DNA from: Leucoraja ocellata
Taxonomy: Eukaryota
Length of the DNA: 64,000 nucleotides
Assembly: GCA_036785375.1 (NCBI GenBank)
Contig: JAWMAR010000029.1
Location: 5,704,001 to 5,768,000, forward strand
Direction of reading: 5' to 3'
Shown: positions 1-64,000 of the stretch, piece by piece
How positions within the stretch are numbered: position 1 is the first letter of the stretch
Layout of the letters: each line of letters begins with the position of its first letter
The notes under the pieces: generated by a model
What the model was told of the DNA's origin: nothing
What the model saw: the letters and a program-made list of their open reading frames with translations, nothing else
The model's database searches: none
Program-made: the position numbers and the translations under genes

Positions 1-459
1 GGAAGGCAGGGCAATCGTCGTGTCTACTTTGGTTGACAGGTATGCTGGAGTGTAATACAAGTGAAAAGGGTAATTATGTTAGCAGAGGCATGTTAATTAT
101 TTCCTGTGAATCATGGAGCTTGTTGTTTAAAAATGCAGTAATGCCTCAGGCCTATAGCCGTAGGTGTTAATGAATGGGTCTCAAACAAGGAGAAGCCTTT
201 TTAGTGTGGCTGTCACAGCTCAGAGCTTGCAAAGTAATTCTGATGACGGAGGGTGTCCCAGAAGTGTTAGTTGGGGGGGGGGGGGGGGGGGGTTGGTTGG
301 TGATGGGGAATGTGTTGAAGGGTGTTGGGGCGAGGATCAGATGCTGCTGAGTTGGTGGTGGAGGACCTGCGCTGGTATTAGTGGAGCCGATCAATGAATG
401 CTGGAGGCGGGGTGAGGATGTGTGAAGCAGTTAGGCAAGGATTAATTGTGGGAAGAATA

Positions 460-544
460 GTCTCGACCCGATACGTTACCCATTCCTTCTCTCCAGAGAT
501 GCTGCCTGTCCCGCTGAGTTACTCCAGCATTTTGGTCTATCTTA
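460..544 (+). mobile_element. Penelope pLTR fragment
   Basis: gtctcgacccgatacgttacccattccttctctccagagatgctgcctgtcccgctgagttactccagcatttt is the reverse complement of the 23985-24081 unit. Confidence 0.8.
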
Positions 545-3249
545 AGAGTGGGGAATCTTGTTGCTATCATGGAGGCGCCCTCAAAGGAGAGCTGTTAAGT
601 AAATAAATTCAGTGGAATCTTCCCGAGTCGTGATTCCAATGCCGGGTTGAGTCTCCCCCTTTATGCCTTACATTGTTGAGCAAGTGGTGCCATTAAACCT
701 AATTGGGTAGATGTTGCCAAGTGACATATGGTCTTTCAATTATAGTGACCTAGTTTTTTCTCCAGGCTGGGCATCACAGGATTGATGTGGGTATCTGACA
801 TACAAGATTGATCAGAGCGAGTGCAGTACGTGAAATGAAGCACTCGGTTACATTTCTGGTGTGGTGTGATTCAATCTGGAAAAAAAAAAGCAGAATTAAG
901 TAAAACTCCAAGAAACATAGATGTTTTTAATTGTATGGCTAGCACTGGAAGAGGCAGTGCCATAAGACCAAATTTCTCGATAACCTTGTTTTACCTTCAT
1001 TGTATATTGCTCCCTCTAGTGGTTTTACCAAGAAATTATATATGACAACATTTTAAATATCAGATGATGCTTCTTTCAAAGTAATCGATCTGTGATCAGA
1101 AACGACTTGCATTATGTTTCATTTTTGTTTATTTATGAGTGAAGATTGTTGTCCAAAGCTTTAAACTAATTATAGAGATTGCATTTGAATATTGGAGCAG
1201 TATGGAAGAAATGTGTGTATTAGTGTAATTCTCATTTGTCAGCAAAATGCTTATGTGTTCTCCATTTAACTGCTAGAGTAAAATAGTTTCTGCATATAGC
1301 AATGCACGACAATATATTAAATATTATTTGGATTTGAGCAAAGATTAAGCACAACTATCTTTGTTTTTAACATCACTCACTGCAACTGAAATTGCTGTTA
1401 CGGTTTAATTGTGCATCTGTCAGCTTTATCGCCATATTGTTATCAACTCGCATTTCGTTTAGATGAAATAGCATGGCGTTAAAAAAAAAAGCGGACACCA
1501 GCATTAGGATTTTTGTTAAGTTGACATGCCCGCAACAATTATGCTTCTGACCTGACATTAATCAGTGTCCATGTAGGAGTATTATGACCTCCCAGTCGTT
1601 GTTGAATCATAATAATTCTTACCAAGGTAATTACTCTTCGTCAAAACTATGTTAAAAAAAAAAAGAAAATGTTGCTTTCAAGGAAAATCTGGCATATGCT
1701 TAGGGGTTTGTGGCTAAATAGCAGACAGTTTGCAGCAATTGAGAATGAATAGGTTTGAAAATAGTGACCTTTCTTGGATATGTGCCCAGATGAGGTTATT
1801 TCAATGAGTGGTTAATATATTCACATTGATTCTTTGTTACATTACAGGTCAATATTTATCCAGCATCCAAACTTGTGTTTTTAAATACTCTGCAAGCTAG
1901 CAGAAACCAAAAAGAAATCTTAATTACTCAGTACTGATGAAATATTCAAGGGCAGACAAACTTCAAAGTGCCGCTAACGCTTTGAAGTGCCATAAAAGGC
2001 CAACAAAATCAGCCATGTATAACATTTTATAAAGTGAACTTTTGGTAACATTTGCCGATGATGCATTTCTGTCAAATGGAGCACGAGGTCACTCAGTTTT
2101 GAAGTTTTTTTTTAAAGTGAGTGCTCTTTAACATTTAAGCACAACAGGGTGGATTGGCACCTTGAATTTCATGTCCATTGTTTCAGCTCTGTGATACTAT
2201 TGCACTTGCCATCACAGACAATTGATCTAGTGAATTTCCTTTTTATACCTGTGCCCCTTGATCTCATTCTACATTAGAAAATTGCTAGGCCTAATTAACT
2301 GTTAAAGGTCTCTTTAAAATAAATCACTTTTCACTCTGCTTACCCAATACATTTTAGCCGTTTATTGAAAAAAACGTCCTTTACCAGATTTGCTCTTTGA
2401 AGGGGTAGAAAAGGAAAACAATTTCCAAGTGTATTGTTGGAGAGCTTTTTTAAAAAAATGTACAGAAATATTGCTGAGGGATTGCAAAAATGGAAAAGCA
2501 ACCTACAAATTTGTTTTCCTCTCCTCTTATTTTCCTCCCAGATTTGCTTGCAGTATGGTCCAGGGGATTAATCTTCAAATTATGGATAATCCAGGATAAT
2601 CACGGAGGGTTGGTGACCCCAGTAGTGATGTGGATTTGTGCTAAATATGGGAATTAGATAATTTGTGGAAAATGCAAAAACATTACAATTCCTCTGTGAG
2701 TGCTCTATTTAAATCTTATTATTACCATTCAAGGCCCCTGACTTGCAAAAAAAAAGGCCTTGTCTAACAAAAACGTAAATGGCTTTATTTTATTGACCTT
2801 GATAAATGAGCCTGAAAGCTTGCATTAATAGCTTTTAGCTAATTTCTTGTTTGCCGTTAAACCTTTCCTAACCCTTTTCCCTTTTAATGAACTTGAAAAA
2901 TGTTAAACACAATATTTTAATTCATCATCTGGAATGATGATCCACTACTTCAAGTGTCATATCAGATTTTGTGAACTCCTGGAATGGATCTTTCTATCTT
3001 GACATTCTTCATAAGGTTAATTAGAGAGAACTGAAAAGGGATCTCATAGGACGTGAGCCACAAGGACCTAGAATCAAAGTACACAAAGTACTGGAGGAAG
3101 CCAGCGGGTCATGCGGCATCTGTGGAAGGATACACGTCCAAAAGTCATCTGTCCATTCCCCCCAGTGAGTGGAGATGAGTTTTGGGTGAGTACCCTTCCT
3201 CAGACAGAAGAAAAGTCCCGATCCAAAATGTCAATATGAGTGGAGATAG

Positions 3250-4207
3250 AGTGGAGAAATGGCAGATGGAGGTTAAATCCAAGGTTAAATGTAAGGGAAA
3301 ATTATACAATTAATGGCAATACCCCTATCAGGACTGACGTACAGAGAGATCTTGGGGTTTAAGTCCATGGATTGCTGAAAGTGGCAACACAAGTAAATAG
3401 AATAGTAAAATAGGCATATAACTTGACTGCATTGGTCAGGGCATTGAGTACTGGTCCACTGTTGTTTTTTCGGCAACTGGTGGTCTGGCACCTTCTTTAA
3501 TCTGGACAAAATTACGAGAGTGCACTTCAAATTCTCCCCCCCCCCCCCCCCCACCAGGCCGGGCAAGGCGGCCAATCTTAACCTCACCTGGACTTCCATG
3601 CTGATCCCCCTGTGGCCTGGGCACTGGAACTCTGGGCCAGCCATAACTTGCGGATCCACTCCCATAGCCAACCGCAGCCAATCTGTGGGTCAAATTGGAC
3701 GGCTGCAGCAGGGGCTCTGGAACTCAGGCCTGGCTGGAGCCAGCTGATCCATTCCCATAGCCGATTTCTGCGGCCAACTTTGTAGGCCGGTATCTCGGTC
3801 CCTCCCAAGGCCGTGACCTCTGATCTGGCAAAATGGACAACATGGCAAGGATCTGGAATCAAGAGCGCTGGAAAATCGGTGGTGGACCTGTATAAGAGGA
3901 AGTCACTCTCTTCTTGCGTTTGAGTCAGCAGAAGTCCGCAGCAGGGTGATGCCATCCGGTTCGACATCCGTAAGTGCCCGCCCTAAAAAGAGCCCATGCT
4001 CCAGGGTTGGCGTCAAGCTGCAGCGCTGCTGCTGTCTCTGTTTGTTGTAGTTTGCCTGACTGAGGTCAGTTGACGGGCTCACCAGGGGGAGGTCGACAAC
4101 ATGAGCCCTAGTCATGATGCAGCTTTATAAGACTTTGGTTAGGCTGCATTTGGCAAAGATATCATGGGCCAAGGAGCCTGTTTCTGTGCTGAACTGTTCT
4201 ATGTTCT
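3250..4207 (+). mobile_element. CR1 fragment (3250-3451 and 4110-4207) split by an unclassified GC-rich insert
   Basis: ggcattgagtac ... gtcatgatgcagctttataagactttggttaggctgcatttgg is colinear with 5566-5621. Confidence 0.7.
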
Positions 4208-4789
4208 GACAGTTAAACTGTGTTGAAGATATATGCTGAATAGGTTGTTCTCTGTCAAAAGTGCAAATTTTAGAAATTTATTGATGTCAGCTTTTCTCAT
4301 TCTTTGAATATTTCTCAGTTTGAGCATGAATCACATTTGTGTCATTTGTTGATCACCTGTTCTTGGTAGCAATATCATGAAAATAAAATCACAAGTTTCC
4401 AACTTTGGACAAGCACTGTCACATGATATCCCCTCTTAATTCAATTTGTCCACTCATGATAACAATGGTTAGCATTAGTAATTTTACTTGATGCTTATGA
4501 TTTATTCAGTTATTCCATCTTTGTTATTCTATTCCAACTGGATTAAATGAAACACCACACTCTTTTGTGCATGAATCCAGTACATTTTCTTTTTTGGAAC
4601 AATCAATTGGTGAAACTCGAAGTGTGAATACGAAAATCAACCCGTCCATCATCAATGCTCACTATTTTGCATTAATCTCTTTATATGTTGCGACGTACGG
4701 TTCTTGAGGTGATACTTTCTAAAAATTGTTTTTTGTTGTTCTATCCCTGGTGATTGTATTAGAGTTTACGTAATTTTTTGTTTAGATAT

Positions 4790-5242
4790 CTAACATGGAA
4801 ACCATTTGGGGAGGTGGGGGAAACTTTTTAATCTCTTTCCTCGACGGAGATCCGTATCGTATCTCCGTCCGCACTGCGGTCTAACATCGTGGAACTGGCG
4901 GCCTCTTGCCGGGGACCGACTTTGGGATCTCCAACCGCGGGAGCCTGCGGACTTGTCAGGGATCGACCGGGGGCTCCAAGCCCCAGGAGCTTCGACTGCC
5001 CCGATCGCGGAAGTATCGATCACCCCGACGTGGGAGCGTAGATCTCCCCGGCGCGGGAGCTTTGATCGCCGGTTGCGGGAGCTTCGATCGCCTCGACTGC
5101 GAATGGTTCGACTCCCACAACCGCAGGAGGAAAAAAGAGGAAAGGAGATTGGATTTTATTGCCTTCCATCTCAGTGAGGAATGTGGAGGAGCCGCTGTGA
5201 TGGATGTTTATGTCCAATTTTATGTAGTTGTGTGTCTTGTTT
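4790..5242 (+). repeat. Unclassified CpG-rich interspersed repeat with an internal tandem array of about 23-bp units
   Basis: Six degenerate units of ggagcttcgatcgccccg type between about 4984 and 5123. Confidence 0.6.
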
Positions 5243-5354
5243 AATTGTCATTTCCACCAGGAACAGAACAATGACATTATTAGTTGCCATGGCTTTGCAG
5301 GCCCATTAACTCGATAACACAACAAATAAATATGAGACGGAAATAGGTATAGAT

Positions 5355-5730
5355 ATAGCAGATGGAGTTTAATTTGAGCAAGTGTGAGATGTTGCACTTT
5401 GGGAGGTTAAATGTAATGGGAAAATATACAATTAATGGCATTCCTCTTAACAACATTGATGTATGGAGGGATCTTGGGATCCAATACTATAACTCCTTGA
5501 AAGTGGCAACACAAGCAGATAGAGGGGTAAAGAAGCCATGCGGCATGCTTGCTATCATAGTTCGGGGCATTGAGTACACGAGCCAGGAAGTAATGATGCA
5601 GGGCTTTGTAAGACTGCACTTAGAGCATTGTGTGCAGTTACTCCATTACAGGAAGGATGTGGAGGCTTTGGAAATGGTGTGTAGGTTTGCCAGAATGTTG
5701 CCCAAATTAGAGGATATCGGCTGCAGGAAT
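5355..5730 (+). mobile_element. CR1 RT C-terminal fragment
   Basis: MEFNLSKCEMLHFGR...RDLGI...VRLHLEHCVQ. Confidence 0.85.
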
Positions 5731-8700
5731 GGAAGGACATGGATGATATGCAAGTGAATAAATTATATTGACTTTGGGAGTTGAGGCACATTCCCTCAAG
5801 ATAAAGTTAAGCTCTGTTGGAACAGTGTAAGAGGTTGAAAATAGAATGGGAGTGTGATGGAGAACTTAATGGACAGTTGTCTTGAGGCTTGGGGTCATGT
5901 TTGTGCACTAAATGGAGACATTCTCCAAAGCAGTCAGCGAGTCTGCCGTTGGTCTCCCTAATGTGAAAGAGAATTTTCCCTTTACATTTTGTTGCTCTAA
6001 TGAATCATTCTTTAAGGACACTGTACAGCAGTATGTGATAAATCATTGATTTTCTGGGCTTGGCAGCTTCATCACTTATGGGATGTCAACTTTTCACTTC
6101 AGTTTGAGCCTCTTAGTAGTGACAGTTAATGAATTTGAATGACAGCAGTTCTGTTTCATTTTTTTCCCAATGACGTTTGTGTTGTAAACCATTTTCTTGA
6201 GGCATTCTGTCAGATCAGTAGAAGACAAATTTGATATTTTAACACTATTTGTTTCTTTGGCAAACGACGTGGAGATCTATTTATCTGTTTCTCCCAGGGG
6301 TCAGCGTTACCATGGGTTTGAGGCTTGAACAGCTTTCCATGCTGTTTTCCAACTCTAAAATAGTGGATTAAATGGTTATCCTTTAGTAAACCAAGCTGGT
6401 AGATACTCAAATCTTATTAATTACTCAACCATATTGTTACGGGTCAGATGATGTAGGAATAACATCCAAGTCTTCAGCGTGATAGTTTTAATGTTCTAGG
6501 CACTTTTACCTTTCATAAGAATATTTATGTTAAACTATTATTTATTGCAGTATTTGTCCAATTCCTTTAGGCAGTATGTCTTTATACTGCGATGCTGCAG
6601 GAGAGAAACAATATTACCTTAGTTTAATATCGCCCTGAGCAGTGGCTTTGATTGTAGTGCAAACAAAAAGGAAAATGGTCTATTTCTTCTGCCAGTAAGT
6701 GTCTCTCCTATTTATTTTTTTCCATGTTGCCTGAATAATGGCCCCGGTGTAAGACATTACTTTCAAAGTAAACGCCAATATCTATGTGGTGGAAGTATTC
6801 CCCCTTAGAAAAATAAGAGTTCAGTGGAATTCAAATTACCACACCATGATGCTATTAACATCTGGCAAGTATCGGAATGTTATTTTTATTTGATTATGTT
6901 AACAATGAACACTCAGAATTATCATCAAATAGGATTTAGGAATTCTGTATTTTCAATGTGGGCTTATTGTGGGCTTGAGTTATTGGGAGAAAGAAGGTAG
7001 CCAGCCTGGACTTCTTTTCCGTCTGAGCGATGAGGCTGAGGGGCGACACACAAAATCATGATGGGCATGAATAAAGGGAACGCCCGATCTTTTTCCCAGA
7101 CTAAAGGATTCTAATCTGGGAAACTAGAGGGCATCGACTTAAGGTGAGTGGTGAGAGAGTTAGGTAGCTTCTCAGGGAGAACCTTTTCACTCAGAGGTAT
7201 CTGGAACAAGGAAGCTTTAGAAGCGGATACAATTTTGACTATCAAAAAATATTTGGATAAATATATGGAGAGGAAAGGGTTAGATAGCCAGTACTGAACC
7301 TCGGGCCACTGACCAAAATTGGACCACACGGGATTGGAATGGGGCCAATAATGTTGATTTCATGCTTTGACTTTGATTAGAATAATTGAATTTGATTTTT
7401 ATTTCATGCTTTAATTTTATGATTAACAAGCTGCAGTCAAAATAATGTTTTGAAAGCTCAAATTATTTTCACAGAATTATCAATTCATTTACCATGCTAT
7501 CTAAAAATATGGGCCGTAAGTCAAAATGTTTGATCAGTTTTTGACCGCGGATGAGAAAGATTGGGTGTCGTATGGTATCGTATGGTTCAGAGTGATTTGG
7601 CCCAAATGCAGGCAAATGGGACTAGCCCAGAATGTTAACTTGGCTCACATGGACAAGGTTGGGTTGAAGGGCCTGTTTCCGTGTTGTACAGCTCCATGAC
7701 TTTATTAAGAATTGTTTTGATGCCTCAGAGTAAATGCTCAGGTGCTGGTGGTGGAGGTGGTGGAGGGCACTCAATGATTTTGTGGGTGGCAGCAAGTTTG
7801 GGACTGTCATGTTCCTGTGGTCATGCCTAGAAATCCTGACCTTGTTTCCAGTTACATAAAAAAACAGTCAGTCTGTTTCAGCACTATTTGTAATTCCTAA
7901 CCAAAGCTGGGGTTGAATTTAGCTCTGGTCGGTCTGAGTATGAATCGTGCTTGAGTGAATTTGACAAATGATAGCAGCAGTTAAAGTTTGTTTTTACCGG
8001 GTGTTATTAATTGTTGCACATTTCCTTGTCCTGAATCATGTACTTGTGGTTAGCTCCGAGTTACAAGAAATCTGAACCAAGACATTTTTTTTAATGAGAA
8101 TTTCGCTTTCATCACAAATATATAAAGTTGAAGGTACGCCAAAAGCTCTTGAAGGCATGTAAGATTTGACTTGCAAGTCAAATATTTTGAACTGAAAAAT
8201 CTTCTATTTTTTTTGCCTCTAAACATAGAATTTCCATAAATAGTATACAATTGCTTGTACAATTCTTAAAACTTTGGATCATCTGGTGGTATTTTTAACC
8301 TTAAGCTTATTTACTTCTACCAGATGAACAAAGTACAGCTATTTTAAACATACTTAATTTAAGTATCTACCAACTGCAGATTAGAGTTGTTATATTTTTC
8401 AAAATGTTCTGCTTTCCTCCAGTGAAGTGATGTACTCTTGATGTAATGAATTTCACAATTATGAGATCAGGAATATGAATGAACATCAACAAATGCAGGT
8501 TCTAGAGATCTAAATTCAAATCTGAAAAGGCTGGAAGCTCTCAGTAAATCAGACAGCACTTGTGGAAAGAGAACCAGAGTTAATGTTCCAGGATGAGGAC
8601 TCTTCATCAGGATCGGAAATATGTGAAAAACGTATCAAGTTGCAGAGAGGGTGGAGGCGATCCACATGAAACAGAGTATTTCTGATATGAGTCAGGTGTT

Positions 8701-9856
8701 TATTGAGCCATTATGGTTAAATATGACACAGGAATCATTCAGCTAAGTGGATTCATGCTGACTCTCTCAGTCAAGTAAAACCAATGCCCTATTGCGTCCT
8801 TATAACCTATTCTTTCTTGCAAGCCCATCAACACCTGCCACTTACCTACTACTAGTAATTTACAATAGTCAGTTAACTCACCAGCACATCTTAGGGACAT
8901 GGGAAGAAAACTGAAGCACCCGAGGGAAGGTCACTTGGTCATCGGGTGGGTGTGTAAACTGCAGAAAGCACCTGAGGTCATAATCAAAACTGAGTCATGG
9001 GAACTGTGAGGCAGCAGCATTAACTGTTGCATTTCTGCAATGCCTTGAATGATCAATAGATTAATGAGGCATTTAGAGAGAAGGAAAATAAATAAAGGGA
9101 CATGCACTTTTGGGACTCGTTATTGATTAAAGAATAAGAAAAATCTTTCCATCTTTCTTGGTTGGGTATGGGTTTGTTTGCTGCCCCTTGATGCACGTAT
9201 GCTTAGGTGCTGAGGGCTAATACTTGTGGAAAAAACATGCTTAGTCAGGTGAGGCAGATCTGAAACTGGAACAGAATTAGACATCCTCCTGCCAGCTTTT
9301 CGCTGCAGGAACAACTTTTTAGAGTAATTCATAGCAGTGCCATCTGTGTGACATAAATGGAGGACATTGCAATGATAATTTTGTTTGCTATTTACTTCAT
9401 CGAATGAAATGGACCAGCATTGTTATCTGCACAGTATACCATTGTTAACCATTTTGTTTGACTGACCCAATCATCATCAATAACGTAAATAAGTTTGGAA
9501 AAGGATTTTCAAGCATATCCCCCCCCTATTTGCTGATGAATATTAACTGCTAAACTTATTTGAGATACTTAGATTTGTCAGTGATTTGTATTCACTGATA
9601 AAAACTGTGGACACAGTTCATAAAAACCCCCCAAAATGTTTAATTCAGCTATTGCCACGTTATTGCCACTGTGTGAAGGTTACGCTTGTTTCTTGTGAAG
9701 GTAATACAGAGTCCGTTTTTTTATCTGTGTTAGATTTATTGGTATATCTGCTCCTGTGCAGGGAAGTCTACAGCGCTGGTCCTGCAACAAATGAGCAAGA
9801 CAGGTGGTTATTTTAGTTGAATAACTCCAAATATATATCAAAAAAGATTTGGGAAT

Positions 9857-9930
9857 CTTCTTCTTCTTCTTCTTCTTCTTCTTCTTCTTCTTCTTCTTGC
9901 GTATGGCGTCCACAGCCTAAAGTTGTAGAT
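9857..9930 (-). mobile_element. Short non-LTR 3' end with (AAG)14 tail
   Basis: (CTT)14 at 9857-9898 adjoins gcgtatggcgtccacagcctaaagttgtag, i.e. ...gccatacgc(aag)n on the minus strand. Confidence 0.5.
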
Positions 9931-10845
9931 CAAAGGTAGACATCCAGGCCAGGGCAGCATCAGTTACTGAGTGGATGAATTTGATGCCACCAGGGAAAAG
10001 CCTCGGTAAGCAGTCATTCACGATGTGTGGGTTAATCTGGTCTGGATGTCCACAGTCGCAAGCACGGCTGTCTGTCATCCGCCCGTCCCTCCCCCCCTAT
10101 TGAACATTTCAAGAATGCTCTTTCGTGTTCATTACTACTGCCACTAATAACAGATAACAGAAACTGTTAACCCAAAGTCACAGACTTTACCATTGACACT
10201 GCTTTCCTGGGGCTTCATTCAGTCAGGGATTTCCTACTCTGACCCTTAATCACCTGTGCAATTATTACCCCCATTGGTCTGGCTAATCTTCGTACAGCTC
10301 TCTGATCATCTGTCCCGCCAGCTTTCCTGGTATTTTCTCGGAAACACCGGTTCCTCTGCAATTTGCAGAAGATCAATAGGTAGCCATTTCATCTTTGGAT
10401 TTAGGCTCCACCAATGAGATTCTTCAGGATTCTCAATGAAGCAGAAACATTTTGATCGAGAACTATTTATGTATTTACTGGGCATTTTGGACAACCTGGC
10501 AGCTTCCTTTATGACAGTGTGCCCCTCTCTTACCCGTATTTAGCAATAATGCACCTTGAAGTAGACTTGGCTGTTTTTAACATGTTTTCTTGGGTATAGG
10601 TTCACCAGCCAAAAGCATACACAAGTTGCCACTAGGTTGCAAACAAGTTACATAGGCAGGATTAGAGCACCTATGTTTGCTCAGCCATTCAGTAAGATGG
10701 TTTATTCTTCCTGGACTGAAATCCATTTCCCTTGATTTTCTTAATGCCCAGCAACCTATCTCTGTATTGTGGTTGTTTATTGCTTGACCCCCTGCCTTCC
10801 TTTCGGTGGAGAATTTCAAAAATTCAAATATATTTGAGAGAATGA

Positions 10846-11154
<309 letters not shown>

Positions 11155-13589
11155 TGATTACGCCTTTCCTCCTTCTCCTGGAATTGGGTGACAATTTAAT
11201 GTAATTAATTTGTTCAAATTTTTACAGTCTTATGCTGCAAAATCTATCTTTTCTTGGCCGGGTCTAAAATTACGGATTGTTCTGCTTGTGTGTTGAACGT
11301 ACTGTCACCCTTGATGCAAAATGTTTCTAAACAAATCAAGCTCTGAAGCACGTTGAAAGGTGGTTGGATGCTGATTGTTCAAGGGTGTATGCACTCTCTC
11401 CCAATGTTAATGACTTATTGCCAGCAAGGGTTACCAGAAAATAGTATGTAGCAAGAAGCAAACGTTGATTACTGTTATCCAAGTTCCTAGCCCAGTGTCG
11501 AGGTTCATATTTGAATTTACAAAATTGAGAGTGGATAGTATAAGAACATGTGAATTTTTAGCTTGTTATGAAATGGTTATGATTTGCTATAAATGGAACA
11601 GGAACTTGCCTGAAAAAATGTATTTCCCTTTGGGATGTTTAGTATATTGTGTATGGATACATTGCTTTGAAGACATTGAACGTATTAAGCATTTTTTTCC
11701 CTTGGTGAGCACTATTCACATCATCATCATATTTGCATTGTGGATATAATTATTAACTACCATCATTGTTGTGCTTGTAACCTGACATTTGTTGCAAAAA
11801 TGCTGTGAATGATGACACATTCCATTTTTGTCAAAGGAGTAAATATTTAGTTACATTTTATGCCAGGGCAGCAATTGATATTTTACAATTCTTTATGATT
11901 ATATTGTGTTGATTCCTGGATCTGCACGCGTGTCTGAATCTTCCCCTAAATGTCTTCAATCAAGCATATTCAGGAATGAGAAATGTCTGCTATTCTGTCA
12001 ATTGAGACGGAGTGAAACTATATTTCATTGAACATTCCAGCAAAAGGTTGTGGATGGCAACAATACATTTCAGTAAATAGCAATCCATGCCTCTTCTATG
12101 AACATTTCAGCTATGATTTTTGCTGGGTATAGGAAAATCTGTTTCTTGGGCAGTTGTCACTCTTGGTGCTGCTGTTACATGGCTCCAGTGAACCAGGTAT
12201 GATCCTGATCTTACCTGCTATCGGTGTGGAGTTTGCATGTTTATCCTGTGACTCAGAGGGTTTTCTTCCACATCCAAGAGGTGTACTTCAAGGTTAAAAG
12301 ACTTGTGGAACTTGCCATGAGATTATTGGGTGACAGGAAAATCAGGGGGAAGTTTATGGTTATGTGAAATGGTCGCAGAGAAACGAGTGGGACCGTTGGG
12401 GAATGTCCCGAGAGCCTGCATTGATTTGATGGGCTGAATAGCTTCATCATACTTTTATTCAGAAATATGAGAAATAAAAAGGTTTTGCTTGAAACTTCAA
12501 AGTAATGTCCAAATATTTCCATGATAGCATGATTCATTGAATTTTCTGTTAACTACGCTATTTTATGGAGATGAAGCCTCCCAATGAATGCCGTTCAAAT
12601 CGGTTTCGTTGCTGATCAAGAAACCAAAAATGTTGATTTTTTGGGGCTTTGCTGAGCTCCTGAAGATGAGTAAATATGAGATGAGGCAAAGGCTTTGAAA
12701 GGAAGATTCATAGCATCAGTGAGTGACAGCAGAGTACTTTGCTGTTAATGGATTTGGAGACTAGGAGGAGCACAGTGTTCTAAAATTGGAGTTAAGGCAG
12801 TGGTCTGCAGCTTAAATTGGAAGTGTTTTGTTTAACTTTACTGATTGGATGTGGTATTGTTAGCAAGATGAGTTATTTCTGAATGACTTGTGCCTGCGAG
12901 TGGTGATGGTGAACCACGGTCTTGAACTGTTGCATCTTGTGAAGATTTATTGTTCTGTCGGGTGGTGAGTATGAATAGAGTTATGGACTGGCTCCGTTGA
13001 CAATGTTCCGTAATGATTTGTTGGGTCTTGCAAGACATTTGCTGCATCATTTCTATGAGTTGCTAATGGTATTGAACTTTATGTTATCAGCAAACATCTT
13101 CATCTCATGACAGTGGGAAGGTGAAAGGAACTGTGATGTGCTGTGATGAAAGCAACTGTGATGATTCATCAAACAAATACAATTGCCTTTATTTATGCAA
13201 GGTCTGAATCCATTCCCTGGAGAGTTTACCCTTTTCCTTAGTTTTACCACAATTCCATAACACAGCTCCTTGGATGAAAAAGCTGCAATTTGAATAATTC
13301 ATGGCGATTGATTGCCTGTGACACCTAGGTCCCATTTGCCGATGTTTGGACCTAGGTTTTAATGAGGTAGTTAAGCAGTCCTGGTAAAACCCAAATTGAG
13401 CTTTGGTGTTCTGGTTATAAATTTCGTTGCTCTGAATTTATTTCTGTCAGGACCAGCACTCTAATAATTGGAGTTTTCTTGCTATTTTTCTCCACATTTT
13501 TCATTCAGGCTTAACATGCTGTGAATGGCAACTATACATAAATCATTGGGTTATTAGAAAACGTATAAATGAGGAAAGCAGCCCCCTAT

Positions 13590-14072
13590 TTTATTTCATA
13601 TTCTGCCTGGGTACGTCATTTTGTTTGGGTTGGTTACAACCCAACAGTATGAACATTGAATTCTCCAACTTTAGATAACTTAGGTGGTTTCCTGTGCACC
13701 ACCCGATTTGCACCCATTTCTCTCACTATTCTGGCCCCCTTTGCTCTCTTCCCTTTCCACCAATATCTCTTCCTCTGGTTTCATTTTTTACTCCTCTTCT
13801 CTCCGTATATGTATTTTTGTCTCTTTTTCATCTCCAGTCTTTGTCCACCCATCTACCAATTAAAACCCCCCTCGCCAGTACTCACCTATCACTTGCCAGA
13901 CTTCCTCTCACACCCTCTCCACCTCTTTTCCAATTTTCTCCCCTGTAACCTGTCTGAAGAAGGGTCCCAATCTGAAATGCCACCTATCCATATCCACCAG
14001 AGATGCTGCCTGACCTGCTGAGTTATTCCAGTACTGTTTTGTTTTGTAAACCACCATCTGCAGTTCCTTGTG
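13590..14072 (+). mobile_element. Penelope 3' end (ORF end, pyrimidine-rich UTR, decayed hammerhead near 13954, tail)
   Basis: Encodes LGWLQPNSMNIEFSNFR*, matching the GIY-YIG C-terminus at 31814. Ends ccatctgcagttccttgt. Confidence 0.75.
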
Positions 14073-16652
14073 GCTCCACTCTTATTATTGATGCTTTTTC
14101 CAAATGTATGACTGAGGTTTTGCTCTGAGATTTGCATGTAATGATGCAAGATCATGAAAAGATATAGTATATTCATTATTCCGTTGAATGAAAGTGGGCA
14201 GTAGCGAATTATTTACACATTGTCGATTTGAAAACCACCTTGTACTTGCTATTTATTGTACCCAAACTGAGAATTACTTAGCTGTGTCATAATTAGTTTC
14301 ATTTTGACACTGCTTACATGCCTCAGTGCTTGTATAAATTAACTTTAATACATGTATTACATTTGTCAAAACTCTATGAAATAATATTTAAAAGAACTAC
14401 AATTAAAATTGAATAAGAAAGTGTTGGCATCTCCTGTTGCCGTTGTGCTAATATCACCTCAGTATTTTTGGGCTTAATCTTTGACTTTTTTGTAAGACTG
14501 TGGAATTGGAGACAGAGAATACTTGTGTTAAACTCTCAGTGTCGGCGCTAATTTAAGCCTCCCCCCCCCCCCCCCCCCCACTTCCTCAACCCCCAAATAA
14601 AAGTTGATGAGGGAGCAATTTAATACATTTTCCATTTTTAATTCAAATTGCTGGTCTTTGTAGAAGTTTATCTACATCTGACTTTTCTCATTGGAAAAAT
14701 CCTTTGAATAATTTAGCTGATAAAGAAGCAATGATCCAAAGCAGCTGACAGATGACACCTACAAAACCGCAGTGAAGGCTGCTTTCATGCACTTGTCTGA
14801 CTTGGCTTTGTCTCCGAAACCTAGATGAGAGGTTGGATGAATAAAATGACGAGCTATAAAATTATTGGAGCTTTCAAAGGGGCAATTGTTTAGTGAACTA
14901 AGATTTTGGTTGAAGAAAATTGCATGTTTTAAATTAGTTGCTCTGCTGATGTGGATAATGATGGTGAAGGAGAAATGGGTGGGTGCAAATAATAAGCAAT
15001 CTTTAACCAAGTGAATGTTTCCAACTGTTGTGGCAACTGTTTGTTCAAGCATAACAAGGATCAAGACCTTGCATTACTAGTCCTCTGGCTGGTGGATCAG
15101 AGGGTTGCGCAAAATTGTTTTGAAAACAGATATTTTTGAAGATTTTGGTCAATTTTCTTTTATTTGGAATCTGGGCATTGCGAACAAGCCTCATCAAAAT
15201 TTCTTCAAGAAGTTGATGATGTGCCATGTTCCTGATTGCTGGGGCCCTGAAGATGAATGTGCTCTGGTAATGTTGTTAGGTATGGAGTTGGGGCTCTGAC
15301 AGTGAAGGAATCTTCATCATAGTTCCAAGTCAGGATGAGGTATGATTTTCAGAGTGTGGCCGGTCAGGCTTCCAGTGAGACAAGGGTTTCTGCTAGAAGA
15401 TTGAGGTTTGAGGCTTGTGTTTTGGGAGGTTCAGTGAGGGTGGCCTGTGAACGACTGCAAAGCATCTTGCAGTCATTACATACGATCATGATTGTGCAGC
15501 AGTGGTGGAGGGAATGAATGTTTGAGGTGGTTGCTGAGATATCAGTGAACTTGTTTTGTCCTGGATGGCGCTGAGTTTCCTGAATGGTGATGTAGCTGCT
15601 TGCTCCATCCCGACAAGTGCAGGGTATTCCATCTGTGGGTGAAAATGTATGGTCGATGTTTGGGTCGACGTCCTGCATCCAGGACCCAGTTTTTATCTTC
15701 ATTCCTCCTCTCCTCATTGAGTTCCTCCAGCAGGTTGCTTGTTGTTCTGTATTCTGGCATCTACAATATCTTGTGGCTGCATTTAGGGGTGTTGGATTCT
15801 GTCACTGTTGAGTGCAGCAGGGGAGGAAGATTTTGGAGAAGTGTATTGAACAAAAAACAAGATGAAAGTGATTTGTTGGCTTAAAAGGTACAACAATTGT
15901 GTTTAATTTGGCAATCTTATCATTGTCACATCGCTTTAAATCGGTTTTCCGCCCAGACCGTTGTCATTTGCCTTCTACAGTGTTCCGACAAAGCTCGATG
16001 CAAATGTGAAGATCACCTCACCATTTAGCCAGACAAGTTGGAGCCTTTGGTCACAATGATTTCAGATAATCTGCATTTCCACTTCAGCCTTTCAGCATTC
16101 ATGGCATGTTTCTTTACGAATTTCAGATAACAATTCTGCATCTCTCGTTTACACACCTTCAGGCTGATCATTTTCTTTACTTGTCAATGACATTTTTCTT
16201 GCCTTGTGCTATCATTTCTTTTGTCATTTAACCTCTCTTGCCTTCCACCCTATTGATGTGCTCTGAGCTCTTTGCTCACATTTTCTGCACCTTAAAGGTT
16301 GTTAATGGCTAACCTTTCCCAATTTTGATAGGAAATTGAAATGATTCTCATCGCACAGAAACTCCTACCTCAACTGCAACATTTATTTCATATTTGCAGC
16401 ATTTCAATGATTTGCTTTTGTGATCTTGTATAACCGTCACCAATTAATTCAGTATTAAACCATATTAGTTATTATTGGCAAAGATGTTGCAGATCAGCCC
16501 AGATTTGCTTCTTGAAAATTAAGCCAATATGTAAAATGATCATTATCACTAGCGTATAAAGGAATCCCAAAGCATTTGACACCAATCTTTGAAGAGATTC
16601 ACTGATGTAATATAGCAGCCAGTTGTATGCAGGAAGTTCCAACTAAAAGTGA

Positions 16653-17107
16653 TGTTTAGTTTAGTGATACAGCATGGGAACGGGCCCTTCGGCCCATCGA
16701 GTCCACTCCAACCATCAATCACCTGGTCTGAAGAAGGATCCTGACCCAAAAATCATCTATACATATTCTCAAGAGATGCTGCCTGACCCGCTGAGTAATT
16801 CCAGCACTTTGTGTTTCATTGTTTTGTAAACCAGCATCTGCAGTTCCTTGTTTCCACACTACTTCTATGTTATCCGGTTCTCTCATCTACTCCATAAGCA
16901 TTAGCGGCAAAGTACAGAGCTCAATTAACTGACAAACCCACATGTCTTTGGGATGTGGGAGGAAACCAGAACAACCGGAGGAAAACCACGTGATCGCAAG
17001 GAGTATGTGCAAACTCCGCACAGACAGCAACCGAGGTCAGGATCAAAACCGGATCTCTGGCACCATGAGGCAGTCAGTAGCTCAACCAGTTGTGCCACTG
17101 TACTGCC
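16653..17107 (-). mobile_element. HE1-like V-SINE with a Penelope pLTR inserted at about 16722-16858. Other V-SINE copies at about 8725-9035(-), 12165-12445(+), 21570-21752(-), 35143-35457(-), 52712-52972(+), 53145-53465(-) and 63148-63332(-, duplicated head)
   Basis: tgtgggaggaaaccaga...gtgcaaactccgcacagacagc...gaggtcaggatcaaaacc is the reverse complement of the V domain and B box. Confidence 0.8.
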
Positions 17108-17204
17108 TTATAATAGTTTGTTTCAACAATTTTGACTGATTATGATAATGGTGAGTTCCGCTCTGAAATAGTGCATGAGCATGTCCAACTTAAAGTAGCT
17201 TGAG

Positions 17205-17368
17205 TCTTGCTGTTACTTCATTTGAAAGATAACATCCAATAATGCAGCTCTCCCGTAGTACTGCATCAGAGTTGACTTAAGTATTTATTCTCAGTTCTCT
17301 GGACTAGAATTTGACCCCACAACTTTCTGACTTAGAGCCAAGAGTGCTTTCACTTGTCTCTCAGCTAA
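17205..17368 (-). mobile_element. Ancient DeuSINE (SacSINE1/AmnSINE1-like) 5' part. Related 3' pieces at about 17487-17600(+) and 29210-29475(+)
   Basis: Minus strand agcactcttggctctaagtcagaaagttgtggggtcaaattct...gcagtactacgggagagctgcatt resembles the consensus as I recall it. Confidence 0.55.
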
Positions 17369-18157
17369 GAGTAACCATAGACGAGACTGGATTAATTAAC
17401 TATTATCAACAATTAAGAAGGAGAAACTAGAGACAAAATGAGTAATTTAATGTTGTTCATTCACCATTAACCTCAGTTTCTGTGATCAAATTGACAGCCA
17501 TTTTACCTACTTTGTCATGGAAACAACACTCCAAAAGTGTTTCTGTCAGCTGCAGAACACTTTGGTAAGCCGCAAGCTCGTAAACAAAGTATTTGCACCG
17601 TTGTTTTCTATTTCAGTCGTAGGCTGATGAAGCAATGATACGTGTCCCCAGTGCTATAAAATACCTTGAAGCCACTTTTACAGATCATTACTGAGTATGA
17701 ATTATCTATAACAAGGAATTCCAAATAATGATTTCTTCTCCTGACATTTTTTTAGTTTCTGAATGTGTGAAACCAGCTATATAGTGGTGACTGTCCTCAT
17801 GAGACGGCAATCACTGTGCAATAAGGTCTCTGCTGAAGAAATGTCATGACTGTTTAAACACTTATTATAGCGATGATTTGGTCTATTTTGAGTCCAATCC
17901 GCTATAAAAAACTGAAATTGCACTTAGTTATGTGATTTTTAAGGCCAAACCTGAACATACTTTTAAATATGTACTGTGTTTCCCAGCAATGAAGACGCTA
18001 TTTTTTAATCCAAAAATAAGGCACGAAAATTCACCTGCGTCTTGCAGGCCGAAGGTTAGGTTGTTAGTCAAGAAAGATAGACTTGGCTATCCCTCAGTAC
18101 AGCAACATCAAGAACTATGTTGCTGTACTGAGGAATATCCAAGTCTAGGGTTAACTC

Positions 18158-18357
18158 NNNNNNNNNNNNNNNNNNNNNNNNNNNNNNNNNNNNNNNNNNN
18201 NNNNNNNNNNNNNNNNNNNNNNNNNNNNNNNNNNNNNNNNNNNNNNNNNNNNNNNNNNNNNNNNNNNNNNNNNNNNNNNNNNNNNNNNNNNNNNNNNNNN
18301 NNNNNNNNNNNNNNNNNNNNNNNNNNNNNNNNNNNNNNNNNNNNNNNNNNNNNNNNN
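18158..18357. other. Assembly gap (200 N)
   Basis: Run of exactly 200 n. The round length suggests a placeholder for a gap of unknown size. Confidence 0.99.
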
Positions 18358-19226
18358 AGAGAGGAAGGGGCAGAGGAGGTGGGAAGGAAGGCCAGCGCTC
18401 CTCGTACAACACATGTCAGGCACAGAAATCGCAACCAAAATATGGAGGGGACTGCGGACAGAATATCTTGGCGGCCGCGCGCGTGAGGCTTCGGAGGCTT
18501 CTGTGAACTGTAATTTCAGGTCAATCCAGCGCTAAATGCAGCTCAACTGCCTGTCTCGCCTACAGCCCCGTCTCAATCCAGACATGGCTGCTGGTTAACC
18601 TGGCGGGACAGGCAGAGTGAGCTGGGTTTTGCGCTGCTTCTCTGCGCCGGCTGTGGGCCTGGGGGCACCGAGCCCGTCTGACTCCTGACGCCTCTGGCCA
18701 ACCCCAGGGTGTGAGGGGGCTCTCGGGTGGGGACGTGGATGGTCCAGCGATTACAGCGCCGGAGACTGGGATCGATTCTGGCTGCGGTGCAGGTCTGCCG
18801 AGAGTGTTTTGGCTCGTCTCCCTACTCCAATCACCCCTAGTCTACTTCCGCCTCTGACCGACACCTCCCTCCTCCAAGGGTCTGTTTTGAAAGAGCCGTT
18901 GGCGGAGTGGCAGCAGCTGCCGCTAACGGGGCGGGGCGGGGTGCGGGAGGAGGAGATGGAGCTGTCGCCGTCGCCGCTGCCCGTCTTTAGCTCCAACCCT
19001 CCGTCATGCCGCACTTAGCATCTTTCCCACAACCGTCGCCGACACAAAACGTCACGTTCCTTTTCTCCAGAGATGCTGCTGGACCCGCGGAGTTACTCCA
19101 GTTTTCTGTGTCTATCTTCGGTATAAACCAAGTTGCCAAGCCGGGCAAAATGACTCGCCGTTTAGGTTGCCCGGCGGCAGTTTGAGTGGTCATTGGCACC
19201 CGGGCCACCGTGAATTTCGAGCCCTG
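18358..19226. mobile_element. GC/CpG-rich segment ending in a hAT-like terminus (left end not visible, probably in the gap)
   Basis: Ends ...ggcacccgggccaccgtgaatttcgagccctg, whose reverse complement CAGGGCTCGAAATT is a hAT-type TIR start. Subterminal (c)ccgggc repeats. Confidence 0.55.
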
Positions 19227-19554
19227 CTTCATATTCAACATTCATATTCAACACTTCATATTCATATACAACACTTTGACTTCGGTATTCACCTCCCCTC
19301 TCACACCGCTCACAATTGGCCCTGACCTTACTTATTACTCTCTTATCCCTTCTCAAACTTTCCTTCTCATTAATTTGGGAGTCTTTTGTAACTTTTCTTG
19401 TAGTCACTTCCCCTTTAACTCCATTTTTATGCTCCCAATTTGTCAATTCTTCCCCCTCCACTATTTAGTTTAAACCCTCATGTGTAGCCCCAGCAAACCT
19501 GCCTGCCAGAACGTCGGTCCCCCTCCACTTACGGCCTCACCAGTTCCTTTTGTG

Positions 19555-19765
19555 CAGGTCACAGAAGTTCTGCAGAAGTTCATTAGAATATTCGGTGACA
19601 TGCCAAATCTCTTTAAATCTAAGATAGTAGAGGTTCAGGCATGCCTTCCTTGTCATTACATCTAGGTACAGGGTCCAGGGTCCAGGATAGGTCCTGGTAG
19701 TGCCCAGGAATTTGAAGCTGCTAATTTTTTCCATCACTGACCCACCAAAGAAAACTGGCACGTAG
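19555..19765 (-). mobile_element. Rex1/Babar-like LINE RT fragment. Related pieces at about 38045-38205(-), 27530-27605(-) and 62820-63110(-, (ATTG)n tail)
   Basis: VMEKISSFKFLG...KACLNLYYLR resembles Rex1 VERVSSFKFLG...KAQQRLYFLR. Confidence 0.55.
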
Positions 19766-19769
19766 TCTC

Positions 19770-20185
19770 CCACGCAAGGGAACGGATTCGGTGGAAAGCG
19801 GGAAGGGGCGGAGAGGGGAAGATATGGCTAATGGTGGGATCCCCGTGGAGGTGGCGAAAATGTAGGAGGATTATTTGCTGTATGTGACAGCTGTTGGGGT
19901 GGGAGGCGAGGACCAGGAGGACCCTGTCCCTGTTGCGACTGCAGGATGCCGAGGAGACCCATGTGAGGGTCTCATCTATGATAGAAGAGGGGATCCTCAT
20001 TCCCAAAAGAATGAGGATGTTTCAGATGCCTTGGTATGGAACACCTCGTCTTGGGCTCGGATACGGCGAAGATTGCAGAAAATTGGGTGTAGGGGATAGA
20101 GTCTTTAAAGAAGGTAGGGTGGGAAGAAGTGTAGTCTCGATAGCTGTGGGAATCAGTAAGTTTATAATAGATGTCAGTCGATATT
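19770..20185 (-). mobile_element. Penelope RT C-terminal/linker fragment, frameshifted
   Basis: ORFs give STDIYYKLTDSHSYRDYTSSHP...KDSIPY and RNRDRVLLVL...HIQQIILLHFRHL...SHIFPSPPLPAFHR. Confidence 0.8.
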
Positions 20186-21804
20186 TGAATTAGGATGAAA
20201 AATGGGGTTAAGACCAAAAATCAATGTAGCCATTTTTAATCGCTGCACATGCTTTGGGGCTTGTTTAATTAGCGACTGCCACTTCTGTTCTGAAATCAAA
20301 TACAGGGGCGCAGATTCATAACAATGTCTGTTATGTCCATTGGTAGAATTTTACAAAGCATAACTGATCCTACTTTGATTGCTCCAGAGTTTTGTTGGCA
20401 GTTGAACCTTTCTCAGTGTTTATTTACCATGTTTATATAACCAACGTCTTGCTGCTATGCCCGCAACTCAAAGAGCAAACTGCCAAGTGCTTAACGGTGT
20501 GCAAAAGGCACTGCAGGGTTGCCACTGCTCGTCCAACCTTTTCCCAGCGTGAACCAGAAAGGAGAGGAATCAGGTCGGCTTATTCTGCAGACTTTGGATT
20601 ATGGACTCATTGCTTTATTGACGCCACGCGGAATTACATATCTAATACTTATTTGGGGGTTATACCAGATTAAAAGGTTTATTTTTTGTTGTTGTGAGTA
20701 GCTTGTTGTATGCATTTAGATGCGCTTTCAACTTCAGGCACATGCATTGCTGATCAAAGTTGAGTACTGATCTCCGCCTTGAATTGTAATGTACCATCCC
20801 ATTAATCATTCAGTACTATTCTGGATAAATGGTCGGCTATTCATTTCATTTCTTTTGAAGCTCTATGGATTAAATGGTTTTGAATTTCATCCATTCACAT
20901 ATTTACAAATTTGCTTTAATATATTTTTGTTTTTCCAACAAACTGAGTCACTAAAAGAATAGCAATCTAAGCATCTTACTCATTTTTATTTGTTTTAGTA
21001 GCATCGATTCATGTTCTCATCTTTTAAAATCAGTTGTTGCATGTTTATTAGGTTTTAGTTCTCTTGTCACTGATCGAGGTTATGAAATGTAATCGTTTTT
21101 TAAAAAGAAAGTGTGATCTTGGCAATATGCAGACACAAGATTGACCGCGTTTTGTATTGGTTAGTTATTGAAATTACATTTTCGCTGAACTAAATTGTTC
21201 TAAAGAAATGAGATGTGATCTCATTACTGATGCTAGCGATCTTGTGCTGCACTTGGATGATTAAAAATAATTTATTTCATAAAACAAAATTAATGTTTAT
21301 CTTGGGTAGTGTTGCTGTCTCTCATTGTGAGATGGCCACGGTTGAAGTTCTTCGATTATCAAACATAAGCATCAACAATTTGTGATGATTTTCACTTCTT
21401 GCTTCACTTCAATCTAAGCAGTAGCCCTGCATACTTCATCAGAATGGAAAATAATCAACAACTTTGCTTCCATGTGCAGATCCAAGTTTATTTCTGAAAA
21501 AGTTTTAGCCCATTAAATGGATGAAAGTGCTCGTAAAGACTTTGTGAAAAATAGTCAGTCATTGGACCATGCAGTGTAGAAAAAGGCCTTTCGACCCACT
21601 GAGTGTGAGCTGACCATCAAGCACTCATTTACTCTCTTCCCGATTTATTCTCACACATTCATATTGACTCCTGCTAGATTATAACACTTGACTACACACT
21701 GAGGGCAATTTACAATGGTCAATTAACCAACCAGTTTATATGTCTTTGGGATTTTTTTTCTACATCCTGCATGTTAATGCCTGTCCAACAAATTAAATTT
21801 CTAT

Positions 21805-21972
21805 GGTACACAAAAAAGCTGGAGAAACTCAGCGGGTGCAGCAGCATCTATGGAGCGAAGGAAATAGGCAACGTTTCGGGCCGAAACCCTTCTTCAGATG
21901 CTGCTGCACCCGCTGAGTTTCTCCAGCTTTTTTGTGCATCTTCGATTCTCCAGCATCTGCAGTTCCTTCTTA
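21805..21972. mobile_element. Palindromic Penelope pLTR mini-insertion with intact hammerhead core (21870-21897, minus strand)
   Basis: 18-bp direct repeat aacaaattaaatttctat at 21787-21804 and 21973-21990. Perfect 41-bp inverted repeat 21809-21849 / 21896-21936. Left arm nearly identical to 31604-31697. Confidence 0.9.
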
Positions 21973-22637
21973 AACAAATTAAATTTCTATCCTTGTCCTT
22001 TGATCAGCTGCTAATGGGAATAGTTCTTTCAATTTATCACACCTGACCTCACCATAATCTTGTACATGTCTGTGAAATTCAGCTCGTCCTTTACTCCGAG
22101 GAGAGCAACCCTAGTCTGCCCAGTGTAAACTTGTTGCTGGAGTCCCTCATTCTTGAACAATCCTTGCAAATCTCTTTTGCACTCTTCCGCGATATGTGAG
22201 GACTAGAATTAGACGAGGTATGGCTGAATCATCGCTGTATATGCATTCAATATAACCTCGCTCCTTTATTTTGTACCGTGAAAGATGCCATATGCTGCTT
22301 CAACAGTGTTATCACCATGTTCTGCTGCTTTCTAAGTTTTTCGCAGAAACACGCTCATGTTCTCCCTTTGCTTTAGATCTGAGCTATTTACTCTATATTG
22401 TCTCTTCATATTATTTGTCACAATGTATCAATTCATTTAATTGCATTTCATCCACCTATTCTGTCAACCCATCATATTTTCTTGCAGTCTTTTACTATCT
22501 TCCACACTGACCACATCAGCAAATGTGTTATCTGGAAATTTTATAATTCTATCCTCATGTACTTTTCCACGCCTTTGAAATACCAGCATATGCCTGACCC
22601 GAGAGAAACATCATTCTTTGCCTGGACAACTGCTAAT

Positions 22638-22735
22638 CGTCTGAAGAAGGGCCCTGACCCGAAATGTCACCAATCCATGTTCTCCCGGGATACTGCCTGA
22701 CCTGCTGAGTTACTCCAGCATTTTGTGGCTTTTTA
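22638..22735 (+). mobile_element. Penelope pLTR with near-intact hammerhead core (22641-22668)
   Basis: ctgaagaagggccctgacccgaaatgtc followed by pLTR body. Confidence 0.8.
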
Positions 22736-22939
22736 TATTTACCACAGCTCTCTGCTTTCTGTCCTTCAGCCAGTTCCTTATTCATGCTGTCACTGACCCT
22801 TTCAATCTGCAGACTTCAGCTTTGCTAACCATTTTTTAAAAGCGTTGTACTTTGTTATAAAGCTTTTGAAAATCCAAGCTTTTGACAGCATCTTTGAAAG
22901 AAAGTCAATGAATTGGTTAGTGCTAACCAGTTTTTTCCT

Positions 22940-23560
22940 GTGCAATTGAGAGCATCCTCTCCTGTACGGTCCACGTGAACGTGGATACACTGCTGGAGTG
23001 AGGCCAAGTGCACATTCAAAGAATAACAATTCATACTCTGCTTGGGCAGCCTATAACCCAACAGTATGGACACTGAATTTTCCAGTTTCAGGTAACCCAC
23101 ACCCCTTGTGTGTCTTTCCTGCTCCTACCATCTACCTACGTTATCTCTCCCTTTTCTATTAGCTCTCCCCAATACTTACAATACTGCCCTCTCCCACCAC
23201 CATCAGATTCCATCTGCCCATCACTATACACCTATTCATCAGTTTCTTCACTTTTATCATCCTTATACTTTGCCTCTACCTTCCTTCTTCTCCATGCTCC
23301 CACCATTTTTGTTTGTTCTTTCTTACCTGTTTCCACCTATCACTCTCCAGCCTCAGTCTCAAAACTCCACCCTCCCCTCAAACCTAGCTTCATCTGCGAG
23401 TCATTCCACCATCTCACCTAGTTCCAATCGTCCACTAGTCTCTGTCTCACCCCCTCCCCCCCCCCCCCCCCCCCCCCTCTATTCCACCCAATTCCTACTG
23501 TAGACCCAACCCTGATGTCGGATCTCGACCCAAAAAGTTGCCTCCACGAATGCTGTTTGG
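22940..23560 (+). mobile_element. Decayed Penelope 3' end
   Basis: ctgcttgggcagcctataacccaacagtatggacactgaattttccagtttcaggtaa (ORF end), pyrimidine-rich UTR, remnant hammerhead near 23512. Confidence 0.65.
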
Positions 23561-23944
23561 CTCCTCGATTTTTCTTGACTAAATAGGGATTAGTATTCTC
23601 CTTCTTGGGATTCACCTGCTTGACTACTTGAGTTTAGTTGACCTTTTCGTGAGTTGAATTGTCTTAAGTAATTAATTAAAAAATGGCATTTAGAATGTTT
23701 CACTTGTACTTGCAGAAAATCAATCATCATGTTTAGTGCTTGCACATCAAATGCAATTTTTGGCTGTAAATGTTTTTTATTTGAGTCAGCTGGAATGATC
23801 CAGATGAATTGAAAATAATTCCGATTAAACTAGTAATTACTTATAAATACTGTTCCCAGTGTATATGACTTTTGTCGTGCGTATAGTTTTATTATTTTAT
23901 TTAATTGATGCAACTTCCAGTCTAGTACTTTATCTCTGAATCGG

Positions 23945-25272
23945 ATTTGTTAGCGATCTTGTTGTGCAACAGTGACCATAATATAAGGTAGACACAAAAT
24001 GCTGGAGTAACTCAGCGGGACAGGCAGCATCTCTGGAGAGAAGGAATGGGTGACGTTTCGGGTTGAGACCCTTCTTCAGACTGACCATAATATGGTGGAA
24101 TTCTGCATTAGGATGGAGAGTGACACGGTTAATCCAGAGACAAGGGTCCTGAACTTAAAGAAAGGAGACTTTGAAGGTATGAGACAGGAATTGGCTCGGA
24201 TAGACTGGCAAATTATACTTAAAGGGTTGACGGTGGAGATGCAATGGCAACGATTTAAAGATCGCATGGATGAACTCCAAAAATTGTTCATCCCTGTCTA
24301 GCGAAAATATAAAACGGGGAAGGCAGCTCATCCATGGCTAACGAGGGAAATCAAGGATAGTGTTAAATCCAAGGACGAGGCATAAACATTCGCCAGAGGA
24401 AGCAGCAAACCGGAGGACTGGGATAAATTTAGAACTCAACAGAGGAGGACAAAGGGGTTAATTAAGAGGGAGGGAAAGAGCACGAAAGAAAGCCTGTGGG
24501 GAATATAAAAACTGACTGTAAAAGCTTCTTTAGATATGTAAAAAAGAAAAGATTAATGAAGCCAAATGTCAGACAGGTGAATTTATAATGGGAAACAAGG
24601 AAATGGCAGAACAGTTAAACGAGTACTTTGTTTGTGTCTTCCTTAGTGAAGACTGAACTAATATCCCAGAACTACTAGGGGACCGTGGGTCCAGTGGGAG
24701 GGAGGAACTGAAAGGAATCCACATTAGTCAGGAATTGGGTTAGGTAAACTGTTGGGACTGAAGGCAGATAAATCCCCGGGGCCTGATGGTCTGCATCCCA
24801 GAGAACTCAAGGTGGCCCTAGAAATCGTGGATGCATTGGTAATCATTTTCCAATGTTCTATAGACTGGATCAGTTCATGTGGATTGGGGGGTAGCCAATG
24901 TAACTCCACTTTTTAAGAAAGGAGGGAGAAAGAAAACTGAATTATTGACCAGTTACCCTTAAATTGGTAGTGGGGAAGATGCTGGAGTCGATTATTAAGG
25001 GGTAGGCCATTTAGAACTGAGATGCGAAAAAAACCCAGAGAGTTGTGAATCTGTGGAATTCTCTGCCACAGAGGCATTGGAGGCCAATTCACTGGATGTT
25101 TTCAAGAGGGAGTTAGATTTAGCTCCGAGGGCTAAAGGAATCAAGGGATATGGGGGAAAAAGCAGGAACGCGGTACTGATTTTAGATGATCAGCCATGAT
25201 CATATTGAATGATGGTGCTGGCTCGAAGGGGCGAATGGCCCACTGCACCTATTTTTCTATGTTTCTATGTCT
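23945..25272 (+). mobile_element. CR1 LINE fragment (end of APE, linker, start of RT, then deletion to the 3' tail)
   Basis: DHNMVEFCIRMESD...VLNLKKGDFEGMRQELARIDW and KSPGPDGLHPR motifs. Tail cacctatttttctatgtttctatgt. Confidence 0.9.
23985..24081 (-). mobile_element. 97-bp Penelope pLTR mini-insertion with intact hammerhead core (24052-24079)
   Basis: 12-bp TSD tgaccataatat at 23973-23984 and 24082-24093 within a CR1. Minus strand reads CUGAAGA-A-GGGU(CUCA)ACCC-GAAAC-GUC. Confidence 0.88.
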
Positions 25273-25739
25273 AAGCCTGATTTGAATGGCACTTACAAGC
25301 TATAATGCCCAGGAGTCTTGTAACAATTTACAGGCTGTGTGAGAAAGCAGAAGTGCCAAAGCAGGCAGTCGTGAAATGCGATGTGAGCGTCCTGTGATGT
25401 ATAAAATAATGCTTCTGAAGACCTTGGGTATCAGGTCTCGTGGGTTCATCCTACATGATTCCAAAGCTTAGTATAAAATAAATCATCAGGACATCAATCC
25501 AGTGTTGGTGGCACCAAAATGATATTTAGAAAATGCAGCTGATTATTTGAAAGCACAATGCTGATCAGAATTGTCAATCGTTTCTTTGCATTGTTAAGGT
25601 TAAAAAATACAAATTGAGAATAGAGCACCTTGCCACTTGAATGTCAGCAACTGTAAATAATACTATGGTTATCACAGTGTGAGAAAACTGCAATGGGATA
25701 TGAAGAAAAACACAGCAAGTGTTGACACAGAATCAGGGC

Positions 25740-25975
25740 GTAGGAAGGAACTTTAAATCGAAGATAGACCCAAAAAGCTGGAGTAACTCAGGCAGCATCT
25801 TTGGAGAGAAGGTAATGGGTGATGTTTCGGGTTGAGACCCTTCTTCAGACTGGTTAGAGATAAGGGAAACGAGAGATATAGACGGTGATATTGAGAGATA
25901 AAGAACAATGAATAAAAGATATGCAAAAAGGCAACAATGATAAAGGAAACAACCCATTGTTAAGCGGAAGATAAC
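25740..25975 (-). mobile_element. Penelope 3' UTR and pLTR
   Basis: Near-identical to 53513-53750. Hammerhead remnant at 25821-25848 with a CpG-type change in stem III. Confidence 0.8.
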
Positions 25976-27620
25976 ATTCTTTTGCGCTGCAAACAATGAT
26001 CAATACAACAACCTTGATGGCATCTAAATTATGAAACAGTTCTACTTGCTATGTCTAATTATCTTTGGCTTATTTTGGCAGTTACTTAGTCGTTGAGTGG
26101 AAATGTTTGTTTAATTACTGTTGAATGTATCCTTCTACCACAATTTTACGTTAAGTCTAACTTGAAGATGTCCTATTGAAATGCTGCTACTTAAAAGTTG
26201 ATTATTTTTGTTTGGGTCCTTTTCAGAAATTGAAAATAATTTGTATCAGAAGTATTTGTACATTCAGCTGCTGACTTAATTTAATTGCTGGATTTCTGAA
26301 AAATATGGATTTTAATTTGGATCATTCTATTTACCCTCCAATATGCTTTTGGATTGATAAAGTGGAAGAATTATTTCAAACCATTAACAAAAATAGTAAT
26401 AGGCAAGGATATTAAATTTTATGAATCACAATTGAATCTATATATTTCACCTTTTATTGCTGTGATTTTGATTCTTTTGCCTGAGTATGGAATTGTGAGA
26501 TGTTTGCACTGCCAACAGTCATGTATTTGCGTCTGAATATTAGCTGCGCCACACCTCCAGAAAAGAGTGTTTTGCATTTGCTACATCCGCTGCTGTATTG
26601 ATGATGCACTGAACGAAAGGATATAGGTTTTTCCTATTGTTTTGTTGCTGTAAGTGAGCTTTGACCTGACTAATAAATGCAAACCCTCAAATCCCCCAAT
26701 GTTAATCACTCTGACCTGCTCCACTCGTATTGATTTTTCTTTCTCCTTTGTGTTACGTATCGGTGATGCATCGAATCTAGTGATGGCTGCCTGGACTCCC
26801 CGAAGCACGTACAAGGAACATCAAGGGATTTAGGCACTCGTAGCGAAGGACGATCTATTGTTTTGCCATCATCTGCACTGTTGTCATACATGATAGCTTA
26901 AAGTTACAAAATACCTTCTACATAGAAAACAAATTTGAAGCACTTCTAAAACAGATAGGAGAGATTAAAAACTGCAGAGTTTCCTGAGAAGATGCTTTTA
27001 AGGGGGGTTTTTAAGGTGATAAAAGGTGGAACTCCCTGGGTTAAAGAGGACCTGACTTACAGGAATTTGACTATGCAAATTCTCCCATTCGTTTCTGAGT
27101 ACTTTTTCAATATAATAATAAAAAGTTTGGTGCTATTCATTAACATCTGGATACAGTGTATATTTCTTTCATTGAATTATGTATTATGGTGAATGTTCGT
27201 TGAAATGGGGGAATCATTGGATGTATAAGTAGATCGAGATTTTATGGGTAGCTGTAGAAAACGGACACTTCTGATTTATGCCTTGTGGGCAGCTCTCGGG
27301 AATGGTATTGATATGTATCCCGGGGACTGCCAGTGGTTTAGAATTGGAGCTACAGATGTACAGATACAGAGAATGGAAAGGTGTCTTGCATTGGAAATGC
27401 ATTGGAGAGTCTAAATAGATGATGGGAAGTAGATAAATAATTCCTGATGGTAGGGTGAGGTGATGGGCAGATTGATTTCAAGCTGTGAATTAAAAAAATT
27501 GGCAGTTGACAATGTTTCAGTGCACATCAAAGGAAACGGAATACTTTATTATCACATGTGACGAGGCACAGTGAGATTCTTTGCTTGCATACACAATGTA
27601 TTCAAATAGCGTCCATATAT

Positions 27621-27932
27621 GGTGGCGCGGCGGTAGATTTGTTGCCTTACAGCGAATGCAGTGCTGGAGACCCGGGTCTGTCTGTACGGAGTTTGTACGT
27701 TCTTCCCGTGACCTGCGTGGGTTTTCTCTATGATCTTTGGTGTGTCCCCCCCCCCCCCCCCCACACACACTCCAAAGACGTACAGGTTTGTAGGTTAATT
27801 GGCTTGGTAAATGTAAAAAATTGTCCCTAGTGGGTGTAGGATGGTGTTAATGTGCAGGGATCGCTGGTCAGCGCGGAACCGGTGGGTCGAAGGACCTGTT
27901 TCCGCGCTGTATCTCTAAACTGAAGTAAACTA
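27621..27932 (+). mobile_element. HE1-like V-SINE (tRNA head, V domain, CR1-type tail)
   Basis: ggtggcgcggcggtag A-box head, gagtttgtacgttcttcccgtgacctgcgtgggtttt V domain, gaaggacctgtttccgcgctgtatctctaaact tail. Confidence 0.85.
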
Positions 27933-29553
27933 CGGCGCTGACAAAGTTACAAAGCACGCCGGCTCCCCCTTTTGTGTCCATCCCCCAAAAGGCAGTGACC
28001 CCACGCGGGGTAATTGTCATTTCCCCCCACCCACCACCTATTGTCCAATGCTTTCCCCCTGCTCATGGCGGTCCATCCATGCCAGGCCCTCCATTGTTCT
28101 TCCCCTCCACTCAAACCACAAGCCATCGCCTTCGCCAAGAGGTATTTTGTGACCCAGTGTAACCTGCTTTTCCAGGCAGTATAAAAGTAACTAATAGAAT
28201 TTCATGGTATATATGTTGTTCATTCATGAGGCAAGTGGGATTTAGGTTTAAATATCTGGATATTACTCTAGCAGGGTTGAATTTACACACGTTTGGTTTC
28301 CTTTGAGTATGGTGTTTCATACTAAACTATTACATAATGCTGTTTCATACTAATCTTTTCCAGAAAAGAGTATTGGAGCTTTTGAATATGTGCAGTGAAG
28401 ATTAACTTGAATGTTATCAGAAACAATAGATTATGATGACGAAATGCTTGCACCATTCAGACTTTTTGCACCAAATAAATTTACGGGGATCAATTTCAAA
28501 TTGTTTTATAAATTGGAAACAAGGTATATTTATTCTTTCATCACAAGAAGAACAAACAGGAAAGAAAAAAAATTAGCATCGAAAAAAGATATATGACTGA
28601 GTTTGAGAATCCAGTATAGGGAGAGACAGTCTGCAGTGAGAAAGTGGAGAAAATCTGGATGAATGTAGGATTGGTGTAGAATGAGTGGTTGATTTTCGGT
28701 GTGACCCAATGGACTGAAAGACCTGTTTTGTTGCTTTTTCTGTCTCTCGCTTACTTGGAGCTGAGAAGGCCATTCATCACAATGGCAGTTCAAATACAGA
28801 CTATAACGTGATTTAGGAGCAATTGAATAAATGAAAAACATGTTTTAAATTATGTTAGGTAAGGTGCAAGAATAAGGGTGGGTAGCTTGCATTTAAGAAT
28901 ATCAGCACCAAAATGAGCTTGTTTATAGAAGGTGGGTAGTTGAAAACAATAATTTTGTCCTTTTCTTTAACAATATATAGATATTGAGAGCTTGACAAAG
29001 TTATATATTAAGAGGAATATGTCCAGATCTTTAGTCCTTATATTAAAAAATACCTGTCATTGTGTTGTCACCTAGTGTAAATAAATGTTTCTGTGAAGAA
29101 TAAGATTAGACACCAAATACAAAAGACAATGATAGAAAGGCAATTCCTTTCCTCTTAACCTAAAGACAGTTTAAGAATTTAAGATTTATGATTCTTTGCT
29201 TAAAGGAAGAATTCAGCATTTTTGGTGATGAAAATCTTTGAATGAGATATATTAAGCGATGTTTCATCCAAGCCTTGTTTATAGATTCACTTCTTCAAAT
29301 CAACTCTTCACATTCAAACAATGACATAAAGCACATGTTGATGCTTCATCGTGCCCCTGGTGGAATACATTTACCAATTTAAGAATGTTCCCTGCAATTT
29401 CAACTATTTTCTATTATGTGAAGCACTTCGGAAATTTCTTAGAATAATCACGAGATACAATGCAGATTATATTTATTTTCTTACTTGTGCTGAAAATAAA
29501 ACTGGTTTGAGAATTATTTTAAACTAGCTTAGGTCAAACACTGAAGTTGTGAC

Positions 29554-29770
29554 GTAGAAACAAGGAACTGCAAATGTTTTACAAAAGGCACAAAGTGCTG
29601 GAGTAACTCAGCAGGTCAGACAGCATCTCTAGTGAACATGGATAGGTGACGTTTCGGGTCGGGACCCTTCAGACTGATCAGTCTGAAGAAGGGCACCGAC
29701 CCAAAAAGTCACCCATCCACGTTCTCCAGTGATGCTGCCTGACCTGCTGAGCCACCCAGTACTTTGTGTC
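29554..29770. mobile_element. Head-to-head pair of Penelope pLTRs with two decayed hammerheads
   Basis: Central perfect palindrome cttcagactgatcagtctgaag (29667-29688) with roughly 90-bp imperfect arms. No TSD found. Confidence 0.85.
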
Positions 29771-31568
29771 AGGCACAAAGTTTTGTTCAGACTGAAAGGT
29801 CTGAATGACAATAAAGGATACTTTGACTTTGATAAACAGCCTTTTGGAACTTGCACTGAAGAAGACAGAGAGATTAGCACCTCAGAAGCACAGCCATGTT
29901 CAAATGAAGAGAACGCAGTGACAATAGAACAGCAGCCACATTTGCCATCTTCGGACAGTTTGCATTATGAGGGTGAAACCTGCTGCTTGAGAAAAGTGGA
30001 AGAAAGTTGTGACTGGACAAGACTACTTTCTCATGGTTTTAACCCCAAATGCAAAATCAATGACAGGAACGAACTTGCATTGTTTTAACCAGGAGTATAA
30101 TCACAGATCTTCAGCAGGTTTTTACGTATTTATGTTCTGTATGTATAGTTAGATTTTTATTTTCTACAAAACCAAATTATAGAGAGATATGTCACTCCAG
30201 TGTCTCATTTCGATGAGAAGTCCAATGCATTGCTGCTATTAAACATGACATTAAGAATCCCTTGATTAGATTAACCATATTCCTACGGTCTTCAGCACAG
30301 CTTTTATTGATTGCTTAATTAAAAATACATTGACTTTCTCTGTTAGTATCTCATTTGACTGCACCACATCATGGTCAATGGCTAATAATCACCGGGTAAA
30401 ATTGTGATTATTCCATAATAATTTATTCTATTGAATGGCATAAGTAAACATCAACGTTGAGCGTCCTGCATATTGTTAGTGTTAGCAAAAGGAAGTGTTC
30501 CTGTTAGTAAAAGGAAATCTAAAGCTCAACAGAAGTATCCTCACAGGTCATCATCTGCACTACTAATTGGGCATATTGGCTGGTGATTACTTCATTACAC
30601 TCATTATTTAAAAAATATATATTGCTTACGTCCTGACCTGTCACATCAATGTTCAACACTATTTTAGAGAAAATAAGTGACTTAATCCCAGGAGTATGGT
30701 TCACTGAAATTTATTATTTATTCCTTGTGGCATTGTGGAATACTGCACTGGTTCCTAAGACCATCATGTTTGAAATGTGGAAGAACAATAACAAAATTAA
30801 TCAATTTCAAAATCAATGTTTCAGATATTGTGGTCAATAAAAAAATTCTGTAGAAGATTACACAAAAGCCCTGGAAGGTGACAGTTCATCACAGAATTGG
30901 TGTGTGGACCTCTTCTTATCAATTTAGCAATGAGAGAAATGCTTACATAGAAAATAGGTGCAGGAGGAGGCCATTTGGCCCTTCGAGCCAGCACCGCCAT
31001 TCATTGTGATCATCAATAACCTGTGCCTGCCTTCTCCCCATATCCCTTGATTCCACCAGCCCCTAGAGCCCTATCTAATCTCTTAAATCCATCCAGTGAT
31101 TTGGCCTCCACTGCCCTCTGTGGCAGGGAATTCCACAAATTCACAACTCTCTGGGTGGAAAAGTTTTTTCTCACCTCAGTTTTAAATGGCCTCCCCTTTA
31201 TTCTAAGTGGCCCCTGGTTCTGGACTCACCCAACATGGGGACATTTTTTCCTGCATCTAGCTTGTCCAGTCCTTTTATAATTTTATATGTTTCTATAAGA
31301 TTCCCCTCATCCTTCTAAACTCCAGTGAATACAAGCCTAGTCTTTTCAATCTTTCTTCATATGACAGTCCCGCCATCCCAGGGATCAATCTCGTGAACCT
31401 ACGCTGCACTGCCTCAATCACAAGGATGTCCTTCCTCAAATTAGGAGACCAAAACTGTTCACAGTACTCCAGATGTGGTCTCACCAGAGCCCTATACAAC
31501 TGCAGAAGAACCTCTCTGCTCCTATACTGAAATCCTCTTGTTATGAAGGCCAACATTCCATTAGCTTT

Positions 31569-32273
31569 GTTTAAGAGGGAACTGCAGATGCTGGAGAATC
31601 GAAGGTTACACAGAAAAGCTGGAGAAACTCAGCGGGTGCAGCAGCATCTATGGAGCGAAGGAAATAGGCAACGTTTCGGGCCGAAACCCTTCTTCAGACT
31701 GATCAGGGGTGGGGGTGGGTGGGGACAAGAAAGGGAAAAGGAGGAGTAGCCGGAAGGCTGGAGGGTGGGAGGAGACAGCAGGGGAGCTGAGGAAGGGGAG
31801 GAGACAGCAAGGACTAACAGAATTGGGAGAAGTCGATGTTCATGCCCCCGGGGTGCAGACTCCCCAAACGGAATATGAGGTGCTGTTCCTCCAATTTCCG
31901 GTGCTGCTCGCTGTGGCCATGGAGGAGACCCAGGACAGAGAGGTCGGAGGCGGAGTGGGAGGGGGAGTTGAAGTGCTGAGCCACCGGGAGGTCAGCTAGG
32001 TTATTGCGGACCGAGCGGAGGTGTTCGGCGAAACGATCGCCCAACCTCCGCTTGGTCTCACCGATATAGATCTGCTGACATCTAGAGCAGCGGACGCAAT
32101 AGATGAGGTTGGAAGAGATGCAGGTAAACCTCTGTCGCACCTGGAACGATTGCTTGGGTCCCTGAACGGAGTTGAGGGGGGAGGTAAAGGGACAAGTGTT
32201 GCATCTCCTGCGGCCGCAAGGGAAAGTGCCCGGGGAGGGGGTGGACCGAGAGGGAAGGGAAGAATTGACAAGG
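31569..32273 (-). mobile_element. Young 5'-truncated Penelope-like element (GIY-YIG endonuclease end, 3' UTR and pLTR with hammerhead), inserted in a CR1
   Basis: ORF 31814..32296(-) contains NLIYCVRCSRCQQIYIGETKRRLGDRFAEH...EQHLIFRLGSLHPGGMNIDF (GIY-YIG). 12-bp TSD tccattagcttt at 31557-31568 and 32292-32303. Confidence 0.93.
31670..31697 (-). ncRNA. Minimal hammerhead ribozyme core in Penelope pLTR
   Basis: Minus strand reads CUGAAGA-A-GGGU(UUCG)GCCC-GAAAC-GUU. Both catalytic boxes and stem II are intact, and stem III is the palindrome ACGU. Same strand as the Penelope ORF. Confidence 0.75.
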
Positions 32274-32595
32274 GATGTGGTCTCACCAGAGTCCATTAGC
32301 TTTCTTCACTACCTGCTGTACCTGCACGCCAACTTTCAATGACCGGTGTACAAGGACACCCAGGTCTCGCTGTACCTCCCCCTTACCTACCCTAACCCCA
32401 TTGAGATAATCTGCCCCCTTGTTTTTGCCACCAAAGTGGATAACCTCACATTTATCTATATTATACTACATCTGCCCACACACTCAACCTGTCCAGGTCA
32501 CCCTGCAACCTCCTAACATCCTCTTCACAGTTCACACTGCTACCCAGCTTTGTGTCATCTGCAAACTTGCTAGTGTTGCTCCTAATTCCCTCTTC

Positions 32596-34202
32596 CATTG
32601 AGAAAGTATTCAGACCCCTTCACTTTTTCCACATTTTGTTACGTTACAGCCATATTCTAAAATTGATTAAATTATTATTTTTTTTAATCAGCAATCTACA
32701 CACAATAAAAAAGTGAAAACAGGTGTTTAGAAATTTTTGCAAGATAATTAAAAATAAATAACTGAAATATCACATTTACATAAGTATTCAGACCCTTTAC
32801 TCAGTACTTTATTGAGGCACCTTTGGCAGCGATTACACCATCAAGTCTTCTTGGGTATCACGCTACAAGCTTGGCACACCTGTATTTGGGTAATTTATCC
32901 CATTCTTCTCTGCAGATCCTCTCAAGCTCTGTCAGGTTGGATGGGGAGTGTCGATGCACAGCTATTTTCAGATCCCTCCAGAGATGTTCGATCGGGTTCA
33001 AGTCCGGGCTCTGGCCGGGCCACTTACGGACATTCACAGACTTGCCACAAAGCCACTCTTGCGTTGTCTTGGACGTGAGCTTTAGGTCGTTGTCCTGTTG
33101 GAAGGTGAACGTCTGCCCCAGTCCGAGGTCCTGAAAGTTCTGGAGCAGGTTTTCATCAAGGATCTCTCTATACTTTGCTCCGTTCATCATTACCTCGATT
33201 CTGACTGGTCTCCCAGTTCCTACCGCTGAAAAACATCCCTACAGCATGATGCTGCCACCACCATGCATCACCGTAGATATGATATTGGCCAGGTGATGAG
33301 CGGTGCCTGTTTTCCTCCAGACGTGACACTTGGCATTCAGGCCAAAGAGTACAATCTTGATTTCATCAGGGCAGGGAATCTTGTTTAGGTGCCTTTTGGC
33401 AAACTCCAAGCAGGCTGTCATGTGCCTTTAACTGAGGAGTGGCTTCTGTCTGGCCACTCTACAATAAAGGCCTGATTGGTGGAGTGCTGCAGATATAGTT
33501 GTCCTTCTGGAAGTTTCTCCCATCTCCACAGAGGAACTCTGGAGCTCTGTCAGAGTGACCATCGGGTTCTTGATCACCTCCCTGAATATGTTAGTAAGTC
33601 TCTATCCTAAGGCCCTTCTCCCCCCGATTGCTCAGTTTGGCCAGGCTCTATGAAGAGTCCTGGTGGTTTCAAACTTCTATTTAAGAATGACGGAGGCCAC
33701 TGTGCTCTTCGGGACCTGCAATGCTCCAAAAAATGTTTTCCCCAGATCTGTGTCTCAACAGAATCCTGTCTTGGAGGTCTACAGACAATTCCTTCGTCTT
33801 CATGGCTTGTTTTTTGCTCTGACATGCACTGTCAATGGTGGGACCTTATATAGACAGGCGTGTGCCTTTCCAAATCATGTACAATCAATTTAATTTACCA
33901 CTTGTAGACTCCTATCAAGTTGTAGAAACATCTCAAGGATAATCAATGGAAACACGATGCACCAAAGCTCAATTTTGAGAGTCGCAGCAAAGGGTCTGAA
34001 TACTTATGTAAATGTGATATTTCAGTTATTTATTTTTAATTATTTTGCAATAATTACTAAACACCTGTTTTCGCTTTTATATTATGAGGTATTATGTGTA
34101 GATTGATGATAAAAACAAATGACTAACCCATTTTAGAATAAGGCTGTAATGTAACAAAATGTGGAAAAAGTGAAGGGGTCTGAATACTTTCTCAATGCAC
34201 TG
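32596..34202 (-). mobile_element. Tc1/mariner DNA transposon of IR/DR type, non-functional copy
   Basis: About 200-bp TIRs (cattgagaaagtattcagaccccttcac... / ...gtgaaggggtctgaatactttctcaatgcactg followed by TA at 34203-34204). Inner direct repeat agtattcagaccc. The left end lacks the terminal CAGTG. Confidence 0.95.
32801..33803 (-). pseudogene. Tc1 DD34E-type transposase pseudogene
   Basis: MKTKELSVDLQDRI start; motifs DEIKI, HGGGSIML, FQQDND, SPDLNPIEHLW, AAKGASIKY*. Contains frameshifts and stops. Confidence 0.92.
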
Positions 34203-37200
34203 TAGATAGATTATTTTTAGAAAATGTGCCTCATTATTTTTCCTTTCATGTTTAATATTCTTTCCTCAGACAAATCACCAATCAACGGCATGTGATGTTT
34301 CTAGGATGTCTAGTAAAAACTATCTTGAGCATGTTGATGTGTAATAGCAAAAAATAATTTGCTCTGTAATTCTCACAGAGTGAGTGTCTAACCTCTGCTC
34401 AACACCTCCACCTGATGGTATATTTGAGATGAGTACTTGGTAAATCAATGAAGTGAAACCTCAAACCAAAATTTCTCTCGTATTGAATTTATGTCATATT
34501 TGATTGTGACGTGGATCATTTAGAATAGGTGGCAACTCCTCGTGGTCATTTTAATTCTCCAAGTTCTGTCCTAGCCTACTTGCACGGTTTACAATCAAAT
34601 TTCATAAATTCAGAACCGTGTATTTGCTAATCTATCAGGTAGGCACAAGAGACTGCAGAACAGCAGACTGAAGAGGAGCCTTGACCTAAAACGCCACCTA
34701 TCCATATTCTTCAGAGATGCTGCCTGATCCTCTGAGTTACACCGGCACTTCGCTGGAGTTTTGTGTATTATTTTGTGCATTTGTTTTGCGCACTTGTTTT
34801 GCGTATGAATCAGCATCTGCAGTTCTTTGTTTCTGCCAATGTTAGATTCTGGAGTAAAACATTGGAGAGCTGCTGGAGGAACTCAGCAGGTCAGGCAAAA
34901 GCTGTGGAGGGAAGTAGATAGTCCGCCCTTCATCGATAACCAGGGGAATAAATGCTAGCTAATCGCAGTTGATTTGTCTGGAGCAAAATAAATAGTGAGA
35001 AGAATGAGAGCAGTTAAATAAAAGATTAAATAAGACTCGGGAACAATGGAAAGCAGGTTGCAGCGGTCTGAAGGAGAATGCTGGTAATATGTGACAGATT
35101 GGGTCATGTCTGTGGATTGAGTAAGATTGTTTATCTTACAGGTCAGAGATAGATACAGCACGGAAACAGGACCTCAGATTTCATGCTGCTCATCAACCAC
35201 CTGTTTATACTAATCCTACATTAATCCCATTTTGTTTTATCCGTCCCACATTTTCATCAACTTCCTTCCGATTCCACACCTCGCTTGAACACAAGAGTCA
35301 ATTGACATGACAACCTGCATGTTTTTAGGATATCAGAGGAAACCGGTGCATCCAGGGCAAATCCATGCAGAACATGCAAACTCAGTAGCGTCCGAGGTCG
35401 GAATCGAACCCGGGTCTCTGGTGATGTCAAGCAGGGCTCTACCTAGCTGCACCACTAACCCCCTGCCCCTCACCTCCCCCCCCCTCTTCCCCCCACCCGT
35501 CCCCCCCCCCCACAGAGGATGACCTTGTATTAGAACTGTGTTACCTCTGAAGCAAATATGGAAACTGATGATCTGAAATCACTGAATTCAAATATTGAGT
35601 ACCATGGAATACAATGTACCTAAATGGAAGAGGAAGTGCTGTTCATGGAGCTTTGGTGGAACAGTCTCGGTGGCCTAAGACAGTTTGGAATGGTAATGGG
35701 AGCCAATGGTCTCCATTGTGAACTGAATGGAGACATCCTGCAAATTCGTCACCCAATTTAGTGTGGACCACGTTGTGAGCATTGAATGCAGCACACTAAA
35801 TTGGACAATGTGCAAGCGAGTCACAACTTCACCTGGTGGGCTCTTGTATGTGGGAGGTTATGACATTGAAGAGTAGGTGTTGCATCTCCTGAAACTTGTC
35901 ATATCCAAATTGACAACTTGAAGAAGGCTGCTGTAGCTAACTGTCTCTGCTTCTGAAATATTTCTCCAAGAATATAATACAGACCAGGAGCACAGGATCA
36001 CCTGTATGTCCCTGGAGTGTCCATATGTTTAAAAACATATATAGCTATCACTTAATGGAAAAGACAAGGTGGCTGCTTAAATTGCACACGTGGTGATTTA
36101 ATGCCATGCCAGCTTGTTGCACTTCATGTAATTTGTGAGTGAACAGTGCGATTTGTTTGATGTACAGTGCCTGGAAAAGCAATTGCCTTAAGAATTGCAG
36201 TAACAAGTGAAAGGGAGGAAGAGGAGCTGGTTGCAGTCCAACAGATGTTTGAACTACACCAAGATTGTGCCATTTTATTTCACTTATGTTGTATAATGAC
36301 AACCAAGCAGCTGTATTTGGTAATATTCCAAGGACTGGTGCTTTGGGAATGTAAAGCTTTATGCTCAACAAATTAGTTTCATATATTTTGTTTCTTGTAT
36401 TCCCTTTTTTTCCCTGAAGGTACTGACTTGAATTGCAATCTGTTTCAATGGGCACTTACCTGGATGCTCATTCTTAATGCATCCTTTGACAGTGTGCGAG
36501 AACACCAAGGAGCTATGCCAAGTCCTGTGCAGTTTCACAACATGGTCAGAGTACAGCATCACTGAGTACATATCAAATAAAGTTTATCATCTTTTTTCCC
36601 AATCTCTTAAAAAAATTGGCCCAATGGGTTAAGATATTTGGACCCGTCTGACCGTAGTATTTGACAACATGGAGGGACAACATCAATCTGCTGATTGTTG
36701 AAAGAGCTAAACAAAAAATTGAAATTTCTCTTTTTTCCAGTAGAAAAGACTTTCTCACGTTGGCTCTGGTTAACATCCCGAGCATTATTGAGCACCAAAC
36801 ACCTGACAATTGGCTATGTGGGTTATCAAAGAAAAAACAAATTTCATGGAAAAACACAAATAAAATGCTGGATCAAAATGCTGGAAATATTCAGTGGGTC
36901 AGTCGGAATGAGGGTAGGTTATGATGAAGGGTAATCTATCTGAAATGTTAACTCTATTTTTCTCTCCATTGGTGCTATATAATATTTATTTTCAGATTTA
37001 CAGCATCTGTAGTTAATTTTTGCTTTTCCACTGAAAAGCACCTGGTTTCATTTTACCATGGGTCAGTCAGACTTGGGTACATGTGTTCATATATCAGAAA
37101 TGCCCCAGTAAATCAAGAATTTACCGTCAATATTGTGTATGCTTCACATGGTGCGGGGAGAATGAAGGAACTTAGTTCAATCAGTGGTTCGATGGCAAAA

Positions 37201-40200
37201 CAGCATTCAGTGGCAGTGCCTAAACTGTAGTTGTAGTGTGTGTGCTATTATTATTGGGCGTAGATATCACAGACTGCTTGCTGTGTATATTGATTCTTTG
37301 TATTGCATGAAGTTTTATCATGGAAAGAAATTTAGAATCCAGAAATACCCAGGAGGATATACTTTTTAATATACCATATATTTAAAATGTAGGTCCCTTT
37401 TTAAAATCTATGGTGCTAAATTTGAGTACATGATAATCATACGGTTCATAACACTGCTGATCTTGAAATATGACTCAAATACAATTATTCATTGATGTTT
37501 GAAAATAATGAACTACTGTTTGCAATGAATGGTAAGCATGAAACAATTGGACTGTCATTAATGATGTTCATTATCCACTGAAATTGCTTGCCAATCGCCT
37601 AATTGTCACCAAATTATTGAAACAAAGTCATTGAATTTGGACAAGGCAAAGGTATACTAATCCCACTAAACTCTGCAGAAATATCTGATGTTTTGGGGCA
37701 GTTGCCTTGCAGACAATTCAAGGACAATCTGGACAGTGTGCGGCTCAAAGCTGTTTCCAGTATGTCCAACAAGGTACTTGGGCAAATCATGTCTTACTCG
37801 TAGGTCAAATCCATGATACATTCGGGCAGAATAATATATATGCGTGGTGATGTGAATGGGACAGAAGATGGAGGTGGGATAGCCTTGGAATCATCAATAT
37901 TGATTCTACAATCTTCCACTGGGAAACAAAATCTCTTGATAATCATCTTACGTACTCGTTCAACTGTATTGCTTTATGCTGAACAGCAATTCTGACACTG
38001 TTAATAGTAACACTGAGAATAGTCATCATTTTGGGGGTCTTCAAAATTGGAGGAAACTGTTCTTGAACCTGGTGATGTGTGCTATTAAGCTTTTGTGTCT
38101 TGTGCACGACAGGAGAGGTGAGAAGAGGGAATGAATGGGGGTATGATTGGTCCTTGATTATATTGGCTGCTTTCTTCAGGCAGGGTGAAATGTAGATGGT
38201 AGTCGAAAGGGGACAATTGTTTTAGACACCCTCCCATTATCTATTGGAGTGCGATAAAATATTCAGATGAATGTAACTTCAATAGTATTCAATTCCAAGC
38301 ACCACCCAGAACAAAGCAATGTGCTTAATCACTGCACGTCCACTATCTTAAATATTAATTCCCTTCACGACTGATGCATCTTGGCTGCACTGTTTACTTT
38401 GGACTATGCATTGCAGCAATTTGCAAAGTAATTTTTGATAGACTTTCCAAACCTTTAACCACCTAAATCTGGAACAGCAAGAGCAGGAAGGTGGGGCGGA
38501 TACTGGAATCTTGCACATATGTGGTTCTTTCAACACCATTGGGTCAAATTCTTAAACACCTGACCTAACACACAATCTCAACACATTGTGCAAGGGGTTT
38601 ACCACAAAGATTGCATGCCACCTTTTCAAGAGGAGATTTGATGGACAATAAATGCTGGATTTGCTGAATGTGGTACCCACATTCTTTGTATGAAAAGGAA
38701 AGAACAACTTCTCTGTACTTGCACAAACAATAAATGACCAAAACAGAATAATACGCATCAGTGAAATGGATCTGTGCTACTCAACTGGTATGACCTTGCA
38801 CTCCAAACAGCTGTGGTTTCTGGTTAATTTGTCTTGGCACTTCACAAGAGTCCTAACTGTAAGCTTGCTTTCAAGCCTCAAGGAATTTCCACATCAGATT
38901 AATTTGGCAATGACCTGATAAATTAAAATCTGGCAATATCTCAACCAGGAATGCCCTTATTGACTTTGTAATTAAACTATCTATGCACAAATACCTAAGC
39001 AAATTGTTAAAAAAAAGCATACAGTATATGACATTTTTGCTAATTTCCAATAATTTATTAATATGTTTTGTGGACCATTCTTGTTCTGCATACCTGTATG
39101 AGGTTTGATAATCACAATTCATTTAGATTATTTGGAAGTAGAAATATTTTAGCGTGAGACTTCAAGAATTGAATATTTTTGATATCTTTAACTGCACAAA
39201 GTGGTATATTTATTTGTGAAGAGGATTGTTATCCATTTCCTTTTTAATAGTGTGTTATCCTCTTTCATGCTCTTATTCTGATACTTAACTAAGTTATGCA
39301 TTGCTGTAAGTGCAGTGGCATGTAAAATATATTTCATTCATCCTTATCGTGACGTGCTCTTAAACCTAACAATTACTAAATATTTGCATTAAGCATTCTA
39401 ATGTCATGATTTTGTTGAAGCAAATGCAAAGCTTGTAGCAAAGCATATGAGAACAAATAAATGTAGTTTCCAAGAATACTCTTCATGGGAATTACTGCAT
39501 AAAATGCCAAGCCAAATAGTAATCAAACTAACGTAATTGAATGTTGAGAAAACAACCCATATTATAGGATGTGTAAAATGAATGCATTAATAATGTTATT
39601 ATGTGTTCCCACTACCACACTTTAACACATTCACTTCTTAAAGTTGTAACTGATGCAGCCATAATTGTCACGGGAAGATACTTAAATTCAATACGAATGT
39701 AGTAAAGCAAATTGATTGATGGGAAAGCTATGTGCTTCCTGCATGTTGTATATGCAAGTATTAATTAGATCTGGTTGCTTGCTTAAATAGGAATATGATC
39801 AATGCTGAATGCCCTTAGCACTAGGTTTAAAACAATAATAGAAAACTGAGGAAGATTTTATTTAGAGATTTGTACAAGTTACTAATTGGAAGCTTTTTTG
39901 AGAAAGAAGTTCCGTTATCAAAGATTTAGTGGACCATAAACAGGATGCGTGACTGAATCTTTTCTAATTCAGTAAAATAAACTTCGGACACAGACTAAAT
40001 CGCAGAGGGATATTTTGATTTCCTGCATTAAAAAAAAATTGCCTGAAACCTGCTCTTGTCAGTTATCGAAAGACCAGGCGGTGAATGGTTGGTGGAATCG
40101 AGAAGGAAAAATGGGAATTTGGAATTGAGGAGTTTTCTAAAGAAATTGAAAGCCACGTCAATTTCCTGTGCAGATTAATTTATCCAGTACCTGAATATTT

Positions 40201-41773
40201 ATTGATGATATGTATGAAGGGACTAAAGTGTATTCTAGTCAGATTAACCAATGATACACGGATAGGTAGGCTAAAATGTGTTGAGGAAACAATCAGAGGA
40301 GGGATATAGATCTGTTAAAGAGTGGGGAAATAAGTTGAGAGGTGGAGTATAATGTTGAAAAATATGAAGTTATTCACTTTGGAAGGAAGAAGGGCAGCAA
40401 GTTATTATTTTAAAAGGGCCTACAAAATGATGCAATACAAAGCAATGTGGGGATTTTAAGTGCATGAAGTTGCTGAAGATGTGGAATGTCGGCCTTTATT
40501 GTCAGAGATATGTATTAAAAAAACAATTGTTTTGATGTGACTTTACATGATTCTAGTCAGTATCATCTAACAGCATCCAGAGGACTGCACACAATATAGT
40601 GTCAATATTTAAGAAAATATATATACAATCTTCTGCGAAATTCAGGTAGGGAAAGATTTTGGCAACTCTTCTGGAGAAAATATATCTGGTAGAATGGGAT
40701 TAATATATGATGAGCGTTCGAACAGGTCGGGCCTGTTCTCATTGGACTTTAGAAAATGATGATCTTATTGAATTCTTTCTGAGGAAAATTTGCATGGTGG
40801 ATGCTGAAATGATGTTTTGCCTTGTTGGGTATATAGTACACAGTGTTAGAATAAGGAGTTTTCAATGTAAAACATACTCTGAGGCTCACGACCACTACTG
40901 CAAACAGCTGCAAATATGATGGATATTGATAGATAATTGAACCACAAGGGAGTTATAAGTAATACAAATACGGGGCAAGACTGGAAAGCTGATGTCTAAG
41001 CCAGAATTGCAGAAGCCATGATTTTATTGAATGGTGTAGTTGATTGGAAGGCGCATTGGCTTACTTCTGTTTTTGCCTTTTCTGAATACAGGATCCCAGG
41101 ACACTTGTTGATCATTGTTCCACTAGCCTGATTCAAAAGTATAGCCTAGTATTATAACACATATCACAGAGGGTACAGGTAATGCTATAACTGTGACCCT
41201 AACTATTTCAGCAAGTAACAGATAATGTGCAGGTATTGTTGAACGCATGAACCGTGCCATTTTAGCTTATGAAAATAAGGCTGTTCTCTGTACACACATC
41301 GTTGGTAACTAAACTTTGTGCTACGAGGTAACAAGAAGATGGTGTGCCTATCATTCCATGCAACTGGAAACTTGAACATGGCAGCAGATTTTCATGCAAA
41401 TTATTTATTTCAAACCTGCGTTTTTATCTATAGCTCTCATCCTGTTTTTTGATATTACATAATTTGCTTCAGCCAATATTAAATATTAGTTTCCAGGCCA
41501 TTTGGGTCTTCTACATCTAAGAGAGTAATTGTCATAAGCTAGATCTTTCATCAGTGTCCATTGCGAACTCCATTGAGACTTGGTTGGAATCAGCTTTGGG
41601 AACTTATTTTACTTAAGTGCAGTAGGGAGAACCACGCACAGTTGACTCTAGTCTTCCAGTCTGTAATGTCCCATGGTCTGCATGAGGTGCCCTATTGCTT
41701 TATTCCTTACAGATTCAACTATTTTGATGTTGATCTCAATGTTTTATACGTAAATTTTAACATTCTTTTATGC

Positions 41774-41971
41774 TGTGGAGGCACCAAACGTGGTGAACAA
41801 ATGGGTTACTTTATTCAGGCACAAAAGGTTTGTTATACATGCATGTTGGTCCTCTAACATAAAGTTGTTGTTGCTGCTGCGAGGCTGTTGCCTCGTGGGC
41901 TCAAGTTGAGCCCCTGCTGAGGTGGAAGGACACTCACCCCTAGAGGGAAGAGAGCTGGTCAGCTCGAAGTA

Positions 41972-42005
<34 letters not shown>

Positions 42006-42122
42006 CGGGTTGTCCCCGGGTTAGTTATATATCCCAGGACACACCTGCGTACCTCGTGACAACTCCTCCCTGCCATTGCCCAGGCACATGACCGACTGCT
42101 GACGGTTCGTGTAGTTCCTACA
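41774..42122 (-). mobile_element. Possible solo LTR
   Basis: TGT...ACA termini, 349 bp. On the minus strand a TATA-like GATATATAA precedes a (TC)n tract and an AATAAA near the end. No TSD found. Confidence 0.4.
41972..42005. repeat. (GA)n microsatellite
   Basis: Direct reading of the sequence. Confidence 0.9.
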
Positions 42123-43838
42123 TCTACAGCTCTGCCCTCATCAACCTTTTATGTCATGTCTTCAAAAAAAAATCAATCAAATTTGTGAGACACGACCTCC
42201 CACATACAAAACCATGCTGACTATCCCTAATCAGCCCTTGTCCATCCAAATGCCTGTACATCCTATCCCTCAGAATATTCTCCAGTAACTTTCCAACTAC
42301 AGATGTTAAGATCACCGGCCTATAGTTCCCAGCGTTTTCCCTGCAGCCCTTCTTGAAAAGCGGTACAACATTTGCCACCCTCCAGTCTTCCGGCACCTAT
42401 CCTGTATTTAAGGACAACTCGGAAATTTCAACCAGGGCTCCCGTAATTTTCTCTCTAGTTTCCCGCAATATCCTTGGATATATCAGATCAGACCCTGGAG
42501 ATTTGTCTACCTTCAAACATCGACAGTGCCTTCAGTACTTCTTCGACAGCAACCCTGACTGCACTCAAGACACTTCCAGTGACTGCTCCAATTTCCTCCA
42601 TCCTACTGTCTTTCTCCTCGGTAAATACAGAGGAGAAATACTCAGTTAGGACCTTGCCCATCTCTTGTGGTTCCACACAGAGGTGACCGCTTTGATTCCT
42701 GAGCGGTCCCATTCTCTTTCTAGTTATCCTTTTCCCCCTTATGTATTTTTTTTAGTTTACAACTTAGTTCCCAAAATTCTTCCAGGGATGCACTTGATCT
42801 CAGCTATTTATACCTGTCCCGTGCATCCTTCTTGTTTTTGACTAACGTCTCAATTTCACTCGTCAGCCAAGCTTCTTTACATTTGCCTGCTTTGCCATTC
42901 ACACCAACGGGGACATACACATCCTGAACCTTCTTCAGTACTCTTTTAAAAACATCCCATTTGGCCGATGATCCTTTCCCCTCAAATAACCTGCTAAAGT
43001 CAACTTGAGCGAGACCTTCTCTCATACGCTCAAAGTGGCCTTACCCCAGTTGAGCATTTTAATATGTGGACCCTCTCCGTCCCTATCCATAACTATCTTA
43101 AACCTAATCGAACTGTGTTCACTGGTCCCAAAATGCTCCTCCACACACACTTCATTAACTTGCTCTTTCCAATTTCCCAATACTAGATCCAGCGTTTCCC
43201 TACCACATGTGGGGGCCTCCACATATGGCTTAAGAAAACTCTCCTGAACACTTTTGAGGAATTGCACCCCATCTGAACCCTTCTCACTATGGTTTTCCCA
43301 GTGTATATTGGGAAAGTTAAAATTCCCTACTACAACAACCTTATTTGACCTGCAGCTGTCTGCAATCTCCCGGCACATTTGGTCTTGTAATTCCTGTTGA
43401 CTATTCGGTGGTCTGTAGTACACCCCACAAGAAGGTGATCATCCCTTTCTTGTTCCTCACTGCCACCCATATAGCCTCACTAGAGGAACCATCCGTAATG
43501 TCACCTCTGAATACAGCCGTGACATCCTCCTTAACCAACACTGCAACCTACCCTCCTTTTTCCCCTCACCCCTGTCTCTCCTGAAGCTCTTGTACCCCAG
43601 GACATTGAACTGCCAGTCCTGCCCCTCCCTTAACCAAGTTTGAGTTGTGGCTACAACGTCCCAGTTGCTTGTACCTATCCATGCCCAAAGCTCATCTGCT
43701 TTACCCGTCAGGCCCCTTGCAATAAAATACGTGCAGCTTAAACCAACCTTCCTTCCTCGCTCTCCACCTTTCACCTGCCTATTCAGTCCACTAACCCCCC
43801 CCCCCCCCCCCCCCCCCCCGCCAATCTAGTTTAAACCC
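42121..43838 (-). mobile_element. CR1 LINE fragment spanning the ORF1 end, APE endonuclease and RT N-terminus (3' part missing)
   Basis: YYRPPNS...GNFNFPNIHW...LDLVLGN...EHFGTSEH and PEDWRVANVVPLFKKG...NYRPV...SQHGFVCGRSCLTNLIDFF. Confidence 0.92.
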
Positions 43839-44714
43839 ACCCTCCAGCACCTATGGAGAAAAAAAGGACACGTGACGTTTCGGCTTGGGACTATTCTTCA
43901 GACTGCTAGCTGATCTGGGCTGTTTGAAAAAATCTGTCAGGCCCCCCCCCCCCCCCATCAGAATGTGCTGAGCAATTACATAAGATTAATAAAAGTCACA
44001 TGTAACACTTGAACAGTATAAAAATAATTTCTTACATTTAGCTCAATTCAGTTAAATCACTAGAAAGAAAAATGCTTTATTCTTGCCTGTCTGTCTGCTC
44101 CCTTTAAAATTGATGTGGCCTCACTGCAGTAGAAGATCTGCCCCAGTATATTCAACAGTTTCAGCTGCCCATTTATCCTTTTGATGCGTCTTCTCCATTT
44201 GCCACTCAGTTGATAACCATTCATTCAGTGGACAAGGACTCATGTGTAGAAAAGAACTACAGATGCTGGTTTAAATCGAAAGTAGACACAATCGAAGGGA
44301 CAAGGATGCATCCTTGGAATTCCCTGCTGAAGTCTTCCCACCTCTCACTTCGTCTTTGAAACCTCTTCTGAAACCCATCTTCTTGACTAAGCTTTTGATC
44401 ACTCCACTTAACTGCCCAGAGTCTAATTATTTTGTATTTCACTATTGAACATTTCTTTGTGTTGAAACTGAGATACAAAATATTTTGTGATAGGAGAAGA
44501 TTTAGTTGGCATCTTTTTTTTTTTCTGGCATATCATTGAGCAGTACAGCACAGAAACAAGTCTTTCGGCCCATAATGTTCGTGCTAAACTACACTATTCT
44601 CTGCCTGCATGTGATCTATATCCCACCCATTCTGTATACCTGTGTACTATCGAAAAGCCTCATAACAACATTGTCATATCTGCAGCCGCCACCACCCTGG
44701 CAACATGTTCTAGG

Positions 44715-44807
44715 ATAGACGCAAAAAGCTAGAGTAACTCGTGCGGGACAGGCAGCATCTCTGGAGAGAAGGAATGGATGACGTTTTGGGTCGAGGCCCT
44801 TCTTCAG
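44715..44807 (-). mobile_element. 93-bp Penelope pLTR mini-insertion (hammerhead G12 mutated)
   Basis: TSD acatgttc(t/c)agg at 44703-44714 and 44808-44819. Same pLTR sequence as 23985-24081. Confidence 0.85.
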
Positions 44808-45723
44808 ACATGTTCCAGGCATCCTCTGTGTAAAGAACTTGCCCCGCACATCTCTTTTAAACTTTTCCCCGCTATCCCACTAGTCTTTAACATTTCCACT
44901 CTGGGGGAAAAAGGCTCTGACTGCCTACCCTTTGTCTGCTTCTCATAATTTTATATAATTCGATCAGGTCTCCCCTCAACCCCCGATGCTCCAGAGTAAA
45001 CAATCTAAGTTGTGTTCTCACTTTCAGAGAGCGATGGCGACCATCTGTGGATGTGTAATCTGCCTTTCTTATTGACATGAAATTCACGAAAATGTACAAT
45101 CTACTGTGGTATAAAATATTTGTTACATTCAGTGTAAACCTTTTCAAATTGCATTCCTAGTGTGTGACCGAATGTGATATCAGGCAACATTTTAAGACAT
45201 AACTCTCTTAAGATTCTTTCTTGCACTTTAAGAGGCTTCTGTGTTAATTCATCATTGAAATGTTTACCTAGTTTAAATTGCAGTTGCATCATAAAACCAG
45301 TGAAATGTCCATGTAATTACTAATTTTCTCATTTTTAATCATCCATAAAAGCCATGAAGCATAAAAAAACGAAATAAAAGCTTACACGGGCAGAAAATAG
45401 CAGCCTATCGGAGGACCCATATGTGTGTACATTAGAATGATTGTTCACCCTCAGGCTGTTGAACTCTACTTCCTTTTTATGTAATAACATTAGGACCTGG
45501 TTGTTTATACAAAAAGAACTCCTTTATGGTTTTAAAATAAAACCTGGAGTTCTGAAATACAGTGCCCTCCATAATGTCTGGGACAAAGACCCATCATTTA
45601 TTTATTTGCCTCTGTACTCCAGAATTTGAGATTTGTAATAAAAATCACACATGGTTAAAGTGCACATTGTCAGATTTTATCAAAGGGTATTTTTAGACAT
45701 TTTGGTTTCACCATGTAGGAATT

Positions 45724-45909
45724 CTTCTTTTCGTGTCCATCTTGTTAGAAATGTTGATCTCGCTGTCATCGTCCGTCCTGAAATGGACGTAAGCTTCTGG
45801 CGACAATCAGTGGAAGCCATCACTTGTCGCAATAGATGATGATGGTAGCAGAATTAGCGCAGGATACTTCCAGTTCCCAGCCCTGTGACATGGATGTTTC
45901 TGCTATGGG
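45724..45909 (-). mobile_element. 186-bp retroposed insertion in the left TIR of the second Tc1 (non-LTR 3' end; family uncertain, possibly Vingi/RTE-like)
   Basis: 13-bp TSD ccatgtag(g/a)aatt at 45711-45723 and 45910-45922. Absent from the right TIR. Minus strand ends ggacacgaaaagaag. Confidence 0.75.
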
Positions 45910-46119
45910 CCATGTAGAAATTGCAGCTGTGTTTATACATAGTTCCCCCCCCCCCCCCCCCCCCCCCCCCTCCATTTCAGGGCACCATAATGTTTGGGAC
46001 ACATGGCTTCACAGGATTTGGAATTGCCTCCTTAATGCGGGTATAAGAGAGCTCTCAGCACCTCATCCTTCCTCCAGTTTTTCCATCACCTCTGGAAACT
46101 TTTATTACTGTTTATCAAT

Positions 46120-47132
46120 ATGAGGACCAAAGTTCTGCCAATGAAAGTCAAAGAAGCCATTATGAGACTGAGAAACAAGAATAAAACTGTTAGAGATATC
46201 AGCCAAACCTTAGGCTTACCAAAATCAACTGTTTAGAACATCATTAAGAAGAAAGAGAGCACTGGTGAGCTTACTAATCGCAAAGGGACTGGTGGGCCAA
46301 GGAAGACCTCCAGAGCTGATGACAGAAGAATTCTCTCTATAATAAACAAAAATCCCCAAACACCTGTCTGACAGATCAGGTGTGGATTTGTCAATGACCA
46401 CTGTCTGCAGAAGACTTCATGAACAGAAATACAGAGGCTACACTGCAAGATGCAAACCACTGGCTAGCCACAAGAATAGGATAGCCAGTTGACAGTTTGC
46501 CAAGACGTACTTAAAAGAGCAACCACTGTTCTGGAATAAGTTCTTGTGGACAGATGAGATGAAGATGAACATATTAGAGTGATGGCAAGAGCAAAGTATG
46601 GAGGAGAGAAGGAAAGGCCCAAGATCCAAAGCATGCCACCACATCTGTGAAGCATGGTGGTGGGATTGTTTTGGCCTGGGCATGTATGGCCGCTGAAGGT
46701 ACTGGCTCACTTATCTTCATTGATGATACAACTGCTGATGGTAGTAGCATAATGAATTCTGAAGTGTATAGACACGTCCTATCTGCTCAAGTTCAAACAA
46801 ATGCCTTAAAACTCATTGGCCGGCGGTTCATTAAACAGCAAGACAATGATCCTAAACATCCTGCTGAAGCAACAAGGGAGATTTTCAAAGCTAAAAAATT
46901 GTCAATTCTTGAGTGGCCAAGTCAATCACCTGATCTGAACACAGATGAGCATGCCTTTTATATGCTGAAGAGAAAACTGAAGGGGACTAGCCCGCAAAAC
47001 AAGCATAAGCCAAAGATAGCTGCATTACAGGCCTGGCAGAGCATCACCAGAGAAGACACCCAGCAACTGGTGATATCAAGACATCATATACTTCAAGCAG
47101 TCATTGCATGCAAAGGATATGCAACAAAATAA
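46120..47132 (+). pseudogene. Tc1 transposase pseudogene
   Basis: MRTKVLPMKVKEAIMRLR start; WTDEMK, KHGGG, QQDNDPKH, SQSPDLNTDEH motifs. Contains internal stops and frameshifts. Confidence 0.92.
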
Positions 47133-49089
47133 TAAACATGACTACTTTCATTTACATGACATTCATGTGTCCCAAACATTATGGTGCCCCAAAATGGGGG
47201 GGGGGGGGGGGGGGGGGGCTATGTATAAACACAGCTGTAATTTCTACACGGTGAAACCAAAATGTACAAAAAGGGTCTTTATTAACATTTGACAATGTGC
47301 ACTTTAACCACATGTGATTTTTTTTCTATTACAAATCTCAAATTGTGGAGTACAGAGGCAAATAAATAAATGATGGGTCTTTGTCCCAAACATTATGGAG
47401 GCCACTGTGAGGATGTCATTTGCAATGTGTCTCATACAGTGCAGCATTTCAAAAAGCAATTTTGTTTTGTGGAATGGATGACATAAGCCTGTGGGCACTT
47501 AGAATGTAAAGGGAGTTAATTTCATAGCACATGAACAGTAAGTTAATGCATTATTTTACAATGAAATATTTGAGAAACTACAGAAAGTAATGTTTAGATG
47601 CGTACTGCAATGTTCCCTGTTATTTAAGTGATGTTACACTCCTGTGGGCTCTGCAACGAATTAAATGACAAGTGCTGCACTTCCTGTTGCTTTTACTTGC
47701 AACCCAGAGTTATTTTGGCAATTTATTAAAGTCAGCATCGTAATATGTGAAAGGAATGTGCAGCAGAGATTTCTATTGTCTGCCAACTACTGCAGTAAGA
47801 ATAAATGCATTGGATGACAAAGAATAATTTATGGACTGCTCAAGGCACATAATCCATATTTATATTTTAAATAGCACTGTTAGATGTAGAGCATCTTTAA
47901 AAAAAATATGATTTGTTCTAACATAATAAATTGAAAATAAATGCTTAGGAATCAAACATCAGATGAAATTTGTTGTAAATTATTATTATGACTTGAAAAA
48001 TTTAAAATGACTTTTAATCTCGGAAAATTCTCCTTAAATTAAAAATTAGGTTTACATTGAAAAGAGCTTACTCTGGATAGACTGTGATTACTCCAGTAGT
48101 TACCGAATTTGAGATAATTCATCTTGTTGTTTTACCGTGGTGCTTACATCATTGCTGAAAGTAGAAAACAATTTGCTTTGAATGGTTGATAATAAACTGA
48201 TTTACATTTATAACGAATATGGGAACAAAATCGCTTTTTACAAATCTTTTTCACCATTTATTTCAGTTGTATGATCGGGCAATCTCATTCAATCGAACAA
48301 ATAAAATCGTGGTATGCAGTTTTCAATCATTTATACTGCCTGTGATTCTTTCCTTATTATTGAAATGGGGTGTTACAATGAAAAAAGCTTGTGAATGCAT
48401 TCCTGTAATGTTGACCGTTGGAGTTTAAATTATAATTCTCCCAATCAAAGTCTTCGGTAAATATTCTAAGAATTTGGTGAATCAGGCAGAATAAAATTGC
48501 ACTATTTTCAACTCCTCGACTGCCGATGCCATCTTTTACTATGGGATAAAAAAGTCAGATTTTGTGGAGCTAGGATTGAGAATGTGAAATTAAGTTAGGC
48601 CATATTGATGATTACAAAGAAGACTTTGAAGAAGAAGGCAAAGATTAAGCATGAACAATAATGGGTGAGCAATAGTGACAGGACATAATGGGCAAAACAG
48701 AATGAGCATCTTTAAGAGGAAAGAATTTAGCACCTTTAAGAAATAACCAGATGTGTGAAATTATGTAGTTGGAAGCACACAAATCTTCAAACAGTTATGG
48801 CACTAACATTAGCAATACATTTATTTATAGCCAGGATAATACAAAATGATGGAAACACTCACCAAGTCAGAATAAGTTAGTTTTAGTAGAAGAGATGTTT
48901 AGGAGTGATGAGTAGAGTAAAGAGAGTATCTCAAATAAACTGGTACTCAGAAGCCCATTTCACTTATTTATGTCTACTTTATCTTGTCATTGTTTAAGCT
49001 GGCAAATAGTATTAAAAGCAAAAGGAAAGCTGAGCCAAAATAATGATAGGCAGAAATGGCCAGTCCCTATTGGGACAAAATAAAAGAGT

Positions 49090-50260
49090 GGCTTACCTAA
49101 AATTTGAGAATTCAGTGTTGAATCCGAAAGGCTGCAACGTGCTCAGATGGAAGTTGAGATGTTGTTCCTTAAAGTGAAAATATGTCAGAATGCAAGATGA
49201 AATTAAGATGGGAGGCAAACAGAAGCTCAGGGTCATTGCTGTAGAGTGAATGCAGGCGCTTTGTAGGGAGGAACTCTGTTTTTGTTTTCTCCAATATAGA
49301 GATGACAGCAATTGTGAGCACTGAATGCCGTACTTGATGGAGAAAAGTGCAAGGGAATGCTGCTTCACCTAAGATGATTGCTTGTGTCCCTTGCTGGTGG
49401 GAAGGGATGGGGTGAAGGATAGGTGTTACAATTCTTGCAGTTTCATAAGAAAGTGCCATTAAACTGTGAATGGCTGGTGGGGATGGAGGAGCAGACAGTG
49501 AATTGCAAAAGAAGCAACGTATTCAGCATGTTAATAGGGGAGGAGATGGGACGTGGTGGTTGAATCTTGTTAGATCGCACACACGTACAATGCGATAGAT
49601 TACACGTTGAATGTTAAGACTGGAGGGATGATAACCGGTGGTCTCTTGTTCTTGCTCTGTCTAAGAGGAGAGTGAATGAGAGTGGAGAACAGATGTGGAA
49701 ATGAATGAGATGCAATCAAGTGTTCTGGCCAATATGGTTTAGGACAAGCTGTGGTCAGGAAGAAGGAAGACATTTCAAAGGCATCTGTGTAGAATGCCGT
49801 ATCATAGGACTAAATGCAACAGAGAAGGAGGAAACAGAAAAATGTGAAGGAGTCCTTCAAGGAAGCGGAGTGAGGGTATTATGTCCAAGGCAGTCATGGG
49901 AATTTGCCTGCTGCCAGCCTATCTCCTGAGCTGGAGACAAAGAGATCCAGAAAAGGAAGAAGTAGAAATAGACCATGTGAGGCAAGAGCAGGTTTGAAAC
50001 CGGCAGCAAAGAATGACTACATTTTCAAGTATAAGATCGAAAGTAGGATCAGTGTAGTTTCAATGTTCCTGAAAAATAAGTTGAGGAGATGACCAAAGTA
50101 GGACTGATCAAGAATGTGCCAAGTGTTTCACAAGACAAGTGTAGCTTGGACACGTATGTGTGCTCATAGCCAATATTTGATGTGGAGAAAATGTATTGAA
50201 GGAGGAGTTGTTCAATGTGAGGACATGGTCGGCCAGGTCAATGAGCATGGTGACAGAGCA
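49090..50260 (-). mobile_element. Old Penelope-like element (RT to GIY-YIG), heavily decayed
   Basis: ORF 49093..49368(-) ends KEQHLNFHLSTLQPFGFNTEFSNFR*. RT-like VLTLNN...AMST motif near 50140-50240. Confidence 0.65.
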
Positions 50261-51779
50261 TGCATAATGTAGGCAAAGTTGTATAATTGGCTTTGAACTG
50301 GCAGATTAAGTCATTTGGTTTCAGCCTATTAAATATATTGGTCCATCCGCCTCAGCCAACCGACTGCCCTCCGCACCTCAAAAATAACCTGCAGCTACTT
50401 GTCTCCAAAAGTCTCCATCTCTGTTTCCTGGTTCCGACAGAGGGTTGAGAACCTGAAACATTGTTTGTTTTCTCTTTCCACTGATGCTTTATGAACTGCT
50501 GGGTCTTCCCAGCATTTTCTGTTTTTATTTTTGGTTTTTTGGCTTTGCAGTTTTTTTAATTCTTAAAGCTGGAGTCTGGTTAATGTTCTGAAATTATAAA
50601 AATGTGACTGAATTCATGTTTCAACTGTTTTGTGTGGTTGAGCAACAAAGCTTTATTTTAGTGGCAATCCAAATATCTATTTGAATGGATAACAGGATTT
50701 TTTATATGGCACATTGAGATGTTTGAACTTGATAAGGTCAGGATACTGTAAAGAATATTGGTCCAGCCTCTCTGGTGCGGAATATGCACGGATGAGAAAC
50801 ATTTTTCTTTTCTGGACCTCCTGGCAGTTTTAGGTGATTTGTCCAAAAACTGCAAAAAAGGTTTTTAATCTTTTTTCTGTGCTAAAACAAATGTCCCTGC
50901 GGTTTTTATCAATAATAATAATGACAAACTATTTCATGTATCTCAAAATTCAGTGAAATGAAAATTGTACTTAATCTTCAACAGTAACTAACATTATTAA
51001 AGGTAGCATTGAAATCAATAAATGATAAATCTGTGGGAAGAACAGAATATATTTTCTTTTATATCAAAGAAAATAGAGATGTTAGAATTCTAAAATAAAA
51101 CAGAAAATGTTGAAAGTATGCAGCTGGTCAGCTCATCGGTGGATTAGATATAATTTTGCAGCATATTCCCGTGATCAGTTTTATTCTGTCAGTGATATCC
51201 CTCTTTCTCTATCCTTCCTGCACGTTAACAAGCTTCTTCCGTCTCCATCCCAGTTGTGATAAATTATATTCAACGTGAAATGTTAGCTCTGTTTCTCTTC
51301 TCACAGATGTGGCCTGACTGGCTGAGTATTTCCAGCATTTTATGTTTTTGTTTAACTTGTTTGAACAGGAGAACGTGCCTTAGGCTGGTATGTGTCATGT
51401 AGCACATCTACAGATTTGTTTAACACTGATGCAAAGTTTCTTATTTCAGATAAGTGCACAACCGTAGGGTTACAGCATGCACTCATCTGAGCTAATGTTT
51501 TCACATCAGAGAAGGTTTCAGGCATTTGTTGAATATTGGAGATGTTGTGTCTCGAAGCAGCTTGAATTTCACTTTTCTAAATGCAAACTTGGTAATGCTT
51601 TCCATATATCCGAGAGAATTGCAGTTGCAGTTCAATTCAGATGTGGGGGCGAAGGCTTTCCTTGATTTACGGCTCACGTTTTATTTCATATCAGTGGAAA
51701 TTAATATATCATGAGAATCTGTCCAGTGGGCAATAAAATAGACAAGAACTTTAAAAAGAGTAGAACTCTTGTGGATTTG

Positions 51780-52300
51780 CAGAAACGTGGGTGGTGTTTA
51801 TGTTTGTCTGTTGGTCTTGCGCTAGGTGGTCAAGATCATAAGTTTGGGAAATGCTGTCACAGCAGTACAGGTGCATAACTGCATTGCACTTTATAGGGTA
51901 GTACAGGTTGCAGCCATTATGTGCTGGAGGGAATTACATATGTTGTGCGAGAGCAAAGGAAGATTTGTCCTGGATGGTGTCGATCTTGTTGAATGATGTT
52001 AAAACTGTGCCCATCCAGGCAAGCAGAGAAATTTCCATTGTACATCTGTATTATGTCTCATGGATGGTGGAAAGGCTTTGGGATCTTACTAGCTGAGTGA
52101 TTTTGCTACAGGATGATCAGCCTCGGAATGCACAATGTATGTGGCTAGCCAGGTTGGGCTCAGTCAGAGATGACTCCTATGGTGATGATGGGAACCATTG
52201 AATATCAAGGTCAGGTGGTAAGTCTTTTGTTTCTTAGGGATGGTTCTTGGCATTTATCACTTGCCATTTTTTAGTCTGTGCCTGAGTGTTTACGTCTTGC
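51780..52300 (-). mobile_element. Old second LINE family (CR1/L2 group). Other copies at about 15200-15630(-), 37750-38695(+) and 62330-62818(-)
   Basis: Recurring motif gtcctggatggtgtcg...ccatccaggcaag...ttccat at 15558-15632, 51968-52038 and 62590-62620. Shared tail with caataaatgctgg...cccacat. Confidence 0.55.
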
Positions 52301-53512
52301 TGCATGCTGACAAGGTTTTATTGCGTGACAAGTTATGCATTAAGTATGGGCTGAAGGGACAAAATACTGATGTTATAGTAAAACAAATTGTAGGAGAATG
52401 GAATTACAATGACCAGTGTATTTTGGTTACATCTGTAGTAATCACGTGTAGGAATATATAATGGAATGTAACAATGAGTTGAAAAAATGTATTAAGATAT
52501 CAATTTGCTTATAGCCATTGAATGCTGGTATAGGTTTTCCCTGAACATTATATTGGACGTGATATAGCTGGCTTCAAAGGTGGAGACACCTGCAAAACTG
52601 TTGAATAGAGTGCAAAATATCTGCTTCTACTGTATTTCATTGGTAAATACTCTTGTATTAGGAAGCTGTGGGTGGATTTCCCTCTATTAACGCTCTTCTG
52701 AGTCCAAAAGGTTATGCGCATAATGGCTCAATGGAACAGTTGTTAGAGCTGCTGCTTCACAACGCCAGAGAAACGGGTTCAATCCTAACCGTGGGTACTG
52801 TTTGTGTAGAGTTTGCACATTCCCACTCGGGACTGCATGGGTTTCCTCCTGGTGCTCTGAATTCCTCTCACATCCCAAAGATGAGTAGATGAGAAAGTTG
52901 GATAACATAGAACTCGTGTGATCGGATGATCGATGGTTGCCGTGCACTCGGTAGGCTGAAGGGCTTGTTTCTGAACGTTTTGTCTGGTTTACTGGTCGAA
53001 TAATAATTCAGATATGTCAGTCTTGAAAGGTCTCATTCCCATTATTTTCTGTAGCATTGTGTACCGTGCAAGATCAGAATAGAATTGGTGTGATTCATTT
53101 TGTAATTACAGAATGATAAATAATATCCACATGAGTGTCATCGAGCCAAATAGCATTGAGAAATGTCTTTCAGCCCACTGAGTACACATTGACTGTCAGG
53201 CACCTATTTATTTTAACCTTACGGTAATTCCAATTTATTCTCTCCACATACCCATCCACTCCTCCCAGATTCTACCACTCAACTATATACTTATGGTGGC
53301 CAATTAACATAGCAACCCACATTTATTTTGGATGTAGGCGGAAATTGGAGTAGCTGGGAAAAACCATATGAGATCACTGGGAAGCCGTGCAAACACAACA
53401 CATATAACTAGGGAGGTCAGAGACAAACCTGAGTCCCTGGAGATGTGTGACAGCAACACTGTTGAATCGGGATCTACATAAACTGATCCTATCCAACAGG
53501 TACTCTTTTCTT

Positions 53513-53902
53513 GTGTAAGAAGGAACTGCAGAAGTTGGTTTAAACCAAAGATGGACACAAAAAGTTGGAGAAACTCTGCGGGACAGGCAGCATCTCTGGA
53601 GAGAAGGAAAGGGTGACGCTTCGGGTCGAGACCCTTCCTCTGGTTAGGGATAAGGGAAACGAGAGATAAAGACGGTGATGTGAAGAGATAAAGAACAATG
53701 AATGAAGGATATGCAAAAAAAGTTGCAATGATAGAGGAATCACGCCATTTTTAGCTGTTTGTAAGGTGAAAATGAGAAGCTAGCGCGACTTGGGTGGAGG
53801 AGGGATAGCGAGAGAGAGGGAATGCCGGGACTACCAGAAGTGAGAGAAATCAATATTCATACCACTGGGCTGTAAACTGCTCAAGCAAAATATGAGACAC
53901 TG
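53513..53902 (-). mobile_element. Penelope 3' end (ORF end, UTR, pLTR with tail)
   Basis: Minus strand encodes LIFCLSSLQPSGMNIDFSHFW*, followed by UTR and pLTR. Confidence 0.82.
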
Positions 53903-54105
53903 ACGCATTGGCGTCGCACGTGTATGCATGGTTACGTCACCGTGCGTAACCTTGCGTCCCCGCAGGGTATTCTAATGACGGCACGCGCACCAGACGGCAT
54001 GATGACGCGTTATTTGCGCGTGACATCACTCGTAACGACGCGTCGACCTATTTTACATATGACGCTTAAATGAGGTGCAAATGACGGCCAAGTGGGACAG
54101 GCCCT
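53903..54105. mobile_element. Half of a PIF/Harbinger-type MITE
   Basis: CpG-rich body ending aagtgggacaggccct followed by TAA (54106-54108), a TWA-type target. Other TIR not seen. Confidence 0.55.
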
Positions 54106-54109
54106 TAAT

Positions 54110-54360
54110 TCTCCTTACTCCCTCGCCTTTACAATGGATGTTTAGTCACTCGACACTTCCATCCCCACCAGGTAGGCCTTAAAGTCCTCCGTTTCTTCCT
54201 TGAATGTGGAACCATCCAATTTCCCTCTACTAACATCTACTCCGCCCCCTCAACAACTTCTCCTTTGACTCCTCCCACTTCCTCCAAGACCAAGGCGTAG
54301 CTATGGGCACTCGCATGGGCCCCAATTATGCCTGCCTCTTTGTAGGGTATGTTGAATCCT
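54110..54360 (+). mobile_element. Penelope RT fragment
   Basis: LNNFSFDSSHFLQDQGVAMGTRMGPNYACLFVGYVE, a PLE RT motif B region. Confidence 0.8.
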
Positions 54361-54973
54361 GTCCCACGGAAATGATGTCCACATACCTCAATCCATCCTA
54401 TCCCCCCCCACCCTCCCTGTCCAAGGGGGGGGGAGAGAATCCAGTTGTGATCAAGACACCAGAAAAGGTATGTGATTGCACTGGATAGTGTACAGGGGAA
54501 TTCACCAGAATATTGGCAGGATTGGACTGTTTCTGTTATGAGGTGAGACTAGATTTGTTTTCCTTGGAATAGGGGAAGGTGAAGGGAGACTCGATAGAGT
54601 GAATAAAAATTATGAGAGGCATAGATAGGGTAGATAGGTAAGAAACTTTTCCCCATGGCGGACGGCATTGGTTTAAGGGAAGGGGTAATGAAAGGATCTG
54701 GGGACATTTTTTAGCACTGAGTGGTTGGTTGTAATATGGAACACACAACCTGGGCTGTAGAGGCAGGTGCTCTCACAACATTTAAGAAGCATCCAGATGA
54801 GCACTTGAATTGTCAAGGGCATGGGAGGCTGCAGGCCAAGTGCTAATAAATGGGGAGAGTGCAGATAGAATTTGTTGGTTTGTACATAGTGGCTGAAGGG
54901 TCTACTTCTGTGCTTTCTGACTCGTGTCTCAATGAGAACGATACCTGTCTTCAATGATTATGTTAGCAGGAGA

Positions 54974-55092
54974 AGGTAGACAAAAATGCTGGAGTAACTC
55001 AGCGGATGAGGCAGCATCTATGGAGAGAAGGAATAGGCGATGTTTCAGGTCGAGACCCTTCATCAGACAGCATCTACAGTTCTTTCTTAAAC
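54974..55092. mobile_element. 119-bp two-ended Penelope pLTR insertion
   Basis: 14-bp TSD atgttagcaggaga at 54960-54973 and 55093-55106. Inverted pLTR with a CUGAUGA hammerhead (55040-55067, minus) joined to about 25 nt of sense tail ending cttaaac. Confidence 0.88.
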
Positions 55093-58000
55093 ATGTTAGC
55101 AGGAGAGGTTTTGTAAACGGGAACAGTATTCCCGGGAATGTAGAAGATTAAGATGTGATATGATTGAAGATGTCAAGATATTAAAGGAAATTATCAATGT
55201 CAATAGTGGGAAATCAACTGCACTGGCAGGATAGTCCAAGCTTAGAAGAACTTGGCCTTGAAGAAATTGGGGTTTGGTCTTTGAGAGCGCAGGATAGTTG
55301 TAGGTTGGAACTCTGCAATTGTGACTAAACTAATCACTTTAAATGTGTGATTACCAAAGATATCAAGGAAATTGAAGCAGAGGCAGCTGGATCTGTGGAA
55401 TAAGATCAAATATGATTTCAGTGAATGGTGGAGCTGACTCTGTGCCAAATACTCTACTATTGCTGTGCTTCTAACTACTTCTGCATTGCTGACAGTTGCA
55501 CCTGTGACTGGGTTAAGAACTATGGAATGGAGATAACCCCAAGCGTCCCTAAAGATAGGTGGATTACAATTATGCAAGATTGGACAATAAGTATGCACAA
55601 TATGCGGTGACTTGTAATATTACTCAATCATTAGATTGTCTAGAAATTGAAACCGTAGCAATTTTGAATTGCAAGTCTATCAAATTACTTTTGCTGAATT
55701 ATATCACCACCCAGCTAATCGTTGGGCTCCTTCTTTATTGCAATCAATGATTGACAGTCCAAGAATTTGTTCACTTTGAAGCTGGCGTCAATGCTTTTGT
55801 TATATTTTTCTTTTAAGTGTAAGGGAAATTAATGGTCCTAACCTCAGTCATGTAATAACGTCTGCAAATTCATCAGTCAATGAAATTGTAGTCGTGAATT
55901 GGGATTGCAACATAATGTAATGCAATGTCAATGGAACTTCATTTTGATACCCAGCTGTGCTAAAATGATTTGAGACTTTTTAGGGAATTGGTGGATTAAT
56001 TTTTTTCTCAGTGTATGAATTGTAATCCATTTTACTGCTTACTATCCTTGAATATAATTTGTATTTAGTACAAAAGAATCCTGTTTAGAAATTACTAATA
56101 GTTTTAATATTAAAACAATCTGTAAGTAGCATTAGAATACATTCTCTTCTGAATTAAAAAAAATATATAATCTGCATAATAATGTGCAGAATGTTGCCTT
56201 TATGTATGTATCTTTGTAGAATCAAGTCACCGTAGGCATATTAATCATAAGGTTAATATATTTGTAATAACATGAGTTGTTGGGTAAAGTGTTTGCTGAT
56301 TGTGTTTGACATTAAGCTCACGTACTTTAAAATGCACAGTTTATTGTAGCTGTAAAAATACTAATATGTGATCTGATTTAAAACACTGTTTTGATATTAC
56401 AGTAAAAGCCGAACAAGTCTTTGTCATTAAGTGTGGCACGCACTGATTTAGTGAGAGATACATTGTATAATAGCTCATCTTTGACATTTTGTGAAGAAAG
56501 GCACTGTGCAAGGACAGATGTTAATGGAATTCAAAGGAAGTGAATGTGAAATAGAGCAGAAAGGCACCACACATTGATTAAATGAGGGAGAGCAAGCAAC
56601 GACCTCTGACCGGCATTGAAGGGCCACTTTGATTTTTTTTGAACACCACAATGTATTTTCTAATTCACTACTTAATATCTTAAGCACATCTTAGCTGTCA
56701 GGTTTAAGGAGAATTCAGCTTCCTACCCCAAATGGTTAGAACTGAGCACGCACAATTTGATATGTGGATAGCAAGACTCATCCATTTGAAATCATTCCTG
56801 CGCCATTAACATTTAACAGACAGAAGAAACTAATGCAAAGCATAATTAATGCCCAAATGTGGTATGATTGAGATCAGATTAAGACAACCTTTTGAGTTTC
56901 TGAGTAGAGATTACCAGATACGGCTGAGTAGTTGAACCTCGCTATTTATTCCAGTGAAGCAATTGATGTTTTTGATACCCCAAGCAGCTTAGCACAGCTC
57001 AACTCGCACTTCACTGAATATAGTGATCGATTATCTGTGGCTTAACCAAGCCTTCTCATTTCCTGTTTTCCATTACCTCGCTCAATCAAGTTAGGCATTT
57101 GTAACCATGTTTGTGCATTGAGATAAGCAATCGAGGCTTGTTGCTATTTGCTAATCTCTTGCAGATGGTGCTGCTGTGAGATAAGACGATCCTGTTTAAA
57201 AGATGCACTTTATTGTGTTGTCCTGGGCAGAATAAATGAAACACGGTGCATTATGTTGGGAGCATGCTTGTTGTGGAAATGGCCTTCAATTTTTTTTTAA
57301 AAAAGTACTTGTGCTGCTGGTGGGATTATAATATACATGGTCACACAATACATAACATCTCTCATAAATAGGTATGAGCGCAGCACACAACCATCGCCTG
57401 ATGAAAAGTCCTATTTACTGCACAGTATTGATCTTACATTTATGACCTATTTTAGAAATGCAGTACCTGGGCAGTTTTCACCGTGCAATAATTCAGGAGT
57501 TACTGGCTTGTGCATTAATGTTGCAGCGTTCTGTTTTTGTTGGACTGTATAGACCAATTTCAAGGCTATTAAAAATGTATGGAGTTAAATAATGCATCCC
57601 CAAACAATAATCAGTCTTTTCACAACATTTTGGGCAGGTTTTTGATTAAATCTGCTTTATGGGCAGCATGGAACTATTTTTTTTTACAAGATGGTGAAAT
57701 CCCAGGAAATTGTACAGTAGATTATGGCCAGTTTTTGATATGGAAGCTTTATCAGCCCAGTTTTTTTTTTTGATAACTGGTATGAAAAAATGCCAGCTGG
57801 TTATAACATACAAACAAGCCACGTGATTGAGAATATTCTTCAACTTTAAAACATTTCTCGTGATTTAAGTAAGTGTTGCGTATATATTTATACTTAAGAA
57901 AATAGGGGCATTAAACAAGGCGATAAATCAGAATATTTAAAAAATATGCAGCTTCAACACTATTTTTCCAAAATGAATTTAACACATTAAAATTATCTTT

Positions 58001-58407
58001 CACCACATTTATAATTTTCCTATCTTTTCACTGAGAAATGTTAGCTATGAATTGTTCCACAATTCTATCCAAGTGAGCTTTACAAGGAGCATTAGAACTC
58101 TACATTTATTTAGAGATGTAACACACACATTCTAGGAACCACTTAAACGGCAATAAATAAATATTTCGTGAACACGCTAATGCTTAATTCTTTGGTGCCA
58201 TAATTTAAAACAAAAATTGGTTAGGGCTCTTTCATTGAGTTGCTTTAATATATATTTTGTTTTTCCTGTGCAGTTTGTTGAACCATCTTCTTTCCCTTAA
58301 TCTAATATTCACTGTTAATTGTACTTTTCTATCTTGTTCTCTGTCTACCTTTTACTAACGTTCTCTTTGCTGCTGCTGCTTCATCCATTGTACATTCTTC
58401 ATTTTAG

Positions 58408-58422
58408 AAATGCCAGGAGTCT
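58408..58422 (+). CDS. RERE: Candidate 15-nt alternative microexon of RERE (AAATGCCAGGAGTCT = KCQES)
   Basis: TACTAAC branch point at 58353-58359, pyrimidine tract with (TGC)4, no AG between 58274 and 58405, acceptor ttttAG (58406-58407), donor GTAAGT (58423-58428). Length is 3n, stop-free and phase 0, matching the upstream exon. Confidence 0.6.
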
Positions 58423-58979
58423 GTAAGTTTTACCTTTTAACATCCTTACAAATGTATGAATGAGGAGAAGGAGAAAGACAGGCAACCCCATGAACTGAAG
58501 GCGTCTGAAAGGTAGAAAAACTGTGGATGTATGGGGAAGGAGCCGTGAGGGTGGATGGATTGTGCGGCTTTTTGAAAGACCGAATCGAGACCCTGGATTG
58601 AATAGCCCCTCTCATTGTTGAACTATTTTATAATTCTATGACTCGATCATTTTGCCCATGATGAGATATTGCAATTTTCATGGTTGCATTGAAGAATAAT
58701 ATCACTTTAGAAAGGTGGTTCCCTGCGAGATCTGTCACATTGTATGCTGTGATGGTGTTCATCACTACGACAAGAATTCTAATGAACATTCCGAGCAAAT
58801 AGTGGACCTCACACAGTTGGGAAAGTTTAGAGAAATGAAGGAAACATCTCGAAGCCTGCAGTTTCCCAGCCATTTTTCTCTATACCGAACACCTGATCAA
58901 GGATGAAATTATATATGCTGGAAGGTGGTTACACAAAAAAGCTGGAGAGAGGAGGTTGTGAAACTGTCTCCAGAGAGAA

Positions 58980-59035
58980 GTGGCTGGAAGGTGTGGCTGG
59001 AAGTAAAAGTGGCTGGAAGTATGCTGGAAGGTGTA
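58980..59035 (+). repeat. Short degenerate tandem repeat of gctggaag units
   Basis: gtggctggaaggtgtggctggaagtaaaagtggctggaagtatgctggaaggtg, plus one more unit near 58917. Confidence 0.7.
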
Positions 59036-59121
59036 TGTGTAATAATAGTTGTGAAAGCAGATTTGAACCTCATTACACGACTGAGATTGCATTTGCTGGT
59101 CAGTTGCATCCTTTTGACCAC

Positions 59122-59455
59122 AAGACATAGGAGTAGGATTAGGTCATTTGGAGCATTGAGTCTGCTCCGTCATTAGATCATGGCAGATCTATCTTTCCCT
59201 CTCAATCTCATTCTCCTCCCCGTAATCTTTGACACCCTTACTAATCAAGAACCTATTAATTTCAGCTTTACAAATATCCAATACACAGCTGCCTGTGAAT
59301 GAATTCCACAGATTCACCACCCTCTGGCTAAAGAAATTCTGCCTCATCTCCATTCTAAAGGCATGTAATTTTATTCTGAGGCTGTGCCATCTTGACCTGA
59401 ACTCTCCCACTACTGGAAACATCCTTTCCACATCCACCCTATCTGGGTCTTTCAT
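59122..59455 (-). mobile_element. CR1 3' end. Similar CR1 remnants at about 6975-7350(+), 7595-7700(+), 10680-10890(-), 19370-19532(-, ORF1 end), 22030-22560(-), 40150-41075(+), 44530-45010(-), 54480-54920(+) and 59820-59960(-)
   Basis: DRVDVERMFPVVGE...FRMEMRQNFFSQRVVNLWNS and equivalent motifs. Confidence 0.75.
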
Positions 59456-59986
59456 TATCCGGTCGGGAAAAGCACCACTGAACTGGTTACATCTGCATCC
59501 CTACCTTGACATGTCACTGTTCAGGTCAATGTGCCACGAAAGGTCAATAAATATAGGGTGTTATTTTATTTCACTCCATTTGATTCTTTTCATAAATCAT
59601 TGCCATAGTTAGAAAATGAAATTAAGCACTGCAAATTTTAATTTGGTTGGATTGGTTGATTAGAAGCAAGATTAGTGCCTATATTAAATGCTTTAAAAAC
59701 TAAAGATATTTTTGAAACTGATTTAGATTTGATATTTAAGATTCTGCAGTTGGTGTGGAGATGGGGATATATCATTAGAATTTCAGAATATTACCTAGTT
59801 ATCTTTTGAATTGTAAAGCTTGAGAAACAAGAGTAGAAATAGATAGGCCAGTTAGACCTAAACTAGCTGGACTATTCAATATGATCGTGACTGATCTAAT
59901 CTTTACTTCAAAGCCACTTTCCCACTCTTTCCCCAAACCATTTGACTCTTTTGAAGTTTAATGCTGTTTAAGAGATATGTATAAAT

Positions 59987-60118
59987 GTGGACACAAAATG
60001 CTGGAGTAACTCAGCGGGACAGGCAGCATCTCTGGAGAGAAGGAATGGGTGACGTTTTGGGTCGAGACTCTTCTTCACACTGATGTCAGGGGTGTGGGCG
60101 GGACAAAGCTGGAATGTT
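59987..60118 (-). mobile_element. Penelope pLTR copy. Further decayed pLTR or Penelope pieces lie near 3075-3235, 5800-5965, 8490-8620, 15628-15778, 16722-16858, 19045-19130, 34662-34935, 35570-35890, 36862-37028, 43843-43904, 44245-44292, 50435-50555 and 51075-51355
   Basis: Shared motif tgctggagtaactcagc(g/a)ggnnaggcagcatct and its reverse complement, or aggaactgcagatgctgg tails. Confidence 0.7.
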
Positions 60119-63100
60119 TACATTTTTGAATGTGGACATTGGATCAGTTGTGAATGGTTTTAACTATCCACTGCATTCCTCCACTTCCCTTCCCAGCCCA
60201 TGATCTACCTAGTGTTTCCAATCCCTGCCTGCCATGGCTGAAAACCTTTCTGGACACTGAACATAAGAAAATAATGTGAAAGAAGAAACCTGGAACAAAC
60301 TATAGGAGGTGGGCAGGCTTGCCTGTGGAATTTTAATCTGGACTTCAGCTGAATGCAGAAAATTAAATGGGAAAATAATTTTTTTTTACTTGGATGTGAA
60401 AGATGGAATAGATGATAGCAATGGCATTCACCCAAAACATGTGAAGTAAACAGGCTCTCTTTGATTAAAATGGCTTTTGTGCAAATGATTCACATTTTAT
60501 CTGCCAACTAATGTTTGACTTTGTATGAAGATAGAGCCGAGAGATTCTGATGATGTCAAATTAACATATTTTAGTTATGAGGGAGGACAATGATCGATCA
60601 TTCCTGCTGTATCTTGCATTTAATGTGTTCCAGCGTTTACTGTGTGCTCCCCATATTTATTAATAATGCGAACACTATATATAGATTAAAATAGGGAATA
60701 GAATCCCTTAATTCTCCTATATTGATTAAATATTTTGAAATTTTAAATTTTACGAGCAATATAAAGCAGATGTTATGAAGAACATATTTTCATTATATTT
60801 TATGCCGTGCCTATTTAAGTCACAGCAAAGGACACTGTAGCTTTGAACTACCTACACGGACTAATATCTAAATAAAAGGAGATTGGTTCCAACCTTTTAC
60901 ATAGGAAGTAAATGATTTCCTGAACATCTGACTGGTTTGTTCAGTATTTTCCTGCCAGATTCACTCTGCCCTGTGTAGCTAATATTCATAGTTGTGAGAA
61001 ATAGAGGTGACAGATGGCCAAATTGCCTTCAAAGCTAGCAGAGGTTTTAAATATAAATAGTGTAGGTAACAGCTACGGATGCATGGTCCAAACAAAGGAC
61101 CAGCCTGCCATAGCTAGTTTAACATCTGTGGTCACCCCGCACCATTTTGTTTTACGTTGATCTGAAAAGATTGTAGTCAGGGAGTATCTCCATGTGAGAG
61201 CAGCTGTGGTTGTGCTTATTGCTAAATGTCATGTTGTGACAATGAGATCTTCTTACAGTATGTCAGTTAAATGTAGGCAGAGAAAGTACATGAATAAGAT
61301 ATTTTGTGAGGCAGTTAATAAAAACAGGGGGCTATCCTTAGTCACATTTAACCAATGCCCTGTCTAATTTTTGAGAATAATGTAATCTTTTTAAAATGTG
61401 AAGATTCTAATTACTGAATACTATACACTTAGAAGTTACTCACCCATTGTCTGTATTTTTATTCCATTCTTAAAATAAAGCAGTTTTTATTTTAGAAATA
61501 TCGTATTTTTGGATATAGGCATCAGTAAAAATGGTTCTGAATTTACCTGATGGTTATCTCAAAGTAGTATATTTGTTAAAAAAGTGAAAAATGAACAATT
61601 TAAATATATTCAGAAAGACAAGTTTCAACTACATTTAAAAAACCTCACTGATCGCCGTTAAGTGATAAAAACTCAGCTTTGAAATTGCTTAATGTCCTAA
61701 CTCAATCTTTTAAAACATCTCGATTTTATCAAATCGTTCAATTAAGGTAAAGATATTAAATAGAAAATGTTGAAGGCTGTCCAGATTAATAAAAGGAACA
61801 TAAGCTATATTAACCTCTTCCTTGCAATTGATTTTTAATTCCTTTTCTGTTGAGGATCATTTGTGGAAATACAAATATATTTTAGGACCTGAATGTTATG
61901 CAGTTCATCCTTATTTATGCTTCTATGGACTAATATCTGTCCAATCTAATTGTGATTCAATTCTTATGTCTCTTTCTATTAATATTTATATCTATTATTT
62001 ATTCTTGCTTATTTTGTTTTATTGCATTTACACTTCTGCTGTGTTTTTGCAAAAATTGCTAATGGGGAAGAATTGATTTAAAGAAGTGGACCCATATAAA
62101 CCGCAAACAGTTTAGATGAAGCAGCATAGATAGCAGTTTCAAAGATTTGTTTTATTGCAGTATGTCAAAAATTGCAGACATTTTGTTGTAGACATTTTTC
62201 AACCAATACTTTTCATTTAATACCAACATCTAATGGTACATTAGATGAATATTAGCCATGGCAAAATATCTGCATTAAATCTGATAAGCTGAGTGTTTTG
62301 GTTTTGTTTTGCTTTGCTTTGCTTTGCTATTCATTTTATGGGAGATGTGTGATGCTGGCCTTGGCAGCAATAATTGACTGTCCCTAATTACCATGAGGCA
62401 ATGGTAATCAGCTGCCCTCATGAACTACTGCTTGCTGGGTGGCAGTTGTCAATTTTGGCAATACTGGTGCAATATCTGTGGCAAATTGCTGCAATGCATT
62501 TTGTAGATGCTCTACTCTGTAGCCTAGATTTGCTTGTGTTCGCCGGTGAAGCGAGATGGTGTCAAGTGTTTTGAGTTTTATAAGTTGCGTTCGTCCAGGC
62601 TAATGGCGAATATTCCATCATATACCTCACCTAAGGCTTGTAGGTAATGGAAAGACTTTGGAGAATTAGGAGGTGAATCACTTTCTGTAAGATATTTAGC
62701 TTCTTCACTAGTTTTTATAGAACAGTATTTAAATGCCTGGTCAAGCTAAACCACAACATTATTAGGCAGCCGTGATCCCACAGGACACGGATGGTGGGGG
62801 ACTTGATGATGGTAATATTCAATCAATCAACCTTTATTGTCATCTTGCAAGCAACAGTTGTACAGTGCAAAATGAAAAGACGTTTCCCAGGGAATACCGG
62901 AGCATCGCACATGAAATTTAAAACATTTCACACATAATAACACTAAAAACAATCCAGTCCCTGATGGAACAGTATAAATAGTTAAAAGCAGGTAAAACAA
63001 CAACGTTAAAATACAGTAAAACCAATCATAAAAATGTCCGGGGTAGCTGATTTGAGTGGCCAGTGCCAGTTATTAAAGTGTCCGTGCCAAGCCGCAGAAT

Positions 63101-63802
63101 CAGGTGACTGTGATTGTTGAATGTGATTGTCAAAAGTCCTGTCAAAAACAGGAGCAGCCGGAGTCTTACATGATCACAGGGAGAAGGTGCAAAATCCATG
63201 CAGACAGCAGCCGTGGTCAGGATTGAACCTTGGTCTTTGGTAGCTGCACCATGGTATTGCCATTTTAGGATGCAATATTTCACACAGACAGCAGCCGAGT
63301 CAGGATTGAACCTGGGTCTCTGGAAGCTGTACCTTGAATGCACATATGGGTTTCTTCGCTGTCAGGAATTCATGGGGCTGAATATTGTAAAATCAGTGAA
63401 TATCTTCACTTCTGGAAGAGGGTTGGTGAAATTGTTGATAGTTTGGCCACAGATTAATGTCCTGAACTGAGATGATTGAATTTGCAGTCATTTTTGCCTT
63501 CATCATTATTGGTAAACGACAAGAGCATGAACTTTCTATGGAATAACAACAAATGTGGAGGTGTATCAGGTCCTATGTAACCAAGACACCTAAATAAGCA
63601 TGCCCCACAATGTTGTAAAGCAGTAGCATACATTAATACCCACATTAAAGCATTGAAATGGCCAAAAATAAGTTTTATATTAGTTAATGTATAAATCTAT
63701 ATTAGTTAATCTATAAAATAGATGCACAAGCCATGGATCGTGTAGTCGTGAGTAATGCATCATTAAGGGGGATGTTGCTATACTCATTCCTCTTGATTGT
63801 GA

Positions 63803-63961
63803 AGGAAGGAACTGCTGATGCTTGTGTAAACCGAAGATAGACACTAAATGCTGGAGTAGCTCAGCGGGACAGGCAGCATTTCTGGAGACCTATTCGTCAC
63901 CCTTTCCTTCTCTCCAGAGATGCTGCCTGTGCCGCTGAGTTACTCCACCATTTTGTGTCTA
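63803..63961. mobile_element. 159-bp two-ended (inverted) Penelope pLTR insertion
   Basis: 15-bp TSD tcctcttgattgtga at 63788-63802 and 63962-63976. Arms are mutual reverse complements (atgctggagtagctcagcgggacaggcagcat / atgctgcctgtgccgctgagttactccaccat). Confidence 0.88.
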
Positions 63962-64000
63962 TCCTCTTGATTGTGATGTGGGAATGTGGCTGATTCTTCC

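Follow-up and report, generated by a model that had tools for sequence, protein, structure and literature searches.

SRRM3/4-dependent neural microexons are 3–27 nt long and usually frame-keeping; strong conservation between shark and mammals is described for the exon as well as for the intron around it (10.1101/2024.09.17.613571). The median distance of their branch points is given as 45–47 nt in PMC12871342. UGC motifs are reported between branch point and AG in 74–79% of SRRM3/4 targets; their position matters, and UGCs added to minigenes just 3' of the branch point are reported to have mostly reduced the response to SRRM4 (10.1101/2024.09.17.613571). For NOVA, PMC11701043 describes binding of YCAY upstream of an exon as promoting skipping. 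According to PMC10760453, large genomes commonly contain exon-like sequences that have good signals and no conservation.

A candidate 15-nt exon in an intron of RERE was compared with these systems. It is most probably (roughly 0.7) an unconstrained pseudo-microexon, that is, a chance look-alike of splice signals. Since most of the element is missing from one related organism (D) and the branch point from two others (F and G), it is likely to be a chance look-alike and at most a young, species-limited exon.

The RERE locus and the splice signals of the candidate

The window (the whole analysed stretch of 64,000 nt, G000:C29:5704001-5768000, within a 3.44-Gb genome) lies in RERE, and the candidate element is located in a 67.5-kb intron of this elasmobranch gene (67,470 nt), 47.3 kb from its 5' end and 20.2 kb from its 3' end. 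The downstream RERE exon is found beyond the window at C29:5782601-5782706 and starts in phase 0 at G000:C29:5782601. The upstream exon and the signals around the candidate are as follows.

11060-11130, + strand: upstream RERE coding exon at the start of the BAH domain, 71 nt, ending in phase 0, donor GTGAGC
58274-58405, + strand: AG-exclusion zone of 132 nt, 74% C/T over its last 47 nt
58295-58322, + strand: three weaker and more distant branch-point-like YTRAY motifs, at 58297, 58302 and 58315
58353-58359, + strand: consensus branch point TACTAAC, branch A 50 nt 5' of the exon
58368-58379, + strand: (TGC)4, UGC-like motifs with first bases 40, 37, 34 and 31 nt 5' of the exon
58381-58402, + strand: three YCAY motifs in the pyrimidine tract, starting at 58381, 58385 and 58399
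58406-58407, + strand: candidate acceptor AG (TAG), read from sequence
58408-58422, + strand: candidate 15-nt exon, phase 0 and stop-free, translated as KCQES
58423-58428, + strand: candidate donor GTAAGT, the exonic TCT departing from the MAG consensus

The translation of the upstream exon is identical to elasmobranch RERE residues 101–124 at 24/24 positions (sharks, rays and chimaera). The sequence-only reading had assigned the locus to RERE and proposed that the exon would fit its frame, and both points are borne out by this identity and by the phases of the flanking exons. Because both of these are phase 0, the 15-nt form and the possible 6-nt variant (ES) opened by an internal CAG at 58414-58416 would each keep the frame. 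All the signals named in that reading (TACTAAC, the AG-free zone, (TGC)4, YCAY, KCQES and GTAAGT) were likewise found in place.

The junction at which the five residues would be inserted is inside the BAH domain (PF01426, residues 96–231); it aligns to MTA1 without a gap, and one residue is inserted nearby in the plant BAH protein SHL. Among the models listed, the upstream exon ends in EFKL in cartilaginous fishes and in DFKL in bony vertebrates. An AlphaFold model of Callorhinchus RERE 1-412 sets the junction between strands 115–124 and 130–137, and was dropped as evidence (mean pLDDT 36.7, residues 124–129 below 50). The same intron also contains a 200-N assembly gap at 18158-18357 of the window.

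In size, frame and signals the candidate resembles SRRM3/4 microexons: it is 15 nt long and frame-keeping, its strong branch point lies 50 nt off, its AG-free zone is long, UGC is present between branch point and AG, and the donor is GTAAGT. It is unlike them in that it is unconserved even among species 2–6% apart, that its UGCs adjoin the branch point at 31–40 nt from the exon, and that no inclusion was found in three RNA-like contig sets of unspecified tissue. As the conservation feature fails, the candidate was not classed as an SRRM3/4 microexon; the branch-point distance fits the SRRM4-type layout that had been proposed for it. The sequence-only reading had pointed to NOVA as a binder of YCAY; for upstream YCAY, PMC11701043 describes skipping and not inclusion. 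Unlike in NOVA-activated exons, which have a downstream YCAY cluster, all three clustered motifs are upstream, and none was present within 58423-58460 downstream of the candidate. RNA folding showed the stretch from branch point to AG to be no more open than its surroundings (unpaired 0.59 vs 0.57). A genome search for a repeat origin of the element, which skips common words, returned a single match, the element itself.

The main alternative, to which we give clearly less weight although it is a serious contender, is that this is a young, lineage-restricted microexon whose splicing in this species is real and probably neuronal. In that case five residues would be added to the BAH hairpin through the action of SRRM3/4 at the UGC repeats. 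The rare and complete layout of signals, a branch-point distance typical of neural microexons, and UGC in the interval that it occupies in most SRRM3/4 targets all speak for such an exon. Its UGCs, on the other hand, sit just where the minigene additions are reported to have lowered the SRRM4 response, and its upstream YCAY would favour skipping.

Frequency of the arrangement

How often such an arrangement arises was evaluated by scanning 264 kb (the window and the adjoining 200 kb), with criteria that were fixed only after the site was known. The strict class consisted of TACTAAC, an AG-free zone of at least 50 nt, a pyrimidine tract, a GTRAG donor and an exon of 3–51 nt. It was found once in sense, at the candidate site, and not in antisense, and once in 40 local Markov shuffles, i.e. 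0.025 per 264 kb; a relaxed class occurred in shuffles at 0.175 per 264 kb. Throughout the genome the pattern TACTAAC-N35-55-TAG-N15-GTAAGT gave 32 matches vs 85 for the reversed control, many of them apparently in repeats, and among the 30 of the 32 that were inspected only the candidate site had an AG-free spacer. Some features are ordinary when taken singly: at least three YCAY motifs are present in 4.6% of the 48-nt stretches of the window, which also holds 21 AG-free runs of at least 100 nt, one of them being the 200-N gap.

By a rough estimate, a few to a few tens of look-alikes are to be expected by chance in the introns of this genome, and the odds of a real exon, judged from the motifs alone, therefore lie perhaps between even and 5:1. 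The layout is nonetheless rarer than chance usually gives and the 50-nt branch-point distance is microexon-like, both of which count against the pseudo-microexon reading.

The scans returned further sites. A clustered repeat family (G000:C471, C1182, C3093 and C128; L045-L052 and L055-L063) accounts for 19 of the 32 pattern matches; its copies all have TACTAAC about 60–70 nt 5' of GTAAGT, and they could belong to genes in tandem or represent the unit of a repeat. Further down RERE, at G000:C29 ~5836005 (L020), a short exon-like site with a 93-nt AG-free zone and a YTRAC branch point has two possible donors that would give 28 or 32 nt, both frame-shifting. The sole metagenome-contig match to a degenerate pattern of exon and splice sites (L034) was rejected as chance, being a purine-rich, coding-like stretch with no pyrimidine tract.

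Conservation in related species

DNA-like contigs of four runs (X15, X16, X17 and X19, organisms D, E, F and G, respectively) were aligned on 57400-59400 of the window. Organism E was identical to the window over 57400-58975; its run is therefore not independent and adds nothing. The contig of organism D differed at 26 of 1,125 aligned letters (2.3%) and jumps from 58048 to 58419.

58049-58418, + strand: 370-nt stretch missing in organism D, with 3 letters in its place

Organism D consequently has neither the branch point, the pyrimidine tract, the acceptor nor 11 of the 15 exon bases, as read from one contig at depth 3.8; contig depth was 0 across 58070-58404, and about 12 further letters are gone within 58419-58471. 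Joining of the two gap edges through microhomology was considered and set aside, as the coordinates give no simple fit.

Divergence from the window was 4.6% in organism F and 5.8% in organism G. Both have 10 nt missing at 58351, by which TACTAAC is gone, and about 3 more letters missing within 58338-58404. As most differences are common to the two organisms, these changes were counted as one event. No deletion crosses the weaker branch-point motifs at 58295-58322 in either, and the exon-length sequence is undeleted, with certainty in organism G and likely in F. The exon may be intact in both, given that the listing of their substitutions leaves out 111 rows and has no entries for 58001-58527, which covers the exon, the AG and the GT. 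Over 57838-58927 the substitution rate was 5.2–5.5%, with no dip relative to 57400-57837 (2.7% in X17), although this is a weak test.

At the local indel rate the neutral chance of an indel on a given 7-mer is about 6–9%, and two independent breaks of a 150-nt element can be compatible with a neutral stretch. Breaks in such close species are hard to square with a highly conserved class of microexons. The sequence-only reading had proposed a functional, tissue-regulated microexon and had looked to conservation of the exon and its splice signals as a check. Such conservation did not hold in organisms D, F and G, and the proposed function finds no support, the element being broken in these three relatives and its peptide present in no RERE protein examined. 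Against the pseudo-microexon reading, the loss in organism D is seen in one contig at low depth and the changes in F and G are one event.

The same alignments bear on a young exon. On that reading the 10 nt with TACTAAC would have been gained in the lineage of the window, or lost in F and G, and would have supplied the AG-free pyrimidine tract with its strong branch point; a recent gain, too, would leave F and G without the branch point. A 9-nt stretch at 57860, absent in D, F and G, appears to have been gained in the window lineage as well. Organism D, the nearest relative examined, is without the element and has no sequence at the 10 nt, so the direction of the change, gain or loss, is not set by it. 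A specific form of this scenario, a microexon at birth in which a 10-nt insertion made the branch point in front of an already existing AG-15 nt-GTAAGT and SRRM3/4 then brought about neuronal inclusion, appears rather improbable.

Less probable still is an ancient neural microexon, dependent on SRRM3/4 and conserved in cartilaginous fishes or in vertebrates, that was missed by annotation and lost only in organism D. The signal layout would suit it, and F and G keep exon-length sequence together with the distant branch-point-like motifs. One lineage is, however, without the acceptor and another without the best branch point, in a class for which strong conservation between shark and mammals is described (10.1101/2024.09.17.613571). 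Short inserts are also missing from the proteins of many vertebrate groups, as detailed below. No RERE microexon was found described in the literature searched, where one circular-RNA review surfaced, and the word RERE is absent from the main texts of PMC12871342 and PMC11701043.

Two other segments nearby differ in kind. About 106–108 nt at 58914-59035 of the window are passed over by contigs from organisms D and F. The depth there spikes as is typical of a repeat, and this segment is probably a recent insertion in the window lineage. The stretch 59140-59400 is a very high-copy repeat, with thousands of contigs per run and copies elsewhere in the analysed DNA.

Transcripts

A search of sequencing runs with the upstream exon found no holder recorded as RNA; it gave 14 runs judged to be RNA, 6 unlabelled runs with the full exon and one raw-read RNA run. 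The analysis covered contigs of 3 of the 14 and 4 of the 6, together with the raw-read run. The alignments of the RNA-like contigs X7, X11 and X13 end exactly at 11130. In organisms A, B and C, i.e. in all three RNA-like contig sets, the upstream exon was present without a difference and 11130 was joined straight to the next exon; the tissue of these sets is unspecified, and assembled contigs lose minor isoforms. In X21, the raw-read run, about 6% of the data yielded just 2 reads of the upstream exon; this is not enough to look for loose ends and speaks neither for nor against inclusion. A young exon draws no support from three RNA-like contig sets, nor does it from the RERE proteins described next.

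Inserts in RERE proteins

A total of 513 proteins was assembled from homology searches (the best 120 of 501, 480 and 194 matches) and from clusters (at most 15 members each). Both exons are spanned by 334 of these, and 225 of the 334 have no insert at the junction. Inserts of 12 residues or fewer were observed in none of the 334 junction-spanning proteins, which come from many vertebrate groups, and neither KCQE nor CQES is present in any of the 513. Among proteins with the shark/ray-type EFKL ending, 49 of 57 are without an insert and none has one of 12 residues or fewer. Nor was an insert found in the "isoform X1" models of elasmobranchs (0/11), namely those of Heterodontus, Scyliorhinus (two), Carcharodon, Pristiophorus, Mobula (two), Hemitrygon, Hypanus, Amblyraja and Leucoraja. 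Exons of 15 nt can escape gene models, and absence from the proteins is for that reason only moderate evidence.

Longer inserts are found at the same junction in particular lineages: 42 residues in mammals, 21 in lacertids, 19 in the caecilian Rhinatrema, 22 in two species of Chiloscyllium and 16 in Narcine. Many other inserts have V as their first residue and resemble read-through of an intron in the gene prediction. The junction tolerates insertions, as had been supposed from the mammalian insert, but the KCQES form is absent from the record. This repeated gain of inserts of 16–42 residues favours a young exon. The candidate shares with the lineage-specific inserts its intron, its phase and its location within the BAH domain, and is unlike them in that those are longer and present in gene models; KCQES resembles none of them. 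A search of the intron of this species for the known inserts gave no convincing match (best tblastn E 0.006 over 12 residues). Differences of 5 residues in the length of RERE models (e.g. 1520 vs 1515) were C-terminal in the 4 pairs checked, away from the junction. Copies in relatives were also sought via the antisense open frame over the exon, and the one protein-representative match was of low complexity and discarded.

Three observations concern the other inserts of this region. In a model from the coelacanth Latimeria (P0305), 40 residues are inserted at this junction, and they align with the 42-residue mammalian insert of pig (P0092) at a score of 70, reached by 0 of 2000 shuffles; either the 42-residue exon long predates the mammals or the Latimeria model was projected from a mammalian protein. 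A second junction about 35 residues on has 15-residue inserts in Heterodontus and Pristiophorus and one of 71 residues in skates. Across these two adjacent BAH-domain introns, unrelated lineage-specific inserts have been gained many times (P0063, P0122, P0146, P0148, P0150, P0072 and P0106).

Interpretation

The closest fit for the candidate is with the unconserved pseudoexons, or "autonomous" intronic exons, as PMC10760453 describes them: it has good signals, lies in a long intron, is unconserved and is unseen in the spliced transcripts of the three RNA-like contig sets. It differs from them in being of microexon size, at which autonomous splicing would not be expected, and in the unusual perfection of its branch point. 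Under the pseudo-microexon reading, it is by chance that an AT- and pyrimidine-rich stretch combines a branch point with an acceptor AG and with a GTAAGT donor 15 nt further on. An exon of 15 nt is described as too short for ordinary exon definition and as needing the help of SRRM3/4 (10.1101/2024.09.17.613571, PMC12871342), and the flanking exons would therefore be joined directly by default. Default skipping would agree with the direct join in the three contig sets of unspecified tissue. The candidate would then be skipped, or used at noise level, and would drift; we infer from this that it is skipped in every tissue and has no function. Occasional inclusion would leave the frame intact and lengthen the protein by five residues at a place where other lineages carry 16–42, so there would presumably be little selection to remove the candidate, and selection to keep it appears to be absent as well.

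On this most likely reading the element itself matters little: all the signals of a microexon can occur together in a long intron and be free of constraint, which is a caution for calling exons from sequence alone. At the RERE junction where it lies, several vertebrate lineages have each acquired inserts of their own. If the candidate were instead a young exon, these species, 2–6% apart, would provide a natural before-and-after series for the origin of a neural microexon, with alleles that have the branch point, that are without it, and that have the acceptor deleted.
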